NCBI GenBank assembly: GCA_010093705.1
Contig: MU006115.1
Coordinates: 150,678-214,677, forward strand
Direction of reading: 5' to 3'
DNA: 64,000 nt
From: Patellaria atrata CBS 101060
Lineage: Eukaryota
In this document: one piece after another, positions 1 through 64,000 of the stretch
How the letters are laid out: each line of letters begins with the position of its first letter
Numbering within the stretch: position 1 is the stretch's first letter
The notes under the pieces: model-generated
What the model saw: the letters and a program-made list of their open reading frames with translations, nothing else
Databases searched by the model: none
What the model was told of the DNA's origin: nothing
Program-made: the position numbers and the translations under genes

Positions 1-417
1 CCCAAACCCGATTCCCTGCTGACACTCCCCCAATCCCCTATTGCATTTCCATTACGCTCACCGCCGTCACATGTCGCAGAACCACACTCCTTCCACGAAT
101 ACACAGTTTCAATTGCCAGTCTTGCAGACCGGCGTCCACTCGTTTGTCAACCCGCTTAGGCGTACATATATGCACCATCCATCGACTGGATTATTACTCT
201 GCCTTCAGCGAAGACCTCCACTCATTTGACAATTATTCCTACTCGGATTGCGGAATAATCTTGAAATCCGACCGTACACGTTCATTACCCGCACATCAAC
301 AAAGCAATCTTTAGGTCGCGTAAAGATCATAGACTGATACTGGAAACAATTTACGTGCGAAACATCAGCCTGCCGTTCCTGGTAGGCGGCCTCTATCCGC
401 TGTAGGGAATACGTGCA

Positions 418-2318
418 ATGGAATATTCGTCCAAGCGGCGGAAAACATCTAGAATCGAAGGTCGCGCTCTGCTAGAGGAACTGAAGAACAGAGAAGGGAC
501 TGCGCAAGACAATGAGAAAATAGTGAAGGAGGAACAGTCAAGGGAGTCTGGTGGAGAAGCACTTTCACTCCGTGAAGTTAAAGAACGCACGACCATGGGT
601 TTTAAACATCGTCTTTTGCACCGGCGACAGGCCATCGATTTTCCGACTACGTTTCCGGATCTCTCAATCGCCACGTCGTCGAACACCGATATTCCCCAAC
701 CAACAGTCAGTCCATTAGGAACTTCAAGTTTCACTGGGAGGACGGTTTTTCCATCAGTCTCGGATGCCACTCAGATCACAGCCATCGCACCAGTGACGCC
801 GGATATCGTCCAAGCTACTCCTACCCCGCCTTCGATTTCCAATAATGCTCAAGGTACTCCTTCTTCTCCGGTCATTTCTGAGGTTGGTCAAGCTACTATC
901 GGTCCATTTGTGGCTACTGATATCTTCCAGGCCACCCTTCTTCCTACACCGGACGCAAACCCGACTTTTCCTCTTGTCGAAGTTGTTCCAACTGTACCAC
1001 CTGTGCCCCCATTCCCTACCGACCTTTTACCACCTGCCGTCCCTCAAGTCAGCTCTGTGTCTTTCCCCGTAGTGCCCACCGTACCTCCGTTTCCTTTTCC
1101 TGGAACCACGCTGGAACCCCCATCACCGTCACCTTCCCAGGTTATCTTCTCATCGCCTCCTCCGACGCCAACAACTCCTACAACAACCGATTCAGATTTA
1201 TCTGCTACCGGTCTGGTACTATCTACCCCGACTCGTTCTATCGGTAACGTCACTGTACAAGGTTAGTGCACTGGTGCTCTCAACTGTTAGAAAGTGCTAA
1301 TGGATTATGTAATTTAGGATTCTCAGCGCTCTTGTCAGCAAATACTAACCTAGGACCTTTTACCTCGGACGCGACGAACTCGGCAGCGTCCTCATCAGTA
1401 ACCGGTGGTTTCGCAAGTTTCCCAGCCCAGGCGTCGGAAACCTCTGGTAGTGCAAGCACGATGTCCCTTACTAGAACGTCCTCAAGAACCGTGACCTCCA
1501 GTACTCAGACAACCTCAAAGACTGGTTCGAGTTTAACAAGTTCATCAACTGGCGTGGTTGTTGTCGTTGGTGGCGGTCCAGGAAATACAGGAGGGGAAGC
1601 TCCTCCAGTAGATGCTGGAGAATCACTGCGTAGCAACGATGGTCATGCAACTACACCTACACCGGTCGTTGTAGGGAGCGTTATAGGAAGTCTCGCAGGT
1701 TTCGCGGCCCTTCTGGTATTAGCCCTGCTAATCTTACGATGGTACAAGAGGAAGAGACGTCGAGACATGCAACCTTTACCTCATGGAGAAGGTGAAGTTG
1801 CAGATCATGCTGCTCCCGGTCGAAGTGATACGGAGATGTCTGAGCGATATTTCTTGCCCGCAGCTGCAGCAGCTTTCTTTGGCAAATACCGAGGAAAGGA
1901 GACAGCTCCAGCTCCACCGCAAGAACCAAGTTTCCAACGCATCTCTGGTAGAAAGCTCCCTTCGGTGTTCAGCCCAGGCATGTCGAGTAATGATCCATTC
2001 GACGACAAGAATGCATTCGCAAGCTCTCCCACCCGGGACTCTTCCGGAATGTACACTGCCATACCTAACACAGGCAATGTTCCTCGTGCACAGTATGCCG
2101 CAACCGAGTCGGAGACCCTGATGCCCAGTCCAGCTCGCACTCCAGTTGTTCATTCGCCAGGCCCGCATGCGTCGTTTTTAGGAGGACGGGTGGAGAACTA
2201 TACACCGCCTCAGACTCCAGCACGTCCACCTCATCTGTCTGGCTTACCGGGTACTTTGGGCCGTAGTCTTCCATCCCAGGATGGAAGTCGGGGATCCAAG
2301 TTTACGGAAGATGTCTGA
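418..2318 (+). CDS. Ser/Thr/Pro-rich single-pass membrane protein (fungal hypothetical, Mid2/Axl2-like architecture); 2 exons
   Basis: ORFs 418..1266 and 1266..2318 join in frame via intron 1262..1317 (GTTAGT...GCTAAT...TTAG). TM segment VVVGSVIGSLAGFAALLVLALLILRWY is followed by KRKRRR. True start could be 418 or 595. Confidence 0.75.
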
Positions 2319-2890
2319 TACGCCTGCTACGAACTGTCACCTCTGGTTTTCGAGGATCTTGATGTACTAATGTCTCTCTTTATCTATGGCCTGTTAAGAT
2401 TTGGTAAGGCCTTCAGGAGTTTCATTTTCCCTTTCTGACTGTATTGGTATTCTGCTTTGATTTTGGTCATACCCCGAGCGCCTCTGGGAATCTGCTGCGC
2501 ATTGTATTCCGGTCTCTTTCCTTTTCATTTGTCTCATCAGGGACGTTTCCTGCCATCAGCTCATGTCCATAATGCAATTTCGATTCTTGTAGATAGTATT
2601 TCGTTTGGGTGTTTGAGGTGGATAGAGCCACTCGAGAGAAGGAAGCAGCATGATCTCTTTCCTTAGCAGCATCTTCCTAGGTTCACTCGTAAAGCCGAAC
2701 CGGGTGGGATATAGCAGACGGAAAAAGATCTCTTGGGAAGGAATAGGGGAGGTTGGCCGGAGGGGGAGGGGGAGGGGGGAGGGGTCAAAAGCTAATCGCT
2801 TTTTGGGTTGGGATTGAGTAGCCGGTAAACGTCGAATGCAAATTAATGTGAAATTTCAAACAAATCCTTGAGCTCATAGTGACTTTTCTT

Positions 2891-2921
<31 letters not shown>

Positions 2922-3155
2922 AAAAAATTTTTGCAAGTGATAAATTGTGGTTAGATTGAATGAATATCAGGGGGGTTGTTGAGTTCTCGTCTTGGCTTTC
3001 GTGGATTTCGCATGTGAATTGAGCCAGCTTGTCCTGCATTTCTCGCACGTCACCGCTTTGGGAAATGGACACCATACACTCCACAATTTGAGAACCTTCG
3101 ACATATAGCTTCACCCAACTCTAAAATTAGGCCCTCAATTGCTTATGGGTTCAAA

Positions 3156-6100
3156 ATGGACAAACTCAATAATCTCTCACCCGCGCATTGCATCCTCCTT
3201 GCCCTCCACCATACCCTCGAATCAAACATTGACGCTCTTCGAACTCTCATAGCTCTCAGACCTGATGCCTTCGGCCCTGAACACACCCTCAGACTCCTCC
3301 TTACATATCTTCCTGAGACCGTAGAGTCAGAACAATACGTATCCCTCGTCCAGGAGATTGCGATAGGTGTAAACGTCCAACCGTCGCAAAATAAGCTAAG
3401 AGACATCGAGCTCGCACCCATCCAAGACATCTCCTCCGCTCAAGCCAAAAGAAGAGTGAAAAAGCTACATCTCCTCCCACTCGCGCTGTCGAGTGAGCCC
3501 GTCGCTGTTCCTGCGCAGGACATCTTGACACATTACCTCATCCATCGCGCCCATCGCGTCGATGCGGAGACGGGTCTTCTGTCCCTTGTACCTGGTCTCG
3601 TGGCCCCGTTTGTGGATGGAAACCAAGTGCTCAGGACATGGTTTGTGGCGGACTTACTGCCTTTGTTGAGGTGGGGTTACGAGTACTACCCGGGAAGCTC
3701 TGGGGTTCCTGGTCTAGAAGCGTTTGAGCGGCTCGAGGGGGAGAGGGGGGTGGGCGCATTACTCGCAGCTGGACAGAGGGAAGGAAAGAGAGAGATTGCA
3801 CGCGATCTGAGGGGGTTGGTTGGGCCCTGGATGGTAGCGAAGGGAGAGAGGAGAAGACGAAAGGGGAAGAGGAGATTCTCGGTCGATGGGCGGGCGGAAG
3901 AATTACAAGATGAACGAACACGCGAAAAACACGGTTGGGAACATGTTTTCACATGGCTTGTCAAACTCGCTATCCAGGACTTCCCACTCGCGGCTGCCAC
4001 AGTCGAGGAATGGGACGGCCCTGGTGACGTCGATCTAGGCGGTTACGTGAAGCTTCACGACTACCTGAGCGAGGAAGAACAAAGAACCCTGGAGATGCGA
4101 TACGCGCAGGCTGTCCTAGCCATTCCGTACGCAGTCGAGGCGGATACACCAGAGACGATACATAATGCGCACGGCCTGCTGGTCCGTCTCGCGCGTCTAC
4201 TTGACTTCGATCCCCCACCCGACCTTGCAACGAGCATAGAACTCCTGCCCAAAATCGACTCGAAAACACTCTCGATCGAACATACATCCGGTCACACCAT
4301 GACGCCTACAGTTCTTCTCTCTCATGACCATCCTCTTACGAAACCTCGGTTGGAGACGTTCGCTCTGTTGCAGATGTTCGTGTATTCGGCTTATATGCTC
4401 GCAGAGCTAGGGCATAGTGTTTCTGTCGCGCATGTCGCGCAGATACGGTTTGGGGAAAGCGCGGAGGAGCAGATTAAGGTTGTAAGACGAATTCTTCTAG
4501 CGCTGGTGTCTGGAAAGAGACAGGACGAGGGTCAGTGGGCTCTGGTGAGGAGTCGGGTGCTGTGGTTGTGGGATTGGGGTTTGGAAGACACGACAGTAGG
4601 TGAGAGGAGTGCTGCAGGGGTATTTGGGAGGGTTAAGAGGACGGAGTTGGAGAAAGAGGTATTGAGGGCGTTTGTTGCGAGCGGAAGTAAGTGCTTTTTC
4701 TAATCTCAGGTTGTCCGATTTTTCATCCGGAGGTGTTTGCTTTGATGGAAGATACTGATGAAAACCGATTATAGCATACCCCCTCGTCGTCAAGGCCTAC
4801 ATCGACAACACAAACCGTAGCCTCCCTCCCGAAGCCGTCGAAGCTGTCATCGTTGATATCGCACTCTCCCACTACGATAACGCGAGCAATGGCAACAGAA
4901 CCCGAGGCGGAATGAGGAAGGCTTCGGAAGTGTATGTTTCGCCTTTCAATTTCCCATTTCCTTTCACCTCTCTCTCAAACCAAGGACCAGAAATATCTTC
5001 GTCAGAAGCATAATCAATTTTACTAACATCTATTTTTCTAGCATCGCAACTTTCCGTCCTCACCACCCCAACTCCCCCTCCTTCGCCCGTCTCGACGCCC
5101 TCCTCAAAGCCACCCACGCCCTATCTTTCTACTCTCTCACCCTCCAACACGGAGTTCCCTTCGCACCAGTCAATATCCGCGCCGCCGCCGATCCAGTCGG
5201 CCTAATCTCGAAAGTACTCGCCCAAAACCCACGTTCTTATACCAAGGTAGACGATCTAGTATTCATTGCGCGTAATCTCGTCGCTGCCGGACTACCCGCT
5301 GCGGATGAAGAAGATGAAGATGGGCAGAAGGGGGATGACGACAAAGAGATGAAGCGTAAACAGAAGAAGGCGGAGAAGAGAGTCATGGCCATGGCAGTCG
5401 AAGCAAGTCTGGCCGAAGAGGACTTCGAAACGGCGTATTCGTACGTCATGAATAAATTGGACGTCACTCCCGAACCGTCGTCCCACACATCCTTCAACTC
5501 GGACAAAGCGGACGAGTACTCCTACCGCGCCGCTTTCCTCGCGGGTCGTCATCCCCGCCCTCCCTTATCATCCTCAACTTCGTCCACCGCGAACCTCCTC
5601 CGTCCCCTGAATCAGCGCCTGGAACTCCTATCTCGCGCCCTCCTCCTCGCCCCCGCAGATATGTTAACAGAGATACTGCAAGTCTGGCGTAAATGCGAAG
5701 AAGAGATGCTCGCGCTCGAAGCGGCCGAGGAGAAAGAAGCGCTAGGCTGGGACGACAGAGGAGAAGGTAAGACGGCGGGCATGCCGGGCTCGTTCGCCTT
5801 CGGCGAAGAAGTCTCCGGGGGTCGCTGGCACGGCGTTCAGACCGGGAACAAGAGACCCGAGATTCGCGGCAGGTGGTGGGATGGCGGTGCTAACACCCTC
5901 ACATCCCCCACCGCTGCGAAACACCGCAGATCGTCAGACGACGAGACACCACTCAGTCTCTTCGACCTCGCGCGCGGGGTTACTAGCGGCTTGGGTCTCG
6001 GCCGCAGCGTCGGCAGTCTGAGGGACGTCGCGCGTCCGCTCTCTTCCTCTTCTTCGTCCTCTCAACCTAAACCTAAACCTCAAACTGACCCTAAGCGCGG

Positions 6101-6758
6101 ATCCAAACACGAACCCGACCTCTCCGCCTCGACGCTCACGCTCAAACCCCCCTCCACGCAGACGCTTCTCAAACAATCCTCCACCTCAACCCTACGGCCG
6201 GAAGCGAGACCGAAGCCGATAAACCCGACTACGAGACCGCAGCCGCCGGGGAGTCAGACGAGTGATTCGGAGGCTTTTGATGATGAAGGGGGGGAGGAGG
6301 GGGAAGGGTGGGATTGGGATGATGAGGGGACGCCTATGGGGGATACGGGGGATACGGGGGATATGGGGAGGATAGGGGGTAGGGGGGATATTGGGGGGTA
6401 TATGGAGGGTATGGGTAAAGGGGATAGGGGGGATACAGGGGAGAGAGTGAGGAGAAGAGATGTCGTCGCTTCGGCAGCTATGGAGGGCTTGGCTAAGGGG
6501 GTGGGTTGGGTGATCGGTCAGTCGCCCTTTTCCCCCTTCGCTTTCGATTTCGCCTCGATCTTTTAAGTCTTTCTTTGTCATTTTTCTTTCCCTTACTCCC
6601 TCTCCCTTTCTTTCCCCCTTCCGTTCCGTTTCCCCTCTCGCCTCTCTTTCCGTCTCTCGTCTCCGTACCCCTTTTGCCGACTCTCGCGTTCAAGTCCTTC
6701 GCTAACCTTGGTTGTAGGCGTGAATCCCCAACGGGACCGAGATCGAGATCGAGAGTAA
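3156..6758 (+). CDS. SEC39: Sec39 (Dsl1 tethering complex subunit); 4 exons
   Basis: Recognised motifs SPAHCILLA, YYDNASNGNRTRGGMRKA, FYSLTLQHGVPF, EASLAEEDFETAYSY and GWVIG. Introns approx. 4687..4774, 4932..5042 and 6517..6717; last exon ends VNPQRDRDRDRE* at 6758. Confidence 0.88.
6337..6445 (+). repeat. Imperfect G-rich 9-bp tandem repeat (GGGGATAnG) inside SEC39 CDS
   Basis: ggggatacg-ggggatacg-ggggatatg-gggaggata... encodes GDTGDTGDMGRIGGRGDIGG. Confidence 0.7.
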
Positions 6759-7341
6759 GCTCCCACCCACCCTGCGAACGAGAACTGGAAGCGGTGGGAC
6801 GGCGGAGAATGGGTGTTCGAAAGCCAAAGAATGAGGAGAAACCGTGCGGTGCCGCTACTACCGGCTTGGGGGTTCGCTGGGCGGATGGTGGGTTTGGGTC
6901 GGTGAATGGGAGCGTTTCGTGTACATATTCGAATTCACACAGTCATGTTCATGTTCATGTTCGTGTTCAAGTAGCGGAGATATAGTATCTGAAAGAGTTG
7001 GTGAATCAATCCTTATCCATATCTATTTCCATATCCAATTCCCTAAGACCTATACGTGAGAGCTATGAGGATAACGATGAGGCAGTGGACACACCAAACC
7101 ACAACCACACCATACCACACGAGACAAAACAGGACAGTGAGCACCCTATCCTGACTGAACCTTTTCAATAGAGCTGTACATACATCCTAGACGATCAGGA
7201 GTCCCCTCTTTCGGCGATGACCTACAGATCCTGAGTGTTTTCCCTTAAGGTAACCCCTTACCGTTTACCTTCATTGCCCTACTCTCTTTTCTCTCCCCTC
7301 TTCTCCCTTCCCGTCATGATCATGCAAACACCACCACACAC

Positions 7342-9460
7342 TCACTCCTCCCAAACCCCCTCAAACACAAACCCCTCTCCACGACTACTTCCCTCAACCG
7401 CATCACCCCCATCCACGACTTTCCCTCCTTCCTTCTCCCCTTCCTTCAACCCCAGTTTCTTCTCCCCATACAACCTCACATCAACATCAGTATCATAACT
7501 CCAAACAACAAGTTCACACCTCTCATCCCTCTCTCTAAAACAGACCAAGAAAAGCTCGTTCCCAAAGCAGAGACTATTCCCATACGACGCGATACTCTCA
7601 TCATCGCTTTCTTCCTCGTCATTATCTTCCTCAGTCGAAGAAGTCGAAGTCGAAGCGTCGTCGTCTTCCTCAACCCAATCCCCTTCGCTGGCGCTGGCGC
7701 TGGCGCTATTGGCGGCGTCGGAGCCGTGCGCGATGCCGAGGCTGACGAGGAGGGTGCGGTGGTTGGCGGGCGTGTGGCGCTCGTCGGAGATGAGGGGGAG
7801 CAACTTGGCCCGGTGCGGTTTCGGGTTGGGCGTGTAGTTCGAGATTGAGTTGTTAGTTTGCGCGCTACAAAAAAGTCAGCTCAGCATAACAAGGGGGTGA
7901 TATTCGTAAAGACCTACCCGAGCAGTGCTTTGTTAGCCAAAGTCCTGACACCGCGATGCGGCTCGTCGTAGATCTCGACGTCCTTCCAGAGGATGTCGCC
8001 GGGGTAGCCGGGGAGGCAGTCGTAGACCTTTGCGTCTGGGCCGGTGGGGCCGTCGTCGAAGGTGATCCAAGCCCGGGGACCTGTGGCGCCTGAGGCGTAC
8101 GGGCGAAGGCGGAAGACGTGGCGGCTTGAGAAGTTCTGCGAGACGAGGTGTTCGAGGCGGATCTCCGAGGATTGGAACATTGGGTTTGTGGGAGGACCGG
8201 GTCGGATGGGGTAGTCTAGCGGAGAGTCGATGTGCCACTTTTGGATGAGTTGGCCGGTGTATGAGTACTTGCGTCCTTGAACCCCGATTGCGCCTCTCAT
8301 GAATAGAACTGTGATTGTCTTGTGTTCTTCATTCACGGTGAGATCTTGTGGATATGGAACTAGACTAGGAGGGAGGTTAGTTCTGTATGGATTGAGGGAA
8401 ATCGCGCTATAACGTACGACTTTTCCCTTTCCGTCATTTTCGCTGTCACGTCCGGAGATTCTTTGTGTTGGATTACGAAGCTAGTCGATTTCTGCGTATC
8501 ATAGTTCCACACGAGGATAGTAGAATGGGTTTCATTCATGTGACGTTCGATGATCGCCGCGAGAGTCCTACCATCACCACTCAAAGCGCAAAGCGATGGG
8601 TTTGGAAGGCGTAGATGTCGCTTTTCGCGAGTGTTGAGATCGACGGCATAAACAAGACTGCGCCAGTCAGTAAGGGTAATTATAGGCCCAACTGTATTGA
8701 CGTACCCAGAATGAGTGTTGAAAGCAATGAGATCCTTGGTCAACAAGATCAAGCTCACTTGCTCTCTGGCTGCACCAACAACCGAGAATGCCTTTCCGGT
8801 TCGCAGGTTCATGACATATATAGTCTGGAATGCGAGACACCAGGCAACGTGATCATGAAAGAAGTCGAAAGTGCCAATTAGTTGAGGGTGGATGTCTAGA
8901 TGGTCTGGTAATCGAATCACAGTCTGTGAGCTGGGCTTCCCCAGTCGGAATCGTTGCATGTGCTCGAGCTTCAGACGTTGGATCTCATAGTTACTTCGAC
9001 CATATTCCGGCTTCTCGCCTTCAAGAGGTGGATCTGAGTTTGAGTACCATTTTGAGAGTGAAGACGCGCGTAGCTGTTCGGAGGAGAGAACCTCTCTCCA
9101 TTGTTTAGACACCTAAAAGGGATGAGAACTTGACATCAATCCAAGAATCAAAGTCTTCAGGGACTTACAACTTGATAGCGGAAAGGCGCTGTGGTATCAA
9201 GGTAGGAAAAGATACAAATAACCAATTCTAGAGGCAAGTTGCCCACAATATCAAAATCGAATTGGTTATCACATATCACATCTTTGACGTATCTCAGCTC
9301 CCAATTAGAGAGATCGCGCATGATACCTGTGAGTCTAATAGAATAAAATTAATAAAGTAGCTTTATAGGTGGAGACATTGTATGCTTCTTACGCTTCTGC
9401 TCTCTGTGGGCCTGGCTTGAGAGCCTTGAACTGTTCCGCAATATTCGACATGGTGACCAT
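7342..9460 (-). CDS. F-box domain protein with acidic C-terminus; multi-exon
   Basis: Manual splicing gives MSNIAEQFKAL...ALTGIMRDLSNWELRYVK...FDIVGNLPLELVICIFSYLD...VSKQWREVL (F-box), continuing through ORFs 8360..9112, 7914..8336 and 7342..7803. Confidence 0.75.
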
Positions 9461-9681
9461 ATGCAAAAGGTTTGCAGTGTTGCTTTTCAAAGGAAGAATT
9501 CTGCAAGCGTGACTTGAAAGTGTTGCGTGCAAAAGATGTGAGGTGAGGATAGAAGACGTGGGTAGTTCCAGCTTAGGTTAGTTCTAGTTCTAGTGGTCCG
9601 TGCAAAGATCTACATCATCCATCGTCAAGCTACGGTACCCTGGTGCCTCGCCGTACCGCTTACTAACCCAGCGCCTATCAT

Positions 9682-11121
9682 CACCAGTGGTTGCCAAAAT
9701 TCGTGGCGCGCCAAGGAAACACCAAAATATCGTATTTTTGAACAAATAGCTAAATACATCACCAATATGAAGACTTAATGGCTCTACCACCGGTTCTTCT
9801 GAGTAATCTACATCTATCAGGCATCTCTGACATACGTGCACGTATCTCTTCTATAGTAATCTTTTCCCACTCCTCCTGAAGTATCCTTTTAAGCTCCTCT
9901 GTCGTCTGCCACGGCCTTCTACGTACACGTTGCTTTAAAATGTTCCAACACGCCTCAATTGGATTTAGATCTGGAGATTGAGCTGGATGGGGTAAGTTTT
10001 TGATGTTGTGGTCGTGTTTTAACCTAGTAGCAAGACCATCTTTGCGTGTGCCGTGGCTTGAGTCGTTGCCTTCAACTAGGAGCCACTCATGATCTGAATC
10101 TGGGTGCTTTTGCCTCAAATCTTCGATAGCCTGGATGTATACTGGTAGGATATTCTTAACATAGTACTTTTAAGTCATTGAATTGCCCTTAGGCTTGACT
10201 TCTTGCTCGTGAGGCTGTAGAGCTGATCACTCAGCTAAACGCTGGTTCCACTTCTCGTCTGATTCATATTTCGATCTCCGTGGCCGTCGTGGAGCTTGAG
10301 GCCGTTGAGTATACTCCTCCTCGTCGTTATAGAAGATCAGTTTCTCGCATTTTCTATACCAATTGACCCAGCCAGCGAAGTGGACTTTATTACCCTGCTT
10401 AGAGCCTCTCTCCTGAATATTCTTAGGCTCGTAACGCGTGCCCTCCTCTCGTAGTACTAGCTCTTGACACTGATCTCCAGGATCAAAGTGTGCCTCGTCT
10501 GTAAATACACAACTAGCCCAGAAATCTTCTACCTTTTTACCCTTATGCTCTTCACCAAAATTCGCGCGTTTATTCTTATTAGGTTGTGATATTTTCTTCG
10601 GAATATACGCCTTTTTATAGAATTGGGCGTTACGAGTATACTTCTTAAGTGATCTTTGTAGTGTTCGTTTTGAAACGTCGAGTTTAAAGTATTCCATCTG
10701 AACCTCATACGGATGCTCGCGATAGGGGTTTTGAGATGGATCTATCAGCTTGGCGACGTCGGATTTTTCCAATTTTGGTACTCGGCCTAGACGAACAGAT
10801 AGCTTACGTGTCCGTCTGAAAGCTGGAGAGCCTAGGATATCACGTTGTTGCCGCCATCTACGTGCTGTCGTCTCAGGGACATTTTGCTCCCTGCAAAACT
10901 CCTTAAAGCTTTGACCTTCAGGGCGGTGGTCAAAAGCGTCGTAAAACCTCGATTTTTGAGGTGTATTATGTTCAGGCTGAACCACTGTACGTCTGGTCTT
11001 CATTATAACTAATAATAACAATTATTGATGGAGATATGGTTGTTGTTATGATGGGGATGTTTTTTGAGTTTGTTGTTGGCCCTTGCGCCTAGCGCGCCAC
11101 GTATTTTGTCAACCACTAGTG
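9682..11121 (-). mobile_element. Tc1/mariner-superfamily DNA transposon, decayed, with 30-bp terminal inverted repeats
   Basis: Left TIR 9682..9711 caccagtggttgccaaaattcgtggcgcgc versus reverse complement of 11092..11121 cactagtggttgacaaaatacgtggcgcgc (27/30 identical). They enclose a DDE transposase. No clean TA target duplication. Confidence 0.9.
9759..11003 (-). pseudogene. Tc1-like DDE transposase with two in-frame stops
   Basis: HTH-like N-terminus and motifs VFTDEAHF, EGNDSSHG and PAQSPDLNPIEACW. One reading frame is interrupted by TGA (10227-10229) and TAA (10170-10172, in GNSMT*KYY). Confidence 0.9.
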
Positions 11122-11518
11122 CATGTCTTTTTTTTTTATTTGTGTATAACAAATCTCAGGGGTAGTACGGCATTCAATTAATATCATAGCTTGCCATTGT
11201 TTGGATCATGATACTCAATGAGCTCCTAATCATGTAGAATGTCTCCCTTGATCTACTCCAGCTACCGCTCCTAGATCACTATACGGAGACATACACCCAC
11301 CGTACAAACAATGTGTACCTAACAGTACTTTTGAGGAGGTTCATTTTCTCTATGTCAAATTATCGTACAGTAAATTCACTGCATACTTTTGTACCCTCTA
11401 AGACGTCGCACTGTTTGGTACTGTACGGAAAAGGTCAAATTGACCCATCCAACATCCCATTCAGGGGCAAAGCCCTTCTTTATAAATCTTTAATATCCGG
11501 CCCCTACTCATATTAATT

Positions 11519-13460
11519 CTATAACCCAAACGCCTCAGAATGCCAATACACCTCCCTCCCGCTCTTAACATGTATCCCTACGAATTTTCGCAGGTCATTT
11601 GCCGCTTTCTGAGGCCCACATACCAGAACCGCTACTCGTCCGCTCGACTTATCAAACACATTGTCGACCACGTTTCTAAAATTTGGCCGGCCTTTGTGAA
11701 CGTGAAACCCTTGAAACTTCTTTTCCTCATCTTCATCACCACCCATAGCTTCACGCAACAGCCCCTCCCTCTCAACGAGCTCGATACCTTCACCATCAGC
11801 TTCGATCTCGGGATCCTCACCCGAGCGAGTAGAACTGGTCCCCCGAGTCACATAGATGTCCATTACATCCTCATCTTGATCACCGTCACCTTGACTGCGC
11901 TCCTCTCGTGGGAAAGCCCATTCAGTCTCTGCTAGATTACGAACCGCCCATACGAACTTGATCTGTCTCTTTCTCTCTCTTCTGACACCCTCCTGCTCTT
12001 TATTTTCTAATGCGAGTAATTGTCGCCAAATGGGGACTACGAACGTTGCTCCAACGCCCAACGCGACTAATAGAATAGTTTCGTACTCTTGTAGCTCTGA
12101 AAATGGGGTTATGGCGCCATAGGGACCTTCAATTACGACTGGAATTTCAGACGAAGATCGAGCAAGCGCAGCTAGAGCTTTCGTATTTCCATCCATCACC
12201 CTCGCCACCAGAAGGAGGGAGGAGTCGGTGGAAGGGAGGGATGCGATGGTGAAAGGGTTCGTCTTCAAGGTTGCAAAGAGTTGAGCGGTAATATCGCTCT
12301 TCGATCTAGGCAGACCGGATGAGTTTACATCATGAGGTAAGGAAACATATACATGTTGCCCCGCTTTCCATTTCAATGGTCTCGGGGCGGAGGAATGCGC
12401 AAGTGGTATCTCGATGCGGAGAAGGTTCGTATTAGGGATCATAGCGACATCCCCGGCATACCGTCTCCTATTGAGCATCCTCAGAAGCGTGTGCAGGATG
12501 TAGATCGCCAGAGTCTCCCAGATGAACACCCGTATGTGGTGGACGTGGAAGAACAAAAGTGGCAGCACTGTCGTTGCTAGAGTAACATGTGTGACATAAA
12601 ACACACGGTAATTCCACTTCCGCAACTTACTTAATGCTGTTGTTCCTACTATCGCGAAGCTGAGCATACCTAGTAATCCACAGATAATGAAGGGACGTTG
12701 GAGCCTGCTTAGTAGGCGGTTGTTTTGGATGAAGAAATTGACGTAGAAGACAACATGAAGGGAGAAGAAGAAGGTGATGATCCGGCCGAGGATTTGATGA
12801 GCGGAGTTTAGGGATTCATGAGAGCGCAGGGTTAGGATTTGAAGGGGAGAGAAAGGAGACTTGAATGCGAGGAGATAGTGTAGGGGAAGTTGCGAGGAGG
12901 GAATGATACCAAAGCGTTTTGTGAGATGGAGGTAGTCTGGGATGAATTAGTATAGAGCTCATTGTCGACATCAGACATTGCTATGCCCAAGAGAAGACTA
13001 AAATGATAGAACAAGTAGAATATCGATATGGAAGGTATATATTGCTTGGATTACAGTACAAACTGAAGCTCTTACCATGTCCCGTCCCCCTCACACACAA
13101 GATGCTCAACCATAGCCCCCAAACTCCCTCAACAACCCACTCCCCCGTCGTCCCCCAACCCCACCCCTCCACCACCTCTTCCCCCGCCCACCATCTCGCT
13201 CTCTTCCAAACCGCCCTTGTCTTTCTTACAATCGCCCCACTATTCGCCTCGACAGCCTTAACGTAAGGCGAACTGGGCCTAGAAAGCTCCTGATCAGAGA
13301 CTCGTCGCTTTCGAGCTATCCAGCAAAGGATGTGGTAGACCTGGAAGCCGAGGAGGACGAGCACAGGAGACCATTGTGCAATACTGGCATAGTGGTCGAG
13401 AGCTTGACGGCGAGCGTGCTTTTCAGGTTTGGAGAGCTCAGGGAAGGTGTAGCCTAGCAT
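11519..13460 (-). CDS. Ferric reductase-like transmembrane metalloreductase (FRE/NOX family); 2 exons
   Basis: Intron 13075..12937 joins to DYLHLTKRFGII.SQLPLHYLL. Motifs HQILGRI, FYVTHV...FFHV (heme His), NPFTIAS (FAD), IEGPYG, VLVCGP and HSEAFG. Confidence 0.88.
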
Positions 13461-13759
13461 TGTGACAATTCGCGATATGAGCGATGGGTTAGGGTGTGGG
13501 TGCGGGATAGGACTGAGGTAACGGTTACGGAGGACACATTTCAGATGAGAACATCAATGGGAAAGGCTCTCCTCGAGATAGGGGAGTCCAAGCTCCATCA
13601 GATAGTAAGCTTATAAGTAAGGTTCGATGCTTGAAAATGCTTGATTTGAGTTAAAGTTGTATCCTCCTTCGCATCCTTCTCCGCACCCCTCTAACTTCCC
13701 CATCGAAGGGTCCAACAGTACAGTAATTTGTACGATAGCAACACAACGTACTACTCCCA

Positions 13760-15175
13760 ATGGCCGACTCCGGACCCTTTCCATCTCCCAAACACATCTA
13801 CACTCCCATCTCCAGCTCCTCACATCCTGGTCTACCCACAACTCCCTTGGCCCCTATCCCCCTCTGGCTCGACTGCGACACCGGCCACGACGTATGCTTC
13901 CCACTTTAACAACTCCTGCCTCACCCTAATCTTCCCACTGTAATTCATACCGACTAATAACCCACTCTAGGATGCATTCGCCCTCCTCCTCTGCGCCCAC
14001 CACCCCTCCCTCCACCTCCTCGGAGTCAGCACCGTTCACGGCAACGCGCCTCTCTCCCATACAACCATCAATACTCTCCGCATCCTACGCGCCATCGGCC
14101 GATCCGACGTCCCTGTCTACACTGGTGCCGCCAATCCGTCGCATAAAGAAGCGGAGTTCGCGCCCGAAATCCACGGTACAATTCGTTGTTCTCATTTCCT
14201 CGCCGGACCAAATGTACGCTGAAGCGAACAATAGGCAAGTCGGGGTTGGATGGCGTACCACTACTCCCCCACTCCGAGGATGAAGAACCACATGAAGGCG
14301 ATGCCATCGACGCAGCGTATAAGGCGCTGATTTCTCAACCACCGGGAAAGGCATGGGTCGTAGCGACCGGACCACTTACAAACATTGCAACGCTCCTCCA
14401 GCGCCATCCCATCCTGATCTCCCACCTCGCGGGACTGAGTTTTATGGGCGGCGTGCTAGGGCATGGGTTCACTTCCGCCCCCATCGGCCGCCCCTGGGAG
14501 CCATCCAGCATCGGCAACTGGACCTTCTACGCCGAATTCAACATTTGGTGCGATCCCCAGGCGGCCTTCTTCCTCCTCTCACACCCTCAAATCGCACGGA
14601 AAACCACATTAATACCGCTGGATGTGACACACCAAGTCATCGCCAGAGAGCGTGAGGTCGGGCATTTACTTTGGGGTTGGATGGACCCGAATGTCAGAGG
14701 CCTGATAGATGCTGGTGTTTATGGGAAATTCGTGGAGATAGTGCCCTCCAGGATCCGCGCGATATTCTATCAGATCATCACCTTTTTCTCGAAGACGTAT
14801 GAGGAGCTCTTTGGTTTCGTCACCGGTCCACCTCTACACGACCCCCTTGCCGTCGCCGCCATATTGACTCCTGACTCTCATCCGGCCCTTACGTGGGATG
14901 ATAGGGGCGGTGAGCGCTTCAAGGTAGAGGTAGTGACGGAGGGAGAGCAGGTGGGGAGGACGATCCCGACGTTACTACCCTCTGGGGAGGAGGGAGTAAG
15001 GATACCGAGAGGCCTGAACACGAAGGCTTTTTGGGATTTGCTAGATGCCAGCCTTGCGAATGCAGAGGCGGGGACGGTGTTGAAAGAACAGTTGAGTAAG
15101 GAGGGCGAGACACCAGCAATTGGTGTCATTTCGAAGAGGAATGAGAATCTCACCATCAGTTGGAGGAAATGTTGA
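13760..15175 (+). CDS. URH1: Inosine/uridine-preferring nucleoside hydrolase; 3 exons
   Basis: WLDCDTGHD|DAFAL across intron 13892..13970; IHG|KSGLDG across intron 14176..14234; ATGPLTNIA, AEFNIWCDP and PPLHDPLAVA. Confidence 0.9.
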
Positions 15176-15670
15176 TGTGGGGTTGAGAGGTTTGGGTACG
15201 GGAATTATCACATGTACCTCGTAAAACGGGATTGAGTGGATACACCGTATAGACCTCTTATTTAATTGAGTAACACATTAGATATTAATTCCATAGTTGG
15301 TTACCTCCTCGAGTAAACAATTTTCAGAGGCAAAGTTACCTAGGCTACTGTACAGTACTGTACCTTTTAGGTTAGCGCGCTTTGGGGTGGTTAAGAAAGT
15401 TTAGGCGACCGCGAATCTCTTCCATCTACTCCGCATATCTTCAGCCTTTTTGATGCTAAATGAACGGTGACCGTAAGGTCTCTTCTCTATTCCTCTGCTT
15501 CAAATGCTTTTACCTGTAGCTAGCAGATACTCAGCGAAGTCCCAATCTAAATTCTAGTACAGAAAACTCAAAACGCGGTTTGACCACCAGCATCATCTCT
15601 CATTCAGATCACCAAAGTCCATATTAGGCCATTATTGAGTTGAGATTATTGTCAACATCTCGCATTCACG

Positions 15671-17922
15671 ATGTCTATAGTTACGCTGCCAGACCGGAGC
15701 TTGAAACCGAAAAATCTTCCACCGTCATCCAGGCTTCTAAACCTTCCACCAGAACTACTACTCCAGGTACTATCGTGGCTTGACCCACCTAGTTTCTCCA
15801 TCGTCTTGCATGTCTGCAAAAGCATTAGGGATCATGCCTCAAGTTCCAGAACTCTTCTACTTCATCAAATCAATAAGGTCCCTGGGTCTACTAAAACTCT
15901 AAACCCGCAGGAAAGTACCATTCGTCTCCTTTCACGCTTTCACAGACGAGCCACTAGGCACCTTCAGCATGGTATTGAAGTGAATACAGACCTTAAATTC
16001 TGGACAACTCAGGAACATACGATCAACCAAAGGCAAAGCACTTTACATCTTTGTCCATGCCTCCAAAACGACCATCTATGGATCGCAGAAATCGATCAGA
16101 AAGAACCTAGAGTACGAGTATACAGTTCGAAAAGCGGATGCGCGCCACAACTGCTGAAAGTTCTCTCACCGCATACAATGATGTCGATGTATACTTCCCC
16201 TCACGAGAAACCGGAAATTTTCTTTAAGGTGCTCATGGTTGCCTTCACCCCTAGTCCTAATCCTGAGAAATGCTGTGATAAAGTTAGCGTGCTATACAGC
16301 TACGAGTTGCAGCCTACACTGATAAATTGTTTTATTGAGCAGGCAATTTTCGATGCGCAGTTCCGGTTCAAGCTTACCACTTACGATCTTGGACAATATC
16401 CAGTGATGCCTGACGGTCCGAATGTTTACTCCATAGAAGGTAGGGGTCGCTATCCTACCGCTCTTATAACACCCAATATGTTCACTGCTATTATCACCTG
16501 GAAAGACGCGGATAATTCCAACCAAATTTCCACCGTTGAGTATCATTTACACAAAAGACTTAAGGCGGATGGAAGCAAACTTAATCCTATGATACCAACG
16601 ACAGCAGATGGTATTGACTTGGCTTGTGAGGAGCGGATAAATGAGGAACACGTCGCCTTTCTCGCAATGTCGGAAGAGGGTGAAGACCCCCCTTATCCTT
16701 TCACCGCGGTGTCGAGTATGAAGCAATTTGATAATAGTATCAATATCTATCACCCCAAGTCACCAGTTCCGTTTTGGAGGATCCCAGAAGCTGTTATTCA
16801 GTATGGCTGGAGAGTGGAATCAATTGATCACTTGCCTTCAGAATGTGAACTCCGAGAATCGAATGGTGAATTTACTGGAAAGAATGTAGGTCTACCGATA
16901 GCCTCCCACCATGAGCATAGGATCTTCCAGCATGAGCATGATCCGAAAACATTTGACTGCATGAACAAGGTGAGCTTCATCTTCCCAAACTTGGTACAAG
17001 ATTTGATGTATGGATATTCACCTTTGCACATTATGCCATGGGTGCTTGCCAGGTATCGTGAGCCTTTCAGTTATGCAATGGAATCGCAGTAAATTAAGGT
17101 GTTCACTCAAAACAGATATTTACTAATACTTCTATCTTATAGATGCTCCACCTTGCTGTACGGGTAACTAAACGCTCGTCATGCACTATCACACGCCCCT
17201 ATCTCGTCACAGCACTCGAAGTTGTCGAAGACTGCAGCAAAATATATCTCGGGTGGAACCTCGACCATCTCGAGCATAGAATCGTCGCAGAACTTCACGG
17301 CATGGACTTTGACGCTCTCTCCACACTAGGGATTATCTCAACGGTCGCTCACTCTGGCAGACGCATAGCGATGACCTCTTGGAACAGAGTGTTCATCTGG
17401 GCCGTGAACCCTCGAGCATTCATAGATGGCAGAAAATCCTTCGGCGACAATCACGAAATCTTGAAAACCGAGACCGAGTACCGGGCCAACCAATCCACCT
17501 GGGGCCATTCCTATTACGAAAACTGCTTAGAAGACGGCGTCGTGGTCTTGAACGCCGTGGAACTACCTTCTGCCGGCGTGGTCTATTCCCTCGAATTCCA
17601 ATCGGACAACGTACTCTGGGCCTGGACGGATCGAGGGTTGGTACAGTGGAAATTCGACCGATTCTGCTCTGCGCGCCGGCAGACCGAGGTCCTGGGACAA
17701 TGTCGTCACACTGATATGAGTGGCCCGAAACCAGCGGGCTCCGTGACGTGTACGACGCAAGAGCTCACAGATGAGTTCAAGCAAATGAAAAGGAGTTCAC
17801 TTGAAGATGTGGAGATGGGGAGGTTGGAACTAGAGCCAAACAAGACAGAACATTGTGATGGAGAATTCGAGCTCTGGTTTGAGGCAATGGAAATGGAGAA
17901 CTGCGAGAGTGCGGAATCTTAA
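15671..17922 (+). CDS. F-box domain protein
   Basis: N-terminal LLNLPPELLLQVLSWLD...VCK. Probable intron ~16970..17142 (GTGAGC...TACTAAT...TAG) joins ORF 17143..17922. Confidence 0.75.
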
Positions 17923-18516
17923 CATCTCCCCGTTCACAGACTCGTCACGGATGGGTGGCGAATCAGACCTCTGTCATCCGTGTCTGGAGAAGAATTCAAT
18001 TGCTGGTATCAAGCGATGGGGATGGAAAATAGCGAAGGGCAAATGAAAATGGAATGTTTGTATCGAAATCTTTGCGGACGGCTTCGATCTCGGTTCAAAG
18101 CAAGGTAAAATGGAAAATGAGACGGGAGCACTGGCGAAAAATCTCTCTGATTTAAGGTGATGCGGCGAAATGTATGGGCTCTTTGTCTCTTCTCTTATTT
18201 TGCGGATCTCTTGTAGACGAACTGCAATTTACCCCTAATATGCTGCTGTCTGGAGAAGGAGCTAGGCTCTGGGTAAAGGGATGGAAATGGAAAGGTGAAA
18301 AGGGCTGAAGATAGATAAGGCGGAAACCTTAAGACAGATCTGAGCTTACGTTAGTTCAAAGCCACAGAAAACCTCGAAAGAGATGTATTGAAACCCTCTC
18401 TTTCACAATTCGTCGCAGGTATAACTATTTCAAACCCCCATGATAATATCCAGCACCCGCAGGAAACACCCCTTAACCCTCTCCATCAACCCCAATTTAC
18501 TCCCCTCCAAACAACC

Positions 18517-20942
18517 CTAAAACGCATTCCCCAAATGATGCTCCCTGATATACTCCGCCCCCTTCTCCGCAAACTCCGCCCTCGTCACAAACGTACTCTT
18601 CGCGCCCGCCCCCTGAGCCCATTTCGCGGCGCCTCTCCATGCATCCAACAATGGATCCCTCGCCCTCCTGACCCCGATCTCGCTACCCGCGGGCATGACA
18701 GCGACCATCTCGCCCCTGAGCCTCTGATCAAAATTGACCAACATGGTATTCCCCCCAGTGAGGAAAACGTCCCTGGCGACGTCGATCCTGTACCCCTCGT
18801 CGAGGCGCTGCGTCAGGATATTCGCCGCGATCTCGATGATACCCGCTTGATCGAGCCCGGCGATGGAAGGCTGGAACACGACTTCCGGAACCCGGATCCT
18901 CTCGACGTTAAGATGGATCTGATTCGCCTCCCTCTGACTCTCGGGATCATGGGGCCAACAACCTCTCGTAAACGCATGCATGAGGCTCTTGGTCCAGTCC
19001 GTCTGGGCCTCGAGCGTGCTCTGCTCGCTGAAGAGCGGGTCGTGCTTCAGCAACTGCGCCTCGATGGACTTGAGGCTATTATTCAAGTCCTCTTCTTCTT
19101 CGTCGTCGGAGGCCTCGCCGGTCGCGACTTGGCGGTAGACGCCCCAGTCCGCGTCGTCGGCGCCGAAGGTGTCTTCGTCGTTGCCGCGACGGCGCTTTTT
19201 GGTCGGGTTGTCGGAGGCGAGGTTGGCGATTGTTTTCATGCGCATTTGGTTCGCGAGGGATTTGCGGTTGCCGAGGTCGGCTTTGAGGCGTTCGCGGTCG
19301 CGGATCTTTTGGAGGAGGGCCTGGGATTGGTTTTGTTAGTTTGCTCATAGTGCTGAAGAGCGTGTGGAATGGGGTTGATGGGTTATCGGGGACTTACTTG
19401 ACGAGCTACCCTCCGCTCTTCTATCCATACTTCGGGGTCTGCTTCCCGTCGCTCGTTGTCGAGCCGCTCTTCCTCCGCTAACCTGGCCTTTTCTCGCTCC
19501 CTTTCCGCTTTTGCCCTTTGTCTTGCATCATAATTAGATTTTGCTAGTCTCTGCTGTCGTTTGGCCTTCAGCCCATCCTCGTCCAATTGGTCATCTGGGG
19601 TATCTAGAAGAGGAAATGTTGGAATCTCCTGTTCCTCTTCTTCCGTATCTCCTAGATCTTTGTTTCTTGCTTTTCGGATAGACTTCTCCATCTCCTTGAT
19701 CTTTTTCCCTAGCCCAACTTCGTCATCGAAGTCTTCTGACTCCAACATACGTTTTGCTTCCTTTTTGGTAGTATTCGTAATCTTCTCTTGTAGTTCTTTG
19801 TAATAAGCGACCTCTTGTTCTTTTCTTATTAACTTGTCTAACCGCATCTTTGCTGCTTGTTCCTGTAATCTTCGGCCACTCTCCTTACGCTTCTCTGCTG
19901 CTCTTGCCAGCTCTTCTTCGCTCTTCTGTACGACCACTTGCTCTGTGTACGGGAATTGTACGATGTGATCTCGATCCTCTAGCCCGGTCCAGTCCAGATA
20001 TCTGCTGAGTTCGTTCTCGTAGTCGAGTGATATTGAGCAATGCTCTTGTACCAAATCTTCCGCTTGAGGATCGCTGATTTTGCCAGAAAAAGATGGATAT
20101 TTCAGTCTGAGAAGTTTCTGTAGGTATTCTGCACCTTGATACCATCCCCAATTAAGCCGACTAGCGTGCGAAAATAAGGGTTTTTGATTCAGCACCGGGA
20201 TGAGATGGGTGGTGGTGTAGGAAGATGAGACGACTAAACCAGTTCGTCCACTGTTATGAGAGTATGAAAATAGAGAATCAACGCCGTATGCCACAGAAGG
20301 GGCACCGTAGCATTCGAAGAGTATTTCAGACATAGCTATCAAGACACCACATTAGAGAAACATCCCAAATTTCAAAGCCCAAAACTCACTTTTGCGTGTG
20401 TAGCCCAAGTTTGTAACGGGCTCAGTCATCACAATCGGCCTGTCAATTCCACCACTTTCGCCATCAATGCCCAGTTTTATGAAGACATAATCTAGAACGC
20501 CCTCCATCGCATCCCAATTGTTGATGATATTACTTCCCGGCTCATACACATTCTTAGACTGCCCTCGAGCTGTGCCATCTGCGTATATGTCGGATCCTAC
20601 GAAGGTGAACGTCCTGTTAAGCTTTCGATCGCGGTATTTGGACCATAGAGGTGGTATTTGGATACGTGGGGACTGATCAAAGGACCAACCAGCGCGGACG
20701 GTGGAAGAGCCTATAATAAAGTAGTTAGACCTCACTGTATGTTTTTAGATTCATCGAAGGGAGCTCTTACCATTGTCAATCACGATAGCCGTACTCGGCG
20801 AGCTTTTCTCATAACCCTCTGTATCGACCGGCTGAAATCCTTTGAACGGAGGCTCTTTCACGGAGTATAGTTTGACTGGTGGTGGTTTGGGGGAGTTACG
20901 GCCAGACTGAGGCGGCGCATCGTTCGCCATAGAGTGAGGCAT
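18517..20942 (-). CDS. ARP5: Actin-related protein 5 (INO80 complex); 4 exons
   Basis: AIVIDNG-SSTVRAGW, MSEILFECYGAPSVAYGVDSLFS, the long charged insertion RKESGRRLQEQAAKMR, DTFGADDADWGVYR, HLNVERIRVPEVVFQPSIAG and EYIREHHLGN. Confidence 0.95.
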
Positions 20943-22459
20943 GACGGTTGATCGTATAATGTCGAGGGAGAAATCGAGTAATTCGTCGCTTTAGAGCATG
21001 GTGGGCGATTTTAAAGATACGTGAGAGGCGATTGTCGTAGTATAGTTAGTCTGTAACAGCGGAGTCATGTGTACGGGTACAGTGCAACTCATTCACAATT
21101 ATTCGCGTTCCTACATCTGTATCAAGCTACGGAGGTCTTCTTTGCCGCGCTGAACCCTTTCCAGGTTCAACCACAACCGCGCGTCTATGTACCAATCAAA
21201 CTGCACAATATAAGGCTGGAAACAGAACAAAATGGTAGTATTTGAGAATACCTGGACGTCAATGTCACTTTTAAACACCAAAAGCTACAAAACGATTATA
21301 GTACCCATAGTATAACTCGCCCGTCTCTCTACAATTTCCTTCTCTCAGACGTATACCATGTACACGCTAAAATCACCATCATACCAACCACAGCAGGTGT
21401 AATAGTGATACAAGCCAACTTGCATATAATTTACTTGAAGTCTCTTGCCACGTGAAAGTTTATCCCGTTTGGTGAGGAGCGAAGACGGAATAAGAAGTCT
21501 CCTTGCTCCTATAGCTCTTTTAATTAGTTTAAGATTTATTATGTGCATGTGGACTTACAGGGTTCTCAACTACGCCTGAGTTTGCCGCAGAGTCATGGTA
21601 TGGTATTGGCGAGGAGACGGCTCTTAAAGTCTACGTAAGTCAACAAGGTATTGCTTGGGTATGCGTCTAAGAACCCTTCTCCTGTCATAGTGTTCTTCGT
21701 GTCCTGTATGCTTTTTCTTCAAACGGCTTTCAATATTACTGAACGGGAAATCGAAGGGAGAGTGAAAGCTCGTAGCGATTCTTTACACGAAACTTTGCTG
21801 GATAAATAGCCCGCAAGTACAATAGATACCGAGCAAGGATACAGAGACATCCCCGATCGGGACAGAAGGGATACACGTACTTACAGCGTCATAATCTCAT
21901 TCGGATTCAGTAGCGTATGGCAGCGTGTTATCCACAGGTGCGGGTGATTCGGAGGCTCTGGTTCGAGCGTCGGGGATACTTTCTTGCATATTTGTGGATA
22001 ATAGTAGATGGTATGATACAGACTTGAAGACGTTTGGAATAATATGAACGTTGAACCGAATGTTCTTTGAATATCTATTGAATCATATCAAAGAACGTGT
22101 GTAATGAAGAATACGGTAGAGAAAATGTGCTAAGGACGTCAGCTTTAAGGAAGTCTCAAAAGGTAATCAAAGTCTCAATGATGGAGAGTACACTCTACTC
22201 ACCTCCTTCTACCTCCATTACCCACCCCTTCGGACCTGCCTGACATTTCCATTCCATTCCATTCACCTATGCTAGACTTCTACTATGATATTACAGCCTA
22301 AATACGCGCCTCTTATAAAACAATACACTGGTATTACCCATCCACAGACTCCCCGCTGAATGCATTTCCAGTTTTCAGCAACGCCAAACACCACCATATA
22401 TGTAGTTCCAAGTCTCTTCCTCCCCTCCACCTTAACCCCATCTCCTCTGCTTTCTTTCA

Positions 22460-23139
22460 CTACACCGGTAACTCCGCCCCTCTCCGCCCTCCGCTAATCC
22501 ATTCGAACCCCCTCGCTATATATGGTCCCACTATTGGAACATTCCCCACAAATCCAGCAATCGTCGCGAAGAAGTCGCCAAATAGCACAAATATGCCATA
22601 GAGCTCGACTATAAAACCGATCAAAGGCCAACGGAAAAGGATGAGGAGAATGCCGGCGACGAAAGCTGCGGTGCCTTTAGCTTTTTGCTTGCGGGCGAAG
22701 AAAAGAAAGGTCTTTTGGGCGCCGATTATTAGGGTTAGGCCGGCTATGAAGAGAATCTGAGAGGGGGGAAGGTGTTAGTTTAGAGAGGCTAAGCCGGCGG
22801 AGCCGGGGGATTCTCTTTTACGAGGTTAGGGCGATAAAGGAATCGGGAATATCTACGTTGCCCATTGCTAACATTGCCCTATCAAAAAACATCATGACAC
22901 CACCAAGCAAAAAGAAGCCGCCTGTGGACTGTGGTGAGCGAAGGGGGGAAAGCCCAGTGGGGGTGGAATCCGTACCTACCACCGGAGCAAAAGGCGACTC
23001 CAATTTCTAAGGAAAGTTAGCATTGATACTAAGGAGCCTTTGAGAGGTTAGGCGTATGACTAGAGTGGAGGGATAAGGAGAGGGAGGTGGATAAGGAAGC
23101 CTACGTACTTTGCGAATCGCTTAACCACATTGTAGGCAT
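22460..23139 (-). CDS. GOT1: Got1/Sft2-family Golgi transport membrane protein; 4 exons
   Basis: Manual splice: [66 protein letters not shown]...FGDFFATIAGF...AELPV*. Confidence 0.93.
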
Positions 23140-23946
23140 TGTTGTAGTGTTTTCTCTTTTTAGTTGATGAATATGAACGAGGTTCTATGTGTAGAAGGTA
23201 TTAGATCGTGTATTTCGCGATTGTGTGGTTGTGGATTGACGTGGTGCGCTGCGTGAACTTTTGAATGCTGGCTTCTTTCATAAAATTGTCGCGACTGATT
23301 GCGGAGGTGAGACGGGAGAGCGCCAGGGGCACATCCGGAGATAACCCGATCAAATTTCCTCAAGGTCCTCCGAAGATTGTTGGGACGGAAAGACAGCAGA
23401 ATTCTCAAATGATCAAAATGATTAATGTCTTCAAAATGTTTCATTTTACTTTCAAATCATACATTACTGTCGTAGATAAGTATGATAGTCATTATGTATA
23501 GCCTGTAAGTTCCCCATTCCACCCTATCAAGATGTCCTGTAGAGTCTTCCAAGCTAGATTGATGGGTAAACCTCAATCACATCCCCTTCCACATCCCGGC
23601 ATAACATTTATTTATCAATCCGCCTTGACAACAGTAGGAACTCCTACTGTAACTGGACGCTTTTCCATAGCTCTCCGGTACCCTGTCGTTTTGGCGCAGA
23701 GCAACCTATCTTAAAACTCGACCGCGATAAGCCGGAGCGTCTTCTTGAGTCTTTCTTCGAAAGGAGCTTGATAGGTGGAAGATGCTTGACTTCTTGGTCA
23801 TACATTGTACAGATATGCTTAGTTTAGCCGCAGGATTCTCAGGACGGAATAATGGCAGCAACCCTCCTTTTGAACCCCTTAATGTATAATAGGGTAGTCC
23901 AGAGACTGTATATAAATGATCCATATAGATCAAACCCCCGATCACC

Positions 23947-24516
23947 TCATTTAAGGACTGTATGTGCTCCTCTTGCTGCCAAATGGTTCTCTGTCGTTGC
24001 TTGGTTCAACGTCCGTAAGACACCATATACTTCCACATTATGATATCTCAATCTCGTTTTTGGATCCTTATAAGGAGCAGGCAGACCTGTGATATCGCAG
24101 TAATGCCGTTGACTTGCTGGGTGTAGAGAAGGCGCGGCCTCAATGTTCGTATAGGTCACAGTAGGTCCTGTGGAATTCGCCGCCCTAAGATTCTTCTCTA
24201 ATACTAGTTGTGACAAATTCTGAGCGGCTTGCGCGATATTCGGTTGCCGATTCACGCCATTCGCTGGTGTCGTGGCTCCAGTATCCGCACCTGTTGCAGG
24301 TGGAAGGGGAGTAGACGAGCCGCTGTTATTCTGTGTTGCCATGACGGAAGCTTCTTTGCGTGAAGCTTCTGCAATGATCTGCTTGACATTTTTGTTTCGG
24401 CGTTGAGGGGGCTTCCAGGTTGGTTTGCGGAAAGGTTTGCGGATTGCGTAGAGGTCGAGTTTGTCTAGTAAAGCTTGATGATTTGTTTCATCTGAGGCCT
24501 GAGTGATTGGCGCCAT
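23947..24516 (-). CDS. IES6: INO80 complex subunit Ies6 (YL1-C domain)
   Basis: RRNKNVKQII and TYTNIEAAPSLHP...YCDITGLPAPYKDPKTRLRYHN...LAARGAHTVLK. Confidence 0.95.
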   Translation of the reverse strand: MAPITQASDETNHQALLDKLDLYAIRKPFRKPTWKPPQRRNKNVKQIIAEASRKEASVMATQNNSGSSTPLPPATGADTGATTPANGVNRQPNIAQAAQNLSQLVLEKNLRAANSTGPTVTYTNIEAAPSLHPASQRHYCDITGLPAPYKDPKTRLRYHNVEVYGVLRTLNQATTENHLAARGAHTVLK

Positions 24517-24728
24517 ATCGTTAATTAATTCTGCACTGTGTTACGTCGAGTCTCAAGAAAGGGGAGGTATTAGATTTGTGTGGTTTTTGAGAGACTCAAA
24601 AGGTCGCGATTCTAATATTCCACCACTTCCGCGCGGTTATTAGACTAGCGTGTTTATCTTCCCGCTTGCCGTAAGCCTTAATACGAGTATCTCCAACTCT
24701 CTATGAGCATCACGTTTCCGCCGTAGCT

Positions 24729-25182
24729 ATGGTTAGTCACTTCTCAATAACTAATATCACGCAGGAAACGGGTCTGATATCATCTTAGGAGAGCCCTCAC
24801 GAGCATCAGCAGAGTCTCTTACTAGGGCGCATCATCACTAATGTGGTATGTTTCTCCAGGTATCATCTGCATATGGTCTCAATGATTCTCATATTTGCTA
24901 TAGGAAAAGTTGAACGAGGCTATTATGGCTTTAAATAAGAACCTTCAGGTAGATAACTAATAATTAATGCTGTGACTGCTGTTGCATCTAGTTTATTCAG
25001 AACTCACTATTCAGTAGGAAATCAATATTCAGAATATGAACGTCGAATTAGTCGCCCAGATGTTCAAAAACTACCAATCTAATGTTCTGTTTCATCTTGA
25101 AGGTAATAGTCTTCATAATTTGTCACTTTATACGAAAATCTGACGATCAAAAGCGACGGAAAGTCTCAAGGACCCATCATGA
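24729..25182 (+). CDS. DAD4: DASH/Dam1 kinetochore complex subunit Dad4; 5 small exons (absent from ORF track)
   Basis: Manual splice: [72 protein letters not shown]. The first coding exon is only ATG (intron 24732..24788). Confidence 0.93.
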
Positions 25183-25465
25183 TAGAGTCGGCGTGGCCTA
25201 GAACAGTTAAATCTTAGACGGCATATAAATCATTAAAAAGCTGAGTTCCGCCATTATTTAGACTTTTGAAATAGAGTATATACGTATGTGAGAGTGCTTT
25301 TTTTTTTTTCAGACGCCAACACCAGATAAAATATAAGTTGGTTTAAATGGACCAAAGGCCATGGTATATCATCCTTAACGCCCCTGATTTGAGGTATGAC
25401 CTGAAACATCCCGCCAGTGACATCAAAACGTATGCTCATGTAATATATAAACAAATAGTATGTCT

Positions 25466-26706
<1,241 letters not shown>

Positions 26707-26852
26707 GTTTACTCGGAGAGTTGGGACTTTCGAATTATGAAAAGAGAATTTATTCTATGGAATGGATTACGGGTAATTCAAAGGAACGAGTAGCTAAGGA
26801 CTAAATATAAGAAAGAGCAGAGTGAAAGTAAAAGTGCAATGTGTCCAAGCGG

Positions 26853-26859
26853 TGAGTCA
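26853..26859 (-). promoter_or_regulatory. Gcn4/CpcA (cross-pathway control) element TGACTCA upstream of DAHP synthase
   Basis: TGAGTCA on the + strand, ~147 bp upstream of the ARO4 ATG. Confidence 0.6.
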
Positions 26860-27699
26860 AGAAGAAGTGTTACGAGAGTTCGATATTTTTTTACCTTTCA
26901 TCTCATTCGTGGCGGCGGGGGGAAGGACTTGTTGTTTTTGGATCATTTGCACGACCGACTTTCGGAGCTGTAAATGTACTTTGGAGAGCATCACGAGCAT
27001 CTCACATCAACCATCGGACAACCAGATATTCAACCATGTGTGCCTAAACTTACATCGCTCTTTTCGCTTGTCAGAAAATTCAATCTTAGGTGCATCTAAG
27101 CTGCATATATGCTGTAGGATTACCTCATCGCGCTGGTGCTGGATGGTATTGAAAGCTTGGAAGAAGTGGTAGACGTGTGTCTCTTTTCAGATTTCCCCGG
27201 AAAACGCCATGGTTAAAGTAGATTGGGCGTATTCCCATTCTTCCCATTCTTCCCAAATGCGCGAAACTGCAATAACAATGACAATAATCGGTCCGGCGGT
27301 ACGAAGGAGAGCTGGGAAGTGATACTGTACACTGTTACTGGCACAGCTGGTGTGAGGAACGGCGAAGAGCTTACCTACAGCCCAGGTTGTCTCCGCGCCT
27401 AAACTCATACAGGTACCTTGAAACCCCAAGCTCAAGGTGAAACCGCATAACCAGAACCGTAAAGGCGGCTTTTCACCTTTCACACCCAGAAGGGAAATCA
27501 CTTGAGGGGTTTCGCAAAGCAAGAGCTTGAGGTTCGTCTCCACTGGTTGGACGAGCTCGGCCATCTTGAAGCCTGAAATCATGGACTCGATCGCAACTCC
27601 TTATCCCCCTTTCTACCTTCCATCACCGGTATCACCTCAAGTCTCCGAACCCATTACTTATTGAGAACGCATGAACGCAGCACTATACAATTCTTGTCC

Positions 27700-28582
27700 A
27701 TGATGTTCGACCTATCCTTAAAGAAACGCCGTCGCGAAGTTGATGAAGATGAAGAAGCTGCACCAGCAACAGCTGTGCAGGGAAACCATGGGAAGGTAGG
27801 CGGTTAACTCCAGATGTTGGACTTTTCTTGGACTATATAATCTAACTGGACGGCTGCAGCGTATTCGCAGTAACGTAACTACGGAAGAACAACCAACAGG
27901 TCAGAGCTATATGGATGCAATACCTTTCCGGCCCTCAGAGCACTCCCCGCACCCGTTCTGGAGACCGACCACCATCACACCCGCTGAATCAGAAGAATCA
28001 GCAGGAGAATCTCCTGTTACACAACCGGACTCTGACATGGAGATGGACGAAGGAAACGACATTTTCGGCCCTCTTCCCTCTCCCGACACTCCAGCATTTG
28101 CGACGCCGCTACGGCCTGCCCGCTTACATTGGCAAGCGATGCAGCAGTTTCCCGGAGGCCGGATTCCTACCCCCATTCACAGTAACTTCTATACGAACAA
28201 CAACACATTCCTGAAAATGACCTCAAGATCCAATAGTGATGTCAGCCAGATGGAACTGGAACACCTCGTATCCGGTTCGCAGCAAACATCCAGAATACTT
28301 CCAGGGCTTGATAGAAGGCTTCCATCACCCGTTAGCGAAGATGAAATGGATACTCAAACCAGTATCGCGGGAAGCCAATTATCCCATCTTAGTGTTGTAG
28401 ATGAAGAGTTCATGGAGGTGGACAGGAATGAGACCATGTTGAGCGAACCACCAAAACGAGGTAGGGCAAGAAGTGGAGCTATTGCAACGGAAAAGAAGAA
28501 GTTCTCCATGGGATATCGCGAAGATTGTCCCAAGTGTCAAGCAAGAGTTCCTGGTCACTACAGTCATTTCCTTCCGGCGTAG
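27700..28582 (+). CDS. Conserved fungal hypothetical protein with C-terminal Cys/His motif
   Basis: Intron 27796..27859 joins LKKRRRE (NLS-like) to ORF 27911..28582, which contains FPGGRIPTPI and ends FSMGYREDCPKCQARVPGHYSHF. The 5' end is uncertain. Confidence 0.7.
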
Positions 28583-28769
28583 AAGATGGCCAGCCCGCAC
28601 TTGCATATCTTTCATTCTCACTGAGTATATGATACCCAAATCTAGACATGACAGCGTTACAGCAAATACTATATTGTACATCATAAGTAGTCACAATAGG
28701 CAAAACTTTTATCTCCTATCCGAGACTTCGCTAAGCCTCTCCCCGGACTTGTTGATCTACAGAGCTCAT

Positions 28770-29909
28770 TCATAAAAACACCCTCAGAAATTCTCCTAGT
28801 GCCATAATTGCCATCGCCTGACCGTACGGCATGCTAGTCCGTTCGATATCCTTATAGTGTTGTAACGTATCTCCCATTGCTGTACCGAAGCTGACATCAC
28901 GCAGTTCTCCATCCGTATTGATTTTGCTGATAGTAGCTTTGACAGCCTTAATTGCGACGTCTTCGTACTCCTTGCCGATATATCGTTTCCGAACTGCTTT
29001 CAACATACCATATGCAAATCCCGCAGTCGCAGAAGTTTCAACATAGCTTCCTTCAGTCAATGGAACGTCGAGAAGCGTTCTCCACAGTCCATCTTGGTCC
29101 TGGAGGTTCTTGAGTGCATAGCACTGCGCCTCCAGCGTGTTTACTAGATGTATCCTAAAGGGATCTGAGGGAGTCATGTCCAAGAGCTCTATAAAGTCCG
29201 GGATGAAAATCGTAAGCCAACTATTCCCTCGTGCCCATCTCGCTCGAGCAAAGTTGTGTCCAACTCCTCCTAGGGCCTTTTCGTCGAACTTCCACCCGTG
29301 AAAGAATAAGCCAGTCAAGGGATCAAAGAGATATTGAATATGCAGCAGCACCTGTCTTTTGGCCTCTTCAATGTAGTGCGGTCGACCCAATACCTTCCCT
29401 ATTTTCGCGAGCGGTAAGACTGTCATCATCAATGTATCATCCCACAGCTCATTCGTGTTGTCCGCTAAATAGGTCATATGCTGCATACCGCCATAGGGTG
29501 TTCGAGGCAGGTCATACATTGCCCACTCGGCCCAACTTTCCAGCCATGGAACGTATGTCTGGTTATGGGTTTGTTCATATACATAAGCTAGCGTGAGGAA
29601 CACGGCCATAGTATTGATATTCTTAGTCGTTCCCCTCGACAGTTGCTCCGAGAACCATTCTTCTATGATCTTGAGGTTATTCGGGGAGGCAGTCAATGTG
29701 TAGTAGTGCCATATTCCATAGAGACCTATTCCATGCGTCCATTCCCAGTCATGCCAGCCTTTAGTATCTATCACCCTCCCATCGGGCAAGCGAAGCAGAA
29801 AATGTCCGGTTGTGTCTTGAATATTTACGAGATTTTGAATCAACCTATCGATCCCATCGCTAATAGCCCGGACGCTGAAGCCATACGCTTCCATAGGTTC
29901 TTGCGGCAT
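28770..29909 (-). CDS. GH105/GH88 unsaturated rhamnogalacturonyl hydrolase (YteR-like), no signal peptide
   Basis: DWEWTHGIGLYG, ELWDDTLMM, GLFFHGW, WARGNSW, SYVETSATAGFAYG and PYGQAM. Confidence 0.9.
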   Translation of the reverse strand: MPQEPMEAYGFSVRAISDGIDRLIQNLVNIQDTTGHFLLRLPDGRVIDTKGWHDWEWTHGIGLYGIWHYYTLTASPNNLKIIEEWFSEQLSRGTTKNINTMAVFLTLAYVYEQTHNQTYVPWLESWAEWAMYDLPRTPYGGMQHMTYLADNTNELWDDTLMMTVLPLAKIGKVLGRPHYIEEAKRQVLLHIQYLFDPLTGLFFHGWKFDEKALGGVGHNFARARWARGNSWLTIFIPDFIELLDMTPSDPFRIHLVNTLEAQCYALKNLQDQDGLWRTLLDVPLTEGSYVETSATAGFAYGMLKAVRKRYIGKEYEDVAIKAVKATISKINTDGELRDVSFGTAMGDTLQHYKDIERTSMPYGQAMAIMALGEFLRVFL

Positions 29910-30296
29910 CTTTACAAGACAATATCCTACTGTCAACGAAGGTCTTTGATGGAATTAAACTATGGATTTCAATTGTACGATATAGGAAGCTCTAATAGCT
30001 TTATTATTGCACTTTTTACAATATCTCTTGCTAGTCAACCTCGTCAAGTCCACCAGCAAATGTAGCGAGGGCCGGGGTCAGTTGCACCGAAGCCATACAA
30101 CGTCCTTGTCAGTTTCTTCCCCTCAGTCAGATCAACGCTTCCAACCCACAACCCCGGCTTTGAGCAATATCTGAGGATCTGACTCAGATCTCTCCCCGGA
30201 TATGTCCAGTCTGGGTATGGGTACATCGCCCATGATTCGGGGGTAGACGGCCCACGCATATGTCAGTTGTGGAGAAATTCTAGCGGCGAAAGAGCT

Positions 30297-30313
30297 CGGA
30301 CGGTGATGGACCG
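30297..30313. promoter_or_regulatory. CGG-N11-CCG Zn2Cys6-type site in the GH105/MFS divergent promoter
   Basis: CGG acggtgatgga CCG read directly from the sequence. Confidence 0.4.
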
Positions 30314-30463
30314 AATGGTTAGCATAGAGTCGGGGCATGGTAGTGTATTTATATTGCTGCAGCAGTTATCAATTATGGGTCTGATCGATCAGGTCACCTT
30401 AATATCTATTCTGTATTCCTCTTCTTCTCTCTTGTATGAAGTTAGTTGAGGATATTTTGCATT

Positions 30464-32358
30464 ATGACTGACAACCAGGGACGGCATAAGGACCTCTCGT
30501 CAACCGCACCAGAAGTGGTCTCTACAAACCCTTCGACGACAAAGAACGATCATGATGTCGGTCTGATCGAGAGAATCATGTCTGCGGACGAGACTCTCCA
30601 GAAGGACCATATGAACTACGACCGTGTCGACAAGGAGCTTGCAAAGTATGCCCAAGCGACGGCGATAGAAATCAGTCCAGAGGAAAACAAGCGTTTGAAG
30701 AGGATGATTGATAAGAGGATACTCCCTGTTTTGATATTTACGTACTTCTTGCAAGCTCTGGATAAGGGGACTATGAGCTTTGCCAGTATTATGGGTATTC
30801 GGCAGGATTTAGATCTACTTGACAAACAGAGGGTGAGATCCATTTTCATCTTAGAGTCCTTGAATTGCAAATGACAGATTCCTTCTCCATCTCTGTTGTT
30901 CGATCATTCTTCTCATATCTAGAGACGCAGCACGTTCTCATATCCTCACCGATTCTACCTTTCTATTTGGAAATCTTACAATAGCCGTCGTTTCACCTTC
31001 CCGTCATAAGCATTCAACGGGGAATAAATGCAGTACCATGATTAATATTTCAATAGTATGCATGGCTTACGACCTGTATCTACATCGCTGTGCTCATCGT
31101 CGAATACCCCACCAACTGGATCATCCATCGCGTCCCCATCGCCAAATACCTCAGTCTCAACATTGTCCTCTGGGGCACCGTCCTAGCATGCCACGCCGCA
31201 GCGAAAAACTTTGCTACTCTAGTCGCCGTACGTACGCTGCTCGGTATCTTCGAGGCCGTTTGCCAGCCCAGTTTCCTCGTCATGAGTGCCATGTGGTACA
31301 AGCGCGAAGAACAGGCCGAGACAGTCACTTACTGGTACATGATGAACGGTGGTCAACAGATCGTCGGTGGTCTTCTGGCGTACTGCTTTACCTTGATTGA
31401 TTCCGGACCACTTAAGAGTTGGCAAGCGATTTTCATTGCTTATGGTTCTTTCTCGGTTCTATGGGGCTTCTTTGTCGGCTGGTGGCTTCCTGATTCTCCT
31501 ATGAGAGCTAAGTGCTTCAGCGAGGAAGATAAGACATTGATCATAGAACGTGTCCGAAGCAACCAAACGGGTCTGCAGAACAAGCATTTCCGTCCCGAGC
31601 AAGTCTGGGAAGCTTTGAAAGATCCCCAAATGTGGTGCTATTGCTCCATCGCTGTCTGCACTACTCTTCCAACTTCCGGTCTCGGTGCCTTTGCCAATAT
31701 CATCATCACCAGCTTCAAGTTTACCGTTCTGCAGACCCAGCTACTTGCAATGGTACTCGGCGCAGTCATCATCATCATCTTGCTCTCTTCCACCTGGCTA
31801 GTGAAGAAGACAGGTCAAAATCTTCTTATCATGGGCCTCTACGTGATCCCGTAAGTAACTCCCCTTCCACCATCCCGTTCCGTCCTCTGACTTCGGATTC
31901 ATAGCTCCTTCGTTGGCACAATCGTCCTCCTATCAGTCGAAAACACAACCACAGCCACCAAAGCCGGCCTCCTCATTTCCTACTACATCGTTCTCTCCTT
32001 CTGGGCCGCCCAGACCCTCTCCATGTCCATGCTCTCCCGCAACGTCGCCGGGCAGACTAAGAAAACGGTCGTCGTCGCCGCTAACTTTATCGCCTGGGCT
32101 GTCGGTAACGCCATAGGTCCGCAAGTCTTCCTTGATCATGAAGAACCGCGGTATTTCACAGCATTCTCAATTCATATGGGTTGTTATGTCGTGCTGGTCA
32201 TTACCATTGTGGTGTTGAGGTGGTATCTAAAGAGAGAAAATAGGAGAAAGGATGAGCTGGTGGCTCAGGGGGTCAGGGAAGCTAGGGATGAAAGGCTTGT
32301 ACATGCTTTTGATGATTTGACGGATAGGGAGAATCCAAATTTTAGGTATGTATTTTAG
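30464..32358 (+). CDS. MFS transporter, allantoate permease (DAL5/anion:cation symporter) family; 3 exons
   Basis: IDKRILP..LQALDKGTMSFAS, RTLLGIFEA, MWYKREEQ, LPDSPMRAK, RNVAGQTKK and AFDDLTDRENPNFRY. Confidence 0.92.
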
Positions 32359-32955
32359 GCGGGCAGTGGATAGTTAGAGTGGTCGCGCTGTATGCGTTGT
32401 ATATATTTCTTTGGAACTAGATACCATCTGAAACAGATGACAGTAGCTTTAACGCTTCACGCACCAGGGGAAAGTCTGGTAATTGAGATAAAATAAAATA
32501 TGCACTAGTACCTCCCGTCAGATCATTCACCTGCAGTCAACTCTAGGAGACTGCTTTGTGCTGCAGTACAAGCTGATATCCAAAATCTTGGCAAAGATCT
32601 ATACTTTTTCTTTCAAAAGGCCGAGATTCTTTTTGGTCATTTGCTTAACGGTTCATAAAAGAGCAAGTTAATACGTTCTCCTAAGATTGCCATCAAAAAT
32701 CTTAAAGATTGGTGTGCAATATTAAATTTTTGGAGAAGGTGGTGGAATTTCAGTTTCTCTGAAAGAGCGCAAACGCGTCAAGGGTGACAAGGCGAGACAG
32801 GGTCATTCGCTAGCTTCTAAGCTAACCCCCTAAGTTCACCTCACGCCCTCGGGTCTTCTCTTTCTGTGCCTTCACCCTTTAACTTTCTTCTATCATCAAT
32901 AACATTCACTCACCAAACTCTAGTCAATTAACAGTTACGACTGTCATCGACAACC

Positions 32956-34953
32956 ATGGCTTGGCGCAACCGGCAAGGCTTTACCGGTTCTAATAATATT
33001 CCTTTAGGAACCCGCCGTGGCTTTGGAGCCGACGGAGGCTCTACATCTGCCGATGATGGTGGCTACAACCCTTCAGCACCCGCAACTGGTCTCAGCGAAA
33101 TGAGTGCAAAGCGTGGGCGAAGCCCTGAGCGCGGTAAGTCCATCATATAACATATCATCGTTCCCTCTAATTTGTAAACCAGCTCCTCCAGATGTCGATG
33201 GTAGCAAACGTCGACGCAGGCGGAACCGCTGGGGCGAAAAAGAAGAGAACAAAGTTGCTGGGCTTATGGGTCTTCCAACTGCTATTACAGGACCGATGAC
33301 CCAGGAACAGATCGATGCATATGTCTTGCATGTCCGTATTGAGGAAATCACCAAGAAAATTCAAATCAACGATTACGTTCCAGCATCGCCAGACAGGTGA
33401 GCCTTGAAACTTCTCTTACAATCGATCAAAAGTCTAACTAATTTTCCAGGACGCCATCTCCTCCGCCACAATATGACAACTTCGGCCGTCGTACTAACAC
33501 GCGCGAGTTTCGCTACCGCAAAAAGCTTGAGGATGAGCGCCACAAGCTTGTGGAGAAAGCTATGAAGGATATTCCGGGATATAAACCTCCAGCAGATTAC
33601 AGGCGCCCAACCAAGACGCAAGAGAAAGTTTACGTCCCAGTAAATGACTATCCAGAAATTAACTTCAGTACGATGACTAACCCTAAGTTCCTAACCTCCA
33701 TGCTTTCCCATTTTCATGCTTTCTTTCATGCCCAGTCACTAACCCACATTCTAACATTTTTTGCTTACATAAAATTAACTTGAACACTAACACTTATTTT
33801 CCTTGCTACTAATAGTTGGTTTACTGATTGGACCTCGTGGAAACACTCTCAAAAAGATGGAGTCCCAATCTGGCGCTAAAATCGCCATCCGAGGGAAAGG
33901 CTCTGTTAAAGAGGGTAAGGGCAAATCTGACGCTGCCCACACTAGCAACCAGGAAGAAGATCTCCACTGCTTGATCATGGCCGACACCGAGGACAAGGTA
34001 AATAAGGCTAAGCAGTTGATCCATAACGTCATTGAGACTGTAAGTACCTCACTCTGACCCAAGCCTTGTATACAATCTTGTACTAACGAAGAGATTTAAG
34101 GCTGCCTCTATTCCAGAAGGTCAGAATGAGTTGAAACGGAATCAGTTGCGAGAACTCGCTGCGCTCAACGGTACTCTACGTGACGATGAGAACCAAGCGT
34201 GCCAGAACTGCGGCGAGATCGGCCATAGAAAGTTCGACTGTCCACAGGAACGTAACTTTACCGCATCCATCATCTGTCGTTCTTGCGGTAATTCTGGCCA
34301 CATGGCTCGAGACTGCCCAGACCGAGACCGCGGCACCAGCTGGCGAAACGATGGTGCACCCCCTGGACCACCTGGTGGACCACCACGACCCCGCCCAGAT
34401 AATTACGAAGGTGCTATGAACGATATTACCGGTTACACGGGGACTCAACAACGTATAGAGGGCGGTCCTGGCGGCTATTCCGCTAACGGAAACGGAGACG
34501 CTGCGGCGAGACCATGGGCCGTTGCTGCAACTGGAGGACCTGCACCTTGGCAGGTTCCACGGGACAACAATGCTGGAGGTGCACGCCCTTGGGCTCAAGC
34601 GCGTCCTCAAGAATCTTTCAATAGTTACGGTGCCCCACCACCAGCACCAAGCGCTCCTGGCGTAGCTCCATGGCAGCGTCCAGCCGCTGCTTCGCAACCC
34701 ACTGCGCCTGGCTACACTGCCTTCAATGGATTTAGCGCCGCTCCTGCTGCAAACAGCACGGCTTTACCACCACCTGGTCTTGGAGCTCTCTTTCAAAACT
34801 ACGGTCTTAATGCGGGGTCTCCTCCACCGCCACCTCCGAGCGATATTCCACCGCCTCCTGTTAGTATCCAGCTCCTCTAGCCCCTATTCAGTCACTGACA
34901 TAGCGCAGGCACCACCAGATCTCCCCCCTCCTCCACCACCTCCTCCTAGTTGA
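32956..34953 (+). CDS. MSL5: Branchpoint-bridging protein / splicing factor 1 (KH-QUA2, two Zn knuckles); 6 exons
   Basis: [80 protein letters not shown] and a Pro-rich tail. Introns 33134..33182, 33397..33449, 33668..33815, 34040..34100 and 34860..34908. Confidence 0.96.
33668..33815 (+). promoter_or_regulatory. BBP/SF1 intron 3 containing an array of branchpoint-like motifs
   Basis: CTAAC at 33677, 33691, 33739, 33751 and 33787; CTAAG 33683; TTAAC 33775; TACTAAT 33807 overlapping the 3' splice site. Confidence 0.8.
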
Positions 34954-36212
34954 ATTGTACGGGCTCCCGTTGTCTAGTTTGCAAGAGTCTCCTTGCCCCA
35001 AGCACTAATTCTTCTCGATTATACCATAGCCTTCTACAGATTTCTTACACAGGCATCCAACCTTAACTTGGCGCTTATTGTGGTAGGGATGTCACTGCAC
35101 ATTTCTCGCGAAATGTCTAACTTGTGTAAATTGCCTGAGAGGGCAGGAATCTAGCTTAGTCTGCATATTAACAACTTAGACAACAGTAACAGGGCATAGT
35201 GAATCCCTTGGCTCAGATTTATTTTTCCTGACGTGTGGTTCCTTCTCTCGAATAGCTGGTGCAATAGGATTCGCAGGGGTCAGTTTTCATTTTATACTAC
35301 TTTCGCTAATTCCTGACCTTTCGAAAATATTTGTTTGTAGTTATACTTTTACATAGCTCAGCTCTTGCGGGAAATTTTTTTTAAATTTTTTTTTTTTTTA
35401 GCTCAGTCGAGTTCCTTTCCACTGTATGGCAATCAAAGTGAAATGCATCGATTGGCTCCCTCTTTTGCCGAAGAGCAGTCATACTTATATGTATCGAGGA
35501 AGCTTCAACTACAGTCGGCAAGCAACATCCCGCATCTTTCTATAGCTGTGCGGTGAACAACCGCTAAATTTTCCAAGGACCAGGTTTGATTGATTATAAA
35601 CAAGCGCGTGCTTGCTCTCAGGCACGAGGACAAGGTAATCTTCAAGCTATTATGATGGACTCATATAGAAATCTGTGAATATCCACCTCGCTTAATCACA
35701 TACTGTGTTATTCTGCGTTACTTAGATCGTGGTGATGGCGGGCGTACACAACTTGCACCAGGAGGTATTGAAATTCGTAGAACAGCCCCTAAGGGATTAA
35801 TCACCGCAGAAGGCTTGAATAACGCAAGAGATTTGAGGTGAGTGTGATGTTGGAGCCTTAGTCTTTTTTTCAATTTCGATTTCAGTGGATGGATTTGAAG
35901 TTTAGCATGCATTTCGACACACCCAGGTGATGGATCAATGGATGCTCACTAATTTATAATCTTAATCAGACTCTATCATGACATTGTGATGGCTCCACGA
36001 GATTCGACAAAGATATAGTCCAAAAAAGCACTAAGCCAGTACCTAAGCATCGCAAATTTCCACGATTCCTGCACACTAGCAGAAACTAGCTCTATACCTT
36101 CAAGGTAAAGACCATTTAACCCCCCTCCTCTTAGCAACTTAGACAAAAACTCCTCGATTTTCTCAGTCCGACAGTATCAATACAACTATTTTCATCAATG
36201 CGAAGCTATTGT

Positions 36213-38477
36213 TTACCGTATAGTCACTGTGTCTTGCCCTTTGTCGTTTGCGATCCATTCATCTATGCACACTCCTACAATCTTGTACTGGTCCAATTTG
36301 TGGTTTCTAGATATCAACAAGTTCCCGGAACCTCCGGTTTCAACGTACGCGTAGTCTCTCATCACGTCAGTAAGATCATGGGTGAATTCCTCTCTTACCA
36401 GAGCCCTACCATTGGGCCACGGTAGCTTAGGGATGACGGGTTTCTCATCTTTTGTGCTCCTGCAACTAGACGCATAGGCTTTATGGGCGTTGATGTCACC
36501 TCCGAACGCAACCAGATTGAAGGTCTTACCTACGTCCCCCACCTGCACCAGTCCCAATCCATCTCGAAGGATTATCCTGCCGTCTGGGCCTATGTCCGCG
36601 GCCCTTTCTCCGAGGAAGCTCCCTTCGACTGCGGTCATAGCTCCAAATATTAGGGAAAACGGAGCAATTATCGTACACCCGCAATTTACCGTAACCTCAC
36701 ATGAAATACTCTCCGTCCTTTTGTTGTAAAGACGGGATTCGCAGCCAGTTATGTCCACTATCCTGTAGTTCATCGATTGGTTGTGGACCCTGACGTATTC
36801 TCGAGATGGATTTTCCCAAAACGTGCCGCTCACGCACCTGTCAACCCACCCGGTGGGCTTTGCAATGGGGTCACTGGTGGTCCATTCTGGTTGGAGGTTG
36901 TGAAGCAACTTCCGCCTATACTGTATAACGTCGCAGCCGGGGTCCATGATACTTCCCAGGACCGTCGCACATTGCACCAATATCCTCCCGGTCTCGTCTT
37001 TGTATACGTCCTTGGGTTGATCGTACGTGGGTATCAGCTCGCTGCTGAAGGTGCCGGTTTTTACTTTCTTGCCACAGTTGCAGCCCTTGAAGATGAACTG
37101 GAAATCACTATTTTGCTGTTGTCTGAGCCGTATCTTCATATACTTCCGCGGAGCCCCCTTAACGCCGGTCATTGCTATGGTTTTTGCCTGGCCTTTTGCT
37201 TTCAGCTTCCCTAGTTTAACTACCCCGGCGAAGCAGTCTGTCGTCATGTCTCCGCTGTAGTCTTCTACCACCGGTATCCAGTCCCACTCCCCTCTTTTTG
37301 TGCTGCTTATCGCGAGCTTGGTCCACGCGAACTCCGTTTTAGTAGACAGTTGCTTAAAGAAATTAAAGGATATTTTTTCTATATCATCTCCGGTCATATC
37401 CCTCTCTATCTCCTCTGGGGTGAACAGACCGTTGAAGATACCCAGAAGGCCCCTGAAGATATCCCTTTTCTGATAGCACTCTCGCGGTGTTAAAGAGATA
37501 GCTGAGAATATGTTGCTTATCCCCTTGTAATTCTCGTACCACCAGTTAGGGCCTCCGTTAATGATGTCCTCCCTCGCGCGGCTGATCCCCTGAACGCGCA
37601 GCTGCAAGATCCAGAGGATCAGATTGTCCTCCTCTATGATTCTCAAAATCGCGTCGATCGCTCCAGTTTTCAGAACTCTGCAGCTGGCTATCCAATCCTT
37701 TAGCTTGGACGCCTTATCCCTGGAGTCTGTGGCGAGGTCCATCCACGTATCCAGTTCCCTTATATTGGAAATGTCCTCGCGGTTTTCCGGCGATTTCTTT
37801 ATTGCCCACATGGTTATGTTCTTCCCGAGTATCATTTCCTGGAACGTCCAAACCCTGGAGAAGTACAGGTTGTGAAACAGGGAGCTGACACGGCTGATAC
37901 ACGTGGCGTAGCAGTTCAACACGCCCATATCGACGGCCGCAGACCTCACTATCGACTTGTCGACCGGGAAGTTCCAATGCGCGGTGTCCGCCCACATGGC
38001 CAGACGGTTGTGCATGTTCTCAGTGAGTTTCATGGCTTCGGAGGCGAGCGCGGCCCCGCCCATATGGGACAGTATGTGGTCGATGAACTTCAGGTCGTTC
38101 ACGATCTGGAGCGGATCCCAGACCTCGGTCATCTCAATCAGGATGTGGCACTTCCGGGCGCTCTTGTAGTACTGGAACATCTTGGACATCTCCACGGCCT
38201 TCTCCCTCTCGTCGGCTTGGTTCAGGCACAACGAGTCCACCCACAGGTACTGTATCCCCGATGCTCTCATCAGCATCTTGATCTGGGCTAGCTTCTCCTT
38301 CTTCAATGTGAAGGCCCAGGTCACGCCGTTTATCTGGGGGTCGTATTCCCTTTCTTCTTTTGCTCCCCAGGTGTAGGAGATAATATCGTACTCCTGAACG
38401 TTGTGAGAGCGGGAGTCGATGACGGAGAATATCCCATCGACGTAGTGGAGGAGCCTCAGAGGGAGGACGACTGCCAT
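36213..38477 (-). CDS. HET-domain (heterokaryon incompatibility-type) protein, intronless, 754 aa
   Basis: YDIISYTWG, YLWVDSLCLNQAD, MFQYYKSA and YFSRVWTFQE. Confidence 0.88.
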   Translation of the reverse strand: MAVVLPLRLLHYVDGIFSVIDSRSHNVQEYDIISYTWGAKEEREYDPQINGVTWAFTLKKEKLAQIKMLMRASGIQYLWVDSLCLNQADEREKAVEMSKMFQYYKSARKCHILIEMTEVWDPLQIVNDLKFIDHILSHMGGAALASEAMKLTENMHNRLAMWADTAHWNFPVDKSIVRSAAVDMGVLNCYATCISRVSSLFHNLYFSRVWTFQEMILGKNITMWAIKKSPENREDISNIRELDTWMDLATDSRDKASKLKDWIASCRVLKTGAIDAILRIIEEDNLILWILQLRVQGISRAREDIINGGPNWWYENYKGISNIFSAISLTPRECYQKRDIFRGLLGIFNGLFTPEEIERDMTGDDIEKISFNFFKQLSTKTEFAWTKLAISSTKRGEWDWIPVVEDYSGDMTTDCFAGVVKLGKLKAKGQAKTIAMTGVKGAPRKYMKIRLRQQQNSDFQFIFKGCNCGKKVKTGTFSSELIPTYDQPKDVYKDETGRILVQCATVLGSIMDPGCDVIQYRRKLLHNLQPEWTTSDPIAKPTGWVDRCVSGTFWENPSREYVRVHNQSMNYRIVDITGCESRLYNKRTESISCEVTVNCGCTIIAPFSLIFGAMTAVEGSFLGERAADIGPDGRIILRDGLGLVQVGDVGKTFNLVAFGGDINAHKAYASSCRSTKDEKPVIPKLPWPNGRALVREEFTHDLTDVMRDYAYVETGGSGNLLISRNHKLDQYKIVGVCIDEWIANDKGQDTVTIR

Positions 38478-40050
38478 GGCGAAACTGTGCTGTATCTACG
38501 CTAGATGGTCAATCGGTCTCAAGGGCAAAGACGTGTCTTATATAAAATCTGAAGCCACGTTCCAGCAGCAAGCCTCTGGCGCCGCAGGCAACAACATTTC
38601 CGCTTTTCTCACCTTACGTCGTAGTGGGCTGGCCTGATACGGGCAGCTTGCAGAAATGTCTGGCCTGACCCGTCCCATCATTGGCCAAACAACCGATAGG
38701 CAAATCGATATCTTCAGCCATTTGCCAGCGTCCCCGGGGAGTGAATCTGCGGCTAATTCACGTTGGGGTCTTGTGGCTTACCAATTTGCTACACCGTCCT
38801 CTTCCATTCTATATATCCGCCAAATGAACACTGTGCTGTGTAAAGGGCAAGTTTCTCATCCACCCGACCATCGGGTCATATGTACGTACGTACAATTAGG
38901 CATCATAGTGTCAAATAGATTCAGTGAGCCTGGCGAACCTTACACTGCCATGTAGTCTACAATGAATATTCTGGCACGTAAGACACGGTATGATTCTTAC
39001 CCCCCAAATTAAAGAATTTTACTATCTTTAAGGTTATTTCAACATCAAGCCCCATCGACCCCCTGCGTCTCGGCGCGGAGAGAACGCCACGAACGTCTAC
39101 CTGCAGTACCTTTATATTTGTACAAGTACCTACTTGCAAAACGCAGAACTGCCCTTAACCTACCGTTCCTCTGCACATAGGTAAAAACGTGTATGGGAAT
39201 ATTCTTAGACCCCTTGCATTTCCTGGATATGGTCCTAACGTCCACTCACCCCTATTCTTACAGTAGCCAGTCAATCTAGGTGCAGCACCACAGCACATAT
39301 CACGAAGCGTAATCATCATCCACCCCCTCTGGTGCATCTGTACTGTATTTCCCCTCCTCAGCAGGGATTAGACGAACGCCACCTATCCCAGTCAGTTATC
39401 AAGAAACGTCCAATAAAACATTTCTAATCACCATCGCTTGCTCCTCTCGCGCCCTCCCTTTTCCCGAGCTTTTCGGAAATCGTCTGAAGTAATGTGACAC
39501 ATCCAGTACTTTACAACGTTTGCGGGATTAAGAAGACCAGCTATATTACCAGAAATGGTGGATGGTAGGCGATGCAAGGCTGAAGTCGAGTTGGGGGTGG
39601 AGCGAAGAGGCTGTAAGGTAGTTCTACTGCACCCTCTCTATACGGATAAGAAAGTAGAAAGGTGATGCATCTCACTTACATTCCCTCGAGTAAAGTGAGA
39701 TGTGTGTGACGTCCTTGGTTCCCGTACCGTTGTTTCGATGAACTACTCCCAAAAGAACGATACACATTCTATTTTCGAGAAAAGGAGTACTTGTCTACGT
39801 CCCCTACTCCGCACGGGAAAGGGAGAGTTCTAGGTTGATATAATATCAATCCTTTGTTATTAACCTCTCTTCTCATTCGGCAAGGCTAGCGATTCACCTT
39901 TCGGTTTCTTCTATCCGTCACGATACACGTTTATCACACAACTGCTCTTGCGGGTGCACTGTACATTGCGCGAGCACTACACAGTAAGCGAGCGTACAGC
40001 GTACAGAAAAGTCGGGGACTAGTTCCAGTACGCGAAGAACTTTATAGAAG

Positions 40051-41785
40051 ATGGTCATCTACTAGTCTCTAAACAAAGGAGAGATATGTTTATTATCCAT
40101 AAACTCATCCGAAGACCTCGGCAATAAATTCCACTGTACCCTTCGCAAAGTTTCATTAGATGACCTACCAGAATATGTAGCTATCTCCTACGTCTGGGGG
40201 AATATCATGGACCCGGAACTAATCACACTAAACGGTACCGAATTCACCATCACGCGCAATCTCACATCGACACTGAAGCACATTCGCGCAGATAAGATGA
40301 TGGAAGACCCATTGCAGAGCCCGCAAATCGCGAATTACCCAAGATATGTATGGGCGGATGCAGCCTGCATCAACCAGTGCGATAAAGACGAGAAGACACC
40401 AGGTGCAGCGGATAGCAGAGATTTACAGCAAAGCTGTCGTGGTCTTGCCTTGGCTAGGCCCAGAAAGCGCTGTAATGAATTTGGCGCTCCTCATGATTAG
40501 AGTGGTTGGTAAAGCCTATCGAGATGCACAAGGCGAGCATTGGGGGGAAAAGATCCCTCTGCGCTTTTGAGAGCACGATGATGGTGACCCTACTTCGATT
40601 GGATGAAGCTTTGGTCGAAGATCACTCTGTTGCCCACTGATATAATAAAAATCGTCCGGACTATAAAGGTGTTTGGAGGTATGAAGCTCCGCTTCTGGTT
40701 CACACACAATCTAATGGCTACGGATCCGCGGGACAAGCTCTTTGCGTTCTATGGTTTAGGATTTTGTCCAATCGAGCCTGACTATACTCTAGATACCAGG
40801 CGATATATACCAACGCTGCTATACGATGAGCAGAGGCCGGAGATCTGCACAGATGTTTCTGTTGCAGTGGAATAGGGTTCGAAAGTGAGACTCAACTTGA
40901 CCTCCCATCCTGGGCGCCTGATTGGGATTCTTTGGTCAAAGCTCGGCAAAACTATATGTGGCAGAGAGGGCTGACACCTACTCAATATTTTGCTTACAAA
41001 TTTTGCACAGTTCTCGGAAAGTATCAAGCAAGTGTATCATTAAATGTTATACTGATGACGGTCAGCGACATAGGTATATTGCAAGCTTCCGGTGTGCATT
41101 GCGCTGAAGCAGAATATGTCCATGAGAGCTGTTCCTGGGATTTAGAAGAGTATCTTCGCGTGGGCCAAGGGTCTGCCTCTCACTCAATACCGCCCTTACA
41201 GTATGTGGTCCGCACGATGATAGTCGATCCCTATCCAGATACGGAAGAACGCCTTAGTGAAGATCCGTTGAGACGGAAAAAGTAGCACGGTGCTTAATAG
41301 GGCATTTGGACTCAACACATAGTGTGGTCAAGCAGTTTCGTACGTTGGTATCTGGCATGGATTCGCTATTCTCTCTATACGGTTGGGATTCAGAGGCTGA
41401 GAGTTTGGCAGACTTTTGCCAGAAACAGTTCTTGTCGGAAGAGCAGATCACTGCGCGCGGTACGATGTCGTGGCCTCCAGAAGAAGAGTATCTGATTCAA
41501 GATCAAATTAAGACATTAACTGCGACTCTATCTTGCACTGAACTGCTCAAATGTGGTGCTGTCTTTCAAATACCGGGGCGTTCTATAGGACTTGGACCAC
41601 GCGGTATACTTGTTCATGATCAGATATGGGTTCTAAGTGGTTGCCGATTTCCTGTTCTGCAACGTATGGATGGTGAGCGATAGCAATTTATAGGGCCATG
41701 CTTTGTGCTTTACCCGATGGATGGCCAGATTGCTGAACTGATTTCAAGGGGAGAAGCCGAGCTGAGAAGGGTGGAGATACAATAA
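40051..41785 (+). pseudogene. HET-6-like HET-domain pseudogene
   Basis: MVIY*SLNKGEICLL, YVAISYVWG, VWADAACINQ, a frameshift near 40395 into QVQRIAEIYSKA, ATDPRDKLFA and GLGP...DQIWVLSGCRFP...*QFIGPCFV; multiple stops and frameshifts. Confidence 0.85.
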
Positions 41786-42380
41786 CATAGAATAATATTT
41801 ATGCCTGACGGAACCAAAATCCAGAAATTTAATGAAAAGAAGATATGAGCGATAGGAAAAACAGACCAATACCTGGACAACTGTTGAGAAACCTGTACTT
41901 CTATCTGGTCAATCAGCTGTATCTCCCCATACATGCGCTCATCCCCTTCACTGCAGAGTGCGTAGACAATAAAGGTGCACCTACAGGACATGGCCAGTTG
42001 CTTATATGTACTGTTTGCGAGGGCACCACTGTACGTTCTTCCGTTTTCTATAGTAGATTCAGAGACTACAGATAGTTAGTTAAGCTTCGTAAAGGGATAG
42101 AGACAAAATTGGGGTAGTGCACGGGAGGTGAAATTCCCGGTGTGAGGTTGCATCAAACTTCAAGGCCTTCTTTTCTGGGGTAGTTTCACCCGACCAATCG
42201 CATCGCCCGAGTACTGATCCATCCAATGATGTTGCTCTCTCCGCATCCCACCAGCGATGAAAACAATAAAAGGGATTGACGAGACGGTAACCTCTCGTCT
42301 TCTCCCCTTCTTGTACATCCAGAGACCTGAAGAGATACATATACTTACCTTACCTGCACATTCTTTTACAGCTTTCCACT

Positions 42381-43266
42381 ATGGTCTCAACGCGCCACCA
42401 TCCCTCGGACTTCCCACCGCCGCAATTCTCCCCCTCAAAAGGGTCTTCCAAGGCGAACTCTGTACGCGCTGACTCCACGCCGCCTCCTACAACCGTGTCG
42501 AAGCGTAGCGCACCGGTGATGGCCTCAGGTTGGTCGCACACGCCGTCGAAACTGACGCTGATTTGGCTCGTCGTCTCCTTGCCGTTAGTTGTGTGGGACG
42601 CGACCTATGTCTTTCTTAGACCTCACAGTATGCCTGGCGGATCGTTACATTGGCCCTGGAAACCATACTCCATATATGCCTATGTCGATCTGGTATACGG
42701 GTTTCCAGCATGGGAGTCGAACGATGGCTTTACCGCTGCGCAATCGGCTCTCAATATGGTCGAGACGACCGCGTATACGATATACTTGTATCTCGTATTT
42801 AAACACGGAACAACCAGGCACATAGAGGGACGAGGAGCAAAGAAGAGTTTGGTGGGACCGTTAGCGGAAGCGCGAGTGTTAGATGGGAGACTTGCCGCCG
42901 TCGCAACTCTAATTGGATTTGCGACGGCAGTCATGACGATGAGCAAAACTGTTTTATATGGTACGTTGTCCAGTATATCAATCTAACTATGGGATGCTAG
43001 ATTGAGAGACCATAGGGATGAACGAAGCTTGCTCTGGATTCAAACATATCGGCCATAATACCATCGGAGACTTGCTTCAGTATTGGATACTACCTAAGTA
43101 AGTAGCTAAACCTACTATGAGTGAACGGCTTACTACTAAACGGTGCTGATGAATGACTAGCGGGCTCTGGCTCACATTCTCAGCATACATGACATATAAT
43201 TTCGCGACTGAGATCCTGGAGGGTCTAGAAATAGCTGCTCAATCATCCACGAAGAAGACGCAATAA
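42381..43266 (+). CDS. Small multi-pass membrane protein (EXPERA/EBP-like fungal family); 3 exons
   Basis: WSHTPSKLTLIWL...VWDATYVFLRPHSMPGG, YAYVDLVYG, GFTAAQSALN, MTMSKTVLY and WILPNGLW; ends KKTQ* (ER-retrieval-like). Confidence 0.75.
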
Positions 43267-43820
43267 ATACAAATGATGAGTGGGCAAACAGAATTCTGTT
43301 CTCCACATTAGCTGGATGATTTCTGATGAGTAGAGACTTTTGATAGCATCAGACCTACTCTTTCTCACTTATCCTTCTGTCTCAGCCAGGTCCAGCGGTT
43401 ACTGAAATCTTTTACACTTGATAAAATTTAAGAAGAGACGTATAACTTAAGCTTTACCGGAGGTTCCCTCTTGTGCTTTTTTTTTAAAAAAAAAAAAGAA
43501 TAGAAAAGCAGTTGTTTAAGCTCCAAGACGGGATAGAGCTACGTTTGGCGGGAAAGATATCGACCCGTTGCAGATAAGGCCTTGTAACGGGGGTAAACAA
43601 TATTGGACTGCAGTTTAATGGGTGCAGGTATTCCACTCAGAGATATGGAGTGAAGTAGCATTATTTAAATCTAGCTTTCTTCGAACTCTCACGTGCTTAT
43701 ATCGAATTTATCGTTTTCAAAGCCTCGTCAAATAGCGACTCAAGGTTCACAGCCGTACTCCGTTATCTGCATCCGAGACCTTAAAAGCAAGCAATGAGAC
43801 CAACATAACCTCCCTCAACC

Positions 43821-45027
43821 TTACTCTTCCGCGGTATAAGCTTCGGGACCGCCCTCTTCTCCTTGTTGCTCCGAAGCCCTCTGCGCCTCCGCGGCTTGTT
43901 GGGCAGCTAATGCTTTCGCGCCGTAGTCCTGGCTCATAGGTTGAACGACAGGTTGCTCCTCCTTCGGCTCGATGATGGTAACGGAGTCTGGAAGAGACTT
44001 CTGCGGGCCAGACTTGCCCTCTGGATCTGAGCCGCGCATGATTTTGACCTTGATCCCAAGCACACCCTGGCGGAGAAGAACGTGACGTGTGGCGGTATCA
44101 ATGAAGTCTTTCGCAGGTTGACCGGAGTGGATCATGAAGCCGTCCTGCGCCATATTAGTTTATTGGTCGCTAATACAGCAGCTCAAAAACGAACTGTGAA
44201 TTTCATGCTCTTGGCACGAGCAGCCCTCAGCTTTCCGCTAACAACAACCTCGCAACCCTTGGCGCCACTCTCCATGATGAATCTAAGAACACCATAGCAT
44301 GCTCGCCTGACAGCTAGACCATTGAGAAGCTTGTAACGCAGAGACTCGCATTGCGCCACAGCAGAGAGACCACGGTTTTGAACTTTAGCGGCGTAGAGAG
44401 AGACGGAGTTTTCGGGAAACTTGAAGCGCTTTTGAATAAGAGAGGTGAGTTCGCGAATGCGACGACCTTGCTCGCCCAAAACCTCTTGTGTGTGGGTTGC
44501 GCGGATGATGATATCGGTCACGGTGGGAGTGACGCGAACTTCTACACCGGAATAACCTTCCTCGGATAACTCACGAGTGAAAAACTCGCTATAGATTGTT
44601 AGATAACTGTGGATATAGATCATACGGCCGCGAATGTACTAGGGATCGATGTAGGAGGAGCGGGGTCAAAAGAGAAGGGGGAATTACTTCTATGACATGT
44701 CAGTAACCAAACCAAACGAGACAATATAGAGAAACGTACAATTTCAGCAAAGAAGAGACCGTCTGGTTTTGAAAAAGTTAGCAAATATACTAATAATGCC
44801 CGGCCAAAGTGATATGGGCCTTCAAAATGCATTTTACAACTCCATATCGATCTTATGTGCCCATGTTGAAATCTAGGACCTGAAATTTGGTTCACAGGAG
44901 AGAGAAAATGACTTATTCCATACCTGCGACGAACTTTCTCCGCTTGGAGCTGCAACCAGTCAGCCGAAAACATCATTGGGAATGGGTCGATCAATCCTTA
45001 CATTGCACCAGCTTGAGCAGCAGCCAT
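43821..45027 (-). CDS. RPS3: 40S ribosomal protein S3 (uS3); includes a 2-nt micro-exon
   Basis: [47 protein letters not shown]...[13 protein letters not shown]...[17 protein letters not shown]. Confidence 0.97.
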
Positions 45028-45493
45028 ATTAGCGATTCGATAAGATACAACAAAGTACCTCGATTAAAGCTGGTAGAAAAAGGTGGCGCTGCTGTTAGCC
45101 TTGAAATTGAAAGTGTCTGTGAAATTGAGGTCGACGATATTCTGAAATGGTTGAAATGTGCTGATAGTGCGACGCCAAGAGATCGCTTGCTTCTTGAGGT
45201 CGGTGGGTTATAGATCAATCTTATCTAATCAAAGCAGATGACCCCAGTCAATATTCCGCTTCCATGCTCATGTCGATCACACCGCAGACTCGTACTAGAG
45301 CACGCATCTTCTATTCTCCAGGATTACCTTACAGTACCGCCTTCCAGAAGATGATTAGCATACCTTCGATTTCAGGGAAAATATTTACCTCCAGCTGACG
45401 GAACCTCGAATGTTTTAGCAAATTGCACGCTGAGAGTTAGGTAGAGCCAGCCGTCTACGGAAACCCGACGTCAGCCCTTGTCCTTCTGGTGTC

Positions 45494-47838
45494 ATGGACA
45501 GAATCAAAGTGTCCAAGGCAAGCCTCGATAGACACTATTCACTGGAAATCAGCTAACAATATATCAGGTCGAAGACGTAACATTATGGAGACAAGGGACT
45601 CGTTTTCAAGGAACCCTTCATCTCACTTCTCACCACCTCATTTTCAGCTATACCCAGCCCTCTCCTATAGAAGATTCCGACAACAAACCACGGAAGCGTG
45701 AAATATGGATAACATATCCCATGATAGGTTTTTGCACCTTCAGACCCGCTCCGCCAGCATCCCACCAACCCCCTTCAATCCGACTACGGTGTAGGGACTT
45801 TACATTCATCGCATTCCACTTCCTCTCCGAAAACAGTGCCCGAGACGTTTATGACACTATAAAGTCCTTGAGTTGTCGGTTAGGGAGACTAGAAAGGCTA
45901 TACGCTTTCCACTTCAAGCCACATCCGCCAGAAAAGGATATAAACGGTTGGGAGCTTTACGATGCCAGAAAGGAATTCGCCCGATTAGGCATCAGCGAAG
46001 AGAACCCTGATGTAGGATGGAGAATATCTGAAATAAACAAGGACTTTCAATACTCACAAACATATCCCTCTTTACTAGTGGTGCCCTCGAGTATTTCAGA
46101 TAATGTCCTCAACTATGCTGGCAGATATAGGTCGCGCGCCCGCATACCTGCGTTGTCCTACCTACACTCTGTGAATAGTTGTTCAATCACGCGGAGTTCT
46201 CAGCCACTTGTTGGGGTTAGGAATAACAGAAGTGCCCAGGATGAAAAGCTCGTAGCTGCTATATTTTCCAGTTCAAGAACCGATGTCGAGTCCCTTGATT
46301 CCTCAGGAAGTACGCCGCACCCCGGTGTGACCAGTCCGAATAATAGCTCAGTTCATCTTCAAACTTCTAGTATGGAAAGTTCGTTTGTTGACGCTGAAGC
46401 ACTTGAAGATGCTGCCATCGCGCGTGCCAATGAGGAGAGCAAATCGCGGCAGCGAGTGTACGGTGCGCAGCAGAGCAACCTGATAGTTGACGCGCGCCCT
46501 ACGGTAAACGCGTTCGCAATGCAAGTTGCTGGTGCAGGATCAGAAAATATGGATAATTACAAGTTTGCAACTAAGGCATATTTAGGTATCGACAATATCC
46601 ACGTTATGAGAGATTCCTTGACCAAAGTTATCGAAACTTTAAAAGACTCGGACTTGACACCCCTCCCTCCTAATAGGGAGCTACTAGCCAAAAGCGGTTG
46701 GTTGAAGCACATATCAAACATGCTAGATGGCGCAAGTTTGATTGCACGGCAGGTCGGCATCCATCACTCACACGTATTGATTCATTGCTCCGATGGTTGG
46801 GACCGGACAAGCCAACTGAGTGCCCTAAGCCAATTGATGCTTGACCCATATTACCGTACAATTGATGGATTCATTATTCTTGTCGAGAAGGACTGGTTAT
46901 CTTTTGGCCATATGTTCCGCCACCGATCTGGATTTATGGGCAGTGACAAATGGTTCGACGTAGAGAACGAACGTATCTCAGGTAATAGACTTAGTACTAA
47001 CGGTAACGGGACGACAGGCGGAGGGAGTAACGCCCTTGAGAATGCTCTTGCGAGTGCACGCGCATTTCTAAAGAAGAATGACAGCAAAGAAGACCTAGTC
47101 GGTCCCGATGGTGAAATGCGTCCGTACGATTCACCTACACAGAAACCGAATACCACTCCCGGAAAAGATGTAACTGATATAGTAATCACCAAAGTCAAAG
47201 AGACGAGTCCAGTTTTCCACCAATTTTTGGATGCTACTTATCAACTGCTCTATCAGCATCCGACGAGATTTGAGTTCAATGAAAGATTCCTACGACGGCT
47301 TTTCTATCATCTGTACTCGTGCCAGTATGGCACATTTCTTTACGATAATGAGAAACAGAGAAGAGAAGCTAGAGTACACGAGAAAACAAGAAGCGTCTGG
47401 GGCTACTTCCTCTCTCGCAAACAGGAATTCATCAACGAGCAGTATGAACGTACTATAGATGACAATGTCCGAGGTCAAGAGCGACTCCTATTTCCTCGCC
47501 TGCACGAAACCAGGTGGTGGGCGGAACTCTTCGGTCGAACCGACGCAGAGATGAATGGGCCGACAGCAAGTCGCGACGACCTCGGCAGCCTGGTATTGAC
47601 AGGTGTCGAGACCGCTAATATGAGTGCTGGCGACACTCCGAAAAACCTTGCTCGTCTATCAGAGGACAACGCTGCTCTATCGGCCGGATATGCAAATCTC
47701 CGCGCTGGATCGTCGACACCAAATTCTCGTTCCCGGAGCCCTGCCATGGCGAGGATGGATGATCTCCACTCGAGGAATCATTCCAGGTCGCGGAGTCCTG
47801 CCATCCAGAAGGTGGGAATGGAAATGGAACTGCAATAA
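45494..47838 (+). CDS. YMR1: Myotubularin-family phosphoinositide 3-phosphatase; 2 exons
   Basis: MDRIKVSK|VEDVTL...GTLHLTSHHLIF, RSRARIPALSY, catalytic VLIHCSDGWDRT, EKDWLSFGH and SPVFHQFLD. Confidence 0.93.
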
Positions 47839-48679
47839 GGGATCTGCTGCCGGATCATCGGCTAGTGCATTATACCTAGTCAGGTTTATATTGAGGAATT
47901 CTTGCTTCCTGGTCCATTCGGGTTTGTATTCTTAGTATTTGAGGTGTGTTACATCCACGGAAGTTTCCTCTGGCGTTTGAATAGTTATGACAGTAATGAT
48001 ACTCTAATACACTCGACGAATGACGTGCAATCAAAAGCTGCTTTTCCCAAGTAATTCTATTGATATCCAAGATTCGGGAGCGATACACTTTTCCAAGGGC
48101 TCTTAATACACTGAAAAGTGGACACTGATTAGTGACATGTATTCCCCTTCTCATCCTATCCACCTCATACTCCCATCCGCGCTAGTTGCGTACCGTTTAT
48201 ACTTGTGTGAGAAAAAACCGAGCTATCTAACAGGGTATTACCAGACTACTGTACTGTACGCCCATCTACTCCCTCTTCCCCTCGTACAGTACTGTATAGC
48301 ACCGTACACGTCAGATATTACAGCAAACCGCATTCAGTACACGACAAGGAGCGAAACCTGGGGTTCTTAACTGCCCACGACTCTACGTATACGTCAATAG
48401 TACGTAGTACAGCCAGAGTAATAGCCGAAAAAGGGAGGTCCGTTCACATCACAGTTTTAAGATTGGGGGTATTATATTGAGTGTAAATATCTATCAGCCG
48501 TGAGTGAGAAGTGTGATCTCCTTCAAAAGGGTGCAGAGTGGGATATCGAACGCCGAGCAATGGAAGTGTCGTACTTTAAAAAGAAAAGGGAGGATATAAA
48601 ATGAACAATGCATGTCCAGTAACGCTATGCATGGAAACCGGGGAAGGAAAAAGTTGGCTGGTCCCACACCCATATCTAC

Positions 48680-51214
48680 TTAGTCCCAACCTGCAAACCA
48701 AGTCCAAATCCCATCTTCATATGCCAGAGCCCGCGTAACAGCCACAGCCAGTGCACCCAGCACACTGGCACCACCCAAGACCTGCATAACGATCAATCCC
48801 CTCTCGAAAGCAGCCTCCCACTCCGACAGGCCCAGCGGATCCCTGGGATCGACGCCAACTCCACCCCTTTTAGCCCAGTGCTCAGCCCTCTCCTTCTTTT
48901 TGGCCTGCTGGTCTCTAAGGTCGACGCCCATTTCACTGCGTCTCGTGAGACCCCAGTCGTTTTCAGCGTGGATATCATGACTTGGGGGGCTGGCGACAAT
49001 GTGACCATCTTGGACGGCTTCATTGACGCGCTCGAGAAGCCACTGCCCGCGTCGTTGGCGGTGGAGCTGTTCGTAGCGCTCGCGTTCATTGGCGAGACTA
49101 CGCTGTAGATCTGACGCCCACTTTGCTAAGCGTACTTGGGCGAGGTGTTCTTCATATTGAGCGTGGTCTCTCAAGCGCGCCAAGGTATACGAATGGGGGC
49201 CGATCGTGTCGCTAAGCGACAATGAATTTGATAACGGATCCGAAATTTGGTTGTGACTAGGATAGAAAAGTGAAGCGTGGGAACTCGGCCTGGGGACGAG
49301 GACTTGAGAAGGGCTGGGTGCACTTAATGCCAAAGAAGCTGTAGAGAGTGCTGGTGAGCCTGTCAAGGGTGTCCCATCGCTTGATGCACTTCGTATACTG
49401 AATGCCATAGAACCCGAGATCACCGGAGTACCAGAGGGGACCAGACCTGGGTATGTGTGATATCCAAGGCCGCTCAGAATTCGGCTGTTTCTCGATCCTG
49501 AATTTCGACTTCTCCAATCCAAAGACTTCTTGGCAGCAGAGTGTCGCAGCCACGCCATATTCTCTGGGTTAAAAACCTGCGTAATTAGAGATTTGAGTTC
49601 GGAAGGCACAAGTGGTTGTATGTAATCTGGAGACATCAAGAGACTTGCGTCCATTGTTTCATTGTCTGATGCGGGAGTGGAAGATATGGCGAATGGGGGA
49701 AGGGCAGGACTATAGGAGTCTACTGGGTCAGCGGGCTCCGTATCGAGCACTTTCGAGAATGCTTCCATGGTACTATCGTTAGTTTCACCAAATAGGAAGG
49801 GTCTTATAGACGATGTTTGGAATTGTCGGAGTATTGATGCTTTAAAAGAGCGGATTTCAGAAAGAGTTAGCATATCAGCTTTTCCAATAAGTGGAATGAC
49901 ATTTGTCAGGAGAGAAAGTTGACGAATCAACTCTAAATCTTTCGGTTTAATCTCTGCTTACGCGGTAAGTGTTTCTGACTGTGCGATGTAGGGTTAAACA
50001 TGATGCTTACCATGAGAAAAGAGGTAGAATACAACGTCTACATGAATCCCACCATGGCCACTGAGAATAGATAATACTTCGCTTTCGGTCATTGAAAGAA
50101 TAGATGAATTTCGTTGGAGAAGGGCCTCAATGTATGAGATGACAGGATCAGTAGATGTCCCTTCCTTGACTCGGCCTGGGGTATCAACAAAGCAGAGATT
50201 CCTTTCGAGTACGGTGTCATTAAAGCTCTTCCGTCGTTTCGATGATATTCTGCTATCTTCTATTTCGGACCACCAAGATGGATATGCTTTCGTACTACCA
50301 TATATTTCCGTGATCGCAATCGTACTATTATCATTAGGTTTCCGCCTCCTGGGTTTGGAAGGATTCTGGATTATAGGAGAACTAGGTGGAAGCGGATCCA
50401 CGTGAACTATATCATCACACAGTTGCACGATTGACCTAATGAGTGATGTTTTGCCAATACCTAGACACCAACACTTAGTATTACAATATACTCGACCTAA
50501 TCTCAATCACTTACCAGGTTCTCCTGTCACCAGTATCTTCAGTTTCCCCATACTCTTTCCTCTCTCGGTAAAAGGCCTTCGTTTTGGCATGCTGATACTT
50601 GGCATGACGAGCTGAGGAGCAGTACTATTGTTCAAAGCCTCCCTTTCTTCATGGTTCTCCTCATCTTCGCTGGTGGAAGCTATAGCTTGACTGGCAACAT
50701 CGTCCATGCCCTCCTCCTCATCTGTCAATCTAAAGGACTTAAGGGATACTGATCCAGGAGTACCTAAGTCTCCTAAGTCCGGCAGGGGCGATTCAAGCCG
50801 TAGTGGAGTGAGAGGATTCGACGCAACGGGAAGGTTTTGCACTTTGGCACGTTGCTGAGCCGGGCTTGCGTTCCTCGAACTCTGTTCAGAAATATCCTTC
50901 CCCTTGTGCCTAATAGTACTCTGCTCTAGTGCTTGAGAGCTGAGAGACCGCTTCTTCGGACTGCTCTTCGCGTTAGGATCGTTGTTTACGCTGTTGTCGT
51001 CGCCAAAAGCCGAACTTAAGGCATCTTCCAATGATTGTACTCCATATGTGCTTTCTCTTTGTCTCCCTTCAGATGCCGCCAGGGATTGTTCCATTTCCGT
51101 TTCGCTGCAGAGCAGGAATGTCATAGGTTGAGCATGAGCGGGCGCTGACGACCCTCCTCCACTGTGCTTGCGAGAACGGGAGGAAAGGGTATCACCGCCG
51201 ACCAGAGGTCGCAT
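48680..51214 (-). CDS. Septin-like P-loop GTPase with C-terminal membrane anchor; 3 exons
   Basis: KILVTGEPG|IGKT (G1, across intron 50514..50461), NLCFVDTPG (G3), VIPLIGKAD (G4), coiled-coil-like segment and hydrophobic tail VLGGASVLGALAVAV. Confidence 0.78.
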
Positions 51215-52468
51215 CTTGATACTCGCACGCGTCTAGAAATAGTCCGAGAGCAGTCCACCGGCGCGAGTGACTGTAAAATGCCGGAGAGGGTAAAGCTTGA
51301 AGGAGACAGATACGTGGACTTGGTGATGTCGTCGCGCTGCCCCTCCCCCCGCCTTGAAGCTAGGACCCCAAGGCAAACAGATCCCCGAATTCGGGGTTTC
51401 AAAAAACAGAAACCAAGTATTTCAAGTCCATAATATGGCGAAAGTAACTGAGTATGGGGAAGGGAGAGAGAGTGGAGGGAAATGGAGTACGGATAGTTAG
51501 GGGTACTTTGGGTTTACACGCATGGCATTCCCGAGCCTGTCTACCTTACCTTAAGGGTCCAAGGTCCTTTAACGGCTGTAGGCGGCACTAATCAATAGGA
51601 CAACATCCATCCCGTCACCCTTATCTCGATACCGTGACAATACTCCGAAGTGCAAGAAAGTCATCAAGTAGGCCCAAACAGAACTTTCTCACGAAGGACA
51701 GGACACACCGAATGATAACACGTCCACGGTTTAACCCGTTACTTGTTGTATAGTACAGACATTGTCTACCATTACAGGTGCTTCCGCCAGCGCCCTTAAT
51801 CCCCCCCTTTCTTTATCCGTTACTGTTCGAAAGGTTGAGAGCCATGAACAGTTCCTCTTTAAATACGCCACATCAGCAATTCATGTCGCGCCTTGTGATA
51901 CACAATAGACCGACAACTACCCCTCGTATACTAACCCTTCAGGCCCACGAGTATCTCATTTAGCAAGTCTTCCAGAACAACTGGAGATCTTATTCCTAGA
52001 CGTTGGTCGAGGTATGCCAGACACGGACTGGATCTCATAAACTTGAAAACACTGGGATAAAGACAAATACCGAAGAAGAGATATTAGGAAACACAAACAT
52101 CAAACGGAAGTAGCACAAACATAACATGAGTGCGGTGATATCAATCGCTATGCAACAGACCCAGCAGATATCGACGGGTAAGATGTATGAGCAGAATAAA
52201 GGATGCTAGTACTTTTCCCATCAAAGGGTTCTTATCACTTTTATGAAAAAGAATCATGACATCGCGACAAAGTAGAGTACAATTAATCGAAAATATGTGA
52301 ATCAAGAAGGCCAGACCGCAAAATCCGCTAGATTCAAAGTTGATCTCGGCCAAAGAACACAGTGAAGAGTGAGGAGGACAACTGGGGAAGGATATTGTGT
52401 ACGACCGTGTCCTCATCACATTTGGAAGCATTAATAATGGCCATTGTCGTGAATATCGGCCGAGAGCT

Positions 52469-54304
52469 TTATGAAGCTTGGTTACCGCCACGACCACCAC
52501 GGGGGGTGGTGTTACCGCGACCGCCACGGGGAGTGAATCCTCCCCTGTTGCCATCCTTGTTGAAACCTCCCCTACCTTGATTGCCAGGACGGCCGTCGCC
52601 GCGACCGCGGGGCATTCCACCCCTCTGGTAAGAGTATGGTCCAGTGCGCAAACGGCGCTCCTCTACGAAGATTTGTTCGGTGCCGATTTGGTGGGGATTG
52701 GCTGCTACAGCAGCTTGAAAACCAGCAGGAGTTGCGAAGTCGACAAAGGCACAATTCTAGAACATCTGTTATTACACGGTCGAGATAGCATGGTTTTTCC
52801 CAACTTACCTTCTGTCGACTGATATCAAAATATGCCAACTCGCCGTGTTTCGACAACGCTGCTTTGAGCGTATCTCCGTCGACGCCTTCATGCACATTCT
52901 TGATATATGCCCTGGTGCCCTGATTCTCTTGAGGAGAGGGTTGTAGTTGAACACGTGATTGGCGCTTGTTGTGATCTGGACCAACAGATTGCCATCCGGC
53001 TGCGGAATCGGGTGTACCTGGTGAAGCATCACGCGCAGGTCCTGCGGGAATTGAAGTTGGATGAGATTGAGCTTCGGTCTGGACAGGAGGAGGTGCTTTG
53101 GTTTGTGCCGAGGGTTGCGAGTTTGTAGAACCAGGTTTGGGAGTAACTGGGGTGGCAACGCGATTAGCAGCAACGAGGTTGGCCCATGTCTTAGGCGCAG
53201 CTGGCTTGGGAGCTGGAGCAGGTGTTGCAACGGGAGCTGCAGGGGTTGATTCTGGTTCCTTAGGCTTTTCAGGTTGGGAAGTTTCCTGCTCAGCAGGCGG
53301 TTGGGTATTTTCAACACTTGGTTCAGGCTCCTTCGTAGGAATATCCTCCTCGGGAGCTTCTTCAGCTTCAGGCGCATCAACAGCTTCAGGGACAGGCGTT
53401 CCATTGATTTCGGCGGAAACGGCTGCAGTATCCTTAGCGGCAGCGTCTTCCTGCTCAATGAGCTCCTCCAACTCTTTGTCAACTACGGACGCATCATTTT
53501 CCTGTTCAGCGAGATCGGCCGAACTCGTGAGAGTCTCATGCGCAGTATCAGTAATGGTGGGCGCAGGCTCTTCATAACCACCAGCAAGGGCAGAATGCTG
53601 AGGGACTTCTTCGGGCTCAAGTTCGTCCTCCTCTTCAGTAAGGAAGCGGAAGATGTCGTTGAGAACGAAATATCCGTTAGTCTGTTCGGCAAGCACAAAT
53701 GTCTGCACGAACTTCCGATGAGGCGCAGATTTGTTGGACATTTGACCGATGACTTGGATAACAATATTCTGATCGGAGGCCTGAGAATCAACATTGGTGA
53801 CACGAACCTTGCATTCCTGGAACTCGAGTTCGCCTATTCGTTCCCTAATAGACTATAATTTAGTTAGTCATCTGCGTCAACAGAAATCCGTCAAGCCACA
53901 CACCTTCTGGCCAACGCAAACCGGCACCTTTTCCTCCTCAAGACCGTATACGAATTGCGAGCGTTTGTTGTAGAAGAGCTATCGAGAGTTATCAACTCAC
54001 GACCTTAATTTGTATTTAATTGCATCAGACTTACAAATAGCTTCTCGGGTTTGGTGCTCATGTTGGTGTAGTACTGCTCGACGAAGTACCAGGCGATCTC
54101 GGCTTTGGTAAGGGTAGGGGTACTGCTGTCACCATTGTTGCTGGAAGCTTGGTTGCTAGTCGGAGGAGTTGATTGATTATAAACGGCGGCGTTACTATTG
54201 TGTGTGGCGTGAGCGGAGAAGTTGTGTTGCTCGACACCGTATCCCGGAGATTGGTGTGTGCCATAGTTTCCATTAACAGGCAGGGAAGATGTCTCAGTTG
54301 CCAT
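52469..54304 (-). CDS. NTF2 + RRM + RGG protein (G3BP/Nxt3/Bre5-like); 4 exons
   Basis: IAWYFVEQYY, RKFVQTFVLAEQTNGYFVLNDIFRF, PKTWANL, AYIKNV...NCAFVDF and an RGG-rich tail. Confidence 0.9.
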
Positions 54305-55275
54305 GTTGATGTACCAAATGGAGATGTTGAAATGAGTTGATGCGAAGATGAGCTTGTACGATGATGCTTTGTGACTTGGCTAAGTCTGGGGAAATTCAGA
54401 GCAAGTTGTCTACCCGTTCTAGAGTTGAAACGCTAAGATTTAAGCAATCAGTATCTGTTAAATAAGATGAAACAAACGAATGGTCTTACAGAGAGTGAGG
54501 AGGCTGGATGGAAAAGGCGATATCAGTTTTATGAATTTTGTTGATGAACGTCGAAATTAATAGAAGGAGATTGGGAGGGGAATCGGGGGAAAGAAGAGAT
54601 GTTAGAGGGTCAACGGAATAGATTGAGTTGCGCGAAGCTGTAAGGGACTTTTGTGTAGAAAATGTAGCAATTCAAAGGCAATGGATATTTTGCGATGAGT
54701 CGCAGGACTGTTGTGGATGGCGAGAAAAGGTGGAGGAATTGGTTTTGACGAAGGCAACGGGGAGGCTCTACATGAGCGCATGGTCAATGCGGGCCAAGGG
54801 CCAAGGCGAAACGGGAGCCCAAAAGCCTTCGAACCGGTCGATTTATGATCCTTGTTTGTCACGTGCCCTCAAAATCAACGACATGCTATTTCAAACTCCC
54901 CATTTACTGTTGAGAATCCACTTTTGTAATGATTTTCGACGCTTGACCATGTTTACTCGTCCGAATATAGCTCAATTTAGCTAAGGGTTTTCTATCTTAG
55001 CATGAATATTCCAAAGGGTATCAACTGCTCCATACCCAGCCTTTCTCTCTACGCTAAGACCCTGCAAACACATGTCACACATCTAGCCATTTATCAATCT
55101 TTTTGTGCTAGCTGGAGCTCTAACGTAGTATTTCTTACTAACTCCTTAATATACTCCTCATTCACTAGGTATCAGGACGTGCTATAATATCTTACTTTAT
55201 CGTTAGATCGTAGTAGCTTTAACTAAAACCTTCTGCACGTCCGCGTCCGGTTACTAAGCGGCAGTTCCTTTCAAT

Positions 55276-57511
55276 ATGCCTATGTGTTATATCTGTCAGG
55301 ACCTCGATTTCAAAACTACAGAGATCACAACTAAAACTCATTTGTTGATAGATCGCGGAAAGCTCGCTATTAGCGCTCAAAATGGCTGTCATACATGTCA
55401 AGCACTCTACCAGGTTATCAAAAAAGACATCTGCGACTTTCAGGATGAAAGTATGTTAGACCTCCACGTTAATCGCGATGGTGGTATCTTTGTTGATGAT
55501 GGCTCCGGCATCAAATCGATTGTGTACACCGTTCGAGGTAGGTTTGTTACCCATTAATAATATTTCCTTCCTCATCATAATTCATCCCAATTGCAGGGCT
55601 GTTTCCGCTCAGAATATTGTATAATCATTTCAAAATCGGTTTCGTATTTGATCAATATGCGAGTTCCCGGTCACATATCCGGGTGTATTGCAAGCTATGA
55701 GTAGAATTATAGCAGGCACATCCATTTATTTACACACATTTCTTAACGATGCGAATATTGCACAGATATTACCCAATGGAAGTTAGCCTTGCATACCTCC
55801 TCTCGTGGCATGGAATTGAGTGATAACTTTTACAGGCGATAGTAACCGCTGGCCATGTTTTCGCGTTCTAAAATCCTCATACCTTAATTCCCCGTGCACA
55901 AATTCCAATAGGACTCTCCGAAGAGTCAAGCAATGGATTAAGAGATGCGAAGAAAAGCATGATGCCTGTGCCGAATTTGATTCGTACTATGTGCCAAAAC
56001 GTCTATTGGTGATCGGTTCAGCTCGTTTTGTCTATCTGCGCAACATGACTACCTGGAAATCTCCGGTGGAATATACTTGCCTCAGTTATTGCTGGGGCGA
56101 CTCTAGCTTGCAATCACTGAAAACAACGAAGGCAACTTTGAACTGCAATCTCGAATCAATAGACTGGGATGTTCTTCCGAAAACTATCCAAGATGCGCTT
56201 GACCTAACTTATCGCTTAGGGGTGAGATTTCTATGGGTTGATTCGCTTTGTATATTACAGGACGACATAGAGGATTGGCGAGATCAAGCAGCCGAAATGG
56301 CTGAAATATATTCGAATGCATACCTTACCATCGCTGCAGTTTCATCTTCCGACTCTAACGGTGGGCTATATAGAGTGGTGGAGGAGTGTATTACCATACC
56401 ACCCTCTACAGTTTCAGACAAGCCCTTTATATTACGTACGCGTCCAGAGGTTGAGCATCAAAAACAATCCATGAACGAGAAACCATTCAATTCCAAGGAA
56501 TCTCCCCTATGGACCCGAGCGTGGACATTTCAGGAAGAACGTTTGTCACGGAGATTAGTAGAGTTCCGGAGTCAGGAAGTGGCCTGGCGTTGTAGGACAG
56601 CCGGAACATGTGAGTGTGGACATGATCCTAAAAAAGCCAATGATCAAGGAGATTTCGACCGTCGAGGGAAGCCACACGTAATGAGCCCGCAAAACTTCAA
56701 TCTAGGGACCGTCAGCAGCTCGGATGAGATGACGTGGGAAATACTTGTTGAGGCTTATTCCAAGAGACAGATAACCTATCCAAATGACCGGTTCCCTGCT
56801 TTCTCCGGTATTGCTAAACAATATGAGCGAGAAATCAATGATCAATACATTGCTGGACTCTGGAGAAACACAATTTGGCGAAATCTGCTATGGACTGCAA
56901 TTGAACCTGGCCGCAGGATAGCGAAGTGGATAGCCCCATCTTGGTCCTGGGCATCTGTCACGAATCATGTCGACCACCTCATAGGATGGTCAAGCAATTT
57001 TAATTCCGAGTTTTGCAAATTACTAGACGTTCGATGCATACCAGCAGGGAAAGATCCTCGAGGCGAACTGCGAAGTGCGTATCTAAAACTATCTGGTCTG
57101 GTCGTTGAATTCAAAGCAGTGGGATTTGTTCAGACAAGAGATAGTAACGTGGCTATCCACGCGAACGGGCGTTTATATGAAGGTCGCGTATACGTTGATC
57201 CCGTCTTCGAGGACATCGACGGGGATATATGTAAGGTCGAGGGAGGAATTGGAAATCAGACCTGGCCTCTTCCATTTAGGGCGCACATGATCAAAATCGG
57301 AACGATATCTCGCTCATACTATAGGGAAGAATTTTCATTAATTCTAGAAAAACTCGAGTGTAAAGAAGCATTATTTCGCCGTATTGGGGTACTTGAAAGG
57401 CGAATAGTCGATTCTGAATTATACGAAAATGGGGAGGTTCCCGAAGAGGATGAAGAGTATATCTCATTCTACCTTGAGGCTCGGGATAGGAGGGAGATTA
57501 CAATTATTTGA
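55276..57511 (+). CDS. HET-domain protein (TOL-like); 2 exons
   Basis: N-terminal CxxC...GCHTC exon, intron ~55538..55835, then WIKRCEEKHDAC, PKRLL, YTCLSYCWG, LPKTIQDA, FLWVDSLCILQD, PLWTRAWTFQE and APSWSWAS. Confidence 0.9.
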
Positions 57512-58566
57512 AGATTTCGTGATAAAGGGTTCAATCCTACACAGCTTCCGATTTCCTCTAGGACTCCGTATAGCACACTATTTTTGTATCTTGAATCAAT
57601 GATCTATTCATCTCTTGTTCTTCGCTTCTATAATCACAAAAAAAAAAAAAAATTCCCCATTCTGTCCAATTATACCTCTTCTGTATTCCCAACGGTTTTA
57701 ATTCTCCCCCCTTCCTGTCACTGGTCTCACGGCAAGCTTCACATCACAACCACCGCCCAAAAGATAGCCAACCATGAGAAAATATCCGTCACATATTCCT
57801 TGGGTTTTGGACCTGATTATACCTACAAAACCTACTAATGGAACAATTGTGGAGGAAAACCATAACGATATCTAATGTTGTGTGGAAGTTCGAACTATTG
57901 TTTCCTGATTCCATATGCTAATGAAAGACTATACCGGTCGATACACTAATACTGTGATATAATTCCAAAAATATACTTAGCTGCTCATTGGTCTTAACCA
58001 CGGCCATAATTCATTTCTTGGAGTCTATCAGTTGTGAAGGCGGTCGACGATGTAGGTGCTCTGTTTGAACCTGATTGACTAGGTCCTGGCGTTCTGTCGA
58101 AGGGTCTGTGAACCTTTTCTGTAGAGTTAATGATAGGGGGAACTGGATGTACGCTTTTGGGTTGTTGAGATTATAAGAGACCGTCCCTCGGTAAAAGATA
58201 TGCTTGAAATTGAGACAGTATTCAAGCACATATAATGATGCTAACGCAAATTAAATGCTCGTAGGAAAAGGTGACAGAGACCTGACAGCTAATGTAGATA
58301 TTCCCCGTAAACCCATCGCAAAGGTCAAACGCAACAAACCATAAGAAAAAGGCCCAAGTCATAATCAGACACGAAGCACAAAAACTCCCGCACATTGATA
58401 TGACAAGGTATCAAAAAAAAACAGCTTCAGCTCCTAAAGAAAGCAGCCCAGAGATATTAGACCCAACGAACACTCTACAGATCCAGCCACTCTAAGCTTT
58501 TGGTCCTGGGGTATCCCCCTCTCCGGTTTCCGGTTTACGGTTTACAGTACGGAGTACATACGTCAT

Positions 58567-58977
58567 TCAAGACGCCGCCGTGACTTTTCTCGTGAACACG
58601 GCATCCTGCGAGCTCAGTCTCCTGCCGAGCGCCCTGTCTAACTTCGCTCCCAGCGCCAACTTGTTCATGTCGTCGTTCTTCTCGGTGCTCACGACGTATC
58701 GTTGCTGGGCCAGACGCTTGTCTTCGAGGCGGTCGAGACCCGCGTTCCAGGCTTTGATGTCGGCGCTGCGTGGGTCGAGAGAGGAAGTGGTAGAGGGTGC
58801 GATGGAGGGTGTGAGGGTGGGTGCATTGCTGTAGGTGGAGATGCGGGTGGAGGCGAGGTTTGCGGATTGGGTCTGGATGAAGGTGTTAGAGGATTGGGTG
58901 GTCGAGGGGGTTTATGGCAGAGTTGTGGGGGGAGAACGGGAGACGTGAGGTGTGGATCGGAGAATGCTTACAGTCAT
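58567..58977 (-). CDS. Small hypothetical protein, 103 aa, 2 exons (absent from ORF track)
   Basis: ATG ACT, intron 58971..58873 (GTAAGC...TCTAAC...CAG), then an open 306-nt exon ...LDRLEDKRLAQQRYVVSTEKNDDMNKLALGAKLDRALGRRLSSQDAVF...*, with C/G-ending codon bias. Confidence 0.8.
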
Positions 58978-60640
58978 GATTCCTCTGGTACCGTTACGTA
59001 GCGTTGAGGATTTGGGAGGAAGAGGTGTGGAGTCGGAGAATACTCGTGACGTATTTTGGTGTCGAGTTTTAAGGTCGTGGCTTCTCAAAGGGTGATTGAT
59101 GTTGTCCGATTGATATTATACAAAGAAGGGGTGCCACGCGAGAGGAATATCAGGAAGGAAGGGATGGCGATGTTCGAGTAGAAGAGTGGTGACGGTACGA
59201 GTGAGAAACACGGGCAGGTGTGACCGTGTGTGAGGCGAGGGAGCTGGAGATGCACACGCTTTGCCGATTACTTTGCGTTAGGTCGTGTTTCACAACTTGC
59301 TGCCGATCATCAAGGGGGAAGGCGCGGACGCAAGTATTTAAGTAACCCAGAACTAGCCGGTACAGTATGAAGGGGAACAGTTTGCTGTCAATATTTTTCA
59401 AGACAGCTATATATCCTTCACTATTCTTCCAGCCTACTTTCCTCCCGAGACGGACACTTCTACCGTTATGTACGAGCTGAAGAGAAAACCCAGGAGCGAT
59501 TTGGTGGCTATTGTTAGCTTCGAAAGGATCATGAGGTGAGGGTGGTGGCATAGGGTATTCCTCTACCGTCCTGCAAAAAAGACTGAAAAGCCCATGAATG
59601 CACTGCGCATGCTTTTCCACGCCAAAAACCCAGCAAGACGTTCGAAGATATCACCGTGATGCAGCCAATCTCGAATCATGCACGCTACTAACGCTATGAA
59701 GTATACAGGCTTAACAGAAACATAAGTGCTTCGTTACTACTGGCTTTTACCCATCGTAACGACGGGGTACAGTTCCTGACTGCAGTTCTGGACCCAAGGG
59801 TTACGAGGGCGAACGGAACCTTTCACGCCTTTTCATTCGCCTTCGAATCCCGCCGACATGCTCTCGATGCACAGGATGCACTCTCGCTCTGGCCCCGATG
59901 CACTTCGTTCGGATAGCCACGTTTTGGCGGCTTGTTGGCACGTTTTTCTGAATGCTCCCGGCCCTGCTCGGCTGAGCTTAATCGTTCCTCCATATCGAAA
60001 CTAGGAGTTCAGGACCGACCAATTTCTACTTGTCGCTCCTCTCTCGCTCTTGAATTACTGTAATCCTTTCTTATCTATTCGGAATCTTAAGTTATTATAG
60101 ATTTTCATTCTGAAAGTACCATCTTTGAGTGACGTGCGTTTGCTTCGTTCGACTGTCGATTTCATTGAGACACAACATGCTTCTGCTATTGTATTGCCAT
60201 TTGCACAAAGTTCCTTGAATCACCTTACCAGTCTCCGAGTGATAATACTTGTCTGACTGCAAGAATATAGATTCTTTATATCTACTAAATGGGTCCGGTA
60301 CTGTTGATCGGTACGCAATATCACGTACTACAAGTCACGTTGTGACTCATAGATCACTGAACGCTCGCTCTGAATATTATGGCCAACCATTTGATCTAGC
60401 ACCCTCTGAGATTGCGCGACAACGGAAGTTATTCTTTACTGTAAATGTGTGGAAATGTTTGATTCGATCATCTAAGAGTGTGGAATACTCTTCCTCGCCA
60501 ATCACAGGTCCTGAACTGGTTGCATGTGATCTTGATATTCACCCTCACAACATTAATTCCCTCCTCGCATTCACCTTTCAGTTAATGATTTTGTTTGTTG
60601 ATTTTTAGTACGTTATAGCAAAACCTTTTTTTCCAACCGC

Positions 60641-61960
60641 GTGCCCCCGTCATTACTCCCCTCTTACATCTCACCACACCCAACAATCATTCCTCTCTAT
60701 TGCGTCGCCAACATACCATTACATCTTAGACGCAAGCTGCTCTGTGGTGCCTTCACCACTTCTGTACGGAAATTCAAACGGTCAAAAACGGCCAAGTTAG
60801 ACGCTCTTCCAAACGAGCTGTGGTACCTCATATTCGAAAACCTCAGCCCAGACGACCTGTCGAATTTATGCCGAGTATCCAGGCGGTTCCGGGATCCATG
60901 CCAAAATATCCTCTTCCAGAATATACGCTTTGTTGAGGACTGGTAGCTGGGAAAATTACGAGCTTTCGTACGGACCGTCATCATTCGCAAGCCCAGCTTA
61001 GGATACCACGTTACCAAGCTCCACGTCGAAACCCTAGTAGACGACTCACACCCAGTTTGGTCAATCCTCGGAGAACCCCGTATGGGATCGTAGACAGTAG
61101 CGGACGCGGCTGCTGTTCGTACAAAGCTTACTCATTTGACTCGCGCTACGGACCAGAGCGCTCAAACTACCACTCAGACTTGAATTCAAGCAATTTCGAG
61201 TGGCCGAAGAGACGCTGTCCTATTTGTACTGCTCATGACCTTGCCAAATCTCCAGCGAGTTTTTCTCAACACATTCGACCCGCAAATGTACGATCAAGTA
61301 GTCCGGACCTGCCATGAACGCATGCTACCAAAGCTCAAGTCTATAATACCAATGGTCGAAGGCAGCTTCCTGAAGGTTACGGTACCCTCGGTGTCCTGGA
61401 GCCTTCTGCCAAAGATAGGGAGACTATGGGTGGAACAGCATAATCTGATCCGTGACGACTGTACGCTTGCCCACCACCTGACCCATATATCACCGATACG
61501 GTGTGGTGTACACGACCCAAATAGCTTATTAAGGAATGCGCACTGCGCAAAAGTGCTGGATCTACACAAGGTCAGGTTCTACCTCCCGCCGGGAGATCCG
61601 AGTAATGATCTCGACTCCCTACTAACGGTGGTATCCCCTACGCTGGAAACACTATGTCTCTTTGAAGTAGGGATTAATGATTCCTGGCCTGCCCCTGCTT
61701 CTCTGATCCAGTGCAAGGAACTCAAGAGTCTATCCATAGATGCTAGACTCCTTTGCGACCTAGAGAAGTTCGTTTGGGATATCCCAGACATGGTAGACTG
61801 GACTACGGCGTTGCCTCCCTCATTGGAGTCTCTGTACATATCGCATCCCTATTACATAGACTATCGTCTTCCCGAGTTGATTGCCTCTTTCTCATCCGCC
61901 AAGGTTCCCCGTGGGCTTCCCAATCTTTCGAATGTTCGTTTCGGAGTTGAGACAAGGTGA
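60641..61960 (+). pseudogene. F-box (LRR-like) pseudogene with three in-frame stops
   Basis: LDALPNELWYLIFENL...LCRVSRRF. The same frame continues through TAG 60944, TAG 61091 and TGA 61181 into ORF 61235..61960 (LPPSLESLYI). It may extend to ~62330 via an intron. Confidence 0.75.
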
Positions 61961-63484
61961 GTAAGCGATGAACATACATCATACTATCTTAGCAACGTAC
62001 ATATGCTAACAAACAAGTCCACACGTATGGACATGACGTGTAATCAGGTATAAATTCGACGGACCGGGTTTGGGATACCTTCTACGAAAGTCCATAGACG
62101 AATGAAACTTCCAGTGTACTCCTCAATTCTCTCCCACTCGCGTGAGAATCCCGCACTTAGTCACCCATCCAACGATGGGACAATCCCACAATACATTGCA
62201 AAGGATTCTTGCAGCTTGGAAACTTTCTCTGGACCCTGTCTCTTCTTCAGGGAAGAATTGACAATGTCCTACTCCAAAGTCCATCTGCATATTTGTGTAT
62301 CTTCGTTGGTGCTACAGATACAATAAGGCTCTAAACGAAGGAAACGTATACTTTGCAGCAGTACGAATTTACAACCCTTACACTACTTTAACTCTACTGG
62401 ACATTGTCTCTTCTTCTGAATAGAATTGGCGACGTCTAACTCCAAGGTCTATCTTGATGTCTTTGAGTCAGTCCATACGACAAGCCTTTCAACACATGGT
62501 GATGCAATATTCTGCGACAATGCAACTATAGTGTCACGATCCTGACACCGATGAAACTTTCACTGGACATCGTCTCTCTATAACTGAATTGGCGGGACCC
62601 CACTTCAGCAATGTCAATTCGCTTCCCTTATGCGATGCGTATTCCGGACTTTGAAGTGCATACTTTCGCCCAACTCATACCGATGTTCTCAAACTATCGT
62701 GCGAACTTTCCATGACAGCCCAACGCAGCTGTCTTATCCAGAGAACGAGTCAAACGTCTGTCCGGTCATCCAGCTGTGGTGTTCCCATATATATACAACA
62801 ACAAGGTCCTTACCCTCAGGTGATTCCATTGGCTGCTCACTCTATTGATATCAGCGTTGCGGTGGATCCGGACGGCAGCCGTTTACTTCAAGCTCACGAT
62901 GTCTTCTTCCCGTACAACATCACGCCCGAGTATCCTGGAGATACTTATTATTAGCTTATGTACGTCAGGCCCCCAAGTATTCTATACTCACTCCATATTC
63001 GCAGTGTACGACTAATCTATAGGACTTCACACTGTTCAAGTGCTAAGGCAATTGTGGGTGGGTACTCATAAATCAAGATTGAGTTTTGACTCAGAAATCT
63101 CGTGTACTAACATATCAAAAACCGTTAATCATTTGCGATTTCATAGACCAAGGAGAACAGATACTGGAGTTATGACAGTGTATTTCTGTACGAAGCAAAT
63201 CAGATGGAGATCTGAAGGTATGTAACACGTGATTTATGAAATCGTATAATTGATTGGTACCTTCCCGCTTGTGGATAGTTCTACTGTACTAGAACTAGGC
63301 GTATCTCAGCTTTGTAATACTTCAGCCTCACCGAAAACTTGTGATATACTTTTACGTTTGTAATTCTTTTCTTTCCACTCTGATTTCTTTCTTTCTGCCT
63401 TACTATCTTGTTTTCTCATATCTCAGAAACCTTAACTTTCATCACAAACGGTCTATTTAGCCATTCACGTCACTTTCAGAGAAT

Positions 63485-64000
63485 ATGCTGTGTCCACTTT
63501 GTCGCCACCGTGCAGCAGATCATATATCGAAAGAAGATATTTTCTATCAATTTTCCAAAAAAGCATGCCGAATCTGTTATACTTTGTTCTTTCTGACTCT
63601 CGAGTTCAACGGGGGTGTTCCATTTGGCGTAGGAACACTTGAAGTAAAGAGGATCCCCAACCGGGAACATCAATATGCTCATGAAACTTTGCGTCAAGAT
63701 TCTTTTGAAGGTCGAGAGTTCATCGTTGCTAACGCAGGTTCAAGTAAGTGAAGACTCTCAATGCGCCCTCCCCTTTTGTGAGCGGAATGATGTGCTATAA
63801 CATTAGCAGAATACGTTGATATTGGATAGCAATTATGCTCATATCTAAATATATCACAGGCGAGCTTACCAAAAGGGCGATATGGTCTTGTCCAACGAGG
63901 ATACCATTTGATGCGCGGTTCCCAGTACTTCGAGAATGGCTCACGCTCTGTGATAAGTTCGACAACATGGGCGATGGATACGATGCAGTCCGTTGTTATC
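63485..64000 (+). CDS. 5' part of a probable HET-domain gene, truncated by the window end
   Basis: MLCPLC...ACRIC exon, intron 63744..63859 (GTAAGT...CACAG), then an open frame with LREWLTLCD. Same layout as the 55276 gene; the HET core itself is not visible. Confidence 0.5.

Follow-up and report, generated by a model that had tools for sequence, protein, structure and literature searches.

Intron 3 of the gene for the branchpoint-bridging protein (BBP/SF1) carries five copies of CTAAC, and our preferred reading, which we hold with moderate confidence, is that it forms a conserved cis-regulatory retained intron that would most likely let BBP limit its own production. Within this reading, we infer that BBP binds the extra sites, that the effect depends on its dose, and what becomes of the retained RNA. 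The gene lies in the window, that is, the whole 64 kb stretch of DNA that was analyzed, and its model runs from a start ATG at 32956 to a stop codon at 34951-34953, with the following features:

32956..34953, + strand: BBP/SF1 gene, six exons, 545 aa, a single open frame after splicing
33134-33182, + strand: intron 1, 49 nt, donor GTAAGT
33397-33449, + strand: intron 2, 53 nt, donor GTGAGC
33450..33667, + strand: exon 3, end of SF1-HH and first KH residues, closing with ...EINF plus 1 nt
33668-33815, + strand: intron 3, 148 nt, GTACGA...TAATAG, poor in G (12 in all), carrying the conserved motif array
33816..34039, + strand: exon 4, core of the KH domain with the GPRG loop
34040-34100, + strand: intron 4, 61 nt, donor GTAAGT
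34860-34908, + strand: intron 5, 49 nt, donor GTTAGT

Searches against Pfam assigned SF1-HH (PF16275, the U2AF65/Mud2-binding region) to exon 2 (E = 1.6e-13) and exon 3 (E = 3.5e-24), which jointly cover profile positions 1-114, and KH-I_KHDC4-BBP (PF22675) to exon 4 (E = 2e-20), with the match beginning at profile position 10. Exon 5 contains two zf-CCHC domains, and the C-terminus of the translation is Pro-rich. Among PDB sequences, exon 4 aligned with residues 24-96 of yeast BBP (4wal/4wan) and 25-98 of SF1 (1k1g), and the start of exon 5 aligned with 4wal 100-128 and 1k1g 103-131, which is the QUA2 part; the matches also included human SF1 (7vpx). With SF1-HH, KH-QUA2 and two zinc knuckles, the predicted protein is a bona fide BBP/SF1 orthologue. 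The KH-QUA2 region of BBP/SF1 binds UACUAAC.

Copies of this motif and its near relatives are spread over intron 3 as follows:

33668..33673, + strand: donor GTACGA, non-consensus, preceded by the exon end TCA
33677..33695, + strand: 5' cluster of CTAAC (33677), CTAAG (33683) and CTAAC (33691), the first motif at intron position 10
33738..33755, + strand: middle motifs ACTAACC (33738) and CTAAC (33751)
33781..33783, + strand: TGA, the first in-frame stop upon retention, in an ORF (33442..33783) read through from exon 3
33786..33795, + strand: presumed branch site ACTAACACTT, assigned from its conserved position and context
33807..33815, + strand: TACTAAT (33807-33813) and then the acceptor AG (33814-33815)

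In total, CTAAC starts at 33677, 33691, 33739, 33751 and 33787, ACTAAC at 33676, 33738 and 33786, and TTAAC at 33775, while the presumed branch A (33790) lies 25 nt upstream of the 3' splice-site G. The original prediction had described just such an intron and was borne out on each of these points: the length of 148 nt against 49-61 nt for the other four introns, a weak donor, five CTAAC (three as ACTAAC) with CTAAG, TTAAC and a TACTAAT overlapping the acceptor, an interruption of the KH domain just before the GxxG loop (split ...EINF / IGLLIGPRG), and a TGA reached upon retention. It had also raised a KH-less protein fragment, for which we found nothing beyond the open frame extending into intron 3. 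Exon 3 of this gene holds a separate TACTAAC (33492-33498); we rejected it as a conserved element, its codons being absent in 45 of 46 relatives.

The density of the motif in intron 3 exceeds chance. When the intron was shuffled 100,000 times with its dinucleotides preserved, CTAAC occurred 0.45 times on average and reached five copies once, giving a P of about 1e-5. In 148-nt windows slid along both strands of the 64 kb (+ strand, 43 CTAAC in total; - strand, 52), four or five copies were found only at intron 3 and the maximum elsewhere was three. We extended the scan to 332,293 bases, comprising the window and 80 related loci (the best 80 of 446) on both strands, revealing 62 clusters of at least four CTAAC within 190 nt, all of them at the place of BBP exon 3/intron 3. 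Intron 3 is enriched beyond chance in a motif whose identity as the BBP site is established knowledge and whose binding by BBP here is putative.

The relatives were the best 80 of 446 confirmed loci from metagenome collections, all of them Pezizomycotina-like, and they grouped with named proteins from five Pezizomycotina classes. Five loci that begin inside or after intron 3 (L028, L049, L053, L061 and L072) were excluded from its analysis. An intron at the same codon, 137-264 nt long and with two to six CTAAC (median, 5), was found in 70 of the 74 site-spanning loci among these best 80; these loci collapse to 62 clusters when 95% identity is required and to 38 at the 80% level, and counts of loci overstate independent events because the loci share descent. 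Among 62 dereplicated introns, the number of CTAAC was 0 in two, 2 in one, 3 in four, 4 in 18, 5 in 21 and 6 in 16. Within these genes, introns 1, 2 and 4 (n = 38, 38 and 39) had median lengths of 51-52 nt and 0-2 CTAAC (means, 0.45-0.59), and longer control introns (n = 10, 73-169 nt) had 0-1 each. Three lineages are array-less: L051 is intron-free at this place, and L032 and L037 have short ordinary introns with 0 CTAAC. The comparison of orthologous introns that the original prediction had called for thus came out in its favor, with the motif array, weak donor and acceptor-abutting branch-site-like motif kept in 70 of 74 loci. Taken as a candidate cis-element, the intron ends and array are evolutionarily conserved across Pezizomycotina classes.

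Conservation is concentrated at specific positions, as seen in 61 introns that include the window and are drawn from the best 80 of 446 relatives (L057 was excluded from intron counts owing to its permuted order, and L015 and L067 from the branch-site-anchored profile). The ends of intron 3 are 80-100% conserved and the middle has near-zero information. The donor has the shared form GTAYGV after TCA, with T at +6 in 0/60 introns 3 as against 27/33, 27/37 and 30/38 in control introns, and the acceptor is AAG in 38/60 versus 1/37 and 0/38 in controls. Retention leads to an in-frame stop in 60 of the 61. All 292 copies of CTAAC are on the sense strand, with 0 GTTAG, and hence no antisense copies.

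The motifs can be divided into two classes. Class I sites, CUAACC without an upstream A, stand as two to four tandem copies from +9/+10 with one or two more mid-intron. The first CTAAC starts at +10 in 50/61 introns and at +9 in nine more (59/61), the first 45 nt hold 2-4 CTAAC in 56/61, a C follows the motif in 98/146 of these 5'-cluster units, and a conserved CCCU spacer separates the first two motifs. Class II sites, (U/N)ACUAACA, comprise one copy 20-29 nt before the 3' splice site and often another against the AG. Here ACTAACA occurs 20-29 nt from the 3' end in 59/61 introns, the sites extend as ACUAACAC(U)U, and the intron terminus reads ACTAAC(N)AG in 21/61 and ACTAA(N)AG or ACTAAG in 19/61, the window counted. 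An A precedes the motif in 32/146 5'-cluster units, 58/60 presumed branch sites and 21/22 terminal motifs. Two further features are left unexplained by an autoregulation model: a YAG 6-7 nt past the presumed branch A in 55/61 introns, the window being without it, and a TTGATCA motif upstream of the same A. Class I motifs lack the A read by QUA2, so another reader is possible, for instance U2 snRNA through base pairing or a KH protein that binds poly(C).

Several candidate RNA structures were considered and rejected. For a conserved mid-intron hairpin, RNAalifold returned weak structures with positive covariation terms (+0.9 and +1.1) and compensatory changes in 3/21 and 1/26 predicted pairs (Sordariomycete-like, n = 10 introns; Leotiomycete-like, n = 7). 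In the Leotiomycete-like set only, the 5' splice site GUAUGAUU was predicted to pair with UGAUCAUA, which lies a little upstream of the branch site; we do not claim this pairing because Pleosporales-like donors (GTACGG/GTATGG) lack a compensating change. A branch-site mini-hairpin, CUAA-CAC-UUAG, is broken by the variants ACCTAG and ACGTAG while the YAG is kept.

Contigs resembling cDNA point to retention of this intron in particular. In L011, L031, L034 and L066, introns 1, 2 and 4 are missing and intron 3 is kept, and its removal in silico gives a single ORF (585 codons in L011 and 617 in L034). L057 likewise keeps intron 3, is missing introns 1 and 2, and has exons 99.7% identical to the genomic L068, which carries introns 1-4; the BBP transcript may also give a back-spliced circular form with intron 3, represented by this contig. 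Overall, intron 3 was the only retained intron in 5/6 cDNA-like contigs, for which we infer an RNA origin from missing introns and contig ends, the sixth being L023 with a productive junction and intron 3 spliced. The status of L025 and L023 is ambiguous, since several of the genomic lineages lack intron 4. Two runs with the window stretch, from one sample and one study, yielded long genome-colinear contigs with no joints, which behave as DNA. Efficient constitutive splicing, which the original prediction had set against its proposed circuit, looks unlikely in light of the five relatives whose cDNA-like contigs keep only intron 3, a judgment that applies to the relatives only.

These observations can be combined in a proposed feedback loop. 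Intron 3 appears built to splice poorly because of its GTAYGV donor after TCA, which agrees little with the usual consensus, its mostly AAG acceptor and a length 3-4x the usual. The affinity of KH-QUA2 would be graded between CUAACCC units and UACUAACA. At low BBP the best site alone would be filled and intron 3 spliced productively. At higher BBP, the weaker donor-adjacent sites and the acceptor site would be occupied too, and the site at +9/+10 is probably too near the donor to act as a branch point. The extra occupancy would hinder access to the donor and AG, or trap non-productive cross-intron complexes. Intron 3 would then be retained, introducing a premature stop, and the transcript would be held in the nucleus or degraded. 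A broader version of this loop, which we offer tentatively and give somewhat less than an even chance, is that Pezizomycotina BBP/SF1 gauges its own free concentration by weighing an optimal site against graded decoys of lower affinity at the donor and on the acceptor, with the nuclear retained transcript serving as a store to be spliced once BBP drops. Such a system would amount to an ancient homeostat for a constitutive factor of spliceosome assembly, made of decoys of a basic splice signal.

The alternative that fares best keeps intron 3 regulated and replaces the sensor: CUAAC would be read by U2 snRNA pairing or by an RNA-binding protein with a liking for CUAACCC(U), and BBP output would follow how the splicing machinery stands (free U2 snRNP, spliceosome capacity) rather than BBP itself. 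We regard this as unlikely. It would account for class I CUAACC being a non-optimal BBP heptamer (A before in 32/146, C after in 98/146) and also for the conserved CCCU spacer and the ACUAACAC(U)U extension of class II, which would give a longer match to the branch-site-recognition region of U2 around GUAGUA. Against it, no unit departs from the five core letters CUAAC that the KH domain reads, the gene carrying the array encodes the one protein that is defined by binding the CUAAC motif, and no similar cluster was found elsewhere in 332 kb of fungal DNA (the window and the best 80 of 446 relatives).

It is rather improbable, in our view, that the array is a splicing aid, whereby extra sites win scarce BBP for a weak, long intron and allow fast BBP recovery, with retention being incidental. 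Several branch-site-like motifs can raise the local BBP concentration on an intron, an optimal site does sit at the normal 3' splice-site distance (20-29 nt, 59/61), and the cDNA-like L023 has the productive junction. Yet an aid of this kind leaves unexplained a donor with T at +6 in 0/60 and an acceptor AAG in 38/60 when the other introns of the same genes are consensus, and motifs at +9/+10 and on the AG should obstruct rather than help. Retention of intron 3 alone in 5/6 cDNA-like contigs also argues against it, and pressure for efficiency could simply drop or shorten the intron, as in L051, L032 and L037.

Finally, we consider it very improbable that the array acts other than as an RNA-level splicing element, be it as a DNA site (telomere-like CCCTAA or a box of the Myb/Tbf1 type), a small RNA hosted by the intron, a nested intron or a simple repeat under no selection. 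The motif is confined to the sense strand (292 versus 0) with positions tied to splice sites, and a neutral repeat is excluded by its conservation over 38 clusters at 80% identity. The 5' cluster CTAACCCT(C)TAAC does resemble the C-strand telomere repeat, as does AACCCTAA at 33679-33686 of the window, but we rejected a telomere-like DNA box as CCCTAA is present in just 10/61 introns and never twice. Long fungal introns sometimes host snoRNAs; Rfam returned no hits for 33400-34150 at E<=1 and none for the window at gathering score, and with covariation being weak, a hosted or known structured RNA was set aside. So was a nested intron (stwintron), intron 3 of the window having only GTTCCT and GTCACT apart from its own donor, and 50/61 introns being free of an internal GTRNGY.

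Returning to the reading in which BBP limits its own production, the BBP element bears on how the levels of constitutive early splicing factors are set. If the reading is true, it would offer a compact, conserved natural system for studying how branch-site occupancy, decoys and the strength of the splice sites settle whether an intron is spliced or retained, and a ready means of reporting free BBP in filamentous fungi, among them many pathogens and species used in industry. Feedback would then come from copies, graded in quality, of a core splice signal instead of a dedicated regulatory motif. For annotators, it gives a rationale for a recurrent odd BBP intron with a non-consensus donor and AAG acceptor. 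That the original prediction was aware of no description of the circuit in filamentous fungi agrees with our search of the full-text literature, from which subscription journals are largely absent and which gave no description of the BBP intron-3 array.

BBP intron 3 is a conserved, probably autoregulatory retained intron that would be a variation on known unproductive-splicing feedback. In yeast, the RPL30, RPL22 and YRA1 proteins block their own pre-mRNAs' splicing by binding in or near the intron, and the RPL30 binding site adjoins the 5' splice site. RPL22 is the subject of PMC13630204. The putative BBP case is alike in that a protein on its own intron-containing transcript lowers productive splicing, but those proteins use a single folded RNA mimic of their normal target, whereas BBP would use a linear, graded array of a general splice signal at both intron ends. 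BBP bound to unspliced RNA keeps that RNA in the nucleus, and work by Berglund in 1997 and by Rutz and Seraphin in 2000 reportedly places BBP/SF1 in the commitment complex and in nuclear retention of pre-mRNA. Nuclear retention by BBP would suit the multi-site intron 3, with the same family and the same UACUAAC motif involved. To our knowledge, S. cerevisiae MSL5 is intron-less, so no such loop would be visible in that species. The work known on BBP concerns single branch sites of other genes, unlike the present case of BBP's own intron. A further paper on Msl5 is PMC3378887.

Mammalian detained introns are similar in that one internal intron persists in otherwise spliced, polyadenylated transcripts, and in being enriched in RNA-processing genes with a possible nuclear reservoir; in PMC4281565, Sf1 figures only as a loading control or antibody and not as a detained-intron gene. 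CUGBP2, as outlined in PMC2715136, likewise appears to autoregulate through branch-point interference in its own pre-mRNA, with the difference that it uses flanking GU-rich sites at a vertebrate alternative exon and BBP would use the branch sequence itself in a fungal retained intron. Another close likeness is to srp2, the SRSF5 orthologue of Neurospora and Aspergillus, which has a long retained intron with an in-frame stop and NMD-dependent behavior (PMC4379411). Both are splicing-factor genes of filamentous fungi with a long intron at a conserved position, a stop upon retention and presumed negative feedback; NMD dependence is shown for srp2 (PMC4379411) and is putative for BBP intron 3. [quoted passage not shown] Also unlike srp2, the BBP motif is the encoded protein's own recognition site, bound putatively by that protein, and where srp2 encodes an SR regulator, BBP is the core constitutive reader of the branch site (PMC4379411).

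The window carries a six-exon gene that we identify as the branchpoint-bridging protein (BBP/SF1), because of its domain matches and its alignment with known KH-QUA2 structures. In Pfam comparisons of single-exon translations, exons 2 and 3 matched SF1-HH, exon 4 matched KH-I_KHDC4-BBP and exon 5 contained two CCHC zinc knuckles, while exon 4 together with the beginning of exon 5 aligned with the KH-QUA2 structures of yeast BBP (4wal/4wan) and human SF1 (1k1g/7vpx). Comparison of exon 5 (34101-34859) with a large protein collection gave no close named protein; the top named hits were BBPs from many Pezizomycotina classes, only ~50-67% identical across most of its length. The window also fell near the base of a rough tree of BBP conserved exons, and its source organism seems to be a filamentous ascomycete from a sparsely sampled lineage. 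Coding exon 3 holds a perfect TACTAAC (33492-33498, codons R-T-N-T), which we discarded as a conserved feature because these codons are missing from 45 of 46 relatives.

Features of the BBP gene and its intron 3 (window positions)
32956..34953, + strand: BBP gene, six exons, spliced frame open over 545 codons
33668-33815, + strand: intron 3, 148 nt (other BBP introns 49, 53, 61 and 49 nt)
Intron 3 start, + strand: donor GTACGA, preceded by exon end TCA
33677, 33691, 33739, 33751 and 33787, + strand: five CTAAC, three of them as ACTAAC
33683, + strand: CTAAG within intron 3
33775, + strand: TTAAC within intron 3
33807-33813, + strand: TACTAAT, directly abutting the acceptor AG

Intron 3 interrupts the beginning of the KH domain (...EINF / IGLLIGPRG), and reading through it leads to a TGA stop at 33781. 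Its unusual length, weak donor, five CTAAC, CTAAG, TTAAC, TACTAAT-AG terminus, KH position and stop codon, all described in the original prediction, were each present. This intron alone exceeded three CTAAC per 148 nt in the 64 kb (both strands), and dinucleotide shuffles of its sequence gave a mean of 0.45 CTAAC and reached five in 1 of 100,000, so the array is not a product of chance. The runner-up density in the window was three CTAAC in 96 nt (22734-22829, - strand), a group apparently straddling the boundary between coding sequence and intron in another gene.

An exon 4 peptide scan of a metagenome contig collection confirmed 446 relatives, and the best 80 (89-96% exon 4 identity) were used for comparison; exon 3 was also present in 75 of these loci and the junction was readable in 74. 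The comparison of orthologous introns suggested with the original prediction revealed a conserved array: among these best 80 of 446 relatives, 70 of the 74 readable loci carried an intron of 137-264 nt with 2-6 CTAAC at the same codon. On dereplication, 72 introns collapsed into 62 clusters when grouped at 95% identity and into 38 at 80%; the 62 representatives were typically 186 nt long with 5 CTAAC (medians). As controls, introns 1, 2 and 4 from these genes (n = 38, 38 and 39) had median lengths of 51-52 nt and held 0-2 CTAAC (mean, 0.45-0.59), and ten longer control introns (73-169 nt) held 0-1. Across 332 kb of window and loci, both strands included, clusters of at least 4 CTAAC within 190 nt occurred 62 times, always at the place of BBP intron 3. 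Array-bearing loci grouped with references from Sordariomycetes, Leotiomycetes, Dothideomycetes, Eurotiomycetes and Lecanoromycetes, on the basis of the nearest named protein and a FastTree of conserved exons, although these placements are approximate because the tree is short and poorly resolved.

The array was missing from a few loci. Two of them (L032 and L037), which pair on a long branch, carry ordinary short introns there (97 and 52 nt) with a consensus donor (GTAAGT/GTAAGC) and 0 CTAAC. The genomic contig L051 retains introns 2 and 4 and has lost the intron at this site; in a further locus, L023, intron 3 is absent from a cDNA-like contig. The array-less L051, L032 and L037 are natural 'knock-outs' in which control of BBP expression could be compared.

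We then described the layout of 61 long introns, the window included, from the best 80 of 446 relatives. Donors took the forms GTATGA, GTACGA or GTAYG(G/C), with T at position +6 in 0/60 versus 27/33, 27/37 and 30/38 of control introns. The first CTAAC started at intron position 9 or 10 in 59/61, and 56/61 introns had 2-4 copies inside the first 45 nt, giving a 5' cluster with the consensus GTAtGaTtgCTAACCCtCTaAC. The middle was variable, usually with one more CTAACC, and was followed by a presumed branch site, (T/G/C)ACTAACA, whose branch A lies 20-29 nt upstream of the 3' splice site (59/61). The 3' terminus read ACTAAC(N)AG in 21/61 and ACTAA(N)AG or ACTAAG in 19/61, including the window, and the acceptor was AAG (38/60) or CAG (22/60), compared with CAG/TAG in control introns (AAG in 1/37 and 0/38). 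Flanking bases separated two motif classes: 5'-cluster motifs were preceded by A in 32/146 and followed by C in 98/146 cases, versus A on both sides of the presumed branch site (58/60 preceding, 52/60 following). Motifs were confined to the sense strand, with 292 CTAAC against 0 GTTAG. Retention would introduce an in-frame stop in 60/61 introns, typically late (median, ~130 nt). The window intron is a short yet typical member of this group, missing none of its features except the proximal YAG considered below.

UACUAAC is the RNA target of the BBP/SF1 KH-QUA2 region, in which KH reads UAAC and QUA2 the ACU part. BBP bridges U1 snRNP and Mud2/U2AF at the onset of spliceosome assembly, must yield to U2 snRNP and contributes to the nuclear hold of unspliced RNA. 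To our knowledge, a branch point is impossible a few nucleotides from a donor or two nucleotides from the AG. The layout therefore reads as one good branch site in place, poorer copies beside a weak donor and a good copy on a weak acceptor. The array is very probably a selected RNA-level element controlling the splicing of intron 3. Most simply, the intron would act as a sensor of BBP concentration. At low BBP, the real site alone would be occupied and the intron spliced; as BBP rises, the extra sites would fill, obstructing donor and AG or trapping dead-end complexes, and the transcript with its blocked intron and premature stop would be retained or degraded. We lean modestly towards BBP itself as the sensor, acting with a negative sign, and hold the exact steric mechanism with less assurance. 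The original observation is confirmed and strengthened, and the autoregulatory interpretation is partly supported, with feedback itself a proposal.

Other readers of the same element are conceivable, and it is possible but unlikely that U2 snRNA or a different protein does the sensing. Slightly less likely again is that the array aids splicing by letting this transcript compete first for scarce BBP, a reading hard to square with conserved weak splice sites and with motifs placed where they obstruct. A DNA-level element or small RNA is highly improbable given the strand-specific motif and the absence of perfect telomere repeats, any Rfam match or covarying structure.

Contigs that appear to derive from RNA, as we infer from their structure, bear on the fate of the intron. 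In the two runs containing the window stretch, contigs were colinear with the genome and had no joints, and so behaved as DNA. Among the best 80 of 446 relatives, five fairly firm cDNA-like contigs and one partial (L025) kept intron 3 alone versus one that was spliced (L023, with the productive junction AATTTCA/TTGG); because the search patterns lie within exon 4, there is no bias to either form. Four of these (L011, L031, L034 and L066) lacked introns 1, 2 and 4, which were present in all of their nearest genomic relatives (80-88% exon identity), and L011, L034 and L066 start 28-54 nt upstream of the ATG. In silico removal of intron 3 yielded a single ORF to the stop in L011 (585 codons) and L034 (617 codons). 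The cleanest case of intron-3-only retention is L057, which lacks introns 1 and 2 and has intron 3 complete, with exons that match genomic L068 at 99.7% identity across 639 nt (L068 introns 1-4 of 48, 46, 193 and 49 nt). L057 (1-1068) also has a 120-nt terminal direct repeat and an order of part of exon 3, intron 3 (193 nt), exon 4, exon 1, exon 2 and exon 3. Its exon 1 begins at the base after a CCTCTAG site, and the exact 3' end of exon 4 is joined to a YAG site within exon 1, with a 3-nt GTA ambiguity. Such an order resembles that of a circular RNA made by back-splicing, or of an exon-repeated RNA, with intron 3 kept in either case; the contig may otherwise be an assembly chimera.

Three features are unexplained by the sensor model: a proximal YAG, a TTGATCA(T) motif and frame avoidance by TAA. 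The YAG, with its G 6-7 nt past the presumed branch A, was kept in 55/61 introns while the letters between varied, and was absent from the window (AT at 33796-33797), L002 and L003. In the 58 introns with an AG upstream of the annotated acceptor, this was TAG in 48, CAG in 9 and GAG in 1. Splicing to the YAG instead of the protein-producing acceptor, 13-36 nt further downstream, would add that length, out of frame in 44/58; the site may serve early AG recognition or act as an alternative acceptor with an unproductive outcome. Loci resembling Leotiomycetes, Pleosporales, Lecanoromycetes and some Sordariomycetes share TTGATCA(T), placed 5-15 nt ahead of the presumed branch site. Base-pairing of this motif with the donor GUAUGAUU is feasible in one clade (8-9 bp), but we make no claim for it since changed donors elsewhere were uncompensated. 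Finally, TAA triplets of 5'-cluster CTAACs were in frame with exon 3 in 0/146 cases (frame 1, 78; frame 2, 68) despite 14 distinct, varying positions, versus all three frames for middle, branch-site and terminal motifs.

Negative feedback through unproductive splicing is an established mode of control among SR and hnRNP proteins. In the full-text literature searched, mostly open-access, we found no self-motif array or autoregulation for BBP, SF1, Msl5 or Bpb1. Two surveys of conserved fungal RNA elements (PMC5640933, PMC8216456) mention none of branch point, SF1, MSL5, bridging or splicing factor, SF1 appears only among the references in a survey of NMD events with an autoregulatory role, and Sf1 serves as a control in a detained-intron paper (PMC4281565). 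The principle is familiar and, as far as could be searched, what is new is the factor, the placing of graded core-signal decoys at each end of the intron and how widely the arrangement is conserved. In fungi, srp2 provides a documented case of unproductive-splicing feedback; the intron retained there is likewise long but, according to the paper, unconserved in sequence (PMC4379411), whereas BBP intron 3 carries a conserved motif array.
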